Shown: positions 1 through 64,000 of the stretch, in pieces
Position numbering within the stretch: the stretch's first letter is position 1
Layout: every line of letters begins with the position of its first letter
From: Deltaproteobacteria bacterium TL4
Lineage (GTDB): Bacteria > SAR324 > NAC60-12
DNA length: 64,000 bases
Direction: 5' to 3'
NCBI GenBank assembly: GCA_051382335.1
Contig: JBBCAX010000094.1
Location: 20,462 to 84,461, forward strand
The notes under the pieces: model-generated
The model's input: the letters and a program-made list of their open reading frames with translations, nothing else
What the model was told of the DNA's origin: nothing
Database searches by the model: none
Made by a program: the position numbers and the translations under genes

Positions 1-5
1 GATGT

Positions 6-2573
6 CTATTGATATCCAAGGATTTTTAGAAGTTTCTTTGTGTTTTCAATCAGGATTTCCGTTTTTAATTTGTCAGCATCGCTCTCTTCTCTTCCTACTT
101 GCAATTGTTGCAGTTGAGAGGAAAAGTTATTGAGTTCCTGAACAGTTTTGATGATATTTGCTTCAAAGATACTATTCATCTGCTTGAAGATCAGCCTTTT
201 TTTCTGGGGGTTGAGGTTTCCTAAACTGGACATCATGTTTTTGAAATCAAGTTTCGGAGTTTCCGTGATCAGTACGTCAACATAAGGATTCATATCAATC
301 CCATAGGTTGAGCCAATGCCTTTAATTTCGCCCACAATGACCTCAAAGGTTGGGCGCGTTGAAAGTTCGTCTTTGCTCTCATCTTTCTTTTTTAATCGCT
401 CTAAAGTTTTGATGAGTTCACTCAGTACAAATCGCCATTTGGTATATGCTTTATTACTCCGCTCTTCCACAGGCATATCGGGGTAATCCATGCCTAATTG
501 ACGCAAGATAAAATTATAGATTTTTTTGGACAACTGCGCAGAATTGATACTTTCTTCAGCATTTGATGGTAGCCCTAAGGTATTGCTTAAATACAATTGG
601 ATACTGGCTTGTTGTTCTGAATTAAAATCAGTAGAGGTGGATTCAAAGGCTTTGACTTTTTTTTCTAAGCGAACGACTTGATCCAGCTCTGAAAGTTTTT
701 GAAAGATACGATCTCGTTCAAAAAGCAAAAAACTGAGATAAGCGATATGCTGATTGAGCAGCCATTGCATCAAGGGGACATGGTGTAAAACAAAATCAGC
801 GTCATTGGCTCTTTTGTCCCGGATCCAGGGAAATTCTGAAGCTAAAACGACTAACAGGAGATACTCTTTATTAATGCCTCCGGTTTTAGAACAACTCAAC
901 ATGCAATCCAAGGATTGGTCCGAGATCTCCCATCCAGGGCCCCCTAACAGGAGTCCCTGTTTAATGGCATTGATCACTTGGCCATTACAATGAAGTCGCA
1001 CCCCCTCAAAAAGCGGAATCCAATAACACTTAACGAGCTCTTTAAATCTCACCTTATCACCCTGTGTCGCCTTACAAAGCAACACTTGATTTTTAAAAAA
1101 GGAAAAGGATAAGGGTTCTTCCTTGAGATGAAATATTTCCAGGAGTTCTTTAAACACATTTTCCAGTTCTGTACGGGTTTGTTTCACAGCAGAGCTTTTG
1201 ATCAGATCTTCGATGGTCGGGGTCACACCCATTCGTACTTGAATTTCACCGGGAACTCCTAAAATCCCAGTCGCTCTTTTTTCAAAAGCGGGAAATCCCT
1301 TGAGCAGTTTTGCAAGATTTGTTGCCACTTTTCGTGAGGTATCTTCGCTTGGAGCTTTTTGTTCAACGACACCAGCGAATTTTTTTTCTGCCATTTCCAA
1401 AAAGGACTGCATCTTGGCAACCGAACCATTAAATTGATTTTCACACTCCGCGGCAATGGCGGCTAACCTCTGGGCGACTTGAGCCAGCATCCGTTTGGGA
1501 TGGTCAATATTATAATAAGCCTCAAAGGACTCTAGATACCGTTGCAGTTCAAATTCATTGGAATGTTCCCCTTTTCCGAAAAAACTACTGAGGACTGGTA
1601 CCGCTGTGGCCTTAGGATCGTGAGGATGGTGTTTCGGCTTAAATTTTGATTCAATGCCTCGTATCAATCGGCTTAAACGCAGATGATAATTCCGAGGGTT
1701 GAATAATTCCAAATCCTTAATATGTATCGGAAGTGATTCGGCAGGCAGCAATTGAGTGAGATGAGAACTTAGTTGAGTCAGCCAGGTTTTCCATATTAAA
1801 TGTTTCCGTAAGATATAATCAGAATCGCTGCCCTTATAGGCGTTCCGTGGAAATTTGGCATCCAGGCTTGTCCATAATCCGTCCCTGAAGGTTTGGATGT
1901 TCAGAGGCACACTATCAGGCCAGGAGAAACCGAGCTCTTTACTTACAAATTTTTTAATACTTGCCCAGATATTATCGTCCCAATTCAGATCTTTTTTATT
2001 GTCCAATACTTTAGCAATAACGGCGCTGTTGGCAAAATTCAAATTGATGTTAACGGTTTCCCATAAGTTTTTCTGCAGGTAGATGTAGTTGAAGAGTCGC
2101 TGTTGGATGGCTTGAAAGAGGTGTGAAAAAATCAGGACTTCCTGAATGAAGTGTTCATCAGGAATGGCTTTATCTCCAAAATTTTTAATGAAACGTCCCA
2201 TGGGGATTTTAATACAAGGAATCGTTTCACCTTTTGCAACCTGAATGGTTGCCGCACGGATAGATTTGGGTTCTACTAAGGCTTTATCTCCTAAAAGGGT
2301 GGGTCCTTCCATTTGCACGACAACTCGACCATTAACCAACACATCCGCTTTCCCCTCACATAACAGGAACATGTCCCGACCCGGTTCCCCCTGCCGTATG
2401 ATTTCATAGCTATCAGAAAAAAATCCAAATTCCAGTTGGTTTATTAGCTTGTCCCCCAATATTTCCAAGCAGGACCTCGTCAAAGGATAAGCTTGCAGCA
2501 ACGTCGTCGCATATGCGCTTGCGCTTTTTTCTGCTTGTAGAAATGAATAATATTGATTTTTATTCCAATTCAT
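6..2573 (-). CDS. Cyclic nucleotide-binding domain protein with long uncharacterised C-terminal region
   Basis: N-terminal cNMP-binding signature (IIRQGEPGRDMFLLCEG...LLGDKALV...RAATI); 855 aa ORF. Confidence 0.75.
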   Translation of the reverse strand: MNWNKNQYYSFLQAEKSASAYATTLLQAYPLTRSCLEILGDKLINQLEFGFFSDSYEIIRQGEPGRDMFLLCEGKADVLVNGRVVVQMEGPTLLGDKALVEPKSIRAATIQVAKGETIPCIKIPMGRFIKNFGDKAIPDEHFIQEVLIFSHLFQAIQQRLFNYIYLQKNLWETVNINLNFANSAVIAKVLDNKKDLNWDDNIWASIKKFVSKELGFSWPDSVPLNIQTFRDGLWTSLDAKFPRNAYKGSDSDYILRKHLIWKTWLTQLSSHLTQLLPAESLPIHIKDLELFNPRNYHLRLSRLIRGIESKFKPKHHPHDPKATAVPVLSSFFGKGEHSNEFELQRYLESFEAYYNIDHPKRMLAQVAQRLAAIAAECENQFNGSVAKMQSFLEMAEKKFAGVVEQKAPSEDTSRKVATNLAKLLKGFPAFEKRATGILGVPGEIQVRMGVTPTIEDLIKSSAVKQTRTELENVFKELLEIFHLKEEPLSFSFFKNQVLLCKATQGDKVRFKELVKCYWIPLFEGVRLHCNGQVINAIKQGLLLGGPGWEISDQSLDCMLSCSKTGGINKEYLLLVVLASEFPWIRDKRANDADFVLHHVPLMQWLLNQHIAYLSFLLFERDRIFQKLSELDQVVRLEKKVKAFESTSTDFNSEQQASIQLYLSNTLGLPSNAEESINSAQLSKKIYNFILRQLGMDYPDMPVEERSNKAYTKWRFVLSELIKTLERLKKKDESKDELSTRPTFEVIVGEIKGIGSTYGIDMNPYVDVLITETPKLDFKNMMSSLGNLNPQKKRLIFKQMNSIFEANIIKTVQELNNFSSQLQQLQVGREESDADKLKTEILIENTKKLLKILGYQ

Positions 2574-2836
2574 AACTGAAACTTATCATCGTCATGGGGA
2601 CCAGGTTGATTGCCGAAAAAGCCTGTTATACTTCCGCTATGAGTAGAGATTATGCAGGATATTTACCATTCTGAAGGACATTTCCGCAATCCCTTCCATA
2701 TTTTCTGATATTCTTGGAAAAGAAACGCAGAGTTTGGCATACCGCATCCTCTGAGGCACATCATGTCTTGGTATCAAGCCGCCATGACAAACAAGTTCCG
2801 CATCACCTTGGAGATTGTCTGTTTGAGGAAAGAATA

Positions 2837-3238
2837 TCAGCCATCAATATTAAATTTCTGAATGAGAAAATCATCATATTCATCGGCCAGGATTGCAATA
2901 CAGGCGATCATCCACTCCAGTTCCTCAGGGTCTAAGCCCTGTACCGGCCGAACAAAACTTAAGATCAAGTGTTTATTTCGAATACCAAAAGAGGCACCCT
3001 TGAGTTTAAAACTTCCGTTGAGTTGAAGCACGTATTGATTCAGTTCATGATTCAATTCGTTTAAATTAAGCAGATTTGCAGCAACAATGAGCTCCGCATC
3101 CTCGTCTAAAGAGGTTAAGAAAATTTGGACTTTGACAGAACCGTTAACGATCCACCATTCTGTATCGGCGACAAATCCTTTATCCGCTTCACCACAGTTT
3201 TTTAAAAAATCAGAAATAAGAGCGCTATATTCGTTCAC
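2837..3238 (-). CDS. YbjN / type III secretion chaperone-like fold protein
   Basis: 133 aa acidic protein; pattern W...GSV.V.I...LN...GASFG...LDPEELE...IA.LADEYDD.L; GTG start with GGAG RBS. Confidence 0.7.
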   Translation of the reverse strand: MNEYSALISDFLKNCGEADKGFVADTEWWIVNGSVKVQIFLTSLDEDAELIVAANLLNLNELNHELNQYVLQLNGSFKLKGASFGIRNKHLILSFVRPVQGLDPEELEWMIACIAILADEYDDFLIQKFNIDG

Positions 3239-3265
3239 AGAAATCTCCTTTTACGAAACCAAAGG

Positions 3266-4345
3266 TTATTCATTAAATTCATCGGGAGGATGAGAAAGGT
3301 ATGGAAGAAAACGTTCTTTTGACATGGCTTTGTCAAAGGCGGCCTCTGCACTAATCCACCCTCGGTTCAAGAGTTCTTCTATCGCATCATCCAACAATTG
3401 ATTGCCTTGTTTCTTCTGCGTTTGCATGATGGAAACCAACTGGTAGGTTTTACCATCCCGAATCATTGAGCTAACGGCAGAATTACAGACCAAGATTTCC
3501 AATGCGGCGCAACGTCCTTGTCCATCTTCTCGTTTAAACAAGTTTTGCGCCACAATCAATTTGAGGGATTCAGACAGAGTGGTTCGAATCTTTGCTTGTT
3601 GATTCGCTGGAAAAACATCAATGATCCGGTCGATGGTCTTGGGAGCACTTTGTGTGTGCAGCGTTCCAAAAACCAGGTGACCTGTTGAGGCGGCTTCCAA
3701 GGCCAATTCGACGGTTTCCAAGTCTCTCATTTCTCCGACAAGAATGATGTCAGGATCTTCTCTTAAGGCGGCTCTCAAGGCTGAGGCAAAACTCTGTGTA
3801 TGTTTTCCGACTTCCCGGTGATTGATCAGGCAACTTTGACTTTGATGGACAAATTCAATCGGATCTTCAATGGTAAGAATGTGATCTTTTCTCACTTTAT
3901 TAGCATAATCGATAATGGCTGCCAAGGTTGTTGATTTACCACTCCCCGTTGGTCCTGTAACCAAAACCAGTCCACGGGACAACATGGCCGCTTTTTTTAG
4001 AATTTCAGGCAACCCCAATTGTTCCAAGGTGAAAACTTTGCTTGGAATTTCACGAAAAACCGCACCGATGCCTTGATTTTGCTCGAAAAAGTTACATCGA
4101 TAGCGAGCTAAATTAGGAATGGCATAGCCAAAGTCGAGATCACCTTTTTCTTTGAATTGTTCTAAACGCTCGGGGGGAATGATTTCGTATAACATTTGGC
4201 GGAGTTTTGCATCCTCTAGCGTCGGATAATCAACTCGTTGCAAATCCCCATGAATGCGAAGCAAGGGTTCTTGCCCTGTGACCATGTGCAGATCAGAGGC
4301 CTTGCTTTCATGCATCAATTCAAAAAAGGGGTCTAATTGTTTCAT
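3266..4345 (-). CDS. pilT: Type IV pilus twitching motility ATPase PilT
   Basis: ASDLH, Walker A GPTGSGKST, TIEDPIE, ALREDPDIILVGEMRD, TGHLVFGTLHT. Confidence 0.95.
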   Translation of the reverse strand: MKQLDPFFELMHESKASDLHMVTGQEPLLRIHGDLQRVDYPTLEDAKLRQMLYEIIPPERLEQFKEKGDLDFGYAIPNLARYRCNFFEQNQGIGAVFREIPSKVFTLEQLGLPEILKKAAMLSRGLVLVTGPTGSGKSTTLAAIIDYANKVRKDHILTIEDPIEFVHQSQSCLINHREVGKHTQSFASALRAALREDPDIILVGEMRDLETVELALEAASTGHLVFGTLHTQSAPKTIDRIIDVFPANQQAKIRTTLSESLKLIVAQNLFKREDGQGRCAALEILVCNSAVSSMIRDGKTYQLVSIMQTQKKQGNQLLDDAIEELLNRGWISAEAAFDKAMSKERFLPYLSHPPDEFNE

Positions 4346-4366
4346 AAGTTATCCTCGCTTCAGGAG

Positions 4367-5110
4367 TTACGACACTTGTCTTTTTCCCCACGCAATCACT
4401 TCATCTGCGACAGAGGGTTCATACATGAGGCAGGCGTTTACTTCGCGTATTACCTCTTCTTCTTTAGGATCTAACAAATTATCAGAAATGGCAATTAACG
4501 TTAAAGTTTGTAAAATCGTTTTTCCAGTTTCCAGTTCAATCCCAGGCATAGGTTCCAGGGGGTGACGTTCCAAGGATTGAAAAATATTCTGAACGTATTC
4601 GGCTTTATCGGCATCCAGTTCAATCATTTGAAACATCTGCTCGGCAACGGCGATTTCATCGGCAGAAATTTGGCCGTCAGCGACAATCATGTTGGCGAGA
4701 GCGCAAAGATACCAAAAGCGTTGATTATCGTTGAGCTTGTTAATGAAATTATCCATTCCCGTAACTTCCGGTTCCGCATCGAGAACCTCCTTCAAGTTAT
4801 CGGAAATCATCATCATTTTTGAAAGGCTGGTCGCGTTTAACAATAGTCTTAAATTTGTATTATGACAAACCAACACCGTTTTTCCTCCTCTCGCGGTTGC
4901 TTGTTGATTGAGTGTACTCAACATGCCTAAACCATCCATCGGAATTAAAGCCACGTCTATCAGATCAAAGATCAAAGTACTGACTCCTTTTTGAATCAAT
5001 GCAGTTCCTGCTTCAAATATGCGGGCACCTAGTCTCATCTCAGAAATTCCATGGATGGAGAGCAGTGCCTTTGTTTGTCCTGCATCTAAATACTTTACGT
5101 CAATTGGCAT
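4367..5110 (-). CDS. STAS-like domain fused to TerB-like domain
   Basis: N-half STAS pattern (LIFDLIDVALIPMDGLGML...GGKTVLV); C-half TerB pattern (MIVADGQISADE...IAISDNLLDPKEEEVI). Confidence 0.65.
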   Translation of the reverse strand: MPIDVKYLDAGQTKALLSIHGISEMRLGARIFEAGTALIQKGVSTLIFDLIDVALIPMDGLGMLSTLNQQATARGGKTVLVCHNTNLRLLLNATSLSKMMMISDNLKEVLDAEPEVTGMDNFINKLNDNQRFWYLCALANMIVADGQISADEIAVAEQMFQMIELDADKAEYVQNIFQSLERHPLEPMPGIELETGKTILQTLTLIAISDNLLDPKEEEVIREVNACLMYEPSVADEVIAWGKRQVS

Positions 5111-5131
5111 AAATCCTCTTTATAATTAACA

Positions 5132-6892
5132 CTATCGTAATTTGGTATTCAAATAAGTTTCTACCTTCTCTTTTAAGACTTTTCTTTGAGAGAAACGGAT
5201 AAACTGCTCATAAGACATCCGGGCTTCGGGTAACATTTTTTTTTGCTCATAGACTTGTCCCAAGTAATAATAGGCTAAATCATATTTGGGAAAAAGCGTC
5301 AGGGTTTGATTTAATATTGCGAGACTGTCATCGACCCTGTCGCTTTTTTTATACATTAAAGACAGATTCACATAACTTTCCGGTGTATCTAAATCTGACG
5401 CCATGCCTCGACGAAATTTATTCTCAGCATCGGTCCATTGCTCTTTCTGCATATGAACCACTCCTGCGTTATTTAAAGTCTTAACGGATTTTGGATCGAG
5501 TTCCAAACTTTTTTCATATTGTTCCAAGGCTTTATCGTATTCTTTGGTATTGGCATAGACGGCACCAAGATTATTATAGATGTCAGGGTCCTCCGGACTG
5601 AGTTCTGCCGCTTTGTTATAGGCAACAATCGCACTGTCCCACTGTTTCTTCTTTTGGTAACGGATTCCTCTATCAAACCATTTGGAGGCTTCTTTCCCGC
5701 GCTTGGCAGGGACAGGTGCGGCAATCACCACTTCTGTTTTCTTTACAGTTTCACTTTTCGGCGGAGATGGTGGTACCGGTGCAGGTATCGGTGCAGGTTC
5801 AGATGCCTTTTTGACTTCTTTCGCGACTACTTTTTCCTTCTCGGGTGGTTTTTTAACCACAACCTCTTCCTTTTTCTTGGGAATAACAGGACTCGCTTGT
5901 GGGTTTAATGCGGCAATGGTGCTTTGAAGATCAGGTAGATCTGCAGGCATAACAGCAGAGGCTTCAATTTTGACAAGAGGGGTATTGGTACTTAAGGCGG
6001 CAAGCGGAGGTGGCTGTTGGCCAAAATTGAGATACCCCAAAACACCCAGTCCCATCAGTAACGCAACACACGCCGCTGCCCCCAGGATCAACGTCATTGG
6101 AGATTTTTGTTCTGCCTGGCGCTGCTTCATCCTGTCCTTGACAGTCTCCCCTTTATTTTCTTTAGGCGCTGAGAGTTCTTCCGTTTCTTCAGCGGGATCA
6201 GACTCAGGAGGCGTTGCTAGCGGCAAGATGGGTTTGGGTAAGGGCTGAGATGGCCCAGGAGCAGGACGTTCAACTGCCGGTGGAGGGACGGTTCTGTCAG
6301 GTTGGGAACTTTTTGTGGTCAAATCGGCCAGCGATACTCTAACTTTTTTGTTGGTCTCTTCAGGTTTTGCTACAGTGGCAAGGCCCGATAAACTGACTTT
6401 CACTTTTTCTTTTTTGGCAGGAGCCGCCGTTCCCGCCAAGCCGGAAAGACTGATTTTTACTTTTTCCTTGGGCGCTGTGGTCTCCTCCATCTTTGGAACC
6501 TTCATCGAAGGGACGGGAGGCGGTTCGACCGTTTTTTCAGGTGGCAGTTCCGCTACTTTCGGTGTAGGCAAGGCAACAGGTGTTGCTTCTGTTGGTGTGT
6601 CAACACCAGTCCTAAGTTTTAATCGGGGTCCCTGAGAGACCTCTTGCTCTGATGCGTAAGTTCCTTTACCCGTAAGATCTTTCATGGATAGTGATATTTT
6701 AGGTTTGGAATCACTCCCTGTTCCAGAAGGCGTCACCGATGATGCGGAACCCCCAGGATGTGGTGTGCCAACCGTGGGGGATCGTGCCTCTTTTGGGGCC
6801 TCTGTCTCCATTTTTGGTTTTTTGATCGACAGTTTCATTTTTTTCTGTCCACCTGTGGGTTTTTCTGATTGATCTGAATTATCGTTAGTCAT
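5132..6892 (-). CDS. Single-pass membrane protein with disordered Pro/Lys-rich N-terminus and C-terminal TPR repeats
   Basis: TM segment LILGAAACVALLMGLGVLGYL; TPR motifs (IYNNLGAVY, TLNNAGVVH, SYVNLSLMY, AYYYLGQVY). Confidence 0.85.
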   Translation of the reverse strand: MTNDNSDQSEKPTGGQKKMKLSIKKPKMETEAPKEARSPTVGTPHPGGSASSVTPSGTGSDSKPKISLSMKDLTGKGTYASEQEVSQGPRLKLRTGVDTPTEATPVALPTPKVAELPPEKTVEPPPVPSMKVPKMEETTAPKEKVKISLSGLAGTAAPAKKEKVKVSLSGLATVAKPEETNKKVRVSLADLTTKSSQPDRTVPPPAVERPAPGPSQPLPKPILPLATPPESDPAEETEELSAPKENKGETVKDRMKQRQAEQKSPMTLILGAAACVALLMGLGVLGYLNFGQQPPPLAALSTNTPLVKIEASAVMPADLPDLQSTIAALNPQASPVIPKKKEEVVVKKPPEKEKVVAKEVKKASEPAPIPAPVPPSPPKSETVKKTEVVIAAPVPAKRGKEASKWFDRGIRYQKKKQWDSAIVAYNKAAELSPEDPDIYNNLGAVYANTKEYDKALEQYEKSLELDPKSVKTLNNAGVVHMQKEQWTDAENKFRRGMASDLDTPESYVNLSLMYKKSDRVDDSLAILNQTLTLFPKYDLAYYYLGQVYEQKKMLPEARMSYEQFIRFSQRKVLKEKVETYLNTKLR

Positions 6893-7060
6893 AACTCTCC
6901 ATGCCTAAAGTTGCCTAAACCGATGACCTCGCCTAACTAGCCGCTGTCGCTTAATTAGCTATTAGCAGTTAGGTATTAGTTTGATAAACACACTGAAATT
7001 AAATGCTTTTTTAAAGAGCTAAGACCTTGCGCCTAATAATTACTTCGCAACAACGACTAC

Positions 7061-8092
7061 CTAAAAATACGTAAGCCATGTGAGTTGCCACGTGGTCAAC
7101 GCAGGAACATTCTGTCCTTCATGGATCACTGTAGGCTCATCAATTCTTACTGGAGCCGTGTAGCTGATTCGTATTTGATAAGGGCGGACTGTAGTAGAAG
7201 ATTCAAGCTCAGTAAGATTTCCATAACCTATTTCTACATGATATCGATTCATGTAAAAGGCGTTATCCTGACCTTCTCCTCCTAGTGTACTCTCTTCACC
7301 TTGTGTTCGTTGAAGCTCAATCGCAACAAGCCCCTTATTGAGTTCATAGATCCAATTATATCGTAAATCAAGTATATTCCCGCCAAAATATTCGACTTCT
7401 TTTCCCGCCAGGGTTTCGCGGGTTCCCTTGAGCTGATTTGTCGCACTGATTCTAACGCCACTTCGAAGTCTGGTGGATTGAGGATACCAGGTAAAATGCA
7501 AGAATCCTGTGAGATCTACCTGCTGTTCTCCGAGGGCACTCGTGTAAATGCCTCTGGCCGTCTCCGTATTTCCTGTCGGAAGTTCGAGAATTGCACCTCC
7601 CCGGGTATGTAATGTATTACTATAGTGCATATCATATCCAGCTTTAAGCGCAAGATCCCCAAGGCCACTGATTTCATTTGAAGCCAGACTTTGTTTAATA
7701 CGCTGCACCGTATCGTAATGAGGGTCATCTTCGGCTACGGTAACCGCCAAGGTTGATTTTTGGCTTTTTTGAACGTAAGGCAGGTAGAGCCCCAGAACCC
7801 AATCAGAATTTAATCCATATTCAAATTTAAATTCGGTAATGTTTTCTTTTCTGCTGATAGAGCCTTTCAAGCGCTCACGGTATAGTTGTTCACGAATCAA
7901 TAAATTTTTTAAGGGCACTCGTTTTTGGGATCCTCCAAAGGCCTCCTCATATTCAGGAACCCACTGAACTTGAACTTCAGTCTGCCATACGCCCTCGGGG
8001 ATCGGGGTTTCACGTTCTATAGCAAAAGCACTGGAATTTCCAATTACCAGAAAGATGACGCCATACCTCAAAAACATTGTGAACTGCGCCAT
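7061..8092 (-). CDS. Putative outer-membrane beta-barrel protein (MetA-pathway/transporter-like)
   Basis: Signal peptide ending SAFA; GLGDL and LELPTG motifs; alternating beta strands; C-terminal Phe. Start uncertain (ORF extends to 8242). Confidence 0.6.
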   Translation of the reverse strand: MAQFTMFLRYGVIFLVIGNSSAFAIERETPIPEGVWQTEVQVQWVPEYEEAFGGSQKRVPLKNLLIREQLYRERLKGSISRKENITEFKFEYGLNSDWVLGLYLPYVQKSQKSTLAVTVAEDDPHYDTVQRIKQSLASNEISGLGDLALKAGYDMHYSNTLHTRGGAILELPTGNTETARGIYTSALGEQQVDLTGFLHFTWYPQSTRLRSGVRISATNQLKGTRETLAGKEVEYFGGNILDLRYNWIYELNKGLVAIELQRTQGEESTLGGEGQDNAFYMNRYHVEIGYGNLTELESSTTVRPYQIRISYTAPVRIDEPTVIHEGQNVPALTTWQLTWLTYF

Positions 8093-8247
8093 CACACTGG
8101 AAATCCATTTGCCATGCCACTGAGAAGAATAGAACAAGGCCGCTCGCACAGGATCCCCACAAAGTCTGGAGTCCATGTGAACAGAATGAAGCGTTTGTTT
8201 ATGTTGATACCCAATAAAAGGGATGAATGAATCAAATTTCATAGAAC

Positions 8248-8853
8248 CTAAGCGTTAGGAGATGAATAAACAATCCAGCCTTTTTCTAACAAATGGGCAA
8301 GGATTTGTTCAATAGGAAAACCGACAACACTGTTATATGAGCCTTGAATGGAGTCGATGAGGAGGGCTCCAAGGCCCTGGATGGAATAGGCACCCGCTTT
8401 ATCCATCGGTTCTGTGGTATTGACATACCAGTGAACGCACTCAGCGGTCAAAGAACGAAACGTGACTTGAGTCGAAACGACATTGGAGATTAATTGTCGG
8501 GTACGCGTGTCTAGTATCGCATAAGCGGAAAACACGGTATGGGATTGATTACTCAAACGGTGCAACATCCGGTGTGCGTCTTCTTTGTTTTGAGGCTTTC
8601 CCAAGATCTCGTGATCATGGTAAACAATTGTATCCCCGGCCAAGATGATATGATTTAAAAACCGGGATGTTTCAGACTGTGCTTTGTCAACAGCAACACG
8701 TAGCACGTAACCGCTAACCGCCTCTCCAGAATGCTGGGATTCATTGATATCGGGTGAAAAACATTCAAATTGAAGTCCGTATCGTCGAAGAAAATCCTGA
8801 CGTCTTGGAGAGGATGAGGCTAAACACAAAGGCCGAGTTGAAATAAATGTCAT
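8248..8853 (-). CDS. maf: Maf family nucleoside triphosphate pyrophosphatase
   Basis: LASSSPRR, GDTIV, ILGKP, DKAGAYSIQG; start placed at MTFIS (ORF extends to 8934). Confidence 0.92.
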   Translation of the reverse strand: MTFISTRPLCLASSSPRRQDFLRRYGLQFECFSPDINESQHSGEAVSGYVLRVAVDKAQSETSRFLNHIILAGDTIVYHDHEILGKPQNKEDAHRMLHRLSNQSHTVFSAYAILDTRTRQLISNVVSTQVTFRSLTAECVHWYVNTTEPMDKAGAYSIQGLGALLIDSIQGSYNSVVGFPIEQILAHLLEKGWIVYSSPNA

Positions 8854-8945
8854 GTTGAAGCATATAAAAAAGGTTGTCTCAATAATCAGTGATGAGCGAT
8901 TGATACTCATCGCTCCCATTCCGGAATTCATCACTCTTGAGTTAA

Positions 8946-10862
8946 TTACTGTATCTGAAAAGCTTGATGAAGGCGCTTTGCGAACGATGAGGAAACGCTG
9001 GTGACTTGCATCCGTTTCTCGGTTGCTGGAATCGATACTTTTTGAGTAGGAGCATATATGTGCTGTATATAGTGTTGAATTATTTTTTTCGCCACGGGGC
9101 CTGCACCAGAGGAGCCAGCAATTCCGTGTTCTACTAAAACGGCGACGGAAATCTCAGGGTCTTCAATCGGACCAAAGGCAATAAACCACGCATGATTTTG
9201 AAATTCCCTTTTTTCTTTGTCTCCTTCTTCGAGCAGTGCCAAAGTGGTATGATCGATGACTTGAACCGTCGCCGTTTTGGCCGCAAGTTTAAACTCAGGG
9301 AATCGGACACTCCGTGCGGTGCCATGATCGTCGTGAACCGCAGCTATCATGCCTTTACGGATTATGGCTAACGCCTCTTTATTCAGGCCCAAGGACTGAG
9401 GTACGGGATGGTCTGTAGACAGAATCAAACGAGGAGTCGCCCACAAGCCATTATTCGCGATAATATTTGTAAAATTAACCATTTGAAGCGGGGTTACAAC
9501 CAAGGCGCCTTGACCAATTGAAACAGGAGGCGTCTCGCCTAAGTACCACTGCTCACCAAACTTTTCAAGTTTCCATTTTTCATTGGGAAGTTCACCCTTT
9601 TTTTCGTGAGGTAAATCAAGGCCTATCTGTTGACCAAACAAAAACTTCTGTGCATAATCATGGAGGTTCTCAATTCCCACCTCTTGACCCACATTATAGA
9701 AAAAAACATTACAGGATTCTCTGATGGCATCAACAATACTCACAACACCGTGTCCGCCATGCTCCCATTTCCAACACTTGAAGGGCGTTTTGCGCCCCTT
9801 GATGTAATAAAAACCACGACATGTAAATGTAGTCTTCTCGTCAATGAGTTTCAAATCCAACCCCGCGTATCCCGTAACCAATTTAAAGATAGACCCTGGA
9901 GGATATCCACCTTGAATCGCTTTGTTTTCCATAGGGTGTCGTAGGTTGTTTTTAAGTCGATTCCAACTTTTTCGGCTGATCCCCGAAGCAAAAAGATTAG
10001 GGTTGAAGCCTGGAAAACTATCCATCCCCAAGATCTCACCCGTCTTGGGGTTCATCACCACAACGGCGCCACTCTTGTCTTTCATCGCATCGTAAATCAT
10101 TTGTTGTATTCGAATATCAAGCGTTAAGTAGACATCTTCTCCGGGAATAGGATCCACAGGCCGGTTCAAGACTCGTAGTTCTCTTCCGACATGGTCAACT
10201 TCAATCTGCTTTCCCCCATCGGTTCCAATCAAAATATCATTTTTAACTAACTCAATTCCTGCCTTGCCTACGATGGTCCCTGAAATTTTTTTTTCCTCAG
10301 GAAGCTGTTCCTCCTGTTCTTCATCTCGAATACCCACATAGCCTAGAACATGTGACGCGATTTTATGATAAGGGTACAAACGTCGTGAGTTCACGACAAT
10401 GGAAACACCAGGAAAATCTTCTTGATAGGTTTCAACTAAAATCATTTTGTAATAATCCAGATCAGCATCCAGGATGATAGGCTTAAAGGGGGCTTGCGTA
10501 TTATGATCATTTACTTTTTTTCTTAGTAAAGCCAACGGGAGATTCAGCGCCTTGGATAGGTTCGACAGTGTTTTTTCCATATCAGGGGTATCTTCTCGAA
10601 TGACCTGGAGTTGATAGGCGGGACGGTTATCCGCGAGAGCAATCCCGTTTCTGTCATAAATGATTCCACGATGTGCGGGTTGAGGGACTAAACGGATTCG
10701 ATTTCCTTTTGAAAAATCAGCATATTTTTGACCTTGAAGAATCTGCAAATACCAAAGTCGGGAAGCCAGGAGCGAAAAAACGAAGGCGATACCAATCCCG
10801 ATTACCATAACCCTATTTCGAAACAGCAACGCTTCTTCTGGTTGTAGGGGGTCAGTTGTCAT
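8946..10862 (-). CDS. mrdA: Penicillin-binding protein 2
   Basis: N-terminal TM, RGIIYDRNG, SxxK (GSIFK), SxN (SCN), third motif reads KTA; follows mreD. Confidence 0.93.
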   Translation of the reverse strand: MTTDPLQPEEALLFRNRVMVIGIGIAFVFSLLASRLWYLQILQGQKYADFSKGNRIRLVPQPAHRGIIYDRNGIALADNRPAYQLQVIREDTPDMEKTLSNLSKALNLPLALLRKKVNDHNTQAPFKPIILDADLDYYKMILVETYQEDFPGVSIVVNSRRLYPYHKIASHVLGYVGIRDEEQEEQLPEEKKISGTIVGKAGIELVKNDILIGTDGGKQIEVDHVGRELRVLNRPVDPIPGEDVYLTLDIRIQQMIYDAMKDKSGAVVVMNPKTGEILGMDSFPGFNPNLFASGISRKSWNRLKNNLRHPMENKAIQGGYPPGSIFKLVTGYAGLDLKLIDEKTTFTCRGFYYIKGRKTPFKCWKWEHGGHGVVSIVDAIRESCNVFFYNVGQEVGIENLHDYAQKFLFGQQIGLDLPHEKKGELPNEKWKLEKFGEQWYLGETPPVSIGQGALVVTPLQMVNFTNIIANNGLWATPRLILSTDHPVPQSLGLNKEALAIIRKGMIAAVHDDHGTARSVRFPEFKLAAKTATVQVIDHTTLALLEEGDKEKREFQNHAWFIAFGPIEDPEISVAVLVEHGIAGSSGAGPVAKKIIQHYIQHIYAPTQKVSIPATEKRMQVTSVSSSFAKRLHQAFQIQ

Positions 10863-11358
10863 AAGTCTTATCAGAATTAAGATGCATCACCGCTTCTGTT
10901 TTTCTCAAAATCAGGAACAGCAGCGGTGAAATTAAGCTTTGAATTACGGCCACAGGAAGTTCTGTTTGAAAAAACAGAGTATTCCAGGACAGTTGAGAAA
11001 GAATTTTCAAGAAAAAAGCTGCAAGGCCACCTTCAACAATGGACAGCAGGAAAACAAAAAACACGGTAGAGAAGACATTGTTCTCGTAAAAGGAATCTCC
11101 CACCCATCGTACTATAATTAAAGACAAAAAATAAGAAATCCCATAAAGGCCGATCATTGAGTGTGAGAAGGCATCGCTCATCATTCCTAACAGTAACCCA
11201 TAGAACAACAGGAAGGGATTCTGCCACCGTAAAGTTAAAATAATGAGGGTGATGAATACCAGATCCAGTTTAAATCCCGCAATCTGAAGGGTTCGGCTGA
11301 ACAGGACTTCGATCCAGAAACTGAACAATCCCGAAAGAATCCAAAAAATATAGTTCAT
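10852..11358 (-). CDS. mreD: Rod shape-determining protein MreD
   Basis: Hydrophobic 168 aa ORF between mreC and mrdA, overlapping both. Confidence 0.85.
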   Translation of the reverse strand: MNYIFWILSGLFSFWIEVLFSRTLQIAGFKLDLVFITLIILTLRWQNPFLLFYGLLLGMMSDAFSHSMIGLYGISYFLSLIIVRWVGDSFYENNVFSTVFFVFLLSIVEGGLAAFFLKILSQLSWNTLFFQTELPVAVIQSLISPLLFLILRKTEAVMHLNSDKTYDN

Positions 11359-12200
11359 CGTTTTGAAAAAAGAGAGTTTCCAGGAGTTTTTGATGTTTTT
11401 AGAATCACAAAGACCCCCTCTATTTTATTAAAATCAACGATAGGCGTCAAATACGCAGTTTGAAACAACTCATATTCTTCATGATGAATTTCCGAGACAA
11501 TCCCAATGAGTAATCCCTTTGGAAAAAGACCACTGAGTCCATTCGTCACGACCCGGTCGCCGACCTTAATATCCGACCGCAGATGCAGTTGACGTAATTC
11601 AATGCCATTCTGGGTTCCATAAATAATCCCTTTTTTCCTTGTTCTTTGAATGATGGCAGGAAATCGGCTTCGATGATCCAGTATCAATTGAACCGTTGAT
11701 TGAAAGGGGGTTACCGACTGAATTCTTCCCACCACCCCTTCCTTAAGAATGACTGCAAAATTTCTTTGTATGCCATGATGGGAACCTCGGTTGATAAAAA
11801 GGGTCTTGTGAAAATTATCAATGGATTCCCCAATAACTTCCGCAAAGATCTTTTTATCAGGGTTTTGTACCGCAAACTCTAATTGTATTTGCAAGCGATG
11901 ATACTGGATGGATTCCTCGATATATTGATCGACTTCTTCTTGCAGTGAGGCTAATTGCTTTTTCAGGTTTTCATTTTCTTCATGCAATTGCACAAGGTAA
12001 AAATAGGAATTGGCGACATTTGTGGTAGAACTTAGGACTTGATGGACCAAGGCCTGAATTGGATACGTTATGGTTTGGGTAAAAACCTGAAGTTTGGTAC
12101 CGTCTTCCTGTCTTCCGGTTTGGAAGAGAAAGATCAAGGTCACAATAATGGTAAAAAAGATCGATAAAAACAAACGATATTTTTTGATGAAATCCAACAT
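11355..12200 (-). CDS. mreC: Rod shape-determining protein MreC
   Basis: TM then coiled coil (LHEENENLKK), INRGS..GI, GVVGRI, GDRVVTNGLSGLFPKG. Confidence 0.93.
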   Translation of the reverse strand: MLDFIKKYRLFLSIFFTIIVTLIFLFQTGRQEDGTKLQVFTQTITYPIQALVHQVLSSTTNVANSYFYLVQLHEENENLKKQLASLQEEVDQYIEESIQYHRLQIQLEFAVQNPDKKIFAEVIGESIDNFHKTLFINRGSHHGIQRNFAVILKEGVVGRIQSVTPFQSTVQLILDHRSRFPAIIQRTRKKGIIYGTQNGIELRQLHLRSDIKVGDRVVTNGLSGLFPKGLLIGIVSEIHHEEYELFQTAYLTPIVDFNKIEGVFVILKTSKTPGNSLFSKR

Positions 12201-12311
12201 AGTTCAGGTATCCACTTAGGCCAACACATCGAAGAAAAGGGGGTTGGAACAAACGAGATACCAGCCTTAGCATAGATTCTTCAAACTTTGTAGTTGAAAC
12301 ACAAAGTTTGA

Positions 12312-13652
12312 TCAGTTTTCCGCAAGCTCTCTTAAAATGCCAATCGGTCTCACAATATAAGGGGCCTTATTTATTTCTTGTGTCGCTTGTTGGATCAACA
12401 GTTCCTGACAGGCTTCCAGTGTCAAGGTGAAGATGACTGTCGATTCTCCATTGCTTGCAATATTGTGGTATTGAGGCAACTGCTCCAACGCATAAATATT
12501 GATTTTATATTTTGCTAAAATGTTGCCAATATTTCCCACAATGCCAGGACTGTCTCTAACTTGAAACCGCAAGGTGTGCTTAAAACGATACTCGGAGAAA
12601 GGGGATAAGGCACTTTTAACAGGTGTTTTTTCATCAGAGGGAACAGGGGTTTGTCGGATCTTGTAAATATCCGCTAAAATCGCAGATGCCGTAGGCAAGC
12701 TTCCCGCGCCTGGACCGATCAATGAAATTTCTTGAGCATAACGTTCCTGAATCGTGATGATATTGGTCGAACCCTGAATTTTTGAAAGCGTATGCTCCGC
12801 GGGTAACATCAAAGGAAGGACAAACGCGTTAACACGACCGTCATTCCAACTGGCATAAGCAATCAGTTTGATTTTTTTCCCCATCCGTTCAGCGTATTCA
12901 AAATCGGGCAGGTCCAGGTGGTCGATGCCCTCAACGTGGAGAGACTCAACCTCAAGCCATTGTCGCGTGATCAAGTAGTTTAAAATCACAAGTTTATACC
13001 TGGCATCATAACCTTTGACATCATTGCTCGGATCCTGTTCCGCAAAGCCTTTTTCCTGGGCCTCGCCCAAGGCCTTGGCATATGAAATTCCTCGCCGTTC
13101 CATCGCACTTAAAATATAATTGGTTGTGCCATTCACAATGCCTAACAGATTTTTAATATCAGGAGCATAAAAATAATTTTGTAATAATCGTAGCACAGGG
13201 ATGGCACCACCAACACTTGCTTCAAAAAGTAAGTGCCGTTTATTTTGGATAGCCAGTTGCGTTAAGTCATGCCCATGGGTTGCCATCAAATCCTTATTCG
13301 CGGTGACCACATGTTTCCCGTGAGTGAGCGCCTGTGTGATGACCTCTTTCGCAAAACCCCGTCCGCCAACAGTTTCCACAATCAAATCCAGTTCGGGATC
13401 ATGGATCAGCTCCTCCAGGGACTGGACAAATAACTCAGGATTTCGTTCATAAATAGGCTGGGCATAAGGACCTTGGAGGTTCTTTTCCAAAATGGCTCTT
13501 AAATGAATCGGAGAAGCCTGCTGGTCATGACATTGAGTTATTTTTGCCACCCCACTACCAATTGTTCCTAAGCCTACAATGGCTATTTGAAATTTTGCTT
13601 GAGTCATAAGTGTTTCTGAGCTTAAGGATGATCCGAAAAAACGGGTTATCAC
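12312..13652 (-). CDS. hom: Homoserine dehydrogenase with C-terminal ACT domain
   Basis: GLGTIGSG, HVVTANK, FEASVGGAIP, NGTTNYIL, GPGAG, ACT motif DSPGIVG; alternative start 13607. Confidence 0.95.
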   Translation of the reverse strand: MITRFFGSSLSSETLMTQAKFQIAIVGLGTIGSGVAKITQCHDQQASPIHLRAILEKNLQGPYAQPIYERNPELFVQSLEELIHDPELDLIVETVGGRGFAKEVITQALTHGKHVVTANKDLMATHGHDLTQLAIQNKRHLLFEASVGGAIPVLRLLQNYFYAPDIKNLLGIVNGTTNYILSAMERRGISYAKALGEAQEKGFAEQDPSNDVKGYDARYKLVILNYLITRQWLEVESLHVEGIDHLDLPDFEYAERMGKKIKLIAYASWNDGRVNAFVLPLMLPAEHTLSKIQGSTNIITIQERYAQEISLIGPGAGSLPTASAILADIYKIRQTPVPSDEKTPVKSALSPFSEYRFKHTLRFQVRDSPGIVGNIGNILAKYKINIYALEQLPQYHNIASNGESTVIFTLTLEACQELLIQQATQEINKAPYIVRPIGILRELAEN

Positions 13653-14029
13653 GTATGAGCGATAGCCTCTATTTCTATAGCAACGCCTTTCGGCAACGCA
13701 CTGACTTCAACACAAGACCGTGCGGGTTTAAACGCTTCAAAATATTCGTTATAAATCTGGTTGAATTCGCTAAACCTGGACATATCCGTTAAAAAAATAC
13801 TAACCTTCAATACGGCGTCCAGACTGGAACCCCCTGCTTTTAAAATGGCACTTAAATTGTCCAGAACCAGGCGGCATTGAGAGGAAAAAGGTTCGGTGAC
13901 CAAATCACCCGTCTTGGGGTTGATCGCAATTTGCCCTGAGATGAACAAAAGGTCTCTATACTGTATGGCCTGGGAGTACGGTCCTACAGGAGCAGGCGCA
14001 TCGGTGCTGGTGATGATCGTTTTTTGCAT
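13649..14029 (-). CDS. ridA: RidA/YjgF family enamine deaminase
   Basis: APAPVGPYSQAI, ISGQI, PARSCVEV..LPK...IEIEAIA. Confidence 0.92.
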   Translation of the reverse strand: MQKTIITSTDAPAPVGPYSQAIQYRDLLFISGQIAINPKTGDLVTEPFSSQCRLVLDNLSAILKAGGSSLDAVLKVSIFLTDMSRFSEFNQIYNEYFEAFKPARSCVEVSALPKGVAIEIEAIAHT

Positions 14030-14111
14030 TTTGTATTTTTTATGGTTTAAGGTGAACATTAAAGACCCATTATCTACTATTTTTGCTGACAGTCAGGCAA
14101 GATATTTCCTA

Positions 14112-14208
14112 CGGGGTGTGCTTAAGCGAAGCGAGCGCACCAGAAAACGGCTGTCCTCTTTGTGGTATGCTCGCTACGCTTGCGGCACCCTATTTATGCT
14201 CAACGCCT
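14112..14208. repeat. Degenerate REP-type hairpin doublet (family D)
   Basis: Same-orientation diverged copy of 38589-38685 (GGGTG.GCTTAAGCGAAGC.AGCGCACCAGAAA...GCGGCACCCTA.TTATGCTCAAC.CCT). Confidence 0.85.
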
Positions 14209-14224
14209 CTTCTTGGGCAGTCTC

Positions 14225-15688
14225 CTAGTTAGGGAATTGTTCCTGGATTTTCTTGATGATGCCTTTTGTAAGAAGGTCCAGGAATGCAGCGACAACGTCG
14301 GGTGCAAGGTGGTTTCCAGAACATTTTTTTAGCTCCGCCACAACTTCTTCTTCACTCCAGGCTGGCTTGTAAACACGCTTGGAACATAAAGCATCATAAA
14401 CATCCGCTACAGTGACGATTCTCGCGCTGAGAGGAATTTCCTTCTCTTTCAGCCCTTCCGGGTATCCGGTTCCATCATATTTTTCATGGTGATAATGCGC
14501 AATCTGCCGGGCTGTGTCAAAAAAGGGTTTATCTCCTAAAATCTGAGCCCCTTTTTTGGTGTGGGTTTTCATCACGGTCCATTCTTCTTCAGTCAAGGGA
14601 CCTGGTTTGTTGAGAATACTATCAGGAATCGCGATTTTGCCAACATCATGCATCATACTTGAATATCCAATTTCCTCCGCTTCCGCCTCATCATACCCCA
14701 TATGACGTGCAATGACTTCAGAGTAAAAGCGAACCCGACGGACATGATTTGCCGTGTCTTTGTCTTTTGCGTCACTGGCAAGCGCCAGAGTAAAGATGGT
14801 ATCAATATTAGCTTCCCTGATTTCCAAGGTCCGGAGTCTTACTTTTTCTTCAAGTTCTTCATTGAAACGCTTCAGTTCTTCATTTAAGCGCTCTTGCTCC
14901 TTCATCAATTTTCGGGTTCGAAGGTGTGTTCCAACCCTGGCATTAAATTCTTCATGGGCAAACGGCTTAATGATATAGTCATTCACCCCAATTTGCAGCA
15001 AGTTTTTAATTTGCTCGGTATCATTAACGGTGGTGGACATAATGATCGGAATTTGATCATAAGCGGAGTTTGAACGAATGAGCTTTACAAACTCAATGCC
15101 ATTCATATGAGGCATATTGATGTCACTGATGACCAAATCCACCTTTTCATAACAGGCCTGGAATTTATTCCAGGCAATGAGTCCATCTTCGCAGGGGGTG
15201 AGTTCACAATTAATTTGTGGGAGCAAAAATTGATACATGGCCATAATGGACCGGGTATCTTCCGCAACTAAAACGTGTTGAGTTTCACGAAGTTCACTAA
15301 TGGTTTTTAAAGTGTTAGGAGCAGGTTTCAAGATGGATTTTACCCGATCTTGTAAGTGCTTTGGTGCAAAAGGTTTGACTAAATATTCAATAGCTCCGGC
15401 TTCAAAGGCTCTGGTTTTGACCTCAGGGTCATCAATGGAGGAAATGATAATCACCGGAATCATCCGGGTTTGAGGCAGTTTTTTTAATAGGGAACAGGCT
15501 TCCAGACCGTTGATACCAGGCATCTGAATATCCAGGGTAATCAAATCAGGAATCCATTGAGTCGCTTTTTCAATACACTCTTCTCCATTTCCAGCCTTTT
15601 GAACCTCAACCTCTAAAGGTTCCAGGAACCCTTCAATCAGGCTACACATGGAGGGACTGTCATCCGTGATGAGGATTTTTGCACTCAT
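14225..15688 (-). CDS. Response regulator with two REC domains and HD-GYP c-di-GMP phosphodiesterase domain
   Basis: REC1 LDIQMP, REC2 SDINMP, MHDVGK, HHEKYDGTGYP, VADVYDAL. Confidence 0.92.
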   Translation of the reverse strand: MSAKILITDDSPSMCSLIEGFLEPLEVEVQKAGNGEECIEKATQWIPDLITLDIQMPGINGLEACSLLKKLPQTRMIPVIIISSIDDPEVKTRAFEAGAIEYLVKPFAPKHLQDRVKSILKPAPNTLKTISELRETQHVLVAEDTRSIMAMYQFLLPQINCELTPCEDGLIAWNKFQACYEKVDLVISDINMPHMNGIEFVKLIRSNSAYDQIPIIMSTTVNDTEQIKNLLQIGVNDYIIKPFAHEEFNARVGTHLRTRKLMKEQERLNEELKRFNEELEEKVRLRTLEIREANIDTIFTLALASDAKDKDTANHVRRVRFYSEVIARHMGYDEAEAEEIGYSSMMHDVGKIAIPDSILNKPGPLTEEEWTVMKTHTKKGAQILGDKPFFDTARQIAHYHHEKYDGTGYPEGLKEKEIPLSARIVTVADVYDALCSKRVYKPAWSEEEVVAELKKCSGNHLAPDVVAAFLDLLTKGIIKKIQEQFPN

Positions 15689-15831
15689 AAACGCCTTTTT
15701 CATTTCTAAAAACAATTACCAAACCGGCTTATGTACTGAGTCCCTAAACGCTATGATAGGTGTTTCCACAAGGTCACTGAAACACGAAGGAGACAGGGAA
15801 GTGGCCAGGAAACACAATCAGGAGTCCCCGT

Positions 15832-16806
15832 TTACAGGGTAAACATTTTTTTCCTCAAAAATTGATACCACTGAGGACGAGAAAACAAAGTCCGGTCCAA
15901 GCCATAGAGTTCGGCTTTATTAAGGGAAAAAACTTCCTTAAGGACCTGAGGTGACTTTATATTTCCCTCTGCGATTAATGGCTTTTTTGTATATTTGGCA
16001 ACCCACTCTATGAACGTTTCTTCCGTCTCAAAGAATTTATTCATAACATGAATGGTGATAGGATGGAAGAGGTCAACCCCATTTTTTTCCAGCAGATCAA
16101 TCAGTTCCTGAAGTTCTTCCACAGTAAAGCCATCTTCAAGTTTATCATGAATGGAAAAATAATAACTGATGGGGATCTTTTTGGAGATCCGTCCCCGGAT
16201 GTTTTGGATGATTTCATTGGTAAGACGCAGACGGGATTCCATGTCAGAGGTTCCGTATTTATCATCACGATTATTGTAGCGCAGAGAGACACATTGATCC
16301 AGCAGACACTGGTTTGAGCCATCGATCTCTATAAAATCCATGCCTACTTCTTCCGCTCTTTCTGCGGCATGGGTATAAAAAAGTTGGATTTCTTCAATAT
16401 CGCCCTCATCAAACTCCCGGCTCATATCATAATCTTTGCCAAAGTTGATCATGGACGGGCCTACCGGTTGTTCTCCGCAAATATCCTCTGAGGTTTTGGC
16501 ACCCGCATGGGACAAACGGATACCAATCACGGAACCTTCTTTTTTTACACTTTTGGCTAGCTTTTCCAAACCCTCCAAATGTTCTTCATCGGAAATTCCG
16601 AGCTGACAGATATGTCGCCGTCCCTGTTTAGCGACATACGCGGATTCAATAATGACGGTCCCCAGTCCTTGTCGGGCAAGGCTCGTGTAATAGCGAACCA
16701 GCTCAGGATTGACTCGGCCATCGATATTAGCCTGATTGCCAATCATGGGGGAGGATAAGATACGGTTTTTAAACTGAAGTCCTAAAAGTGAAAATGATGT
16801 AAACAT
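15832..16806 (-). CDS. NADH:flavin oxidoreductase / Old Yellow Enzyme family protein, atypical active site
   Basis: KNRILSSPM, YY..LARQG.G.VI.E, LSHAG, N.R.D.YG motifs. Confidence 0.8.
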   Translation of the reverse strand: MFTSFSLLGLQFKNRILSSPMIGNQANIDGRVNPELVRYYTSLARQGLGTVIIESAYVAKQGRRHICQLGISDEEHLEGLEKLAKSVKKEGSVIGIRLSHAGAKTSEDICGEQPVGPSMINFGKDYDMSREFDEGDIEEIQLFYTHAAERAEEVGMDFIEIDGSNQCLLDQCVSLRYNNRDDKYGTSDMESRLRLTNEIIQNIRGRISKKIPISYYFSIHDKLEDGFTVEELQELIDLLEKNGVDLFHPITIHVMNKFFETEETFIEWVAKYTKKPLIAEGNIKSPQVLKEVFSLNKAELYGLDRTLFSRPQWYQFLRKKMFTL

Positions 16807-16848
16807 AATTAATTATCAGAAAATGAAGTTATCAAAAAATAAAGACCG

Positions 16849-17175
16849 TCACTTGGCCATTCTATTCGCTTTTTCTTCTATTCCAGATTGGCCAAATCGA
16901 CGGCCAAACTCTTTTTCGATGGCGTCCAGGGAAATCCCTTGTTGAACCATCAATACCATCAGGTGAAACCACAGATCCGTTAATTCATAAACACATTCGT
17001 CTGTGCTCGTGTTTTTTGCGGCAATAATCACTTCTGCCGTTTCTTCACCCACTTTTTTCAAAATCGCATCCACTCCCTTGTGGAGCAAGGAGTGGACATA
17101 AGATTTTTCGGCTGACCCCGTTTGCCCTCTTTCCAGAATGACATTATATACTTCCGAAAACGATTTTGATTCCAT
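16849..17175 (-). CDS. hisE: Phosphoribosyl-ATP pyrophosphatase
   Basis: SYV..LL.KG...ILKKVGEE..EVIIAA...E..DLWFH...RRFGQSGIEEKA.R. Confidence 0.93.
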   Translation of the reverse strand: MESKSFSEVYNVILERGQTGSAEKSYVHSLLHKGVDAILKKVGEETAEVIIAAKNTSTDECVYELTDLWFHLMVLMVQQGISLDAIEKEFGRRFGQSGIEEKANRMAK

Positions 17176-17275
17176 AATATATCCCGACAGACACTTTCAG
17201 AGGAGGTTCCTCACAAAATTTGCCTTATCCCTGAAAAAGGGGTTGACTAAAGCAATTTTTATGATTAACAGAGAC

Positions 17276-17356
17276 ACAGGGAGGGTTCACCATCTAAGGA
17301 ATTCAGTGATCATAACCTTGCATTCCCTGTTCATTGGTATAGGGATAGCTTTTTTT
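17276..17356 (+). promoter_or_regulatory. Candidate structured leader (terminator/antiterminator) or small RNA
   Basis: TCCCTGT (17324-17330) can pair with ACAGGGA (17276-17282) or with ATAGGGA (17339-17345), which is followed by T7; TTGACT at 17243. Confidence 0.5.
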
Positions 17357-17453
17357 ACTTCAAAACACAATCCCTTGTTGCATTCGAATACTTTCCCTTA
17401 GCGTCTTTTAGAATTTGAATGGCTTGCAACGATGTTAATTACTAGGAGATTTC

Positions 17454-19256
17454 ATGACCGTAACCACTAAATTTTCAAATAAACTCAATATTGTAAAAAA
17501 AGTGCCCTCTATCGCCAAAGGGTTGTCTTATGTTTTCAAATCTGACAAAAGCGAAGTTCTATCCATCGGAAAATTTATTGAAGACAATGCGGCAAAATAT
17601 CCGCACATGGATGCCCTCAAATACGAGGATCGTCATTACACCCACAAAGAGTTCAATGAGTGGGTCAACCGGTATGCTCATTTTTTCCAATCAAAAGGCA
17701 TTGGTAAGGGGGATGCTGTCGCCGTTTTTCTGGAGAATCGGCCTGAAGTGGTCGTCATTGTCGCGGCGTTAGCTAAAACAGGAGCCATTTCCGCACTGGC
17801 TAACGCGACTCAGCGTCGTGCGCCTTTGGCCCACAGTTTTAAATTATGCGATCCCAAAATGTATGTGATCGGAGAAGAACTATTGTCTGCTTTTGAAGAA
17901 GTTCGTTCCGAGCTGTATCTCAAAAAGCACAATCTCCTCTGTTATCAGGTAGATCATACCGACCATCCCTGTCCTGAGGGGTTTCTCGACATTGAACACG
18001 AAGCGGCTAATTTACCATCCGAAAATCCCGCCTCAACAGGAACGATTCAATTGAAAGATCCCTGCTTTTACATCTATACTTCCGGAACAACAGGGATGCC
18101 CAAAGCCTCGATTATGAGTCATAATCGCTGGGCCAAAGCGTTAGGCGCGTTTGGTTTTATGGGACTCAACCTGAAACCTGGCGAAACACTCTATGTGGCG
18201 CTGCCGTTCTATCATAACAACGCCTTAACCGTTTCCTGGGGAGCCGCCACAGCCTCTGGCGCATGCATCGCGATCCGACGTAAATTCAGCGCGACTCAGT
18301 TTTGGGAGGATACACGGAAATTTAATGCGGTGGCCTTCTGTTACATTGGAGAACTATGCCGTTATTTAATGAATCAGCCTCGAAAACCGGATGATGCCGA
18401 GAATCCTGTGAAAAAAATTATAGGAAATGGGATGCGTCCTGATATCTGGGTTGCCTTTAAAGAACGTTTCGCCATTCCTGAAGTTTATGAGTTTTACAGC
18501 GCCAGTGAATCCAATATCGCCTTTTTTAACCTTTTCAACAAAGATTGTACGGTGGGTTTTTGTCCTGCGCCTTATGCTTTGGTGGAGTATGATATCGAAG
18601 CGGATGAGCCTGTGAGAGGTCCCGAAGGCTTTCTCAAACGGGTACAACCGGGAGGAACAGGGTTGTTGCTGGGAGAGGTCTCAGAAAAGTACTCGTTTGA
18701 CGGCTATACCGATAAAAAAGCCAGTGAAGCCAAGTTAATGCGAGATGTCTTCAAAAAAGGAGACCTCTGGTTTAACTCTGGGGATCTGCTCAAAGATCAA
18801 GGTTACAAGCACGCTCAATTTGTCGACCGCTTAGGCGATACCTTCCGTTGGAAAGGTGAAAATGTGTCCACCAATGAAGTGGCAGAGGTTCTGAATGGCT
18901 ATGCGCCGATTCAGGAGTCGACGGTGTACGGAGTCCAGGTCCCTGGTACGGATGGTCGCGCGGGCATGGCCTCTATTGTTAGTGAGGTCAAAGCTAAAGA
19001 CTTCAAATTTGATGAACTCTATGAACATGTATGTCGGGAGTTACCTCATTATGCTCGTCCGGTTTTCTTGAGAATGCAGGAGGAACTGACTATTACAGCA
19101 ACCTTCAAACATCGAAAGGTTGAACTGAAAAAGGAAGGCTTCAATCCTGATGAGGTTAAAGAACCTCTGTATGTTTTATTGCCAAAACATACGAAATATA
19201 CTAAACTGACGCACAAGGTGTATGAAGAAATCATGGAGAAAAAATATTCCTTCTGA
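17454..19256 (+). CDS. Long-chain acyl-CoA synthetase (FATP-type)
   Basis: AMP motif YIYTSGTTGMPK, YIGELCRYL, GNGMRPDIW, FVDRLGDTFRWKGENVST; GGAG RBS. Confidence 0.93.
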   Translation: MTVTTKFSNKLNIVKKVPSIAKGLSYVFKSDKSEVLSIGKFIEDNAAKYPHMDALKYEDRHYTHKEFNEWVNRYAHFFQSKGIGKGDAVAVFLENRPEVVVIVAALAKTGAISALANATQRRAPLAHSFKLCDPKMYVIGEELLSAFEEVRSELYLKKHNLLCYQVDHTDHPCPEGFLDIEHEAANLPSENPASTGTIQLKDPCFYIYTSGTTGMPKASIMSHNRWAKALGAFGFMGLNLKPGETLYVALPFYHNNALTVSWGAATASGACIAIRRKFSATQFWEDTRKFNAVAFCYIGELCRYLMNQPRKPDDAENPVKKIIGNGMRPDIWVAFKERFAIPEVYEFYSASESNIAFFNLFNKDCTVGFCPAPYALVEYDIEADEPVRGPEGFLKRVQPGGTGLLLGEVSEKYSFDGYTDKKASEAKLMRDVFKKGDLWFNSGDLLKDQGYKHAQFVDRLGDTFRWKGENVSTNEVAEVLNGYAPIQESTVYGVQVPGTDGRAGMASIVSEVKAKDFKFDELYEHVCRELPHYARPVFLRMQEELTITATFKHRKVELKKEGFNPDEVKEPLYVLLPKHTKYTKLTHKVYEEIMEKKYSF

Positions 19257-19287
19257 GTTCTCTCAAGCACCTTCTTCCTCTTGTTTT

Positions 19288-19349
19288 GCGGCAAAGGCTC
19301 AAGAGGACTGAGAATAGTTACTGTTCTTAGTACCTCCGGCCTTTGTGGC
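19288..19349 (+). other. Long imperfect intergenic hairpin
   Basis: CAAAGGC/GCCTTTG, GAGG/CCTC and ACTGAGAATAG/CTGTTCTTAGT nested arms; no U-tract. Confidence 0.55.
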
Positions 19350-19384
19350 TCATTTAAAGTTTATCGCCATTCACGCGCTCACCT

Positions 19385-19996
19385 ATGATACATAAAATAA
19401 CCGTTACCGTGATTCTTTGTTTGTCGTGTCTGTGGATCTTCCACTCCTTTGCGTGGGCAACGAATCCTAAACAGAATCCGGTTCAGTCAAAGATCCTCTC
19501 TGAACCAGACCGTCAATTCCTTTTGGAACAAAACATTGAAACCGCCTATAGCCTCATCAAAGCTGAAGACTTTAAAGGTGTTTTAGCCGAGGGAACACCT
19601 ATCGAATTAACGCAATATCGCAATCAATGGGTCTTTCTTAATTTTTGGGCAACCTGGTGTGTTCCCTGCTTGCAGGAATTACCCGATATGGAAAAACTAC
19701 ATCAGCGCTTTGGGAATCAAGGTTTGGTTATTTTGGCGGTAGGCATGGGCGAAAGCCAGGATAAAATCAAAAAATTTCTTGAAAACCATGCCTTGACTTT
19801 CGCTATTGTCACCGACAAAGACCTGACTATTTCTAAAGCTTATGGCGTGGAAAATTTACCGGTTACCTATCTCCTGACTCCTGAAGGCTTCGTTTACGCC
19901 AGAGCTGTAGGCCCCAGAAAATGGGCTAATACCGAATTGATGGAATACTTTAGACAAAAATTAAAGGTTATAAATCCACCACAGGGGGAGCGTTGA
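19385..19996 (+). CDS. TlpA family thiol:disulfide oxidoreductase
   Basis: Signal/anchor; LNFWATWCVPCLQELP; YGV..LP.TY. Confidence 0.9.
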   Translation: MIHKITVTVILCLSCLWIFHSFAWATNPKQNPVQSKILSEPDRQFLLEQNIETAYSLIKAEDFKGVLAEGTPIELTQYRNQWVFLNFWATWCVPCLQELPDMEKLHQRFGNQGLVILAVGMGESQDKIKKFLENHALTFAIVTDKDLTISKAYGVENLPVTYLLTPEGFVYARAVGPRKWANTELMEYFRQKLKVINPPQGER

Positions 19997-20058
19997 TTCT
20001 TGAAAGCTCTAGCCACAATGTTCGCAACAATTAATACGACATTCATCAAGGGAGTTCT

Positions 20059-20778
20059 ATGTTTGTTTACCTCATCAAGTTAATTTTGCTGAAACTATGG
20101 ATTATCATTAGTTCAGTGATTGTGTTTGTCATCGCGATTTTTAGACCGTTTAGCCCCAAGAATGGGTATCTCTATCGCCAAATCCTGGTCCCTCTCGCGC
20201 AGAAAATCATTGGTCTTGAGGTGGAGATACGAAATCAATATCGCATTTATACAGAGCCCCAAGCCATCTTTGTTTGTAATCATCAAAGTAATCTGGACCT
20301 GTTTGTTTTCGGAACTGTTGTGAGTTCAGAGACAGTGGCCATTGCCAAAAAACAAGTGATGTGGGTTCCGCTGATAGGCCAGGTGTACTGGTTATCCGGG
20401 AATATCTTCCTCGACAGGAAAAACCCAAAATCCGCCCATCAACGCATGGACGAAGTCGAACAACAACTGAGGCGAAAACGGCTCTCACTTTGGGTTTTCC
20501 CAGAAGGAACACGCTCCAAAGATGGGAAACTTCGGGATTTTAAAAAGGGAGCGTTTCGTGTTGCCATCAACACTCAACTCCCGATCATTCCTGTAGTCGC
20601 AAGTTCGTACCGAGCGGATCTGAAACTCACTCGGGTGACGAGTGCCAAAATCATAGTTGATGTTTTGAACCCCATTGAAACCAAGGGAAAAACCCTGGAA
20701 GATTTGGATGAGGTTGTCAGAAATGTCCAAACTCAAATGCGTGAACGGATCGAAGAATTGAATAAAGAAAAGATTTAG
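20059..20778 (+). CDS. plsC: 1-acyl-sn-glycerol-3-phosphate acyltransferase
   Basis: NHQSNLD, FPEGTRS, FKKGAF. Confidence 0.92.
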   Translation: MFVYLIKLILLKLWIIISSVIVFVIAIFRPFSPKNGYLYRQILVPLAQKIIGLEVEIRNQYRIYTEPQAIFVCNHQSNLDLFVFGTVVSSETVAIAKKQVMWVPLIGQVYWLSGNIFLDRKNPKSAHQRMDEVEQQLRRKRLSLWVFPEGTRSKDGKLRDFKKGAFRVAINTQLPIIPVVASSYRADLKLTRVTSAKIIVDVLNPIETKGKTLEDLDEVVRNVQTQMRERIEELNKEKI

Positions 20779-20801
20779 CACTCATTCATGGACAGTGCTA
20801 T
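20775..20801 (+). promoter_or_regulatory. CIRCE element 1 (HrcA operator)
   Basis: TTAGCACTC-N9-CAGTGCTAT versus consensus TTAGCACTC-N9-GAGTGCTAA. Confidence 0.85.
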
Positions 20802-20845
20802 TTTTTTCTTGATTTATGAAAGAAAGTGAGCTATTCATATGACTA

Positions 20846-20872
20846 TTAGCACTCGATTCGGTGGAATGCTAT
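20846..20872 (+). promoter_or_regulatory. CIRCE element 2 (HrcA operator)
   Basis: TTAGCACTC-N9-GAATGCTAT upstream of groES. Confidence 0.88.
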
Positions 20873-20930
20873 CAAGCATTCATAGCAGAGCCGTGATTAA
20901 TAGTAACCATTCTTTTATAAGGAGAATTCA

Positions 20931-21215
20931 ATGATTCGCCCATTACAAGACCGTATTTTAGTAAAGCGGATTGAAGCAGAACAGAAAACCGCAGGAGGGA
21001 TTATTATTCCAGATTCTGCGAAAGAAAAACCTCAAGAAGGAAAAGTTGTTGCTGTAGGTAAAGGCAAGCGCCTGGAAAGTGGAGAACGTCAAACTCTGGA
21101 CGTAAAAGTGAACGATCGTATTTTGTTCAGCAAATACGGAGGAACAGAAGTAAAAATTGATGGTGAGGAGTACTTGATTCTACGGGAAGACGATATCTTA
21201 GGCATAGTCGAGTAA
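20931..21215 (+). CDS. groES: Co-chaperonin GroES
   Basis: [38 protein letters not shown]. Confidence 0.98.
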
Positions 21216-21254
21216 AGTTGGGACCAAGAATTAAATCAAATATTTAGAAAATAA

Positions 21255-22922
<1,668 letters not shown>

Positions 22923-22950
22923 TCCTCTCAAGCCTCTTCATGCGCAGATC

Positions 22951-22985
22951 AAGGAAGCGGTTTGGTTTTCCAACCGCTTCCTTTT
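22951..22985. terminator. Intrinsic terminator, probably bidirectional
   Basis: AAGGAAGCGGTT...AACCGCTTCCTTTT between convergent groEL and Hpt gene. Confidence 0.85.
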
Positions 22986-22991
22986 CAGACC

Positions 22992-23345
22992 TTACCAGGT
23001 GTCCAATTTTTTAAGTAATTGCTGGTAGGCGTTTTCTAACGATTCAAACAAGACCTCCAGTCCCTCGTGATTATTTTCTTCGGCTTGGTGCTGGATCCTC
23101 TCACTTATTTTCCTCAGGCGTTCAGCACCAATTTCAGCACAAGTTCCTTTCAACGTATGAGCCGCATACAGCAGGGATTCTGAGTCTTTGTCTGAAATCG
23201 ACTTCTGGATCATCTTCATCAACGGTTCCGAATCCTCCACGAAGATCTCACCGAGTTGTTTTTGCAGCCTTTTGTCGAATTTTGCTAAAATTTCGGTGTT
23301 GAGATCACTGAGTTGCTCATAAAGTGTCTGCTCCATTTTACTCAT
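22992..23345 (-). CDS. Stand-alone Hpt (histidine phosphotransfer) protein
   Basis: AAHTLKG.CA.IGA..L motif; helical 117 aa. Confidence 0.88.
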   Translation of the reverse strand: MSKMEQTLYEQLSDLNTEILAKFDKRLQKQLGEIFVEDSEPLMKMIQKSISDKDSESLLYAAHTLKGTCAEIGAERLRKISERIQHQAEENNHEGLEVLFESLENAYQQLLKKLDTW

Positions 23346-23363
23346 CCCATGACTTAGGAATTA

Positions 23364-23741
23364 CTAAAGTAGTGTTTCCAATTCACTGATAAACTGATAA
23401 AGCTCATCGTACATTCTCAAGCATTCACAGGTGTTGGCGTGAAGTTGCTTGAACACCTCACTGTTAACGGTTCCGCGAGACTGTTGCTGGCTTTCAAAAA
23501 ACTGTAAAATCGCATGATACACCGGATAAAAATGGTTGATGATTTCCTTTGTGACCTCCAGTCGTTTACGCGCCTCCTTTTTCCAACTGGGATCAAACGA
23601 TGATTTTTGAAGTTTATGCTGTATCCATAACATCTCAGACCATCGCATACATCCGACGAGTCGATGAACCTCAATACTTTTTGACACATCACTGATCTTT
23701 CCAGCTTTTAGTGCTGCTATTAATTTTTCTTCTTGTACCAT
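23364..23741 (-). CDS. Hypothetical helical protein
   Basis: 125 aa ORF with GGAG RBS, 18 bp upstream of the Hpt gene. Confidence 0.65.
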   Translation of the reverse strand: MVQEEKLIAALKAGKISDVSKSIEVHRLVGCMRWSEMLWIQHKLQKSSFDPSWKKEARKRLEVTKEIINHFYPVYHAILQFFESQQQSRGTVNSEVFKQLHANTCECLRMYDELYQFISELETLL

Positions 23742-24034
23742 TTGAGAACTCCGCGTGAATTACAATTTATTTAACCTCAAGTACTGGTAGAATGTTTCCA
23801 GTAGATCACCGTGTCATTTTCAGTAATGCTGTAAATGGGAACTGACATAAAAAATTTATAATGTAAACTCATTTTTCCGAGATATTTTCCGGAGAGGGTT
23901 TTCGCGGGGTCAGGTTGGAATGATGTAAAAAATTAACAAGACGACTTGCAAGGATGTTCAAGTCCAAGTAAATTGCATACTTCAAAATAAATTGGATCTC
24001 ATGACAACTTACATCACTTCCACTCAGAAGCCGC

Positions 24035-24643
24035 ATGTTTAAAAATATTCAGCAATGGTTCACAAAGCAAGTGAGCCAGCAAACCGTTTATTATTTAAAA
24101 TATATAACCAATGATCTTTTGAAAAAAAAAGAATATGCAGCCGCGGAAAAGACGCTGCGGCGGATTCTGGACGTTGCCCCTTCAGATCATGAAGTCTTAT
24201 TTATCTTAAGTCAGGTTTTACGACGGCAAGGGAAAATAAAGGAAGGATATACTTATCTTAAACAAGTAACGTTAACCCCTCAGTATACGGACGAAATTAT
24301 TCGTTTTGTGGAGGCTTTTCAACAACGGGGCGAGCTTGAAGACATGAAGCAAACCTTATATGAGGCGCTCAAGCAATGGCCCCAGGCCGTTGAGCTTCGC
24401 CTTTATTTAGCTCAGCGTCTTTTTGAAAATTCCAAGCTGAATGAAGCTGAAAATGAGCTTTATGAAGTATTAAAAATCGAGCCTCACCATTTGAAAGCGC
24501 ATGAAGGTTTAACGTATTGTCATATCCACAGGGGGAATAAAAAGAAAGCCTTGCAACAAATTGAGTACATCCGCTCATTTAATTCTAGACTCGCCGATGA
24601 TTTGATTTCCGCAGTCTATGAAAATGTTCAAAATTTTCAATAA
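24035..24643 (+). CDS. Tetratricopeptide repeat protein
   Basis: TPR periodicity (AEKTLRRILDVAP, LYLAQRL...AENELYEVLKIEP). Confidence 0.8.
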   Translation: MFKNIQQWFTKQVSQQTVYYLKYITNDLLKKKEYAAAEKTLRRILDVAPSDHEVLFILSQVLRRQGKIKEGYTYLKQVTLTPQYTDEIIRFVEAFQQRGELEDMKQTLYEALKQWPQAVELRLYLAQRLFENSKLNEAENELYEVLKIEPHHLKAHEGLTYCHIHRGNKKKALQQIEYIRSFNSRLADDLISAVYENVQNFQ

Positions 24644-24654
24644 GGAGAAGGTCA

Positions 24655-24945
24655 TTGAAAGGAAAACAAAAACGTTATTTAAAAGGGTTGGCTCACTCCA
24701 TGAATCCGTTGGTCCGTATTGGAAAGCAAGGACTTTCCGAAGCGGTTTGTAAGCAGATCCAGCAGTGCTTACTGGAACATGAACTGATTAAAATCAAAGT
24801 GTTGGAATCTAGTCCGTTAGACCGAAAAGAGTGTGCGAAAGCGATTTCCGAACGGATTGAGGCTGAGGTCGTGCAGGTCATTGGGCATGTGATTGTTTTA
24901 TACCAGGCGCACCCTGAAGAACCAACCCTTGTATTACCAGAATGA
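24655..24945 (+). CDS. yhbY: CRM-domain RNA-binding protein YhbY
   Basis: KQKRYLKGLAH.MNP.V.IGKQG, HELIKIKV, VQVIG; TTG start with AAGGAG. Confidence 0.93.
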   Translation: MKGKQKRYLKGLAHSMNPLVRIGKQGLSEAVCKQIQQCLLEHELIKIKVLESSPLDRKECAKAISERIEAEVVQVIGHVIVLYQAHPEEPTLVLPE

Positions 24946-24990
24946 AACCCACACATTCCCTGTTAATTTTCAGCATTGAGAAGCGAAACT

Positions 24991-26889
24991 ATGGATCAGA
25001 CATTTTATATCACAACCCCAATTTATTATGTCAATAGTCATCCTCATATTGGTCATGCTTATACCAGCATGGTTGCTGATACCTTACGTCGGTATCAGCA
25101 ACTCTTTGGTAACGATACTTATTTTCTTACCGGAACCGATGAGCATGGACAAAAAATTGCTGAATCCGCAGCACAAAAAGGAGTCTCGCCTCAGAAGTTT
25201 GTTGATGAAATGTCCCGGGAATTTAAAGACTTGTGGCCTCGCCTCCATGTCCATTATGACCAGTTTATTCGAACTACGGAGGCCCACCATAAGGCCTGTG
25301 TGCAAAGGGTCTTGCAGCAAATTTACGATCAGGGCGAAATTTATCTCAAGGAATATGAAGGGTTATATTGTGTCGGCTGTGAACGATTTTTGGACGAAGG
25401 GGAATTAGTCGAAGGAAACTGCCCTGATCATCAGAAACCGCCACAACATTACAAAGAAAAAAATTATTTTTTCAAAATGAGCGCCTACCAGGACTGGTTG
25501 ATTGAAACGGTCGAGAATCAACCGGACCTGATTTATCCGGCAAAGTATCGGAATGAGGTGCTGCGGTTTTTAAAAGATCCGCTACAGGATCTTTGTATTT
25601 CACGGCCTAAAAGTCGCCTGAGTTGGGGAATTGATCTGCCTTTTGATTCGGATTTTGTAACCTATGTCTGGTTTGACGCGTTATTAAATTACGTCAGCGC
25701 CTTAGGCTGGCCCGAGGACGATAAATTTCAAAAATTCTGGACTCATACTCATCACTTGATTGGTAAAGATATTCTGAAAACTCATGCGATTTACTGGCCT
25801 TGTATGCTCAAAGCCGCAGGGATTCCCATTTTTCATAAATTGTTAGTCCATGGTCATTGGCTCAGCCAAAGCAGCAAAATGAGCAAGACGTTAGGGAACG
25901 TTGTGGACCCTTTGGCCATGATCGATAAGGTGGGGGTGGATGCCTTACGTTATTTTCTACTTCGGGATATGAGTTTTGGCGAAGATTCCAATTTCGCGGA
26001 AAAACAGGTGGTCAACCGATACAATGCGGATCTTGCCAATAACATTGGCAACTTGATCAACCGCAGTATCAGCATGAGCCTTAAACCCTTTCAAAACCGT
26101 GTGCCTCCGTCCGGGCCAATCGGTGAATTGGAAAAAGAACTTCAACAACGGTTTATTAACGGCATTGAACAGGTCAAAACTTACATCCTCGCTTATCAAC
26201 CTCACCGTGCCCTGGAAGAAATAGAGTCCATGAGCAGTGCGGTCAACAAATACATTGATACCTCCGCGCCCTGGAAATTATTGAAGCAGGAAGGAGGACA
26301 GGAACGTTTGGGGACGGTGTTATATACCGCTTTGGATATGGCACGAATTCTTGTAGACCTTTTATTTCCGGTAATGCCTGAAAAAATGCTGCTCGCACGA
26401 AAAGCCCTGGGACTCAACGCTGAGATTCCGTCTTTAACGAAACTGAAACCTGGAGGTTTGCTTGAAGGCACCGAACTGCCTCCTCCTAGCCCTTTATTTC
26501 CCAAGATCAAACCCGTTGATGACGAACCGCTGGTTAAAGAATCAGAACCTGCGTCAGCGCAAGCAATGATCACAATTGAGGAATTTGGCAGGATGAAGCT
26601 GCGGGTGGGGAAAATCATTCAATGCCAAAGGGTTCCGAAGTCTGACAAGTTGGTGCATTCCCAAGTTGACTTGGGGGAAGAAAGACCACGCTCCATTGTC
26701 TCCGGGATTGCCAAGTTCTATCAGCCCGAGGAGTTGGTTGGAAGAACGGTCATGGTTGTCAGTAACCTGATACCCGTTAAATTAAGGGGGGTCCTTTCCG
26801 AAGGCATGATTTTATGTACGGATGAGGGGACGCAACTTCAATTAGTTGAACCGCCTGAAAAGGTAAAACCTGGAACGAAAATTTGTTAA
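24991..26889 (+). CDS. metG: Methionine--tRNA ligase with C-terminal tRNA-binding domain
   Basis: YITTPIYYVN..PHIGH, TGTDEHG, YVWFDALLNY, KMSKT. Confidence 0.97.
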   Translation: MDQTFYITTPIYYVNSHPHIGHAYTSMVADTLRRYQQLFGNDTYFLTGTDEHGQKIAESAAQKGVSPQKFVDEMSREFKDLWPRLHVHYDQFIRTTEAHHKACVQRVLQQIYDQGEIYLKEYEGLYCVGCERFLDEGELVEGNCPDHQKPPQHYKEKNYFFKMSAYQDWLIETVENQPDLIYPAKYRNEVLRFLKDPLQDLCISRPKSRLSWGIDLPFDSDFVTYVWFDALLNYVSALGWPEDDKFQKFWTHTHHLIGKDILKTHAIYWPCMLKAAGIPIFHKLLVHGHWLSQSSKMSKTLGNVVDPLAMIDKVGVDALRYFLLRDMSFGEDSNFAEKQVVNRYNADLANNIGNLINRSISMSLKPFQNRVPPSGPIGELEKELQQRFINGIEQVKTYILAYQPHRALEEIESMSSAVNKYIDTSAPWKLLKQEGGQERLGTVLYTALDMARILVDLLFPVMPEKMLLARKALGLNAEIPSLTKLKPGGLLEGTELPPPSPLFPKIKPVDDEPLVKESEPASAQAMITIEEFGRMKLRVGKIIQCQRVPKSDKLVHSQVDLGEERPRSIVSGIAKFYQPEELVGRTVMVVSNLIPVKLRGVLSEGMILCTDEGTQLQLVEPPEKVKPGTKIC

Positions 26890-26954
26890 TTTGAAAATAA
26901 TCTGCGTTTACGCACGACTGAATTGTTACAAGCAACATTACCAAAAAGGCAGTT

Positions 26955-28352
26955 ATGGGTTTTAAATTAAAAGAATATAGCGACATTTCTCCTGAACTGA
27001 TTCAACGTTACAATCGCTCCGGTCCCCGTTATACCAGCTATCCAACGGTTCCTGTCTGGGATCAGGGGGAGAACTATAGTGAAGATTATATTCGATTTTT
27101 ACAAAGAGAAGGTCCCTCCAAGGAACCGCTCTCTCTTTATATTCACATTCCTTTTTGCAGTCGTCTCTGCACTTATTGCGGTTGTAATCAGTTCATTACA
27201 AAACGTCAGGATTTGGTTGAACAATACCTCAACACTTTGGATATCGAACTCGCCGAGGTTGCCCAACAGATGGGGCAACGGAAAGCCATTCAGCAGCTTC
27301 ATTTGGGAGGAGGAACACCAACCCACCTGAACGTGGACCAACTCAAACGTTTGATGCGGATGATTCAAAGTCGCTTTGATCTGGCAACTGATGGCGAAAT
27401 GGCGCTGGAAGCACATCCCCGAGTGACGACCAATGAACAGCTTCAAGTGCTCTATGACTTAGGCTTTCGACGTGTCAGTTTTGGCGTACAGGACGTGGAT
27501 GCCAAAGTGCAGCATGCCATCAATCGGGATCAAACGTTGGCGCAAACTCAACGGACCTTTTATTTTGCCCGTGAATTAGGCTATCAAAGCATCAACATCG
27601 ATTTGGTTTATGGCCTGCCGTTTCAAACTCAAAAAACGTTTCAAAAAACGATGGAAGAAGTCCAGCGAATGCATCCTGATCGCCTGGCCATTTACAATTT
27701 CGCGTATATTCCCAATATGTTTAAAACTCATAAGCGGGCCATCCGGGAATCAGATCTTCCGACTCCGGAAGAAAAAGTTGTAATTTATATTGATATGATT
27801 AAATTTTTCACGACGGCTGGATACGAAATGATTGGCATGGATCATTATGCGGAGTCCCATGATGAACTTGCGATTGCTTCCAAAAATCACACCTTGCATC
27901 GTAACTTTATGGGCTACACAACGCTCAAAGGTTTAACTCAAATTGGCATTGGGGTGTCCTCCATTTCTGATTTCGGTGATGGCTACTTTCAGAATCAAAA
28001 GGACTTGATAGAGTATATGGACGCCTTCAAAAAGGGTTCTTTTTCCATCATTAGAAGAAAATGTTTAAGTCCCGATGATTCGCTAAGGCGCGAAATTATA
28101 GAAACCTTGATGTGTCATTACCACCTTCCCCTCCCTCACTTTGAAAAAAAATATCAAATCGAGTTCAAAGCTTATTTCAAAGAAGAATGGAAACAAATGG
28201 AGTATTTTGAAGAAGAAGGTTTGGTACAATTGGAGGCTGAGGCCCTTCACCTAACAAAATTAGGCGTTCTTTTCATGAGAAATGTGGCCATGCCCTTTGA
28301 CCAATATCTCAAGGATGAGTCTCGAACCTTTAATTTTTCCAAGACGGTTTAA
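26955..28352 (+). CDS. hemN: Oxygen-independent coproporphyrinogen III oxidase
   Basis: GPRYTSYPT, YIHIPFC..LC.YCGC, GGGTPT, HRNFMGYTT, FSKTV. Confidence 0.95.
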   Translation: MGFKLKEYSDISPELIQRYNRSGPRYTSYPTVPVWDQGENYSEDYIRFLQREGPSKEPLSLYIHIPFCSRLCTYCGCNQFITKRQDLVEQYLNTLDIELAEVAQQMGQRKAIQQLHLGGGTPTHLNVDQLKRLMRMIQSRFDLATDGEMALEAHPRVTTNEQLQVLYDLGFRRVSFGVQDVDAKVQHAINRDQTLAQTQRTFYFARELGYQSINIDLVYGLPFQTQKTFQKTMEEVQRMHPDRLAIYNFAYIPNMFKTHKRAIRESDLPTPEEKVVIYIDMIKFFTTAGYEMIGMDHYAESHDELAIASKNHTLHRNFMGYTTLKGLTQIGIGVSSISDFGDGYFQNQKDLIEYMDAFKKGSFSIIRRKCLSPDDSLRREIIETLMCHYHLPLPHFEKKYQIEFKAYFKEEWKQMEYFEEEGLVQLEAEALHLTKLGVLFMRNVAMPFDQYLKDESRTFNFSKTV

Positions 28353-28483
28353 ACCAACCTTCCAAACCATTAAGCTCTTGATTTGTCTCAGGAGCGTGAG
28401 TTGAAACTATGGAAGTTCTAAAAAACTCCTTGGACAATCCATTAAGTTTGTGTATATAAAAATCAAGATCATAAACATAGGGA

Positions 28484-28867
28484 ATGTTGAAAGGAAAAAT
28501 GTCTGGAACAATACTTTTTGTCGATGACTTGGCAACGCAACGAGCCGCGGCAAGCTTTACCTTAACTAGTGCGGGGTATAACGTTATTTCCGCGGAAAAT
28601 GGTCAGGATGCTCTTGCGAAGTTAGAAAATGCCGGTGAAATCCAGTTGATTATCACTGATTTGACGATGCCGATCATTGACGGGGTTTCTTTGTTGAAAA
28701 TGCTCAAACAGGATCCCGTGCATCGACAGATACCCATTCTGATGCTGTTACAGGAATCCCAAATTTCTCAAAAGGAACAGTTACGAGCCGCTGGTGCGGT
28801 GGGTTGGATTCTGAAGCCTTTCCAACCGGAACAGCTTTGTACCGTAGTGAGTAAACTGGTTCCTTAA
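28484..28867 (+). CDS. Single-domain CheY-like response regulator
   Basis: VDD, IITDLTMP..DG, GWILKPF; probable start 28499. Confidence 0.88.
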   Translation: MLKGKMSGTILFVDDLATQRAAASFTLTSAGYNVISAENGQDALAKLENAGEIQLIITDLTMPIIDGVSLLKMLKQDPVHRQIPILMLLQESQISQKEQLRAAGAVGWILKPFQPEQLCTVVSKLVP

Positions 28868-28977
28868 GCCCAATACCCGTGAATGAAATCATGTTCGTAG
28901 TTCCGCCTTTAGGCGGGGTAAGCCTTGCAGAAAAGCCGCCTAAAGGCGGAACTACGAACTTTTTACAATGACTTCAG
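28868..28977. mobile_element. One-ended copy of MITE family B carrying a GTAG REP doublet
   Basis: TIR-like GCCCAATACCCGTGAATGAA directly after the stop codon; perfect 24-bp inverted arms 28893-28916 / 28936-28959; inverted homologue of 52249-52356. Confidence 0.85.
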
Positions 28978-29001
28978 ACAATCATCATCGAATACGGTGT
29001 C

Positions 29002-30105
29002 ATGAAAGCCCCTCACAAAAAAGAAAAACCCTTTAGATTATTGATGACCGGTGGAGGCTCTGGTGGTCCCACAACGCCGTTACTTGCGGTTTATGACGCT
29101 CTGGGTGAGTGTTTGGGAAGCGAGGGGCGGGAAGGTTTGTTTTTAGGCACAAAAACTGGCCCGGAACGGGGTATGGTCGAAAGAGCTCACATCCCGTTTG
29201 TGTCCATTCCCTCTGGGAAATTGCGACGCTACTGGAGTTGGCGAAACTTTGTGGATCCCGTTTCTATTTTCCTCGGTTTTTGGATCAGCCTTAAAATTTT
29301 GTGGCAATTTCGACCTCATGTGGTGGTTTCTGCGGGTAGCTTTGTCAGTGTCCCTGTCGCGTATGCCTCATGGTTACTACGAATTCCGCATGTGATTTTA
29401 CAGATGGATGTCAAACCGGGTTTGGCTAATCGCCTGATGGCGCCTGTCAGTTCTATTTTGGTCTATTTGTTTGATAAAAGCGCCGAGTCTTTTCAAATCA
29501 AATCAAAAATAAAAATTGGTCCCGTTGTTCGTTCTGATATCCGAAAGGCCTCTGCTGAATCCGCGAACGAACGCTTCCAACTCAATCCCCATAAACCCGT
29601 CTTACTCATCACCGGAGGAGGGCAGGGAGCGCTTAAAATCAATCAGGCGGTAGAAAAACTATTGGATCATTGGCTCCCTCATTATCAAGTGGTTCATTTG
29701 ACAGGCAAGGACTTGGCCGGAGTTCAAAAGGAGCACCCTGATTATCATGCGCTTTCATTTATTCATGAGGGCATGGGCGACCTTTTAGCACGCTCGGATC
29801 TGGTGATTACGAGAGCCGGTTTAGGAATCATAGGAGAGTTGGCTTCCTTGGCCAAAGATACCATCCTGGTTCCAATTCCGGGCACGCACCAGGAAATAAA
29901 TGGACGTTTGCTCACAGCTTCTCACGCGGCGATCGTCTTAGATCAGGATGTGTTTTTCAATGATGGAAAAAACTGGTGGGATCAATTTATACGCTCCTAT
30001 CAACCTGGGGTTATGGGAAACAACTTGAAAAAACTTCTCCCTTCAGGAGGAACTGAAGCGTTCGCGGAAATTTTGATTAAGGCTGGGGAGCACTCGGCAA
30101 CCTGA
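29002..30105 (+). CDS. murG: MurG-family glycosyltransferase (GT28)
   Basis: TGGGSGG, SGKLRRY, PGLANR, GGGQGA..IN, DLVITRAG, HQE.N. Confidence 0.85.
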   Translation: MKAPHKKEKPFRLLMTGGGSGGPTTPLLAVYDALGECLGSEGREGLFLGTKTGPERGMVERAHIPFVSIPSGKLRRYWSWRNFVDPVSIFLGFWISLKILWQFRPHVVVSAGSFVSVPVAYASWLLRIPHVILQMDVKPGLANRLMAPVSSILVYLFDKSAESFQIKSKIKIGPVVRSDIRKASAESANERFQLNPHKPVLLITGGGQGALKINQAVEKLLDHWLPHYQVVHLTGKDLAGVQKEHPDYHALSFIHEGMGDLLARSDLVITRAGLGIIGELASLAKDTILVPIPGTHQEINGRLLTASHAAIVLDQDVFFNDGKNWWDQFIRSYQPGVMGNNLKKLLPSGGTEAFAEILIKAGEHSAT

Positions 30106-31699
30106 ATTTAAAGGTACTGCCCTTGCCTTGTTCGCTTTCGGTCCAAAGGGTTCCATTGTTTTTTTCGAGCAGCTCTTTACATAATAAAAGTCCCAAGCCT
30201 GTTCCAGACTCATCGGCTGTGCCTCGAGTGGTATGGGGAACATCGATTCTAAAAAGCTGGTCCACCTGCTCCTGACTCATGCCTTTGCCATTGTCGGACA
30301 CCGCGACAATCACCTCGTTGTCATTGCTTTCTGAAGTTACTATAATTTGACCTCCTTTTTCGGTAAATTTGATCGCGTTTGAAATCAGGTTTCGTAAGAC
30401 GCCGTGGATCATATTTTCATCGGCGTAGGCAAATAAGGGTTGCTTAACCTGAGAAAGCAACCTAATGTTTTTAGACTGCGCATTGACCTCAAACAAGAGA
30501 ACATTTTCCTCCACAATTTTTTTTAGGCTAAGGGAACTGGGTTCACATTTGATCCGGCCTGTGTGAATTCTGGACCATTCGAGCATATTTTCCAATAAGC
30601 TATGAAGTCTTTTGGCCGCTTGGTTGATATTGTAAGCGGAACGTTGAATTTTCTGTGGAGAATAGGTGTGGGCTTTAGATTCCAGCAACTCGGAAAATCC
30701 AATCAAGCCCGTGAGTGGTGTTCTCAGATCATGAGAAACAATGGAAAAAAACTTGTCTTTATCCGCATTTAATTTTTCAAGTTCATAGGTGAATTTTTCC
30801 AACTGTTCTTCAGCATTTTTACGTTCCGTAATATCCGTGATGAAGCCTTCAATAAATTTAAGTTTTCCCTTTGAGTCAAAATAACCGTTTCCTTTATCAA
30901 GAACCCATTTTTCTTTATCCTTTGCCAAAATTCGATAAATTATTTCAAACGATTCTTTCGTTTGCACCGCTTTTAAAATTTTTTCTGCTAAAAGAGCTTT
31001 ATCCTCTGGATGAACCATACTGACAAAAGAACAATGAGACATTCCCAGCATTTCTTCCGCACTATAACCTGTTAACGCTTTTCCACCATCGCTAATATAG
31101 TCCATCGTCCATTCTTCGTCGTTCTGTCGTCTATATACCATTCCGGGCAAGTTGCTCATCAAATTAAGCAGGGCTCTTCTATTTTCCTGTAACGCATCAT
31201 CCACTTGTCGGCGGGCGAAGACTTCCAGTTCCAGATTTTCGTTTAAATGCTTTAAGTTTTCCGCATATTGATGCAGTTCCTGTCGAAGGCGGCGTTTCTC
31301 CAAGGCGTTTTCAACAGAAAATAAAAACTGAAGGGGGGATTGTAAGGGTTTGTTCAAGAAGTCAGATATTTGATATTGTTTCAGGAGGTTGTAAGCTTCA
31401 GATAAATCCTCATGGCCTGTCAGGAGGATCAAATCGGTATTTTGATCCTCTTTACGAATCTCTTTAATGAGTTCCTCTCCATCCATCCGCAGCATCTTTA
31501 AAGCAAGGACGATTACGTCATAAGGATTCAAAGCTCGGGCAATTTGCCACTTCTCGAACGCCTCTTTCCCATCAACGGCTTCATCTATTTGATGAGACGT
31601 CTTTTTACTTAAAATTTTAATCAAAGTGCTTCGAACATTAGGTTCATCATCGGCAATCAGGATATGAGATGATTTTGCTTCTGAATAGAGATTACTCAT
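30077..31699 (-). CDS. Hybrid sensor histidine kinase (atypical REC-PAS-HisKA-HATPase)
   Basis: SHDLRTPL, NLISNAIKF, DNGKG, GTGLGL; PAS VHPED; REC lacks the acceptor Asp. Confidence 0.92.
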   Translation of the reverse strand: MSNLYSEAKSSHILIADDEPNVRSTLIKILSKKTSHQIDEAVDGKEAFEKWQIARALNPYDVIVLALKMLRMDGEELIKEIRKEDQNTDLILLTGHEDLSEAYNLLKQYQISDFLNKPLQSPLQFLFSVENALEKRRLRQELHQYAENLKHLNENLELEVFARRQVDDALQENRRALLNLMSNLPGMVYRRQNDEEWTMDYISDGGKALTGYSAEEMLGMSHCSFVSMVHPEDKALLAEKILKAVQTKESFEIIYRILAKDKEKWVLDKGNGYFDSKGKLKFIEGFITDITERKNAEEQLEKFTYELEKLNADKDKFFSIVSHDLRTPLTGLIGFSELLESKAHTYSPQKIQRSAYNINQAAKRLHSLLENMLEWSRIHTGRIKCEPSSLSLKKIVEENVLLFEVNAQSKNIRLLSQVKQPLFAYADENMIHGVLRNLISNAIKFTEKGGQIIVTSESNDNEVIVAVSDNGKGMSQEQVDQLFRIDVPHTTRGTADESGTGLGLLLCKELLEKNNGTLWTESEQGKGSTFKFRLPSAPQP

Positions 31700-31809
31700 A
31701 GGATGACTCTGTTACTGTTACCTGATAAGGCCACGACTCCGTTTCCGCGAATATAGGGACCTTTTCAATTATAGACTTTTTCAATTATAGACTTTCAGAT
31801 AAATCGTTC

Positions 31810-31842
31810 CTGGGAATGCGGGCAAGATGCCCGCGTTCTCAG
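31810..31842. repeat. REP-like palindrome
   Basis: CTGGGAATGCGGGCA-AGA-TGCCCGCGTTCTCAG. Confidence 0.7.
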
Positions 31843-31874
31843 AACAAAACTTTTCTGGAGAAGTATAACAACTC

Positions 31875-31997
31875 GGGGTTGCCTCTAAGTTCGGCCATTT
31901 TGACGGTAGCCCTGGGTTTCGTCCCAGGGGATACTGCGCACATTGTTCCTCGGGGCGAAACCCGAGGCTACCCCTGGCTGAAGTTAGACCCAACCCC
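31875..31997. mobile_element. 123-bp MITE (family E) with 8-bp target duplication and a GTAG REP doublet
   Basis: TIRs GGGGTTGCCTCTAAGTTCGGCCA / rc GGGGTTGGGTCTAACTTCAGCCA; AACAACTC at 31867-31874 and 31998-32005; doublet 31906-31971. Confidence 0.85.
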
Positions 31998-32183
31998 AAC
32001 AACTCTTTGTCCTATAGAACTTGTAAACGAAAAAATAAAGATCTAGAATTTTAAAAAGAGAGAAATGTTGCGGACAAACGCGAAAAATGTTACGAACAGG
32101 AAAGAGCTGTTTTTTTTAGCAAGAGTCTCTCCGTCTGCAAATCTCATTGTCATCATTATGAAATCTTAAGAAGAGGGGTAACA

Positions 32184-33164
32184 ATGTTCTCAACAATAAT
32201 GCGGTTACTATTCAAGGTCGGTGTGGGATTGTGTCTTTGGACCTTCAGTCATACCACTCTTTATGCGGAAACCTGCTATGTGCTCATCAAGAAGGCAGGA
32301 AATTTTGATCCGAAAATCATTGAGGCTTCTTCAATATCCCTGATGGCTCAACATGTTGAACCTGTTGAGCCTCCGCCTTATTCTGGAATCCGTTCTTCTG
32401 ATTGTGCCTATACGGTTAGTGTGAGCGAGTCGATGCAAGGCTTTTTGGTCCTGATTTCAGGTCGAAAAATTAATGCGATGGGTAATTCGAGGATCCCGGG
32501 GTTGGATGGGGTGAATCAAGCCATGCTCAGAGCCTTTTATCGAACGGTAAACCCCCAGGAGCAACAACAGATCTGTACCCGTTATCCGCAATTGATGAAA
32601 GAGGATTGTAAAACCATTTCCGCCACTATTTTCTTTTTTGATGGCCAGGGTCGCATGATTGAGGAAGGCAGTACTGTTAAAAAAGGAGATGAGTTTAATG
32701 TCATGTTGAAGCCGGACGGAGATCTTTACGCTTATGTCCTCAATCAAGACACCCAGGGAAATTTTTTCCGGATCTTTCCGAACCAGGAGGTTTCCCCTCA
32801 GACCAACCCTTTAAAAGACCGTACTTCTTATACTTTTCCGACTAAGACCAGTGGACTGATCTTCAGTTTTGATGAAAACACTGGAGAGGAACATTTTTTC
32901 TTTATTTTATCCGCATCGCCCCTGGATGACCTGGATGAGTTGTTCCTGCAGTTGGAGCAGGCCAAAAGTGAGAAAGCGCGAAATGACGTTCTCCCTTTGT
33001 TAGTCAATGCGGTGCGTTCAAGAGGAATGGCGCTGAAAAATAAAAAGACGCCGGTCCAAGTGCCTTCCTCCCAAACCAACATCAAACTGGAAGCTAAAAT
33101 AGGTGAGCTTGTCGAAGGGAAAGGGGCCCTCGTTAAAACCGTCCGCCTCAATCATATTCGATAG
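32184..33164 (+). CDS. Secreted protein with DUF4384-like C-terminal domain
   Basis: Signal peptide; GD.F.V.......YAYVLNQD..G....IFP and FDENTGEE.F.FI.S..PL patterns. Confidence 0.7.
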   Translation: MFSTIMRLLFKVGVGLCLWTFSHTTLYAETCYVLIKKAGNFDPKIIEASSISLMAQHVEPVEPPPYSGIRSSDCAYTVSVSESMQGFLVLISGRKINAMGNSRIPGLDGVNQAMLRAFYRTVNPQEQQQICTRYPQLMKEDCKTISATIFFFDGQGRMIEEGSTVKKGDEFNVMLKPDGDLYAYVLNQDTQGNFFRIFPNQEVSPQTNPLKDRTSYTFPTKTSGLIFSFDENTGEEHFFFILSASPLDDLDELFLQLEQAKSEKARNDVLPLLVNAVRSRGMALKNKKTPVQVPSSQTNIKLEAKIGELVEGKGALVKTVRLNHIR

Positions 33165-33285
33165 TGGTTTTATTAGGGACGGCTTCATGGAATGGGGAGG
33201 GATGAATTGAAACATGGGACGCTCAACAAAAAATACCAATCTTGGCATGAGAAAGGAATGATTCGTTTGCGAAAGGAGATTGACC

Positions 33286-33644
33286 ATGATCCGAAAATTA
33301 AAATTGGTAAAATTCACAGCCTTTGAAGCTCTGGATATTAATTTTTCTCCTGGTCTCAATATCTTTGTGGGGGAAAATGGCACAGGAAAAACCCCTATTC
33401 TCAAGCAGTTTACTCAGCCTGTGATATCACCAGAAGCCAGAAAAGCCTTGCTGAAAAACTGACAAATGTGTTTCTTCCGAGCAACAAGGCACTTGGTCGT
33501 TTGGTTAGAAGAACCAAGAGGAGTTCCGAAGGTTCCGTGGAAGTGGTTCGGGAGGTTCAAGGAAAACCAGTTTCCATCAAACTCTTATTTTCCAATCATA
33601 TAACCACCTTCAATCATAAAAATGGAAGGATGGCGTTCGTCTGA
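33286..33644 (+). pseudogene. Frameshifted, truncated ABC/AAA-type ATPase (N-terminal fragment)
   Basis: AAGGAG RBS; LNIFVGENGTGKT Walker A; 1-nt frameshift near 33403, then AVYSACDIT...AEKL..VFLPS...GRLVRR; stop at 33644. Confidence 0.8.
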
Positions 33645-33663
33645 AATTTCACATAAAATAAAT

Positions 33664-33683
33664 TTCATTCAGGGGTATTGCCC
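33664..33683. repeat. Solo TIR of MITE family B
   Basis: TTCATTCAGGGGTATTGCCC, 18/20 identical to 52337-52356. Confidence 0.7.
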
Positions 33684-33738
33684 CAAGTCCCCAATGTGCA
33701 GAAAAGTATGGAAACAACTAGTTGTGCTTTTGGCACAG

Positions 33739-35034
33739 CTATAATTGAAGGTCAACGTTTGGTCGGTAAGGGGGTAAGCAAATACGAAATGTGGCGCCCT
33801 GCCCTCTTTGGCTTTCGACTTCGATCTTTCCTTGATGGGATTTAATAATGCCATGAGATATGGATAACCCCAATCCCGTTCCTTTTCCAACCTCTTTGGT
33901 AGTAAAAAAGGGATCAAATATATTTTCAAGGTCCTCGGGTTTAATGCCTTCTCCCGTGTCTCTGACCTCAATCACCACATAACCGTCTTTTTGATAAGTG
34001 CGTATCCACAACTCCTTTTGAGACACGTAGTCCATCGCGTCTTTGGCATTGGTAAATAAATTTGTAAGGACCTGCTCAAGCTGACTGGGATTGCAATAAA
34101 GAGCAGGGAGGTCCTTTGAATATTCTTTAAAAACGATCACTCCCTGTAATTTGATCTGTTCATTCACCAAGATAAATGAGTCTTCTATAATTCGGTCAAC
34201 AGTCTCAACTCTGAATTCCTGCAATTGAGAATCCTGCCCAAAGGTTCGCAGATGATTCGTAATCTTGGAAGCTCGTTCAACTTGTCCCAAGACCGCCTCG
34301 AGAGAAGGACGAGGGTCTTGAATCCTTTCAGTTTCCCAGGAGTTTATCAGATTCTCACAATAAACCTGAATGATGCTCAGTGGTTGGTTGAGTTCATGCG
34401 CTATGCCTGTGGCAACTTCCCCCAATGACGCTAATTTTGCGGATTGAATGAGCTGAGCCTGGGTTTCTCTCAGTTCCTTATTTGCCTGCTGAAGTTGATG
34501 AATTGCTTGTTGTAAGCGCTCTTGAGTCAACTTGTTTTCCAGCACCTCTTTTCCAATACTCACATAATTAACGATCAGGCCCTGATCATTTTTAATTGAA
34601 GACAACACCTCTTCCACATGGAAAAAGGATCCGTTTTTATTTTTGTTGATGAACTCGGCTTGAAACGTTTCGCCTTTCGAAAGGGTTGACCACAACTCCT
34701 CATAAAACAACTTACTCTGTTTTCCCGATTTAAACAAACTTGGTTTTTGGCCTAGTAACTCCGCTTGCGCATACCCGCTTTTCTTCTCAAAAGCAGGGTT
34801 CACATATTTAATCGCACCCTCTTTATTGGTAATCATGATTTGATTTGTGGTTTGTTCGACCGCATCCGTCAGGATTTTTAAGAGAGTTTCCTTTTTATTT
34901 TCATCACTCACAGAGATGAGGTCATCATTGCCAACCAATATATTCAACATAAGCTTTTCCAATATTTCTAAAGCATTTCTTAAAATAATAATGGAGCCGT
35001 CAAAATTACTGAATCCGCCCTGCTTTATACCCAC
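33739..35034 (-). CDS. PAS-domain sensor histidine kinase (NtrB-like)
   Basis: YVNPAF..SGY...ELLG PAS; AHELNQPL; NLFTNA.DA; FDPFFTTKEVGKGTGLGL; start may be 34950. Confidence 0.92.
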   Translation of the reverse strand: MGIKQGGFSNFDGSIIILRNALEILEKLMLNILVGNDDLISVSDENKKETLLKILTDAVEQTTNQIMITNKEGAIKYVNPAFEKKSGYAQAELLGQKPSLFKSGKQSKLFYEELWSTLSKGETFQAEFINKNKNGSFFHVEEVLSSIKNDQGLIVNYVSIGKEVLENKLTQERLQQAIHQLQQANKELRETQAQLIQSAKLASLGEVATGIAHELNQPLSIIQVYCENLINSWETERIQDPRPSLEAVLGQVERASKITNHLRTFGQDSQLQEFRVETVDRIIEDSFILVNEQIKLQGVIVFKEYSKDLPALYCNPSQLEQVLTNLFTNAKDAMDYVSQKELWIRTYQKDGYVVIEVRDTGEGIKPEDLENIFDPFFTTKEVGKGTGLGLSISHGIIKSHQGKIEVESQRGQGATFRICLPPYRPNVDLQL

Positions 35035-35750
35035 TTTTCGGTTCTGGAATTTTCCTTCACCTGTTCTTTTAACTCAATATATAGTTGATCAAATTTAAGT
35101 TCCAAGAAAGAGAGTGTATTTGCAAAAATCACAAGCCCATTACTCACCGCATCTGAGTACAAATTAGCTCCATTTCGTATTCTCTGCAATAAATTATTCA
35201 GAACATGATTCAGCATCTTGAGTTGACCCTTAAATTTTTCCAGATTATGAGGAGCACCGGGTGATGTGAACGATTCTTCAACCAGGAAGGTCGAAAATAG
35301 CACATAAAACAGTTTATCCGGATTTGCACTCGGTAAATAATTACGGCGTTCCCATTGGTGGTGTTTAAATACGGAGCATTTTGAATACAATAAAATGAAC
35401 CACATGGTGTTGAAGAATAGGGTTTGAGCATCCCCCTTGATGCGAATTTCAGTGACCTCTTCTGGATAGATAGTCATCAGACCATTCACTATGGAGTCCT
35501 TATTAGAAAAAAAGTTAATGATTTCTTCTAGTTCCACTCCCAAGCGACAATAGTCAATCTCAGGACCATGTGCTATATTTCCAGGGCAGGACATACAGTC
35601 AAAACTTGTCCAGAAGGGAACAGTCTCCTTTTTTATTGAAGAATTGGGATCTATAAAAAGTTCCTCATTATCGTCGAATTTAATTCTGGCACTTGGAAAA
35701 ATCATAATCTTTCGGATTCCTTTCAATTTAAGACAGTCCTCTAACTCCAT
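35025..35750 (-). CDS. Conserved Cys-containing protein (DUF6901-like)
   Basis: P.WT....C..C.....C, AQ...SKC, SDA..N.LV pattern recalled for this family; overlaps the kinase 5' end. Confidence 0.55.
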   Translation of the reverse strand: MELEDCLKLKGIRKIMIFPSARIKFDDNEELFIDPNSSIKKETVPFWTSFDCMSCPGNIAHGPEIDYCRLGVELEEIINFFSNKDSIVNGLMTIYPEEVTEIRIKGDAQTLFFNTMWFILLYSKCSVFKHHQWERRNYLPSANPDKLFYVLFSTFLVEESFTSPGAPHNLEKFKGQLKMLNHVLNNLLQRIRNGANLYSDAVSNGLVIFANTLSFLELKFDQLYIELKEQVKENSRTEKWV

Positions 35751-35755
35751 TCACA

Positions 35756-35782
35756 AGAAAAGGAGCATCCCGCTTCTTTTTT
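35756..35782. terminator. Terminator-like hairpin upstream of the DUF6901-like gene
   Basis: AAGAAAAGGAGC-ATCCC-GCTTCTTTTTT. Confidence 0.5.
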
Positions 35783-36144
35783 AGTCCGGCGATTAATCAC
35801 TGGACTCAAATCAGATAGTCTCTAACGGGACAAAAAATCTGTTTTCTTACAGTTGTGAATGCGTCAGTTGGAGACTCTCCCCATCAGCAAAGGTACACAG
35901 GATTAACCTGTGCAAACTATAAGCCACTATTTCTTGCTGTGAATTTTCCTGTGATAAAGAAAATGAAGGATGAGTTAGCGTAGTAACCCCTCAAAATTCA
36001 AGGCTGTGATGTGTTCCGTTTTCGTTTATACACCCTACAAAATAAGCCATTACAAGAAAATTTACAGGAAGTGTATTTTTGAAAGGTGCCATTTTTTCGT
36101 ATTCTTTCGTGGTTTTATTGAGGAGGGGCATTATCATATTCTAC

Positions 36145-36172
36145 TTGATTGATAAAAATCTGATTGTATACT
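36145..36172 (+). promoter_or_regulatory. Candidate sigma70 promoter for the GT2 pair
   Basis: TTGATT-N16-TATACT. Confidence 0.4.
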
Positions 36173-36207
36173 CTCGATTATCGAGATATCTACCCTTTCT
36201 TCAAATA

Positions 36208-36397
36208 TAGACGTTCATTTAAATAAATTCCTTTGAGTCTAACCTAGACGGTGGAGTACCAAAGCTTGCTTTGGCCAAAGCCAAAGAAAGGCCATCGCCT
36301 TTCTGGCCAAAGCAAGCTTTGGCACTCCTGAAACAGCGTTGTTTAAACGGATCACGCAACAGGATGAGTTTTCTGAATATATTTAAATGAACATCTA
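36208..36397. mobile_element. 190-bp MITE (family A) carrying a GGAG REP doublet
   Basis: 17-bp TIR TAGA(C/T)GTTCATTTAAAT; internal GGAGT(A/G)CCAAAGCTTGCTTTGGC inverted pair; inverted near-identical copy at 51734-51923. Confidence 0.9.
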
Positions 36398-36485
36398 ATT
36401 GGTCTTTAAAAAAATATTGACAAAGACATGTCGATATTGGCAACGTCTCAATTTGTTACTCTAATTTGAACCACGCCGAATTTTT

Positions 36486-36543
36486 GGTGGGTTACGCTGC
36501 GCTAACCCTCCCTACAACTTTGTTCAGGCTTAAGTGAGTCGCC
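36486..36543. repeat. Single GTAG REP plus solo family C TIR
   Basis: rc GTAGGGAGGGTTAGCGCAGCGTAACCCACC; GGCTTAAGTGAGTCGCC matches GGCTTAAGTGAGTAGCC at 52228-52244. Confidence 0.7.
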
Positions 36544-36574
36544 TTGAGCTAACCGAGAACCAACGCTCAGCCTA

Positions 36575-37462
36575 TTGAAAATGATGTCAAAACTCTGTGC
36601 CATAGTTGTCAGCTATCATCCTGACGCCAGTCTGATTGAAAATATTAATGCCTTGTTGGCTGAAGTTGAAGAAGTCATTATTGTTGATAATGGTTCCGGG
36701 GGAGAAGCGAAAACCCGGATATCGCAACTGGAACAAGGACGGTCCCTCACCGTAATTCAAAATGAATCCAATCTGGGAATTGCTACAGCGTTGAATCAAG
36801 GCGTCCGGTACGCCTTAAGTAAAAACTATGACTGGATCGCGACCTTTGATCAAGATAGCCTGATCACTCCAGGATTCTTTCAAAAAATGCGGTTGGCCTA
36901 TCAAACCTGTCCATTTCAACAACAAGTCGCGCTCATCACTCCCATTTATTTTGATCCAGGGACTCAAGCCTTTACCAAATCCAGAAAGTGTACGGGAACC
37001 ACTCCTTATGCCGAAATAATCGCGAACATGACCTCTGGAACCCTGATCAAAAAAGAGATTTTCCAGACGGTGGGTTTCTTTAAAGAGGATTATTTTGTGG
37101 ATTATGTGGATTATGAATTCTGCCTTCGTGTTCGAAAACACGGCTTCCGTATCCTCCAAGCCTGCGGTGCCGTTTTAAATCACCAAAGAGGACACATGAC
37201 CAAGCACCAAATCCTTTCAAAACCCTTATTAACCAGTAATCATCCACCCGTCAGACGCTATTACAACGCCCGAAACCGGATGCTTTTTTACAAGTCTTAC
37301 TGGAAACAGGAACCGATTTTTTTAATCAGGGATTTTATAGATTTTTCTTATGATGTAATCAAAATTATTCTGCTGGAAGCTGATAAGTCGGCTAAGCTAA
37401 AAAAACTTTTTCTGGGGATTTGGCATGGAATCGTCGGAAAGACAGGCCCTTATGGACGCTAA
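36575..37462 (+). CDS. Glycosyltransferase family 2 (rhamnosyltransferase-like)
   Basis: VSYHP, IVDNGS, NLGIATALNQG, FDQDS, FVDYVDYE, RRYY..RN. Confidence 0.9.
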   Translation: MKMMSKLCAIVVSYHPDASLIENINALLAEVEEVIIVDNGSGGEAKTRISQLEQGRSLTVIQNESNLGIATALNQGVRYALSKNYDWIATFDQDSLITPGFFQKMRLAYQTCPFQQQVALITPIYFDPGTQAFTKSRKCTGTTPYAEIIANMTSGTLIKKEIFQTVGFFKEDYFVDYVDYEFCLRVRKHGFRILQACGAVLNHQRGHMTKHQILSKPLLTSNHPPVRRYYNARNRMLFYKSYWKQEPIFLIRDFIDFSYDVIKIILLEADKSAKLKKLFLGIWHGIVGKTGPYGR

Positions 37463-38501
37463 AGTTTACATTATTCTGCTCAACTGGAATAGCTGGATTC
37501 ATACGATAGAGTGTTTGGAAAGCCTTTTCCGGAGTCAGCATCCCTCCTGGCAGATTATTGTTTGTGATAACCATTCTGAAGATCAATCCTTAGCGCAGAT
37601 CAAAGCCTGGGCTGAAGGTAAAAATGAACTCACTGCTACGATTTTACCTCAACTCCAACACCTGGTATTTCCCCCGATTCCCAAACCTGTTCCCTATGTC
37701 GAATATGACACACAAACTCTGCCTCAAGCCAAGAAAACCCAAGCAACGACCCGCTTGATCCTCATTCAAACCGGAGCCAATTTAGGTTTTTCAGGAGGAT
37801 GCAATGTAGGACTCCGTTATGCCATGCAGTGTGACGATTTTGAATACGTTTGGCTACTCAACAATGATACGGTGGTTAAACCCAATGCGCTTTCCTTGAT
37901 GATAAAAAAAATTCAGAGTGCTCCTGATTATGGAATCTGCGGCTCCACCTTGGCCTACTATCACCGACCGGAAATCATCCAAACGCGGGGAGGTAACGCC
38001 TATAACCGGATTTTAGGAACAACACGTCATCTTGGTTTCGGAGAAGCGTTATTGTCTCCTGTTGAGGAGACTTGTGTGGAAAAACAAATGGCCTGTGTGA
38101 TTGGAGCAAGCATGTTGGTCCGCAAGCAGGTTCTCAAGCAAGTGGGACTGCTCAGTGAGGAATATTTTCTGTATTTTGAAGAGCTGGACTGGGCCATCCG
38201 TGCCGGTAAAATGGGATTTCGCCTGGCTTATGCTTCACAAAGTACGATTTATCACAAAGAAGGCGCCTCTATCGGCGGTGGTAATCGAAACCGAAGTGAA
38301 AAAAATCTTCGTTCCGATTATTATGAAATTCGGAATCGCCTTGTCCTGGCGCGAAAATTTTATCCTTGGGCACTTCCGACCGTTTGCCTGGCACTGGGCA
38401 TTACCCTCATCAACAGAATCCGACGACATCAATGGGATCGAATTCCGATGATTTTTAAAACCATTCGGGATGCCTTCCGTGTTCCCCTCCCGCCCCAATG
38501 A
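37452..38501 (+). CDS. Glycosyltransferase family 2
   Basis: LLNWN, CDNHS, NLGFSGGCN, WLLNNDT, YFLYFEELDW. Confidence 0.9.
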   Translation: MDAKVYIILLNWNSWIHTIECLESLFRSQHPSWQIIVCDNHSEDQSLAQIKAWAEGKNELTATILPQLQHLVFPPIPKPVPYVEYDTQTLPQAKKTQATTRLILIQTGANLGFSGGCNVGLRYAMQCDDFEYVWLLNNDTVVKPNALSLMIKKIQSAPDYGICGSTLAYYHRPEIIQTRGGNAYNRILGTTRHLGFGEALLSPVEETCVEKQMACVIGASMLVRKQVLKQVGLLSEEYFLYFEELDWAIRAGKMGFRLAYASQSTIYHKEGASIGGGNRNRSEKNLRSDYYEIRNRLVLARKFYPWALPTVCLALGITLINRIRRHQWDRIPMIFKTIRDAFRVPLPPQ

Positions 38502-38588
38502 CGTCTTTATTCAAGAACCTGCGTAAACATCCCGTTGTTCTCACGGCTGCCGACCATGAAATACCAGGTGGTTGTCCGAGAAGGAGTT

Positions 38589-38685
38589 GTAGGGTGCGCT
38601 TAAGCGAAGCAAGCGCACCAGAAACGCTGTCCTCTTGTGGTGCGCTCGCTTCGCTTAAGCGGCACCCTACTTATGCTCAACACCT
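38589..38685. repeat. GTAG REP doublet (family D)
   Basis: GTAGGGTGCGCTTAAGCGAAGCAAGCGCACCA...TGGTGCGCTCGCTTCGCTTAAGCGGCACCCTAC; homologue at 14112. Confidence 0.88.
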
Positions 38686-38691
38686 ATTCTA

Positions 38692-38764
38692 TAGACGTTC
38701 ATTTAAATAAATTCATTTGAGTCTAACCCAGACTGTGGAGTACCAAAGCAAGCTTTGGCACTCC
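38692..38764. mobile_element. Truncated, internally collapsed MITE family A
   Basis: Left TIR TAGACGTTCATTTAAAT followed by a single fused palindrome GGAGTACCAAAGCAAGCTTTGGCACTCC. Confidence 0.85.
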
Positions 38765-38822
38765 TTATAATAGGCGAGCACCGGCTCTTTGTGCTGCCGG
38801 AGCGAATCGGCTGCGCGGCAAA

Positions 38823-40385
38823 TCATTTTTTCAAAAGCGTATAGACTTCTTCCTGAAAGAATTGGGTAATCATTTCAGGGTCGGCAATGACCGCTTTATC
38901 GGTGGTAACTCCGATCATCACCTGGTTGGCGTAACTTAAAATGCTCACACCGATACAGACACTGTGAGTTTGAGGTACCCAAAACATGATTTGCCTCATT
39001 GGAGAGTCGGCCAAATACAGGATTTCCGTAGGGCCAGGGACGTTAGACATGACGCCTGTGCCCTTCAAGGTGAAAATTTTCAAGATCAACGATTCGAGGA
39101 ATAACGGAAACATTCCGATCACATTCAAGATCGCAAAAGAAACAATCGAGTCATAAGATTTTTTAATATCGCCCATTCGTTTTTGAACTTCTTTCAACCG
39201 GTCATCCGCGTTTTCGATGGACAGCGGCAGCGTCAGAAAAACAAGACCAAAACGATTTCCGAGCGTGATTTCCTGTTCCGCCGCTCTCAAATCCACAGGG
39301 ATGATAAAACGTGTATTGATGGATTTTTTTAACGCTTGATGCTTTTGTAAATAACAACGTAAGGCCCCTGTCAATGCGGTAAGCAGGACATCATTGATTT
39401 TACATCCCATTTTATGACTCAACGCTTTGACATCATCCAAAGGGATCGATTCTGACCAAACGGTGAGTTTTTGCCCTCGGGGTTTGCCTCTCAAAATAGT
39501 TTTGGAATCTGGGAGCAGGAAGATCAGTTTTAGCACGGAAAACACAAGCTTTCCGACTTGTTCCACTCGGTATCGCCATCGCACACTCGCCAATTTCTTT
39601 AAGTAGGCATTTAAATCCAGGGAAATCATGGTGGTCGGACTGGTTTGCGGGGAGTCACTTAATTTTGTTTGGGGCGAAGATTGGCCTTTTGAGACGGCAT
39701 TACTTTTATCCGTTAAAGAAAGCAACACCCGCACTAAGGCCATTCCGTCAGCGATACAATGGTGAATACGCACAATCAGCGCTGAACCGCTACCATAAGA
39801 ATCCACAACATGCATTTGCCACAGAGGTCTCTTGAAATCCAGGGGAATGCTCAATAATTGCCCTGCCAGACGCTGAAGATCCTTCTGATCTCCATGCTCG
39901 GGAAATGATGCGGTTTGGATATGATAATTCAAATCAAAATAAGGGTCATCATGCCAAAGGGGAGTGGTTTGAAGATGGATCACACATTGTCGGAACCTGT
40001 CAAATTTCAACAAACGTTCTTGAATGACGACTTTAAATTTTTCTCGATCCAACGGCTTATCAAACATCATCACTCCCGCAATCGTCATTGGATTGCCCTC
40101 AGTGTCCATCCTGGCCCATGCCGCGTCTGCGTCAGACATGACCCCCTCCCTTCGTTGGGGCAACAAGGCCAGAAACATGGGAGTGACAAAAGGCATCACA
40201 ACATTCAACGCAGTCCATCCCAAAGGGGAACGGTTAAGGTGTTTTGCCAGTTTGGGTGTGAACGACACACTGAGGAGATACATCAGCAACAGCAGAATCC
40301 CACTTCCTGGAAAGGGGTCCTCACTGGAATAAGTGTAGCCTAACAAAAGACAAGCAATGATGTGATAAGGCATAAATATTTTCAT
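38823..40385 (-). CDS. Wax ester synthase/diacylglycerol acyltransferase with N-terminal membrane extension
   Basis: Catalytic HHCIADG, PLD..RPLW, INDV, SNVPGP; about 80 hydrophobic residues precede the domain; GAGG RBS. Confidence 0.9.
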   Translation of the reverse strand: MKIFMPYHIIACLLLGYTYSSEDPFPGSGILLLLMYLLSVSFTPKLAKHLNRSPLGWTALNVVMPFVTPMFLALLPQRREGVMSDADAAWARMDTEGNPMTIAGVMMFDKPLDREKFKVVIQERLLKFDRFRQCVIHLQTTPLWHDDPYFDLNYHIQTASFPEHGDQKDLQRLAGQLLSIPLDFKRPLWQMHVVDSYGSGSALIVRIHHCIADGMALVRVLLSLTDKSNAVSKGQSSPQTKLSDSPQTSPTTMISLDLNAYLKKLASVRWRYRVEQVGKLVFSVLKLIFLLPDSKTILRGKPRGQKLTVWSESIPLDDVKALSHKMGCKINDVLLTALTGALRCYLQKHQALKKSINTRFIIPVDLRAAEQEITLGNRFGLVFLTLPLSIENADDRLKEVQKRMGDIKKSYDSIVSFAILNVIGMFPLFLESLILKIFTLKGTGVMSNVPGPTEILYLADSPMRQIMFWVPQTHSVCIGVSILSYANQVMIGVTTDKAVIADPEMITQFFQEEVYTLLKK

Positions 40386-40443
40386 GGCGACCTCATGGGG
40401 GACTATGGTTTTTCGGTGTTATTGGCGATGGGGTTAATCTCCA

Positions 40444-42636
40444 TCAACACTCCAATTGCTTCATCTGTTCCCTCAACTGATGGAGTTTCGGGATCAACGT
40501 TTGACGCTCACTTTGCGACAACTGCAACGTTTTAAACAGTTCTTCAAAGTCAATAGCCGTACCTTCAATCATCAGACTCAGATCTTGCTGAATGGTACTT
40601 GCTAAACGCTCCAAGCCTTTATACAAATACAGATATTTGACATTTTCACGATAATTTCGAACATCAAACTCCAAGCTGGAAAACGCGTCTTTCTTCAATT
40701 GAGCAATTTCATCATTTTGAAGTCGTTCCTTCAAATCGTCAGGTATTCCTTCTTTCCTGTGTCGTATCAGCCGCTCCCACTGTTTTTGCAGGATGTTTTT
40801 TCCCAGCAGGTAAACTCTTTTCAATTTTTCATGGGCTTGGTAATTCAATGTTGATGAAAAGAGGACCATGGGAAGATCAGGAAATTGAAAGGCAAGGTAG
40901 TCGAGCGAAGAAACAAAGCGTTCTCCCGCCAGAATTCCCTGAGCATTCTGTCGGAGTTCTAACAGATTTCTGAAAATCACGAAGTAAGGGGTACACACTT
41001 CTCTGAGCTGGTCCACATATTGATGTTCGAGCGTTTTCAAATGATGCAACAGCGGCGCGTTTAATTCTTCGGTGGTGAAACGGAGGAGTTGATGCTGCAA
41101 GGTTTTATAGAAAGTCATGACTTGCGCGGAAAACAAATCCTTTGACTTCAATAAGGAGTCCGGCAATTCATAGTTTTGGATGAATTGATAAAGTTGAGGC
41201 ACAAGGGGACCTTTCTCGGGATCAAAAAGGTCATTCACGTCGTTACTTAATTTCTGTTTTAATTGCTCCAGCGCCCCTTCCAGCGCGGCTTGCATGGATT
41301 GCTTGGTACCTTTCAGTTCTTTAACTTGGGCATCCATTTCCGCTTGCAGTTTTTGACATTCGGTTTGATCCTTGGAGGCGGTATTCAACACGTTTTCTAT
41401 AAAAGTCAAAACCTGCTGCTGTACGTATTTCCAATGACGGTGTTCACTTTGCATGAGGAGTGATTCATCAACGCTATGGAGCTCCAGAGCCTTTTTCAGG
41501 TTTTTCCATTGTTTTTGATGGTATTGAATCAGGGGATCCACCGATTTCCATAAGCCCAACTGGACTTCCATTCGAGACGTGCGGTTTTCGTTGAGATCGC
41601 AAAACAATTGATAGAGTGCGGAAACTCCATAGAGGGGGAGGTTGGAACTCCAGGGTTTGAGATCCTGGCCCAGTTGTGTCAAAACCCGTTGGGCGTCTTC
41701 AAGGGATTCATGCTCCGTTAAATCCATATTGGCAACAAACAAGGTTTGTTGCAGCAGCCCCAAATCCTTCAAAGTCCGCAGCAGTACCAAGTCGGCCTGA
41801 CGCATTCCGGTCCGTGAGCTGAAAACATAGAGGACCATGGAACATTGAGTTAAATATTCCTGAACCATCGCAAAATGATTTGGATTGGGGGAATCACTGC
41901 CTTGGCAGTCCGCGATTTCAAGCCGGGCAGGCGCTTGAGGCAACTCCAGCAGAATATCCTTCATATAAACCGCGTATTCGTCGCGGCTCACAAAAGTTTG
42001 ATGTTGTTCAATCACGTCAGCATCCAGCATCAGCACAGACTCTGTTTCCTTGTCGTCTAAATACCGATGTATTTTCTCATAGCCCTGTAAAAACGAGCGT
42101 AATAAGACATACTCCTGATTAAAACTTTCATAGTCTTCAGAAAGATGAGAGGGATGAGCGTCCAGAAAATCACTCAATATTTTTCGATCCTCTGAATTTC
42201 TCAGATTCAAACGCTCCTGAGGTGCCTGATCCACGGCGTGGGCCAGTAGCAAAAAAGAGTGCTGTACTTCATCCAGAATAGTTTCCCATGATTTAAATCG
42301 AATGAAGGCTTTGGGGTGAGTGCCATAGCGGACGCGGGTAATGATGGCGGTTAGAATCCCCGCGCCTCGTTTCAGTAAATCCTGTTTTAACAGCGCATTG
42401 ACAAACGAGGACTTTCCCGATTTGACCGTACCCACCACCGCAATCCGCACTCGCTCTTCCTTTAATCTGATTTCAATAGCGTTCAAAGCTTGTAACCAAG
42501 CGTCAAATTGAGCAGTCTTCAGGCTCAACAACGCTTGTATTTCACTAATCAAAGCACGTGTTTCCGCTAACGGAAGTTTTGACATAAGTCTCGCTATAGT
42601 ATTGAGGTATAAGCTGCTGGAAGAAAATTCGGGCAA
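40444..42636 (-). CDS. Bacterial dynamin-like GTPase
   Basis: G1 GTVKSGKSSFVNAL, G2 GAGILT, G3 DCQG, long helical stalk; start may be 42585. Confidence 0.82.
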   Translation of the reverse strand: MPEFSSSSLYLNTIARLMSKLPLAETRALISEIQALLSLKTAQFDAWLQALNAIEIRLKEERVRIAVVGTVKSGKSSFVNALLKQDLLKRGAGILTAIITRVRYGTHPKAFIRFKSWETILDEVQHSFLLLAHAVDQAPQERLNLRNSEDRKILSDFLDAHPSHLSEDYESFNQEYVLLRSFLQGYEKIHRYLDDKETESVLMLDADVIEQHQTFVSRDEYAVYMKDILLELPQAPARLEIADCQGSDSPNPNHFAMVQEYLTQCSMVLYVFSSRTGMRQADLVLLRTLKDLGLLQQTLFVANMDLTEHESLEDAQRVLTQLGQDLKPWSSNLPLYGVSALYQLFCDLNENRTSRMEVQLGLWKSVDPLIQYHQKQWKNLKKALELHSVDESLLMQSEHRHWKYVQQQVLTFIENVLNTASKDQTECQKLQAEMDAQVKELKGTKQSMQAALEGALEQLKQKLSNDVNDLFDPEKGPLVPQLYQFIQNYELPDSLLKSKDLFSAQVMTFYKTLQHQLLRFTTEELNAPLLHHLKTLEHQYVDQLREVCTPYFVIFRNLLELRQNAQGILAGERFVSSLDYLAFQFPDLPMVLFSSTLNYQAHEKLKRVYLLGKNILQKQWERLIRHRKEGIPDDLKERLQNDEIAQLKKDAFSSLEFDVRNYRENVKYLYLYKGLERLASTIQQDLSLMIEGTAIDFEELFKTLQLSQSERQTLIPKLHQLREQMKQLEC

Positions 42637-42647
42637 ACATCAGGGAT

Positions 42648-42989
42648 TCATTCCCATGCCGTTAATACGCCGTCAACAGATTCGAAAATTTTGAACGTTT
42701 TATCCATCCCCGACAAGGTGAAAAGGTCCAGGCAGGTTTGATTTACATGACACAGAGCCACAGGTTTATTTTGCCTGGAGTAACGCTTATGAAACCATCC
42801 GAGCACTCCAAGTCCGGCGGAGTCAAACACTTTTGCCTCTGACAAGTTCAAGATCACACCTCGAACTCGTTCATCCTCCAAAAAAGGAAGAAGGAATTTT
42901 TTCAGTTCAATCGCCTCGTCCAAAACTACTTTCCCCTCTACTTTGATCACACAATAGGCTTTAAGTATTTCATGAGAAATCTTGATCAT
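42648..42989 (-). CDS. STAS domain anti-sigma factor antagonist
   Basis: ILNLS....FDSAGLG.L with conserved Ser; AAGGA RBS. Confidence 0.88.
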   Translation of the reverse strand: MIKISHEILKAYCVIKVEGKVVLDEAIELKKFLLPFLEDERVRGVILNLSEAKVFDSAGLGVLGWFHKRYSRQNKPVALCHVNQTCLDLFTLSGMDKTFKIFESVDGVLTAWE

Positions 42990-43027
42990 TCTGTTCCTTG
43001 AAAATGAGGGGACGCCTTGAAATACCG

Positions 43028-43273
43028 TCACTCCGGTTGCATTTCCTCAACATAGATCCGGGCAGGACGTCTGCAATCATTATAAGCGCCAGGCTCATAA
43101 CTATGCCGCTGTTTATGTCGGGATTCCTGACGAGCTTCTTCCAGTAGGGGTTGACACTCTTTGAAATTGCGTTCGGCTAACGGCGTGGAACAACTGAGAC
43201 TTATCAAAGCCATCAGACCTACCACCATTCTATGATAACGAAATCTGATTCCTTTGGGTATTCTTTTTCTCAT
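43028..43273 (-). CDS. Small putative lipoprotein
   Basis: Basic N-terminus, hydrophobic stretch, lipobox-like SLSC. Confidence 0.5.
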   Translation of the reverse strand: MRKRIPKGIRFRYHRMVVGLMALISLSCSTPLAERNFKECQPLLEEARQESRHKQRHSYEPGAYNDCRRPARIYVEEMQPE

Positions 43274-44414
43274 ACATCCGTTTCACATGAAAGAGGATCC
43301 GCTTCGACAAAGTCTCAATATCCTTCGGCGAAGTGTTCCAGCCCATACTCACTCTTAAACAAGATTTTGCTTGTTTCGTGGATAACCCCATGGCTCTTAA
43401 CACCGGACTCGCTTCAAGGGCGCCGGAAGAGCAGGCGGAACCTGTGGAGACCGCGATGTGATCCAAGTCTAAGTTAATCAGTAGACTTTCCGCACTGAGA
43501 GAGTCAAATCCAAAATTAAGAGTGTTCGATAAAAGTGGAGCCGAGTGTCCATTGAGAAAAAAACCATTTACCTTCGTTAAGTCCCTGAGCAATTCGTTTT
43601 GAAACTGTGTCCATTTTTGTTGTAACTGTTCCAAATGCTGAAGATGCCAAGCTAGAGCCAAAGCAAATCCCTGCGCCAAGATCGGATTTTCAGTCCCGGC
43701 ACGACGAACCCGCTCCTGTTTTCCTCCTGTGATTAAGGGCTGAAAAGGCGTCGTTTTTTTTATGTAAAGTATTCCAATCCCTCGGGGGCCTCCTAACTTA
43801 TGGGCTGTTGCTGTTGCATAATCCACTCCCGGTTCACCCCACTTTAAGGGCAGTTTTCCCAGCGCTTGGACCGCGTCGGTATGAAAAGGGATCTGATGTT
43901 CTCTGGCAATTTTTGTGAGTGCGGCAAGGGGTTGAACCACTCCCGTTTCGTTATTTGCGGTCATGATGGAAATTAAAGACGTTTCTTGACGCAGCGCGTG
44001 TTCCAGTTCCTGAGGTTCAACCTGTCCCAAGGAATTAACAGGGAGATAACTGACTTGGATCTGAGGTAATTTTTCCAGCGCCTTGCAGGTTTCTATAATC
44101 GAAGGGTGCTCGATTTGGGAAGTGATGAGGTGCTGCGGCGCAGGGTTCATGAAACATTGACGTAACACCGCGTTGTTACTCTCACTGCCGCCACTGGTAA
44201 ATATTAGTTCCTGGGGGGTCACCCCCAGCAAATCAGCCAAATGCCGTCGGCTGTCTTCAAGCAGCGCTTTCGCCATACGTCCTTCCGCATGAGGACTTGA
44301 CGGATTGGCGAAGTGAGCAGAAAACGCTTCCTTCATGGCGTCAATGACGTCAGGAAGCATCGGAGAGGTTGCGTTATAATCTAAATAGACTCGCTTCAGT
44401 GGAGAGTCGGTCAT
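43230..44414 (-). CDS. Cysteine desulfurase (IscS/NifS group I)
   Basis: YLDYNAT, FTSGGSE, HTDAVQ, TAHK, RAGTEN, STGSAC. Confidence 0.93.
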   Translation of the reverse strand: MTDSPLKRVYLDYNATSPMLPDVIDAMKEAFSAHFANPSSPHAEGRMAKALLEDSRRHLADLLGVTPQELIFTSGGSESNNAVLRQCFMNPAPQHLITSQIEHPSIIETCKALEKLPQIQVSYLPVNSLGQVEPQELEHALRQETSLISIMTANNETGVVQPLAALTKIAREHQIPFHTDAVQALGKLPLKWGEPGVDYATATAHKLGGPRGIGILYIKKTTPFQPLITGGKQERVRRAGTENPILAQGFALALAWHLQHLEQLQQKWTQFQNELLRDLTKVNGFFLNGHSAPLLSNTLNFGFDSLSAESLLINLDLDHIAVSTGSACSSGALEASPVLRAMGLSTKQAKSCLRVSMGWNTSPKDIETLSKRILFHVKRMYEKKNTQRNQISLS

Positions 44415-44518
44415 AGGATTTCTGGGTTAGAGATGAAGAATCAAGGCACTGATTTCAGGCATACATCCTGCTTTCCTTAACAGAGTTCCTGTGATAACAA
44501 AAGTCAATATCGCATTTT

Positions 44519-45403
44519 ATGAAGGCTCCCTTCCTTAAGGATTGTATGCGTTGCTTTAAAGGGTTTTCACGCGTTTTGCTGATCTTCGTTTTAACGGTTC
44601 CCGCTTACGCGGTCCAAGGTCAAGGAACCCATTTCTGGGTTGTTCCTGAAAAGCCCCCTGCTACTGACCCCCAACCCAAGCCGGTATCTCCTCCAAAACC
44701 TGAACCGCGACAACCCCCCAAGGAGGTTCCTCCGCCGCCTCCGCCACTACCAACCCCTCCGCCAAAAGTGACGCTGTCCACGTCTGATGTTATTTTTTTA
44801 TTGGATATCTCAGGGTCGATGGAAGCGACTCTTGGAGGCAACCCTTTGAATAAATTGGAGTCCGCCCAAAAGGCCTTAACCTACTTTGCTGAAGCAATGA
44901 AACAAGGCACCCGCTTTCAACTGTGGACGTTCAGCACACACATTACTCAACATCCGAATTCTGAGGAACATCAAAATCAATCAAAAAGGGATTTTGAGGC
45001 GATTGGTCCTCCTGATTCCAAAGCGCGAGCTCATTTAAAAAAATTGATTAACGACCTGAAAACAGACGGCGGCACAAACTTGTATGAAGCCATTTATAAA
45101 GCCATCCAGTATTTCGAGTTTTCAGCATATCCCGCCGAAACAACTCCGCGCAAACGCTATAAAGTCATTGTTGTTCTTGCGGATGGACAAGACGATGAGC
45201 TTTCTACGATAACACTTCAACACGTTTTAAGTTTAAAGCGGCAACATCCCGATATTGAAATCAAGACCATCGGTTTTGGAATTACCCCCGGAAGCCCCTT
45301 TCATCAGACGTTGTGTAAACTGGCTTCTAACCCCGCGCATTGTGCCCTCACCAGTGAGTTCAAAGAGTTGCAACAAATGCTTCACTCCTTTACCCGATCC
45401 TGA
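44519..45403 (+). CDS. Secreted vWA-domain protein with Pro-rich linker
   Basis: Signal peptide, poly-Pro linker, MIDAS DISGS, GGTNL, LADG. Confidence 0.85.
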   Translation: MKAPFLKDCMRCFKGFSRVLLIFVLTVPAYAVQGQGTHFWVVPEKPPATDPQPKPVSPPKPEPRQPPKEVPPPPPPLPTPPPKVTLSTSDVIFLLDISGSMEATLGGNPLNKLESAQKALTYFAEAMKQGTRFQLWTFSTHITQHPNSEEHQNQSKRDFEAIGPPDSKARAHLKKLINDLKTDGGTNLYEAIYKAIQYFEFSAYPAETTPRKRYKVIVVLADGQDDELSTITLQHVLSLKRQHPDIEIKTIGFGITPGSPFHQTLCKLASNPAHCALTSEFKELQQMLHSFTRS

Positions 45404-45430
45404 AAATACCACCCTTCTCCCCTGAAGCCC

Positions 45431-45453
45431 TCAAGGTTCAAGAAGGCCGATAA
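45431..45453 (+). promoter_or_regulatory. Possible sigma28 promoter
   Basis: Perfect GCCGATAA at 45446-45453 upstream of an MCP; TCAA only 11 bp upstream (non-canonical spacing). Confidence 0.3.
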
Positions 45454-45582
45454 AAAAAGAGAATAATGTATTTACATTGGGAAACTTTTTTTTTATAGAC
45501 ATAAGCAGTGTATCAAATTTTGAAAGAAACTGAACAATCACGGAAATATTTTTCCAGGAAATTCAATAAACGTGAAGAGGAA

Positions 45583-47865
45583 ATGATGAATCTATACAAA
45601 GATATGAAAATTGGAACAAAAATTGGGATCAGTTTTGGTCTGGTCGGTATTTTATTCATCGGGGTGATTTGGCAATACCACAGCACCTTGCTCACTACGC
45701 AATCCAACTATGAAAGACTCTTGAATGTCGCTGAGGCTGAAAAGAGTATTTCCTACCGCATCGACGTATCCATGCTGGAAACCCGCCGCGCTGAGAAAGA
45801 CTTTTTAGCGCGAAAAGACCTCAAGTATGCGGATAGCGTTCGTTCGTCTGTCGAACAAGTTCTCCTGGAATCGGAAAAAATAAAGCGGATTGAAAGCGCG
45901 AATGGGGAAAGTACTGAAGCGGTGGATCGCATTATCAAAGACATACGGTCTTACCATACCGCCTTTCAAGCCATCGTCGAAGCCTGGAAGCTCAAAGGGT
46001 TGGATCCTTCCTTGGGACTTCAGGGAAAATTCAGGGAAGCGGCTCATGACGCCGAAGCCAAATTCAAAAATTACGATACCGATGAACTGGCAATTACCCT
46101 CCTTCAAATTCGCAGAACAGAGAAAGATTTCAGTTTGCGGGGAGAAGATAAGTATGTTGACAATGTTCATAACCTGATCAGCCTTTTTAAAACCCAGATC
46201 GAAACATCGAAATTGGACGAACAGCTCAAAAAAGAACTGGAAAAAGATATTTCAGCGTATCAGCAAACCTTCGACCAATTTGTGAAAGAGAGCAACAGAG
46301 GAAAAAATACCGAGGAGAGTACCGGAAAATTCAGAGAGGCTGCCCATAAAATAGAAACAACGCTTGGTGAACATTATGTCCCCAGTATCATGACGGATTA
46401 TCTCACACTCCGACGTGACGAAAAAGACTATCTCCTGCGTTTAGATGAAAAATATGTTAAAGCCGTGGATGAAACCGTTAGAATCATTAAAATCAACGTC
46501 GATGCTTCGGCTATTCAGGAGAAAGAAAAATCAACCATTCACGGACTCCTGGAAACCTATCAGAAGGCGTTTCATGAACTGGTTGCCCAAGATATGAAAA
46601 TCCTCACAATAGAAGAGACCATGCGAGAAGCGGTTCATGATATCGAACCTGTTATTGAGGCAAATCTTAAAGACGCCAATCAAGCCATGGCTGAAATAGC
46701 GGCCAACACCAAGACTATCACGGAAAATAGTTCAAAAATAGCGTTGATGATGAGTGTTGGAGCGATTCTTCTGGGCATTGTCTTCGCGTTTCTCATTGTT
46801 CAGTCCATCACGAAACCCATCAAAGCCGTGGTTGCGTTTGCTGGACTTTATAGCAGGGGTGATTTGACCGCGTCTTTAGCGGTCGATAGCAAAGATGAAC
46901 TTGGAGTCATGGCCGCAAGCCTGAAGGGGGCCATGGAAAAACTCCGGAGTATTATCATGGAGGTGAAGACCGCGGCCCTCAATGTCAGTGAGGGCAGTCA
47001 ACAACTCAGTTCTACTTCCCAGCAGATGTCCCAGGGAGCCACGGAACAGGCCGCCTCGGTTGAGGAAACGTCCGCTTCCATGGAAGAGATGAGTTCCAAC
47101 ATCCAACAAAACGCTGATAATTCCCTGCAAACCGAAAAAATCGCGACCAGAGCCTCCAATGATGCCAAAGAAAGTGGACAGGCTGTGGAGAAAGCGATGG
47201 CGGCAATGAAGGAGATCGCCAGCAAAATTTCAATTATTGAAGAAATTGCCCGACAAACCAATTTGCTGGCTTTAAATGCCGCCATTGAAGCCGCTCGCGC
47301 CGGAGAACACGGCAAGGGCTTTGCGGTCGTCGCCTCGGAGGTTCGAAAACTTGCGGAGCGTAGCCAGAATGCGGCAGGAGAGATCACAGGCTTATCGGCA
47401 TCCAGCATGGAAGTGGCGGAAAGAGCCAGCGGTATGCTGAAGCAACTGGTACCAGATATTCAAAAAACCGCAGAATTGGTACAGGAAATCAGCGCTTCCA
47501 GCAGTGAGCAAAATACAGGGGCAGAACAGATCAGCAAGGCGCTTCAGCAGTTGGATGGCGTGATCCAGCAAAATGCCAGCGCTTCTGAGGAAATGGCCTC
47601 CACTTCAGAAGAATTAGCTTCTCAGGCTCAGATGCTTCAGGATACCATCGCTTTTTTCAATGTAGGTGAGGAAATGGCAACTTCCAGAAAGAAGCCCCAA
47701 CAGGCACTTCAAACTCGCAAAGTGGTTCCCCCCAAACAGCTCTCTCAACCCGCAGCGAAAAAGACGCTCCCAGCGCCATCTCGTGCCGGAAAGACACGTC
47801 AACCCGTCGGCTTGGAGATGGACATGGGAGATCCTACGAATGATTCGGATTTTGAACGGTACTAG
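45583..47865 (+). CDS. Methyl-accepting chemotaxis protein
   Basis: Two TMs, [35 protein letters not shown]-terminal pentapeptide DFERY. Confidence 0.96.
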
Positions 47866-47881
47866 GCTTGTCCGGGAACGC

Positions 47882-47911
47882 GTACTTTGCCGTACTTCCA
47901 AGGCAAAGTAC
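47882..47911. other. Hairpin between convergent genes
   Basis: GTACTTTGCC-N10-GGCAAAGTAC. Confidence 0.55.
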
Positions 47912-47965
47912 ACGCTGCTCATGAAGGCCTCTCCTGACGAAAATCCAAAGGAGAGGGTCCTCAAA

Positions 47966-48241
47966 TTATTTGTGAGAGAGGGGTTTGAGCAGATACTCAA
48001 GACCATTCATTTTGATTTCCAGAGTCAGTGTCATCAACATTCCTAATTCGCCTTTAGGGAAGCCCTTTTGTGAAAACCATACCAGGTAGTTTTGAGGTAA
48101 ATCCATAAGGTAACGGTTAGCGTATTTACCAAAGGGCATCTTTGTTTCTGTGAGCTTGCTCAACACTTTCGGATCACCTGCCAGTTCCTTAGTGCTCATT
48201 TGTGCCATCTCAATACGTTTTTCAAGAGCTGTTGGAGCCAT
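47966..48241 (-). CDS. DUF3820 family small protein
   Basis: MPFGKY..RYL.DLP..YLVWF..KGFP.GELG......EIK.NGLE.L..PL; start may be 48208. Confidence 0.85.
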   Translation of the reverse strand: MAPTALEKRIEMAQMSTKELAGDPKVLSKLTETKMPFGKYANRYLMDLPQNYLVWFSQKGFPKGELGMLMTLTLEIKMNGLEYLLKPLSHK

Positions 48242-48253
48242 ATATCGGGCTCC

Positions 48254-48487
48254 TCACGCATCCTTCTTCAGGATCACACCAACACATTTTTGGGCGGATT
48301 TACACCAATCCGCGCATCCCATGTCAATGCGTGGATTGCGAACCTCACTCCCACAACCGTGACAATAATGCAGCGGTTCATCTTTCCAAAATTCAATTTC
48401 TTCACGACAGTTGGGACAGCTCACCTCAAAAATGGCATCTGCCGTCCAATTTCTCATGTCTTGTCCCGGGCAACGGTGTTGCATCAT
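48254..48487 (-). CDS. Small Cys-rich zinc-ribbon/Fe-S protein
   Basis: CPGQD...CPNC...EFWKDE....C.GCG...NP..D.GCA.WC..A..C. Confidence 0.8.
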   Translation of the reverse strand: MMQHRCPGQDMRNWTADAIFEVSCPNCREEIEFWKDEPLHYCHGCGSEVRNPRIDMGCADWCKSAQKCVGVILKKDA

Positions 48488-48539
48488 GGCCTCTTTTTTG
48501 GTGGGAAGTTCCTTCAATTAAAATAAAGCTCAGTTCGGT

Positions 48540-50450
48540 TCATCGGCGATTCAAAGCGAACTTGACCGAAGGAAAAAGCTCCAGGTGGGTATTGGGTAAA
48601 AACAACGCCGCAGTGTATTGATCCATATACCTTGGATCTGTGCTCAATTCAAGGTTTGTCATATTTTGGGCCAATTTCAATTGTTTTTTTCGGTACTCTT
48701 GTGAAACCAGAACCATGTGTGTTCCCATTAAAGAGGAATTACCAATGAATTGAAATTTGGCTCGGGGTATGTCTGGAATCAGACCAATCACAATCGCCTT
48801 TTCTAAATCTATAAATCGACCAAAGCCACCAGCGATATAAACATGCGCCAAGTCCTCAAACGACATTTCAACGTGTTGGAGCATCAACGCGCAGGCCGCA
48901 TAAATGGCGGCTTTTGCACGGATAATGTTATTGATATCCAACTCACTGATCGTAATGGGTTTGCCGGTTGCGCTTTCGTTTTCATGGGCAATGATATAAT
49001 GGGCTTGTCGCCCCTTCACCTGAATCGCTTTGCAGGCCTTTGCGCGATTGAACTTTCCGGCGGCATCAAGCCAGCCAGAAAGGAAGAGGTTTGCCAACAA
49101 AGAGATCATGCCTGAACCACAAATTCCCTTGGGCGGCTGATTGCCAATCGTCCAGAACTGGGCGACTCCAGTGTCCGGATCAATTTCCACCCGTTCAATG
49201 GCTCCGTGACTGGCCCGCATTCCGTGATCTACGCCTGAGCCTTCAAACGCGGGACCCGCAGAACAGGCACAGGCTAACAAAAAATCACAGTTTCCAAGAA
49301 CCAGTTCTCCATTGGTTCCTATGTCAATGAAAAGGTTCAGTTCTTCGGAATCTGTCGCCAAATCGGAACATAACACTCCGGCTGTGATATCCCCACCGAC
49401 ATAACTGCCTACATTAGGAGAAATGTGTACCCAGGATTGAGGATTGATCTGCAGGCCAACTTCTTGTGCGGTTAATAAAGGGACTTCCAGTAAAGTGGGG
49501 GTATAAGGCTCAAGTCGAAGATACTCAGGGTTGAGTCCCAGTAGCAGGTGGATCATGGTGGTATTTCCGGAAATTGCGGAATTGGAAATGGTTTGAAGAG
49601 CGATCCCGTGCTCCTCAGCCGCTTTTTGTGCCAGGCGGTTGATCGTCTCTAACACACGAACCCTCAATTCCTCCAGCCGTTCCGGCCGTTTTGCGTAATT
49701 AATCCGACTGATCACATCAAGGCCGCATTTCAACTGATCGTTATAATCATTTTGTGTCGAAATCACTTCGAACTCAGACAAAGACACCAGTTGTACCGAG
49801 ATCGTCGTTGTTCCCAGATCTACAGCAAGGCCAAAATGCTGAGCGGTGTGTTGACCGGATTCAAGCTGAATGACATGATATTGATCCTGCTCACAAATCA
49901 GGGTGACCGTTATCTGCCCCTCTTCCGCACGAAGCGTCTCCGCGAGAGATCGGATGACCGCAAGCGGATAAATCACTTCTTTTTTCCCCACGCTCTTTTG
50001 GATTTCCCGTGTCAAACGATCCCGGTCAGACAGACCATCTTCCCTCTGAGCTGCTGGAATTTCCAAATACCACTTGTGGGCCAAGGCGTTGAGCTGTTCT
50101 TTTTTTGGAAGTAATTCATGACGAATCAGGCTGAGGTTTTCATGAACCTTATCAAACTTGCCCTCTTTACGCTCGTCTTGTTCAGGGACTTCAAAAGTGA
50201 CAGGAGTGTTCATGATGTGTGTTTGACAAGCCAGCACAAAGCCTTCGTCAATCGCGTTTTGAGGGAGGATTTCAAGGTTATCAAAACGAACCTCGCCAGC
50301 CACGACCCGAACCAGACACGCGCCGCATGTTCCTGTACTGCCGCAGGGTGATTCAATGCTCACACCGGCTTCATGAGCCGCGTTCAGGAGTTCTGTTCCC
50401 GGAGGAACGTCTATGGTTTTTCCGGAAGGTTGAAAAGTAATTACAGGCAT
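48540..50450 (-). CDS. ATP-dependent reductive activator of corrinoid proteins (RACo/AcsV family; 2Fe-2S plus ASKHA)
   Basis: C-x5-C-x2-C...LACQ ferredoxin; DLGTT, GNTTM.H, SYVGGD, DIGTNGE, CSAGPAFEG, GICGSG, AGGFG. Confidence 0.9.
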   Translation of the reverse strand: MPVITFQPSGKTIDVPPGTELLNAAHEAGVSIESPCGSTGTCGACLVRVVAGEVRFDNLEILPQNAIDEGFVLACQTHIMNTPVTFEVPEQDERKEGKFDKVHENLSLIRHELLPKKEQLNALAHKWYLEIPAAQREDGLSDRDRLTREIQKSVGKKEVIYPLAVIRSLAETLRAEEGQITVTLICEQDQYHVIQLESGQHTAQHFGLAVDLGTTTISVQLVSLSEFEVISTQNDYNDQLKCGLDVISRINYAKRPERLEELRVRVLETINRLAQKAAEEHGIALQTISNSAISGNTTMIHLLLGLNPEYLRLEPYTPTLLEVPLLTAQEVGLQINPQSWVHISPNVGSYVGGDITAGVLCSDLATDSEELNLFIDIGTNGELVLGNCDFLLACACSAGPAFEGSGVDHGMRASHGAIERVEIDPDTGVAQFWTIGNQPPKGICGSGMISLLANLFLSGWLDAAGKFNRAKACKAIQVKGRQAHYIIAHENESATGKPITISELDINNIIRAKAAIYAACALMLQHVEMSFEDLAHVYIAGGFGRFIDLEKAIVIGLIPDIPRAKFQFIGNSSLMGTHMVLVSQEYRKKQLKLAQNMTNLELSTDPRYMDQYTAALFLPNTHLELFPSVKFALNRR

Positions 50451-50559
50451 GACTTTAATTGTTCCTAGAAGGTGTTGTCGATGGCTACTGAATTCTAATT
50501 TTCTGGGGAGTTTATAAGATTCGGCCAGTACCAGCAACTCAAATTTTGGGTTTGGACAT

Positions 50560-50841
50560 AAACACAAACGTCAGTCTGATATCGCAGTAAGGTTCATAAA
50601 TAAAGCTGTTTTTCGAGGGCAGCGTAAAACTGTTCGAATAAACTTGCAAACCAATCCCCTTTTATTGCATAAGGACCCTGCAAATATTCACTCTCTCTCG
50701 ACTATGAATTATGAAAACCACAACATCTTCAGTATGCTGACGTCTGGAGTTGCCAAACTTCTGAAAAAACAGGTTAAGGGAAGTGAATTGCGTCAAGCTA
50801 TTGAGCATTGTCTCCACTTCAATAACCATGCAACTGAATAA
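50560..50841 (+). pseudogene. Possible decayed receiver-domain fragment
   Basis: GVAKLLKKQVKGSELRQAI resembles a REC C-terminus; stop 6 bp before rsbW-like gene; no good start. Confidence 0.3.
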
Positions 50842-50847
50842 AATACG

Positions 50848-51294
50848 ATGAGTTCCATTAAGTTAACCATTGAAAGTCAACTGGAACATATCCCTTTAGT
50901 GGGATTGGCTCTTCGCTCTTTCGCGGGACATGCCGCGTTTGATGAGGAAGACAGCTTTATGATTGAACTGGCGGTGGTTGAAGCGGTTACCAATGTTGTC
51001 GAACATGCTTATGAATTACAACCGGGTAACTTGGTTGAGATTGAAGTGTTGATTCAACCGGATGCGATCCTTTGCCACATTTATGATAAAGGCAAACCTA
51101 TGCCCCCAGTTAAAGTGCCGCTCATCAACAGAAGTTACAACGTGGACGATTTAGATTCAATTTCTGATCGAGGGAGAGGAATTGCCTTAATTCACCAAAT
51201 CATGGATGAAGTGACGTATCAACGCTGTGATGAAATTAATTTTCTGACTTTGAAAAAACTATATAAAAATTTAACCACAGATGAACGCAGATGA
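50848..51294 (+). CDS. RsbW-like anti-sigma factor Ser/Thr kinase
   Basis: LAVVEAVTNVVEHAY, YDKGKP, GRGIALI..IMDEV. Confidence 0.9.
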   Translation: MSSIKLTIESQLEHIPLVGLALRSFAGHAAFDEEDSFMIELAVVEAVTNVVEHAYELQPGNLVEIEVLIQPDAILCHIYDKGKPMPPVKVPLINRSYNVDDLDSISDRGRGIALIHQIMDEVTYQRCDEINFLTLKKLYKNLTTDERR

Positions 51295-51302
51295 ACGCAG
51301 AT
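51273..51302. repeat. 10-bp tandem repeat
   Basis: AACCACAGAT GAACGCAGAT GAACGCAGAT. Confidence 0.75.
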
Positions 51303-51325
51303 TATTTATTAAATTTAGAAACAAT

Positions 51326-51523
51326 GAGGAACCCTGCAAATAAATAAATTCAGCAAACTCATCCTGTTGCGCTGTTGCGAGATCCGTTTAAACAACGCTG
51401 TTTCAGGAGTGCCAAAGCTTGCTTTGGCCAGAAAGGCGAAGGCCTTTCTTTGGATGTGACCAAAACAAGCTTTGGCACTCCACAGTCTGGATTAGACTCA
51501 AATGAATTTATTTATCGAAAGTT
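51326..51523. mobile_element. Family A core with different outer termini
   Basis: Internal ~170 bp homologous to 51734-51923; ends GAGGAACCCTGCAAATAAATAAATTC / GAATTTATTTATCGAAAGTT. Confidence 0.8.
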
Positions 51524-51725
51524 AACAATAGTCAGAATATTTATCGGCGGTATTCGAATCTTGAATTGTTTCAGGGCGTTTCAAATCCACACGTGGTTCC
51601 ACGGAGTCAGGCGCTATGGGGGGTTGCTTCCCCTCAGAGGAACGTGGCCTGCGTTTGATCTTTTGAAACAGTTTTTTAATGCTATCAAATAAGTATTCCA
51701 TGGGGTGCGCCTTCACGTTTGCCAA
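51522..51725 (-). CDS. Short hypothetical protein between MITE copies
   Basis: 67 aa ORF (58 aa from the internal ATG); no recognisable motif. Confidence 0.25.
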   Translation of the reverse strand: MANVKAHPMEYLFDSIKKLFQKIKRRPRSSEGKQPPIAPDSVEPRVDLKRPETIQDSNTADKYSDYC

Positions 51726-51733
51726 ATCAGTTA

Positions 51734-51923
51734 TAGATGTTCATTTAAATAGATTCAGAAAACTCCTCCTGTTGCGTGATCCGTTTAAACAACGCTATTT
51801 CAGGAGTGCCAAAGCTTGCTTTGGCCAGAAAGGCGATGGCCTTGCTTTGGTTTTGGCCAAAGCAAGCTTTGGCACTCCACCGTCTGAGTTGGACTCAAAT
51901 GAATTTATTTAAATGAACGTCTA
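51734..51923. mobile_element. 190-bp MITE (family A), TA-flanked
   Basis: TA|TAGATGTTCATTTAAAT...ATTTAAATGAACGTCTA|TA; GGAG REP doublet inside. Confidence 0.92.
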
Positions 51924-51925
51924 TA

Positions 51926-52356
51926 GGACAATACCCGTGCATGAAATTGGAACGTTAATTAATAAACACCAAAATTACAGGAAGTTATATAACTACGGCA
52001 AGTATTCCTGAAGCTACCCACTTAACCCCCATGAGACAAGTCTCACAACGAAGCATGAAAGTAATTGGTAGGCCGGGATTACATGCCCGGCAAAATGAGG
52101 GGCACGTAGTCCCCTTCTACCACTTTCTTACAAAAGCGGGACATTGGTAGGCGGGGATTACATGCCCCGCTTTTCTGATCGTTGAGGTTGCCGGACACGT
52201 AGTTCCGGCCTACCATCGAGGTGTCCCGGCTTAAGTGAGTAGCCATTCCTGACATCATGGTGAAAAGTTTGTAGTTCCGCCTTTAGGCGGCTTTTCAGCA
52301 GGGTTTTTTGCCTAAAGGCGGGACTACAAACTTGAGTTCATGCACGGGTATTGCCC
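51926..52356. mobile_element. MITE family B, TA-flanked, interrupted by nested family C
   Basis: 20-bp TIR GG(A/G)CAATACCCGTGCATGAA (19/20); TA at 51924-51925 and 52357-52358; GTAG doublet near 52267-52331. Confidence 0.9.
52012..52244. mobile_element. 233-bp nested MITE (family C) with 8-bp target duplication and four GTAG REP units
   Basis: TIR AGCTACCCACTTAA / rc GGCTACTCACTTAA; ATTCCTGA at 52004-52011 and 52245-52252; REPs 52067-52091, 52097-52121, 52146-52170, 52190-52214. Confidence 0.88.
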
Positions 52357-52373
52357 TATTGGCGGGAGGGGCC

Positions 52374-53348
52374 TCATCCACTTTTGGAGCATTTTAAACA
52401 AACCGGATTTTCAGCATAGCGTCCTTCCGCATGCAGTTTTCTCAATGCCTTGATGGCAGGACCATTCCAAAGGGATTCAAGGGAACTGGTTTGTATTTCA
52501 CCAAGTTTTAAATAGCGGCTGAACATCGCACAGCAGGGAGTGACTTCTCCGTTTCCCCGGATGTATAAACGTTGCCAGGGTTGGTTGCATTGAAAATTAT
52601 GAACCGCTAACTTGCTTTCTCCGGATAAATGTTCATATTCGCCTTCGGTATCAGGCGTCATGAATTCTTGAAGAACAATAAAATCGACGCGGTCATTCCA
52701 ATACTCTACAAACGCTTCAATTTCATGTTCATTCTGCTTCATTCGTACAAAATTGACGCCTACCAGCGGTAAATCGGCCTGTAATTCTTTCTTTTTTTGT
52801 AAAAACAAAGCAATATTCCTCATCGTCCGTTCGAACTTTCCGTTAATACGAATTTTGGCATAGGTTTCTTCAGTGATGGCGTCAAGACTGAAGCGCAAAC
52901 GTGTCAATCCGGAACGAATGGTTCTTTCGGCAAGCGCTTCAGTCATCACCGAACCATTGGTATTCACCATAATGTCTAAAAAACCGTGTTCTCTTGCCAG
53001 CTCAAACCAATGAATGAGGTCTTTCATTAAAAAAGGTTCATTGTCCCCTTGAAAGGAGACGGAAGGACAATGAAATTTTTGTGCTTCTTTTAATAGCTTT
53101 AAAATCTTGCCAGTGGTCATACGCTCGGGGTATCCAAACTTTGCCTTCAATTCCGGATTACCTTGAGTGCACATAGGACACTGGAAATTACATTGATAGC
53201 TTGATTCAATGTGAAGAAATAAGGGAAAATCGCTTTCGAGCTGAAAACTGTTCACCTGATCCCAGCGTTTACGATATTCAGCAAACGCTTCTCCCTTGAT
53301 TGCGATCAAGCGTTTGATGGCGTCGCCTTCAGTTTTATATTGAATCAT
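52374..53348 (-). CDS. Radical SAM protein with SPASM/twitch domain
   Basis: CNFQCPMC, NTNG, C.QPW......NG.V.PCC...C.KC. Confidence 0.9.
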   Translation of the reverse strand: MIQYKTEGDAIKRLIAIKGEAFAEYRKRWDQVNSFQLESDFPLFLHIESSYQCNFQCPMCTQGNPELKAKFGYPERMTTGKILKLLKEAQKFHCPSVSFQGDNEPFLMKDLIHWFELAREHGFLDIMVNTNGSVMTEALAERTIRSGLTRLRFSLDAITEETYAKIRINGKFERTMRNIALFLQKKKELQADLPLVGVNFVRMKQNEHEIEAFVEYWNDRVDFIVLQEFMTPDTEGEYEHLSGESKLAVHNFQCNQPWQRLYIRGNGEVTPCCAMFSRYLKLGEIQTSSLESLWNGPAIKALRKLHAEGRYAENPVCLKCSKSG

Positions 53349-53355
53349 GATTTCT

Positions 53356-54414
53356 CTACATTTTTCCATAAAGCTCAATAATGATTTCGGGAGTAAACAC
53401 ACTTTTCCAGTTTTCTCCCAAGGCATTGGTGAGCGGTTTTTCCATTTTGAGCGTCATCGCCACCATACGTTCGAGCATATCCGCATTGACCTCTTGAGTG
53501 ACCTTGCCCGGAAGCGGGACACCGAACTTTTTCAGCATTTCACGCATTTCAAGGACATATTCGCCATAGTAAGACTCCAACGTGTTAAAGGCGATGCAGT
53601 TAGCGACACCGTGATGATAGCCTAATTCCAGACTGAGCCCATAAGACAAGGCGTGACAAATACCCACCTCAGAATTGACAATGGAGGCTCCCCCCAAATA
53701 AGAGGCAACCATCAATTTATCGCCGTCATCTTCGTAAAGCGCTTCTTTACACAATTCCAAGGCTTTGGCGGCATACGCTTTGGAGAGTTCGTTGATCATG
53801 GTCCCCGTCAAGGACTCAACACAGTGAATAAAACAATCCATAGCGGTATAAAACGCCTGGTCTTTAGGGACTGTTTTCAGCAGCGAAGAATCGCATAAAA
53901 TAGCATCAAACATACTATAATCGCTATTGATTCCAAATTTTTTATCAACTCCGGTCAACACCGCGGTTCGGCTTGCCTCCGCGCCTGTCCCTGAGAGTGT
54001 AGGAATCCCGACTTTGAAGACTGCTCGATTTTTGACAAGATCCCACCCTTGGTAATTGGCAGAAGAGCCTTCATTTTTCAACACCACTGAAAGCGCTTTT
54101 CCAACATCCAGGGCACTTCCTCCACCAATGGCAATTATCGCGAGAGGGTCGGCTTTCCCCTGATTAACGACCTCGTCTTTAATGGCATCCACTTGTAGCG
54201 TTTTGGGTTCGTCTGTGGTATCAACCCATATCAGCAAATCTTGATCACTGAGATCAATCCTTTTCATCAAGTCTGTTTTCTGATGAACATGATCAACCAC
54301 ATAAATATAATATTCGGCTTCTGAAGCCCTTGCGGGCAATAGCTCAGCGAGTCGTTTCAAGGTTCCTGCACCAAAGAGGATGCGAGGCACTTGCTTGAAT
54401 ATTTTTGCTATCAT
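53356..54414 (-). CDS. Iron-containing alcohol dehydrogenase family, KdnB-like sugar-acid 8-oxidase
   Basis: GGGSALD.GK, YQGWDLVK, PTLSGTGAE.SRTAVL, DCFIHCVESL, CHALSYGLS, HHG. Confidence 0.8.
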   Translation of the reverse strand: MIAKIFKQVPRILFGAGTLKRLAELLPARASEAEYYIYVVDHVHQKTDLMKRIDLSDQDLLIWVDTTDEPKTLQVDAIKDEVVNQGKADPLAIIAIGGGSALDVGKALSVVLKNEGSSANYQGWDLVKNRAVFKVGIPTLSGTGAEASRTAVLTGVDKKFGINSDYSMFDAILCDSSLLKTVPKDQAFYTAMDCFIHCVESLTGTMINELSKAYAAKALELCKEALYEDDGDKLMVASYLGGASIVNSEVGICHALSYGLSLELGYHHGVANCIAFNTLESYYGEYVLEMREMLKKFGVPLPGKVTQEVNADMLERMVAMTLKMEKPLTNALGENWKSVFTPEIIIELYGKM

Positions 54415-55043
54415 AATTTTCCCTGTTGTTTATAGGATAAGAGTTTTTCCAGAATCAGGATATCCACCTCATCATCGATTTCGAAGTTATAGATTTTGGG
54501 AATGACTTTTTTGTTAATTCGTGTTCCAAACCACTGCTCTGCCAACGCCAGTGAGCGTTTCAGAATATAGACATTTCCATCATCATAAAAAAAACCCTGA
54601 TAATCCTGGCGCCTCCCGTTGTTGTGAGTTCCAAACTCACGATATTTACAATACCATCCGGTGGCAAGATTGTCGTAGTCGTCACTCAAATATGAGGCAA
54701 TGCACTCATCAATCAAAGCAGGCGCTCTTAAAGGTGACGTCGGTTGCAACACAATCAAATGTTCCGCTTCGGGACGCTTTTCAGCAATATTCTTGAGCAC
54801 TGAAATAGTGGTTGCCTCATCGGTCGCAAGCTCCGCGGGACGCATCATGACAGGCGCCCCATAAGCTCGAGCAACTGCCGCGATTTCCTCATCATCGGTA
54901 GAAACCAGGAAATCATCCAGTTGCTTTGACTGTTTCGCTGATTCAATAGACCAGGCAATCAGCGGTTTTCCCCCAATTTTTTTAATATTCTTACCAGGAA
55001 TCCCTTTGCTTCCTCCCCGTGCGGGAATAACGCCTAAAAACAT
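54411..55043 (-). CDS. Acylneuraminate cytidylyltransferase (NeuA family)
   Basis: IPARGGSKGIPGKN, VSTDD, LQPTSPLR, EIDD. Confidence 0.92.
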   Translation of the reverse strand: MFLGVIPARGGSKGIPGKNIKKIGGKPLIAWSIESAKQSKQLDDFLVSTDDEEIAAVARAYGAPVMMRPAELATDEATTISVLKNIAEKRPEAEHLIVLQPTSPLRAPALIDECIASYLSDDYDNLATGWYCKYREFGTHNNGRRQDYQGFFYDDGNVYILKRSLALAEQWFGTRINKKVIPKIYNFEIDDEVDILILEKLLSYKQQGKL

Positions 55044-55044
55044 A

Positions 55045-56229
55045 TCATCCTCTAAGCTTGGTTAATGCGGAAATAGTGGATTTAATCAGATATTCAAAAT
55101 CTTCATCACTCATGGTCAGGTGAAAAGGAAATGAAATCATATTATCGTAGAAATGATCAATGTTCGGACAGTGTGCCTCTCCAAACCCCATTTTCTTGAA
55201 CAGATCATAGCGATACAGTGGATAATATTGAGCAATCACCTTGATGCGATATTCCCCGCTTAACATTTTGATTAAGTCATGATTGGTTTTGCCCCAACGT
55301 TTTCCATCATAACGCGCCGCTAATAAATGGTGACTATGGGTTGAAGGCTCATCACATTTTTGCAGCACAAGCTCATTGAAAGAAGCGAGCCTTTGCTGAA
55401 AAAGTTTGGCTCGTTTTCTCCGGGCGTCCGTTAACGCTCCCAACCGTTTGAGCAGGGCACTTCCCAAGGCCACTTGCGCTTCACAAATTGTAAACTTATG
55501 AGGCCAAACCCCTTCAAGGTTCAAATCCACATTGCTCATCGCGGGTTGCCAATATTCGCTCTGATTTTCAAAAGGAGCATGTCCGTTGTGTCTCAATCCA
55601 CGGATGTTTTTTGCCATTTTCTCATCTTTGACGAGTAACAACCCACCTTCTCCAAGGGTTGTGATGTTTTTTTGGGCATGAAAACTATAGGCGCCAAAAT
55701 CGCCAAAGGTTCCACAGGCTTTCTTGTGTTTAAATGAACCCAACGCCTGAGCACAGTCTTCAATCAAATAAATCCCTTCCGCCTGGGCGTATGCCGCAAT
55801 GGCTTCAATTTCGGGATCTATCATTCCATAGAGATGGACGACAATAATGGCTTTGGTTCGTTGGGTCTTCAGCCGTTTGATAGAGTCTAAGGAAACGGTG
55901 AAAGAGTCAGGGTCAATATCGGCCCATTTCAACGTGCCGCCCACACGGGCAAAAGGAATGGCGGTAGAACAATAGGTGTGTCCCGGGACAATCACTTCAT
56001 CGCCCGGCTTTATTTGAATCAAGTCCGCGATTATTTCTAAGGCATGAGTACAACTGGTCATGGCAAAACAATGGGGGCTTCCGACATAATTGGCAAAATC
56101 AGCTTCGAATTGTTTCTGATAAGGCCCTTGTGTTTGCGGGTCTCCGTGACGCATTACTTCCGCAACAATGTTGATCTCTTCTTCTGTATAGTCAATTGAT
56201 TTTCCTGACCAATTAATTTTAAAACTCAT
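55045..56229 (-). CDS. DegT/DnrJ/EryC1/StrS aminotransferase
   Basis: PGDEVIVP, VVHLYG, IEDCAQA, SFHAQKNITTLGEGG. Confidence 0.92.
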   Translation of the reverse strand: MSFKINWSGKSIDYTEEEINIVAEVMRHGDPQTQGPYQKQFEADFANYVGSPHCFAMTSCTHALEIIADLIQIKPGDEVIVPGHTYCSTAIPFARVGGTLKWADIDPDSFTVSLDSIKRLKTQRTKAIIVVHLYGMIDPEIEAIAAYAQAEGIYLIEDCAQALGSFKHKKACGTFGDFGAYSFHAQKNITTLGEGGLLLVKDEKMAKNIRGLRHNGHAPFENQSEYWQPAMSNVDLNLEGVWPHKFTICEAQVALGSALLKRLGALTDARRKRAKLFQQRLASFNELVLQKCDEPSTHSHHLLAARYDGKRWGKTNHDLIKMLSGEYRIKVIAQYYPLYRYDLFKKMGFGEAHCPNIDHFYDNMISFPFHLTMSDEDFEYLIKSTISALTKLRG

Positions 56230-56313
56230 AAAACTCCTTTGAAACTAAAATTAGTTGAATACGAACGATGCCGCCGTGGATAAACGCAGATAATTTTAAA
56301 AAATTCTTGATAA

Positions 56314-58578
56314 CTAAATATTAAAATGTTCCAAACGATCTAAAGCGATCCAAAATCCTTCTCCGTTGTTTTTATGCCCTTGCCAGATTTCGGGAATAAA
56401 CGAGGATTCCGGTGTCGTTTTTTTCAAGGTTTTACTTAATGAATAAAAATCAATTTCGCCTTCGCCTATTTGCAAACCTTCACCATCAACACCCTTAGCA
56501 TCTACGATATGTAAATGCGCGGTATGAGGTCCCACTTTTTCGACAAACTCATCAAAGGACCACTTAAAATAACTACAGGCCAACTTGGAGTGGGAAATAT
56601 CCAGACAAATCCGGGAATGGTGTTTTTTACAAAAACGTGCGATTTCGTCGGGATCCATAAAAAGATTGTGAAAACGTTGTCCGCCAAAGAGCCATGGGAA
56701 TGGAGGCATGGTTTGGGGAATGAGTTCAACGCCCTCTGTCTTCAGCTCTGAGAGTGACCTCGATAATTGATCATAGTAGGGCTTTCTTTCAGAAGGAGGA
56801 AGGGCTTCGTCTTCAGTAAAACCACCTACATTCACGATAATCAGAGGTCGTGTGGCTCTCTTAAAAAAAGGTTTGATCGCCTTCGTGATATCAATCACCC
56901 TTTGTAATTCATGGACGGAACGTTGACGATAATCGTTATCAAAGGTGCAAAGGTTCAGCGTATGATCCCCTGCAAACAACTCAGGACTGTGTACCACAAA
57001 ATCAAGATCAAACGCTGTCGAAAAGTGACTGAGCAATTCTTCTTCCAAATCACTGTAGCTCAAATGAAATTCCAGCAAGCTGACGTTGGTCATACTTTGA
57101 ATCTGGTCCATGTCATGATAGCGAACAGGCAATCCCCACGGCCTTGAAAATTGAAAGTTTCGATGAGACACCTCTGTATTTTCCAAGTCTGTACGATAAA
57201 AGAAATCTCCCGCCTTGAAGTTTCGTTTCGCGATTTTGCCAATCAGATCTTTTTTTAGATAAGGCGGAAGTCCTTTGCCTGGACTTTTGATGTGGATCAT
57301 GGATTCTAAAATAACTTGTCCTTCTTTGAGCTCACAATTGATAACCAGACTTTTTCCAAGGGTTTCCCGATTAATCAGCTCTCCCTGGGAAATCGTTTTG
57401 ATCTGAGCTTGTCCCATTGCCGATTCAATCTCACGAATCCCCTCAACCATCTGTTTAAATTCTTCAGGAAGCAAACTCACCCGATGATCGTTACCTTCCA
57501 TCGTTTTATCAAGGGTAAAGTGTTTTTCAATCACTTTTGCCCCCAAACCGACGGCGGCAAGAACCACGTTAATTCCTCGTTCATGTCCTGAATAGCCGAC
57601 AAAACAATCACCCAAGACCTTCAAGCGGTTCATATACTGCAGTTGGATGTCTTTAAACGGCGCGGGGTAGGTTGAATTGCAATGCAGGAGGACATATTGC
57701 GCGCCGAGGTTGCGAAGTAACTTAACGGAATCTACAATTTCATTTTCAGTGGTCATGCCTGTGGAACAAATCAAAGGCTTCCCCGACCGAGCCAACCCTT
57801 CAAGCAACTCATGATTGGTAAAATCTGCGGAGGCGACTTTGTATGCGGGCATGCCATAGTTTTCCAACTGTAGAAAACTTTCCATATCCCAAGGGGTACA
57901 CAAGGGAATCAAAGCCAACTGTCTGCAGTAGTCAAACAATTGGAAAAGTTGGTCATTGGGCAGTTGAAACCGGGTCAACAGATCCAGGGTGTATTGTGAG
58001 CCTAAATCCTCTTGAATATCCTTCGTTTCGCCTTCGTTCTTGTACAAGGATTTTAAATTTCTCATTTGGAACTTGGCACAGTGAGCTCCGGATTCTTTGG
58101 CTTTTTCCACAAGTTTTTTAGCAAGTTCAAAATCACCATTATGGTTGTTCCCAATTTCCGCGACGATAAACGTAGGTGAGGCGTCATCCAGTCGGAAACT
58201 GTCAATTTCCAAACGTTTGGTTCGTTTTTTGGCAATAGCGACCAAGCGTTGGTGTTCGTTAAGGATGGGAACTAAGGAGATTCGTTCAGAAAAGATCGCA
58301 CGGATTTTATCAGGATTATCTTTGTCTCTCGCAAATTGAAAATTTTTGTTGACGAGACAGCGTACCGATTGCTCTAAACTGTGGTTTGCGATCCTGGGAT
58401 TGATCAACCAGCGTCTAAAATCTCCATCCGTCAACACGCCTTCCAACTCTCCACTCTGAGTTACCGCAAAGATGCATTGTTCCTCATTATTCTCAATTTT
58501 AATGAGAGCATTCAGGATGCTTTCTTCATAGTAAATAATAAATTTTGAAAGATTTTTATCAATAATCATAAGGCTCAT
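56314..58578 (-). CDS. Nonulosonate synthase (NeuB) fused to N-terminal CBS pair, SAF domain and C-terminal isomerase-like TIM barrel
   Basis: GVLTDGD.RR (CBS); AEIGNNHNG, KVASAD, LHCNSTYP, GYSGHE, IEKHFTLD; CLD.SH, HLHIVDA, PEIWQGH. Confidence 0.92.
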   Translation of the reverse strand: MSLMIIDKNLSKFIIYYEESILNALIKIENNEEQCIFAVTQSGELEGVLTDGDFRRWLINPRIANHSLEQSVRCLVNKNFQFARDKDNPDKIRAIFSERISLVPILNEHQRLVAIAKKRTKRLEIDSFRLDDASPTFIVAEIGNNHNGDFELAKKLVEKAKESGAHCAKFQMRNLKSLYKNEGETKDIQEDLGSQYTLDLLTRFQLPNDQLFQLFDYCRQLALIPLCTPWDMESFLQLENYGMPAYKVASADFTNHELLEGLARSGKPLICSTGMTTENEIVDSVKLLRNLGAQYVLLHCNSTYPAPFKDIQLQYMNRLKVLGDCFVGYSGHERGINVVLAAVGLGAKVIEKHFTLDKTMEGNDHRVSLLPEEFKQMVEGIREIESAMGQAQIKTISQGELINRETLGKSLVINCELKEGQVILESMIHIKSPGKGLPPYLKKDLIGKIAKRNFKAGDFFYRTDLENTEVSHRNFQFSRPWGLPVRYHDMDQIQSMTNVSLLEFHLSYSDLEEELLSHFSTAFDLDFVVHSPELFAGDHTLNLCTFDNDYRQRSVHELQRVIDITKAIKPFFKRATRPLIIVNVGGFTEDEALPPSERKPYYDQLSRSLSELKTEGVELIPQTMPPFPWLFGGQRFHNLFMDPDEIARFCKKHHSRICLDISHSKLACSYFKWSFDEFVEKVGPHTAHLHIVDAKGVDGEGLQIGEGEIDFYSLSKTLKKTTPESSFIPEIWQGHKNNGEGFWIALDRLEHFNI

Positions 58579-58602
58579 TTGGGATTGAGGAAGGAACGTT
58601 CT

Positions 58603-60516
58603 TTAGTTATAGAGTTCAATACCTTCGAAGGCCATATCTTCCAGTTGAACATGATAGACTTCCCGGTAGTGTTTTACCGTTGCAGCCAGAGCTTGCTCCA
58701 TATTGCCGATTTCGGCAATATCTTTCATATACCATTGAATAAAATGCCCAATACGCTGGGATCCCAATAAGTCGTCAAAATGATTCAACTCCCGTCTCCA
58801 TAACGATAAATCTCCTATAGTTGAGTCTCCTTGAGCGACTTTGAGAATAGCGTTTTTGAATTCTTTCAAAGAGGTATAGACAATTTGCTGCTGTGGCTGT
58901 CGATAGAAAGGGTGTTTCAACCACCCTGAACAATCCCAGTGGATCGCACGATAGCCTGAAATGCCGGCCAAAATACCCGCGGAGTTGATACTGAAACACA
59001 CTGAAAGATGGGTCTTTGCCGCAACCGTTAAGGCGGTTGTTAAAGGCGAGCAGACAAGCAGTCGTCCCTGTTCTACCAAAGACAGCATTTTGGAAATGAT
59101 CGAGGATCCTTGTAATAGAGGCGAAAAACTTTCAATATCCCTGTCTTTACTTTTGATGATCCCCGCCCACGTCGGATTTTCATTCAAAACATCCAACATG
59201 GCCAAGTAAAACTGAGATAACGATTCTGGAGACTGATGAATATTGTAGCAGGCTCCTGAGTCAAAAATAGAAATAATAAAATCATGTTTCTGACAAAACG
59301 CCTCCACTTCCTTACTTTTATGGGGTTCTGTAAAAATGGTTCCTGAGGGTAGAAAGAAACGGCTTGAAACCCCTTTGTTTTGAGTAAAATAAGCATTCAT
59401 TTTGCCCCACACAAAAAACAGATGTTGAGGCGTTAAGTGATTGGTTTGCAAATCGTAAATGTAATGCGACCATTGAAATCCCAACATCATTCCGCCCGCC
59501 GACTCTACGGCTTTTGCCTGAACCCCCTGTAACCAGGAACAATCCTGGTGCTGTATAAGGATCTTGACCTGAAAATGCCGGTATAGCGCTGAAAGGACCG
59601 TATGCAGAATCGTGTACTGCAGTTTATAGAAATGAAACCAAAAGGGCTGAGCGGTATTGATTTGAAATAGCTGTCGAATCAATAAAACCATTTGACGGTT
59701 AGGCAACTTCACCCAACGTTTTCTTCCGAGTAAATCCACCCATTTAAATCCGTACCGAAGACAGGTGTCTCTGGCTTGTTCTGTGACAGGAGCATCGGAA
59801 CGATCCATGTAGTAAACTAAATCAAAGTCAGCCGCTTTTACCGCAGAAGACCAAAGATTTTCCCTGCGGTCCGTGGCTTCCGCATGAAAATATTCAACCC
59901 AAACGGAGGGTTTGATCGTGTTAATGTTGGTGATTATGGGTTTCCCTTCTATCTGAGTGAGGACTAGCTGAAGTAACCGCGCAAAGGGTCGAAGAGGGGC
60001 TAAATATACAAAAAACTGGAGCGATTGCTGAATCTGAAAACCCCGTTTTTGGTAAAATTCCATGAAAATCGAATTAATGGGATTTCTGGCAATAAAAAGA
60101 GTGTGTTCCGCCTTTAATGAGTTCCTTTCAAATTCAACCATTGTGATGAAGGCGATGCTGGGGATCAGTTTTTCGGCCAAATAAGACTTCGTCATTTTTT
60201 GAAACCAGGGAGGTTCCTCACGGATATAACGAGCGCAAAAAGCATTAAGGCATTGATTGAGATTTTCATGAAGATAGTACGTTGCCGCGTAACCTTGTTC
60301 GTCTTTAGTGTTAAGCGTCAAGTTCGCGGGTTTAAACAATGTGAGCTGAAAATGCTTATTGAGAAAGATGAGGACGTAATGCGCCAAGGTCGAAATCTGA
60401 TGCTCATCATAGCGTATCTCAACTTTGCTCCATAGCAATCGTTTCAATAAAATCAGTATCTCCCCGACTCCTAATTTTTCCACCCAAATTATTTCCATAA
60501 AGTTATTCCTGTTCAC
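58603..60516 (-). CDS. Uncharacterised surface-polysaccharide biosynthesis protein (putative GT-B fold transferase)
   Basis: 637 aa soluble ORF inside the glycan operon; G.Q.SH, FFVWG, IIK.K and FDD..G..RI resemble GT-B-like capsule proteins. Confidence 0.55.
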   Translation of the reverse strand: MNRNNFMEIIWVEKLGVGEILILLKRLLWSKVEIRYDEHQISTLAHYVLIFLNKHFQLTLFKPANLTLNTKDEQGYAATYYLHENLNQCLNAFCARYIREEPPWFQKMTKSYLAEKLIPSIAFITMVEFERNSLKAEHTLFIARNPINSIFMEFYQKRGFQIQQSLQFFVYLAPLRPFARLLQLVLTQIEGKPIITNINTIKPSVWVEYFHAEATDRRENLWSSAVKAADFDLVYYMDRSDAPVTEQARDTCLRYGFKWVDLLGRKRWVKLPNRQMVLLIRQLFQINTAQPFWFHFYKLQYTILHTVLSALYRHFQVKILIQHQDCSWLQGVQAKAVESAGGMMLGFQWSHYIYDLQTNHLTPQHLFFVWGKMNAYFTQNKGVSSRFFLPSGTIFTEPHKSKEVEAFCQKHDFIISIFDSGACYNIHQSPESLSQFYLAMLDVLNENPTWAGIIKSKDRDIESFSPLLQGSSIISKMLSLVEQGRLLVCSPLTTALTVAAKTHLSVCFSINSAGILAGISGYRAIHWDCSGWLKHPFYRQPQQQIVYTSLKEFKNAILKVAQGDSTIGDLSLWRRELNHFDDLLGSQRIGHFIQWYMKDIAEIGNMEQALAATVKHYREVYHVQLEDMAFEGIELYN

Positions 60517-60519
60517 AAG

Positions 60520-61224
60520 TTATTGGGCAAATAAACGTCTCGCGAGTAATTCAGCGAACTCAAAATCAATAGGCTCATCAATATCTACCGAATGCTCTCG
60601 GGACATTAAATGGAATCCACAATCATCTCCAATGATTCGGTTTTTCTCCATCAAGACTGAGCGTCGACTGACATAAACAGCGCCATTAGGGTGATATAGC
60701 TTGGGTAATGATTGAAAAACGCCTGTTTCCCCTTCAATCGGAGATCCCTGGAACGGTGAGATCTTTCCCTGTCTTTCATGAAACATCCACTCCGGTCGTT
60801 CCGAAACTTCCTTGACGGTTATCGCTGAGTCGAAACTTGCGTCTTCTTCGAGGATTTTGATACAGGCATCAATATCTTCCGGTTGCACAAAAGGCGTCGT
60901 GGGCTGCATCGTAATTACTAAATTCACAGGGATTCCGGTTTGTTGCTCCACAAACCGGACCGCATGTTGGCTAACTAATTCGCTTGGCACGTCCTCAGCC
61001 AACTCCGCAGGTCTTGTAAAAGGGACATCCGCTCCACATTCTCTGGCGATTCTTGCTATCTCGGCATGGTCCGTGGAAATCACCAAACGATCTATTCTTT
61101 GCGACTTTAACGCGGCTTTGATTGAATAGCTGATCAAGGGTTGCCCATTCAAAAGTTTAATATTCTTCAGGGGTATTCTTTTTGAGCCCCCTCTCGCCAT
61201 AATAATACCTAAGTTCATTTCCAC
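60520..61224 (-). CDS. Acylneuraminate cytidylyltransferase (NeuA family), second copy
   Basis: ARGGSKRIPLKN, PF.RP.ELA.D, QPTTPF, NGAVY, DIDE..DF. Confidence 0.92.
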   Translation of the reverse strand: MEMNLGIIMARGGSKRIPLKNIKLLNGQPLISYSIKAALKSQRIDRLVISTDHAEIARIARECGADVPFTRPAELAEDVPSELVSQHAVRFVEQQTGIPVNLVITMQPTTPFVQPEDIDACIKILEEDASFDSAITVKEVSERPEWMFHERQGKISPFQGSPIEGETGVFQSLPKLYHPNGAVYVSRRSVLMEKNRIIGDDCGFHLMSREHSVDIDEPIDFEFAELLARRLFAQ

Positions 61225-61294
61225 ACCGTTTTATACAAAAGAACAAGTTCCAGAGCTTTCAATTTTCTGCTAATGAGCCTTGGAATACTGACCG

Positions 61295-62677
61295 CTATCG
61301 TTGATAATCCACTGAAATTTTACCAGAATCAAGCTGTTGAAGTTCTTTTAAGGAAGCATCCACTTTCTTGAACGCCTCCACGACTTCTTTCATATCCTCC
61401 AAAGTATTTGGAGCGTGAATATGATAAAACCAGAGACATTTTTCCTTGATTAATTGTTCTCCTACAGGACATAAACCCTTCTTATAATCAAGATGCTGAG
61501 GATTTTCGCATAATGAAAAAGGATATCCTTTGTCACCAAAGGCGATCTTTTTGAGGAAAAGTGGATTTTCATACAACAACCGGAGATATCCTGTGCCCAC
61601 AGGCATCCCTTCGGCCCTTAACGCCGCGACGATGACTGCTCTGGGAACACCAGCCTTTTTTGCGTTATACTGCCAACCCAACAAATGGGGAACAAATTTT
61701 ATATAACTTGGCGGTTGATAAAACTCAATCCATTCCAGGCCTTGTAACTGATGGAGCAGGTAATTGGTGTTTTGGGTTCGAATTTCATTCAATTTATCTA
61801 ATTTTCCCAACTGAACGCTTGCCAGTGCTGCCGTCATTTCAGTCATTCTGAAATTGAATCCGACCACATTGACCATTTCGGCAACAGAGTCGTTCTCGTT
61901 GATAATGGTTTCTCCATGATTGCGGATCAGCCTGCACTTTTTGGCAAGCTGTACATCATTGGTGATGATGACTCCGCCTTCGCCAGACATGAAATTTTTG
62001 GTTTCCTGAAGACTGAAGATTCCCGCATCCCCAATGGAGCCTACTTTTTTACCTTTGTATAAGGTTCCAGGCGCTTGTGCGCAATCCTCAAGCACACGAA
62101 GTTGATGTTTCCGGGCAATAGCGCAGATTTCATCCATCTCCGCAGAAGTTCCCAACAGGTGAACCAACAGAATGGCCTTGGTTTTTGAAGTGATCTTTTC
62201 TTCGATTTTCTGTGGATCTATGCATAAACTGTAAGGATCAACATCGACAAAAACAGGAATGGCACCGCAAGGAATAATGGCTGTTCCGGTTGCGGTAAAT
62301 GACATACACGTCACAATAACCTCATCTCCCGGGCCAATATCACACGCGGCCAACGCCGTTGTGATTCCAGAGGTTGCGGAGTTGACGGCAATGGCGTAAG
62401 CACTTCCGAAATACTGACTGCACCGGGCTTCAAAGGTTTTAACTTTAGGACCTCCTAAAAAATTCCAGTAATTAGTCGGAAACGTCTCAGCCTCCACACT
62501 TTTCATCGTCAGCAATTGTTTTACATCACTGCCTGGTCCGCCAGCATAGCGGGAAAATTCGTTATTTCTAAAACAATCCAAAACGGACAAAATCTCTTCT
62601 TTGTCAACATTCACTGAATTCTTAAATGGGGCTTTTCTTACGGGGTCGCCGCCGAAGAGTGCCAACTTCTTTTTCAT
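61295..62677 (-). CDS. DegT/DnrJ/EryC1/StrS aminotransferase
   Basis: LALFGG.PVR, NSATS, GPGDEVIV, EDCAQAPG, SLQETKNF.SGEGG, GFNFRMTE. Confidence 0.92.
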   Translation of the reverse strand: MKKKLALFGGDPVRKAPFKNSVNVDKEEILSVLDCFRNNEFSRYAGGPGSDVKQLLTMKSVEAETFPTNYWNFLGGPKVKTFEARCSQYFGSAYAIAVNSATSGITTALAACDIGPGDEVIVTCMSFTATGTAIIPCGAIPVFVDVDPYSLCIDPQKIEEKITSKTKAILLVHLLGTSAEMDEICAIARKHQLRVLEDCAQAPGTLYKGKKVGSIGDAGIFSLQETKNFMSGEGGVIITNDVQLAKKCRLIRNHGETIINENDSVAEMVNVVGFNFRMTEMTAALASVQLGKLDKLNEIRTQNTNYLLHQLQGLEWIEFYQPPSYIKFVPHLLGWQYNAKKAGVPRAVIVAALRAEGMPVGTGYLRLLYENPLFLKKIAFGDKGYPFSLCENPQHLDYKKGLCPVGEQLIKEKCLWFYHIHAPNTLEDMKEVVEAFKKVDASLKELQQLDSGKISVDYQR

Positions 62678-62694
62678 CCATCGCCTTTCGTGTC

Positions 62695-63681
62695 TTACCT
62701 GTTTTTAGTATAGTTTTTTACTTGATCCATGATTTTAATCACTTGCAAACCATCTTGCCCTTCACAGGGAAAAGAGCTTCGCGCTCCCTCACAATATTCA
62801 ATGATTTGTTGAACAATCGCAAGCAGCGTTGATTCATTTTCAATCGGTGTGACGCTTTCTTTTTTTGTTTCATTCAATTCTTTGTAGTGTGCATAGCGGA
62901 GACTCTCTTCATAAGGAAGGTAAACGCAACATCCTCCATTTTCTGTGACCAGAATCCGGCCTTCACTCCCAATCAGGTCGACTTCCAGAATCAATTCATA
63001 TTTGAAGCCTACCGTAATGAGGTGTCCCACAACATGTTTGTCAAACTGGAGCATCAAGTCATAAGACGGTTCCTGATCCTCAACAAGATCAGGCCGCTCC
63101 AAGACAGAAATGTTTTTGGGAACGCCTCCATAAAATAACATTAAATCCACCATGTGACTTCCGATAGCCCAAAAACGGTTTGGCGCAGAAACACGAATTG
63201 ATCGCAGTTGCCCAATCTTTCCTTGATCCAACCAGTTTTTTGCTTGCGTAAAGGTGGAAAACCAACGTCTTGAATGATGGACAATCAATGCGGTATTGGC
63301 GTTACCGCAGTGCCGAACCATCGCTTCCGCGTCTTCAACGCTCAGGGCCATCGGCTTTTCACACCAAATCACTTTCGGCGTAATGAACTCCAAGGTCGTT
63401 AGCACGTGTTGGGTATGAAATTCATGGGGAGTACAAATACTCAGCACATCAATGGGTACCGCTTTGAGCATCGTAGGTAAAGCAGAAAAGACGGGTACGT
63501 CAGGACAGCGATGCTGAAATGATTTCAAATTGTTTTCATCAATATCGCAAGCCGCGACAATTTTGATTTTTTCACTAAAATGAAGATAGGCGCCTGCATG
63601 TGACGAAACGACTTTTCTTTTTGAGTCTTCATCAAAACGAGAACCAATTTGTCCCAGGCCTACGATTGCCACAGGTATCAT
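62695..63681 (-). CDS. Gfo/Idh/MocA family oxidoreductase
   Basis: IVGLGQIG, ICTP...H, CEKPMA, GSH.VD; AGGA RBS before ATG 63681. Confidence 0.9.
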   Translation of the reverse strand: MIPVAIVGLGQIGSRFDEDSKRKVVSSHAGAYLHFSEKIKIVAACDIDENNLKSFQHRCPDVPVFSALPTMLKAVPIDVLSICTPHEFHTQHVLTTLEFITPKVIWCEKPMALSVEDAEAMVRHCGNANTALIVHHSRRWFSTFTQAKNWLDQGKIGQLRSIRVSAPNRFWAIGSHMVDLMLFYGGVPKNISVLERPDLVEDQEPSYDLMLQFDKHVVGHLITVGFKYELILEVDLIGSEGRILVTENGGCCVYLPYEESLRYAHYKELNETKKESVTPIENESTLLAIVQQIIEYCEGARSSFPCEGQDGLQVIKIMDQVKNYTKNR

Positions 63682-63942
63682 TCCATTCCTTCTTGCATGA
63701 GTCCCACGACTCTTTGATTTTAACGTTTGCTTTGATGAGCTGAGCCCACTTATGAATTTCATTTTTTTATCAAAATAGCAATGCATGAATAATACCTTCG
63801 CTAAAATTTGAGTTTTCTCAATCCTGCGCCTGTTAAGCTTTTGAAATCAGGCTTCAACTCCAATCAGCCTGCGAACCGGTTCCCTGAGTGAAGCGACTGT
63901 CTTGAAAGTCAAGTGGTTTTTAAGATATTTTGAACATAATTT

Positions 63943-64000
63943 TCATCCCAAGGGCAATTGTTTTTGGCCATTGAGTTTAAGATGATTAACAATTTTCTCA
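63943..64000 (-). CDS. Possible 3' end of an upstream gene cut by the window edge
   Basis: Open frame ...EKIVNHLKLNGQKQLPLG* ending at 63943. Confidence 0.3.
   Translation of the reverse strand, partial: EKIVNHLKLNGQKQLPLG

Follow-up and report, generated by a model that had tools for sequence, protein, structure and literature searches.

REP hairpin pairs in the shells of miniature transposons: a nested stack in the SAR324 bacterium TL4 and its relatives in the same genome

How REPs spread is an open question, the usual answer being RAYT alone. REPINs are generally regarded as slow, as inherited vertically and as separate from MITEs; in the available text of three papers they are described as a replicating unit, slowly moved by RAYT (PMC3116915, bioRxiv 10.1101/2021.07.10.451892, PMC8266576). 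In the 64,000-nucleotide stretch of Deltaproteobacteria bacterium TL4 that we analysed (hereafter the window), one site carries a stack of at least three miniature transposon-type elements, probably four, every one of them wrapping a REP hairpin pair. Are such pairs moved by RAYT, do they ride in the elements of other enzymes, or do they serve these elements? The stack is carried by contig C94 (assembly of 6.6 Mb in 445 contigs) and is enclosed by two convergent host genes, whose 3' ends face it. Its parts are as follows, in window positions, strands being given for the genes.

50848–51294 (+): left neighbour, anti-sigma-type HATPase_c_2 gene, pointing towards the stack
51372–51514: second A copy, truncated, both ends lost, 92% identical
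51732–51733: left TA target duplication of A
51734–51923: MITE A, 190 bp, 24-bp inverted ends, TA duplication
51803–51878: GGAG-tagged REP doublet of A
51919–51928: the 10 bases left of B, made of A's right end and target; 7/10 fit to the B target consensus, no repeat right of B
51929–52353: MITE B, 184 bp without C and one duplication; IS4-type ends
52004–52011: left 8-bp target duplication of C, B's own sequence
52012–52244: element C, 233 bp, a 123-bp MITE (C0, DUF6399-type ends) plus insertion X
52026–52133: module X, 110-bp insertion in the left inverted repeat of C0, boundaries ambiguous by 2 bases
52068–52120: GTAG-tagged REP doublet of X
52147–52213: GTAG-tagged REP doublet of C0; related doublets in two other shells
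52245–52252: right 8-bp target duplication of C
52271–52327: GTAG-tagged REP doublet of B
52374–53426 (-): right neighbour, radical SAM/SPASM gene, its stop codon 20 bases from B

Compared with shuffled sequence, the stack is far more strongly folded (z = -24). As a preliminary description of the locus had stated, the window contains no transposase: only host families were found in the 32/59 ORFs scanned, around the stack and elsewhere. The flanking genes had no DNA-level match among 30 relatives, and for the right-hand gene only 28–31% identical matches were obtained, in 1/44 family genomes. Directly past the HATPase stop (51275–51305) there is a short tandem repeat, matched in 5 relatives, which we take to resemble the repeats found beside GxxExxY genes.

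Element A had been delimited as 190 bp between two TA, with a GGAG doublet inside, and both statements agree with the sequence at 51734–51923. BLAST retrieved 68 full-length copies from the genome and, when elements were paired by their ends, TA was present on both sides in 53/69 A-shell elements. With its 24-bp terminal inverted repeats round a short non-coding core A has the build of a MITE, and it has the TA duplication of an IS630-derived one; we take this duplication to point to IS630. No IS630 with A's ends, as the proposal of an IS630-type enzyme would require, was found in the genome: none of 8 DDE_3 loci is bounded by A's end, several of them being cut by contig ends. This end has 194 matches in its own genome, single one-mismatch matches in 4/63 other genomes of the order and, in metagenome scans, 0 and 25 matches, none paired and all of the kind expected by chance. 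Fold-back duplication was rejected as an origin, the two linkers of A not being complementary, nor those of B.

Element B had been given as 190 bp between two TA. Its two parts (51929–52011 and 52253–52353) add up to 184 bp, and the target duplication of its family is 10 bp long, with a palindromic consensus; the longer figure arose because 3 target bases had been counted on each side. The single GTAG doublet had been recognised correctly. There are 15 full-length copies in the genome (BLAST), with terminal inverted repeats of 19 bp, and the flanks agree at 9/10 bases or more in 15/20 elements paired by their ends. The same ends delimit an IS4 element on contig C85 (1497–3213, 1717 bp) with Nterm_IS4 and DDE_Tnp_1 and one internal stop, whose C-terminal piece alone scores 109 against NCBIfam IS4 (cut-off 115); the assembly has this IS with 17 right and 12 left ends, and the listed B-end positions are mostly near contig edges. 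To judge by its ends, which are common with this multi-copy IS4, B is an IS4-type MITE, and an IS630/TA origin is ruled out by the 10-bp duplications and the IS4 ends. Both ends of the MITE are like the IS4 left end over 19–22 bases, where the likeness stops. A tyrosine transposase between B-type ends is absent, the single long element with B's ends encoding a DDE enzyme, and B's end was found in 2/88 genomes of the class. The copy in the stack has no matching duplication: its two flanks agree at 6/10, each alone fits the consensus at 7/10 and 6/10 (read by eye), and no other B end among 253 matches has either of them at 9/10 or more. We infer that the left duplication was lost by adjacent deletion or by recombination between copies.

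Element C is indeed, as described previously, 233 bp long between exact 8-bp duplications (52004–52011 and 52245–52252), for which the chance of an exact 8-bp match at fixed boundaries is about 2e-5. Full-length copies number 7 in the genome (BLAST); in 18/29 C-family elements paired by their ends at least 7/8 flanking bases are alike, and most types of C shell have terminal inverted repeats of 19–26 bp. When C is aligned with its 123-bp copy C0, a single gap of 110 bp opens within the left inverted repeat. The stack consists of four modules, since C holds this insert, X, which the preliminary description had missed; the two GTAG doublets that it had counted in C are present, one in C0 and one in X. 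Reading by eye the 25 right ends of X in the genome, we found that 18 run on into the rest of a C-type end, at either shell end and with differing cargoes; of the remaining seven, three belong to a tandem run, another three have different surroundings and the last is ambiguous. Because these 18 sit in C-type ends, on either side and with varied cargo, X is likely a separately mobile module that prefers the ends of C. An autonomous partner for X was not found in the genome; one IS110 is present in the assembly. A 54-bp near-perfect palindrome (G000:C342:15959-16012), in which the outer end of C meets the start of X head to head, points to a fold-back event.

The 8-bp duplication of C had been attributed to an IS1595-type enzyme. 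The ends of C border DUF6399 ORFs instead, and IS1595 was discarded as a partner, its lone hit being on contig C277, where none of 108 C-end matches is located. The 23-base end of C occurs in at least 112 stretches of other genomes and adjoins a DUF6399 ORF in two of them (L056 and L086). Remnants of DUF6399 ORFs are present in the TL4 genome, one of them on contig C63 upstream of a C-type end, and the 8-bp shells D and H are likewise found at the ends of such remnants. Three residues (D143, D198 and E455) are invariant among 88 DUF6399 homologues, 16 of which have a weak match to the integrase core (rve) and 17 a weak match to an IS256 variant. The nearest structures to the AlphaFold model (pLDDT 89) are the Hermes and ISCth4 transposases, with weak similarity (best E 6e-4, TM-score at most 0.33). 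DUF6399 is predicted on these grounds to be an RNase H-like DDE transposase with a D-D-E triad. A literature search retrieved no paper on DUF6399, and the ends of C provide further evidence for an unannotated transposase family. An autonomous IS with a REP near its end was rejected as the parent of C: the ORF in L056 reaches within 5 bases of the element end, and in the one apparent case of a REP-bearing IS (L090 and L119) the REP is read as part of another, TA-flanked insert that sits within the IS end. At another locus (L274, G008:C63) a CRISPR-like repeat-spacer array directly follows a DUF6399 remnant.

To place the stack in its genomic context, we took a census of eleven REP families, comprising 321 doublets, of which 288 remained after dropping 33 at contig edges. 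With 14 shell patterns, taken from the same genome after inspection, and counting doublets only and no monomer arrays, 168/288 doublets were located between both ends of one shell, 86/288 at most 130 bases from one shell end and 34/288 near none; the same census of 3000 random sites gave 14 between both ends, 83 beside one and 2903 near none. By eye, about 10–14 of the 34 distant doublets are truly shell-free, the others having decayed or unlisted ends. Doublets standing mostly free, the outcome named beforehand as speaking against colonised shells, are not what the genome contains, as 254/288 are at shells; at this proportion within 130 bases of a shell end, the pattern is not that of a free doublet that multiplies. 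The pairing of inverted ends with target duplications recurs in other copies (53/69 for A, 15/20 for B, 18/29 for C). A stricter, pattern-free search for a flanking inverted repeat was positive for 54/80 doublets of A's REP and 10/23 of B's, against 3/1000 random sites. REP monomers are often found in tandem arrays outside shells, one family having 170 monomers and 26 doublets. The doublets of the eleven families are thus mostly in DDE shells; and because most doublets adjoin transposon ends, REP pairs likely spread on unrelated transposons and not by their own enzyme.

The association is not one of fixed partners. A's REP is found with four types of end (A, B, C2 and J), and 5/11 REP families, plus further inserts, are present in the C shell. 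Twelve pairs were aligned over doublet and spacer: the 123-bp forms in an A shell and a D shell, one TA-type and the other 8-bp-type, are identical at 67/79 bases, A and a 164-bp B-shell form are alike at 80/98, and C0 and G at 71/93. The shell-by-cargo matrix shows free combination of shells and doublets. Most shell families seen carry a hairpin pair, three hairpin-free MITE families are multi-copy in the genome, and shells of the C, D, H and I types repeatedly have a length of 123 bp, as do hairpin-free C shells. Since the target duplications lie outside the inverted ends and differ among copies, shell and doublet together are shown to be the unit that, on this evidence, moved.

Nesting is also widespread. 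C-type shells with varied cargo are present inside 4/20 B copies, of three subtypes, 26–27 bases from the REP tag, one of the four insertions being in the opposite orientation. The outer flanks are themselves repeats at 49/193 ends of A, 22/94 of B and 21/108 of C, compared with 97/3000 random sites. Because C in B recurs and outer flanks are often repeats, the stack is, as judged from these copies, an extreme case of a common habit.

The repeats inside the shells have the build of REPs, with a palindrome behind a tetranucleotide tag and an arrangement as inverted doublets, and the genome encodes RAYT-type genes, with 19 matches to NF047646, 5 of them above the cut-off. RAYTs flanked by each REP type had been named as a check; among 18 RAYT loci this holds for the REPs of A and B, and none carries the REP of C0 or X. 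An array of A's REP, the same as in the stack, precedes a truncated RAYT on contig C60, intact RAYTs on contigs C302 and C414 are flanked by the REP that B carries in the stack, and others have REP arrays of their own. Arrays of A's REP on three further contigs (G000:C220, C358 and C405) surround a porin-like gene and small secreted-looking genes, among them two ORFs of 150 aa that are related to each other, instead of a RAYT. At G000:C336:2638-3703 and C345:9147-9557, RAYT domains are in frame within DNA methylase ORFs.

The C shell could be followed into other genomes, where 60 distinct complete copies were present among the matches listed. Structured inserts, organism-specific and folding at -0.15 to -0.52 kcal/mol per base, fill 43/60 of these; 14/60, in Desulfobacterales-type records, are hairpin-free shells of 123–126 bp that fold at -0.04 to -0.12 kcal/mol per base; and 3/60, of 62–69 bp, are near-empty, so that near-empty shells do exist, empty ones having been sought (all counts among the matches listed). 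One Methylococcaceae genome has the C shell both empty, at 69 bp (L074, L112), and filled, at 145 bp (L094). What separates the two forms is a hairpin pair bordered by a short direct repeat, and this difference could be an insertion or a deletion. Some inserts of other genomes may belong to Ssn nucleases. The hairpin-free shells of 123–126 bp (L051, L098 and others) have a conserved 9-mer that resembles a DnaA box. In L117 (Crenothrix polyspora) and L113, tandem repetition of the hairpin cassette has lengthened the C shell to 383 and 1302 bp, and the exact 8-bp duplications are kept. Composites are also found in G009, a genome of the same family and another genus, which has composites of B, two of C0 in a decayed state, and a third composite in common with TL4. 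Composites common to another genus hint at horizontal movement; they could reflect horizontal transfer or patchy loss.

Taken together, we consider it probable that REP doublets are passengers, which rarely get into DDE shells but multiply with them once inside; the proposal that REP doublets colonise DDE-mobilised shells held up on its own tests. A doublet would first enter between two IS ends in a rare event, perhaps by insertion or recombination into an existing MITE, after which deletions would trim the interior to a workable length; this route of capture and some other route are about equally probable. The workable length would be about 123 bp, which recurs in DUF6399-type shells whatever the cargo. 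Composites would then be moved whole by a DDE transposase with the same ends, the REP pairs travelling as passengers, and B and C0 are likely mobilised in trans by the IS4 transposase and the predicted DUF6399 transposase, respectively. The DDE enzyme would copy a composite far faster than RAYT copies free doublets, and composites would come to dominate: because MITE duplication occurs at about 1e-5 and REPIN duplication at about 1e-8 per host generation, according to the available text of Bertels and Rainey (bioRxiv 10.1101/2021.07.10.451892), a few captures would swamp the free doublets. Insertion of elements into one another, in part at preferred spots, would build up stacks in intergenic space. 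For the present stack the likely order is B first, then C0 into the B hot spot, with X entering the C0 end before or after; A would have come to lie beside B, whose left duplication may have been lost as proposed above. Several observations do not favour passengers: no autonomous partner was found in the genome for A or X, nor a RAYT with C's REP among the 18 loci; the capture step has no direct footprint; both B ends are like the IS4 left end, which plain internal deletion fails to explain; the shell patterns of the census came from the genome itself after inspection, and doublets alone were counted; the fold matches of DUF6399 are weak; and three non-REP MITE families also thrive in the genome, so that success does not require a hairpin.

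The main rival of the passenger reading is that the hairpin pair is a selected, cis-acting helper of transposition, its cruciform joining close ends and replacing protein bending. The presence of a hairpin pair in most shell families seen, the unrelated hairpins in the same C shell across phyla (among the matches listed) and the position of doublets a few bases from the inverted ends in many families would all agree with such a role. We nevertheless consider it unlikely: the Desulfobacterales C shells of 123–126 bp, 14/60 among the matches listed, do without a hairpin, and three hairpin-free families are multi-copy in the genome. Arm pairing is without sign of selection among 44 A copies, although decay after insertion would be expected of a helper too. 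A second and general route of spread for hairpin repeats, in which many unrelated DDE ends in repeat-rich bacteria systematically take up a locally abundant pair, a hinge helps very short elements, pairs are carried between genera free of RAYT and X parasitises shell ends, strikes us as rather improbable. That RAYT is the main mover, inserting doublets repeatedly and independently into resident MITEs as mere targets, is very unlikely. Intact RAYTs with cognate REPs are present, in several pairs of shells the homology stops no more than about 10 bases from the tags, and TnpA-REP cuts near REPs at CT or CA (PMC8266576, available text). Copies of one composite nevertheless share their whole interior while their outer duplications differ, which indicates movement of the whole, and no family here has many empty shells beside filled ones, only single C shells of 54 and 59 bp. 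The RAYT cut signature is not diagnostic, since several inverted ends finish in CA, that of a hairpin-free family too.

Two further explanations concern what the host, or the assembly, might have done. Had host selection kept the composites as portable RNA hairpins, acting as terminators or mRNA stabilisers, one would welcome the facts that 1/191 shells is inside an ORF, that the stack itself is between convergent 3' ends, and that among the 122 shells with clear context those between divergent genes are too few (23 against 35.6 expected, p = 0.04); in the same set convergent genes flank 22 shells, against 20.7 expected, with no excess, and tandem genes 77, against 65.8. This placement speaks of avoidance of genes and promoters rather than of terminator use. 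In 44 A copies, moreover, rare changes per site are as frequent in the arms (0.019–0.022) as in linkers (0.015–0.030), with 0.015–0.017 in the ends, compensated arm changes number 2 and one-sided ones 46, and the Rfam search returned no family at threshold. Portable RNA-structure cassettes, offered as the alternative in the preliminary description, receive no support from arm changes, gene context or Rfam, and we hold this explanation to be scarcely probable at all. A mis-join, the families being real and only this stack a product of repeat mis-assembly from short reads, is extremely unlikely. The B copy in the stack without its duplication and the 445 contigs, many of them broken at these repeats, would fit a mis-join; against it, C's duplication is exact and equal to B's own sequence, the same nesting recurs with other cargo and in the other orientation, and neither B flank is found elsewhere at 9 or 10/10 among the 253 end matches.

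How does this arrangement relate to known systems? The preliminary description had considered it a candidate for an undescribed system; the outcome is a variant of the known type II MITEs, not a new class. Type II prokaryotic MITEs have only their inverted ends in common with an IS (PMC10969869, available text), and Correia, Chunjie and IMU are examples of MITEs (PMC3184786, available text). Ends common with an autonomous IS and an unrelated interior are found for B and C; A is without a partner. The present elements are like type II MITEs, in the text available to us, in being short, non-coding, multi-copy and strongly folding, with inverted ends, target duplications and the ends of autonomous IS. 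They differ from type II MITEs as described there in that the interior is an exchangeable element of another system, a REP doublet, and that about a dozen end types in one genome are so built. With REPINs, as presented in the available text, they share GTAG- or GGAG-tagged palindromes, inverted doublets, intergenic location and cognate RAYTs flanked by the same REPs; unlike REPINs, most doublets here are inside or beside DDE ends, with DDE-type duplications. The accessible parts of PMC3733652 and PMC6006769 describe Pseudomonas double inverted repeats, with degenerate GTAG units and unrelated stem-loops, and TIRtrons/TIRYT, both of which resemble our elements in that they, too, are multi-copy and join inverted repeats to REP units. 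Both flank tyrosine transposase genes, whereas the ends here are those of IS4 and DUF6399 DDE elements, and in those accessible parts they are described without target duplications (PMC3733652, PMC6006769).

IS ends serve as targets for other elements, those of the IS4321/IS5075 type. Nesting at a preferred spot, C into B and X into the end of C, is comparable to this and to the insertion of IS1397, IS621 and IS1594 into REPs (PMC3184786, available text). In the IS1397 type, as described in that text, the IS is inside the REP, whereas here the REP pair is inside the transposable unit and moves with it. No description of REP doublets as exchangeable MITE cargo was found in the available text of PMC3733652, PMC6006769, PMC3184786, PMC11602168, PMC10969869, PMC3116915, PMC8266576, PMC11893778 and bioRxiv 10.1101/2021.07.10.451892, nor in our literature search, which covered mainly freely accessible main text. 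What the present data add is the shell-by-cargo matrix, the filled and hairpin-free C shells across phyla, the B hot spot and module X. If the doublets are passengers, enzymes other than RAYT would determine how numerous and how diverse REPs become, and counting REPs would be no gauge of RAYT activity. The C shell provides natural test material, one shell being available with several cargoes of similar length and in a hairpin-free version, with the enzyme named for B and predicted for C.

The window has further elements of these families. Two shells abut at 31785–31997, one TA-type with a GGAG doublet and the other a 123-bp, 8-bp-type D with a GTAG doublet; a full A copy is present at 36208–36397, an E shell broken by part of A at 38568–38767, a truncated B at 28871–28963 and an E-type doublet in a decayed copy at 14114–14213. 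To the right of the stack, on the minus strand at 52374–63786, is a cluster resembling nonulosonic (pseudaminic-type) sugar synthesis, with a NeuB-like synthase, two cytidylyltransferases and two aminotransferases, all under curated cut-offs.
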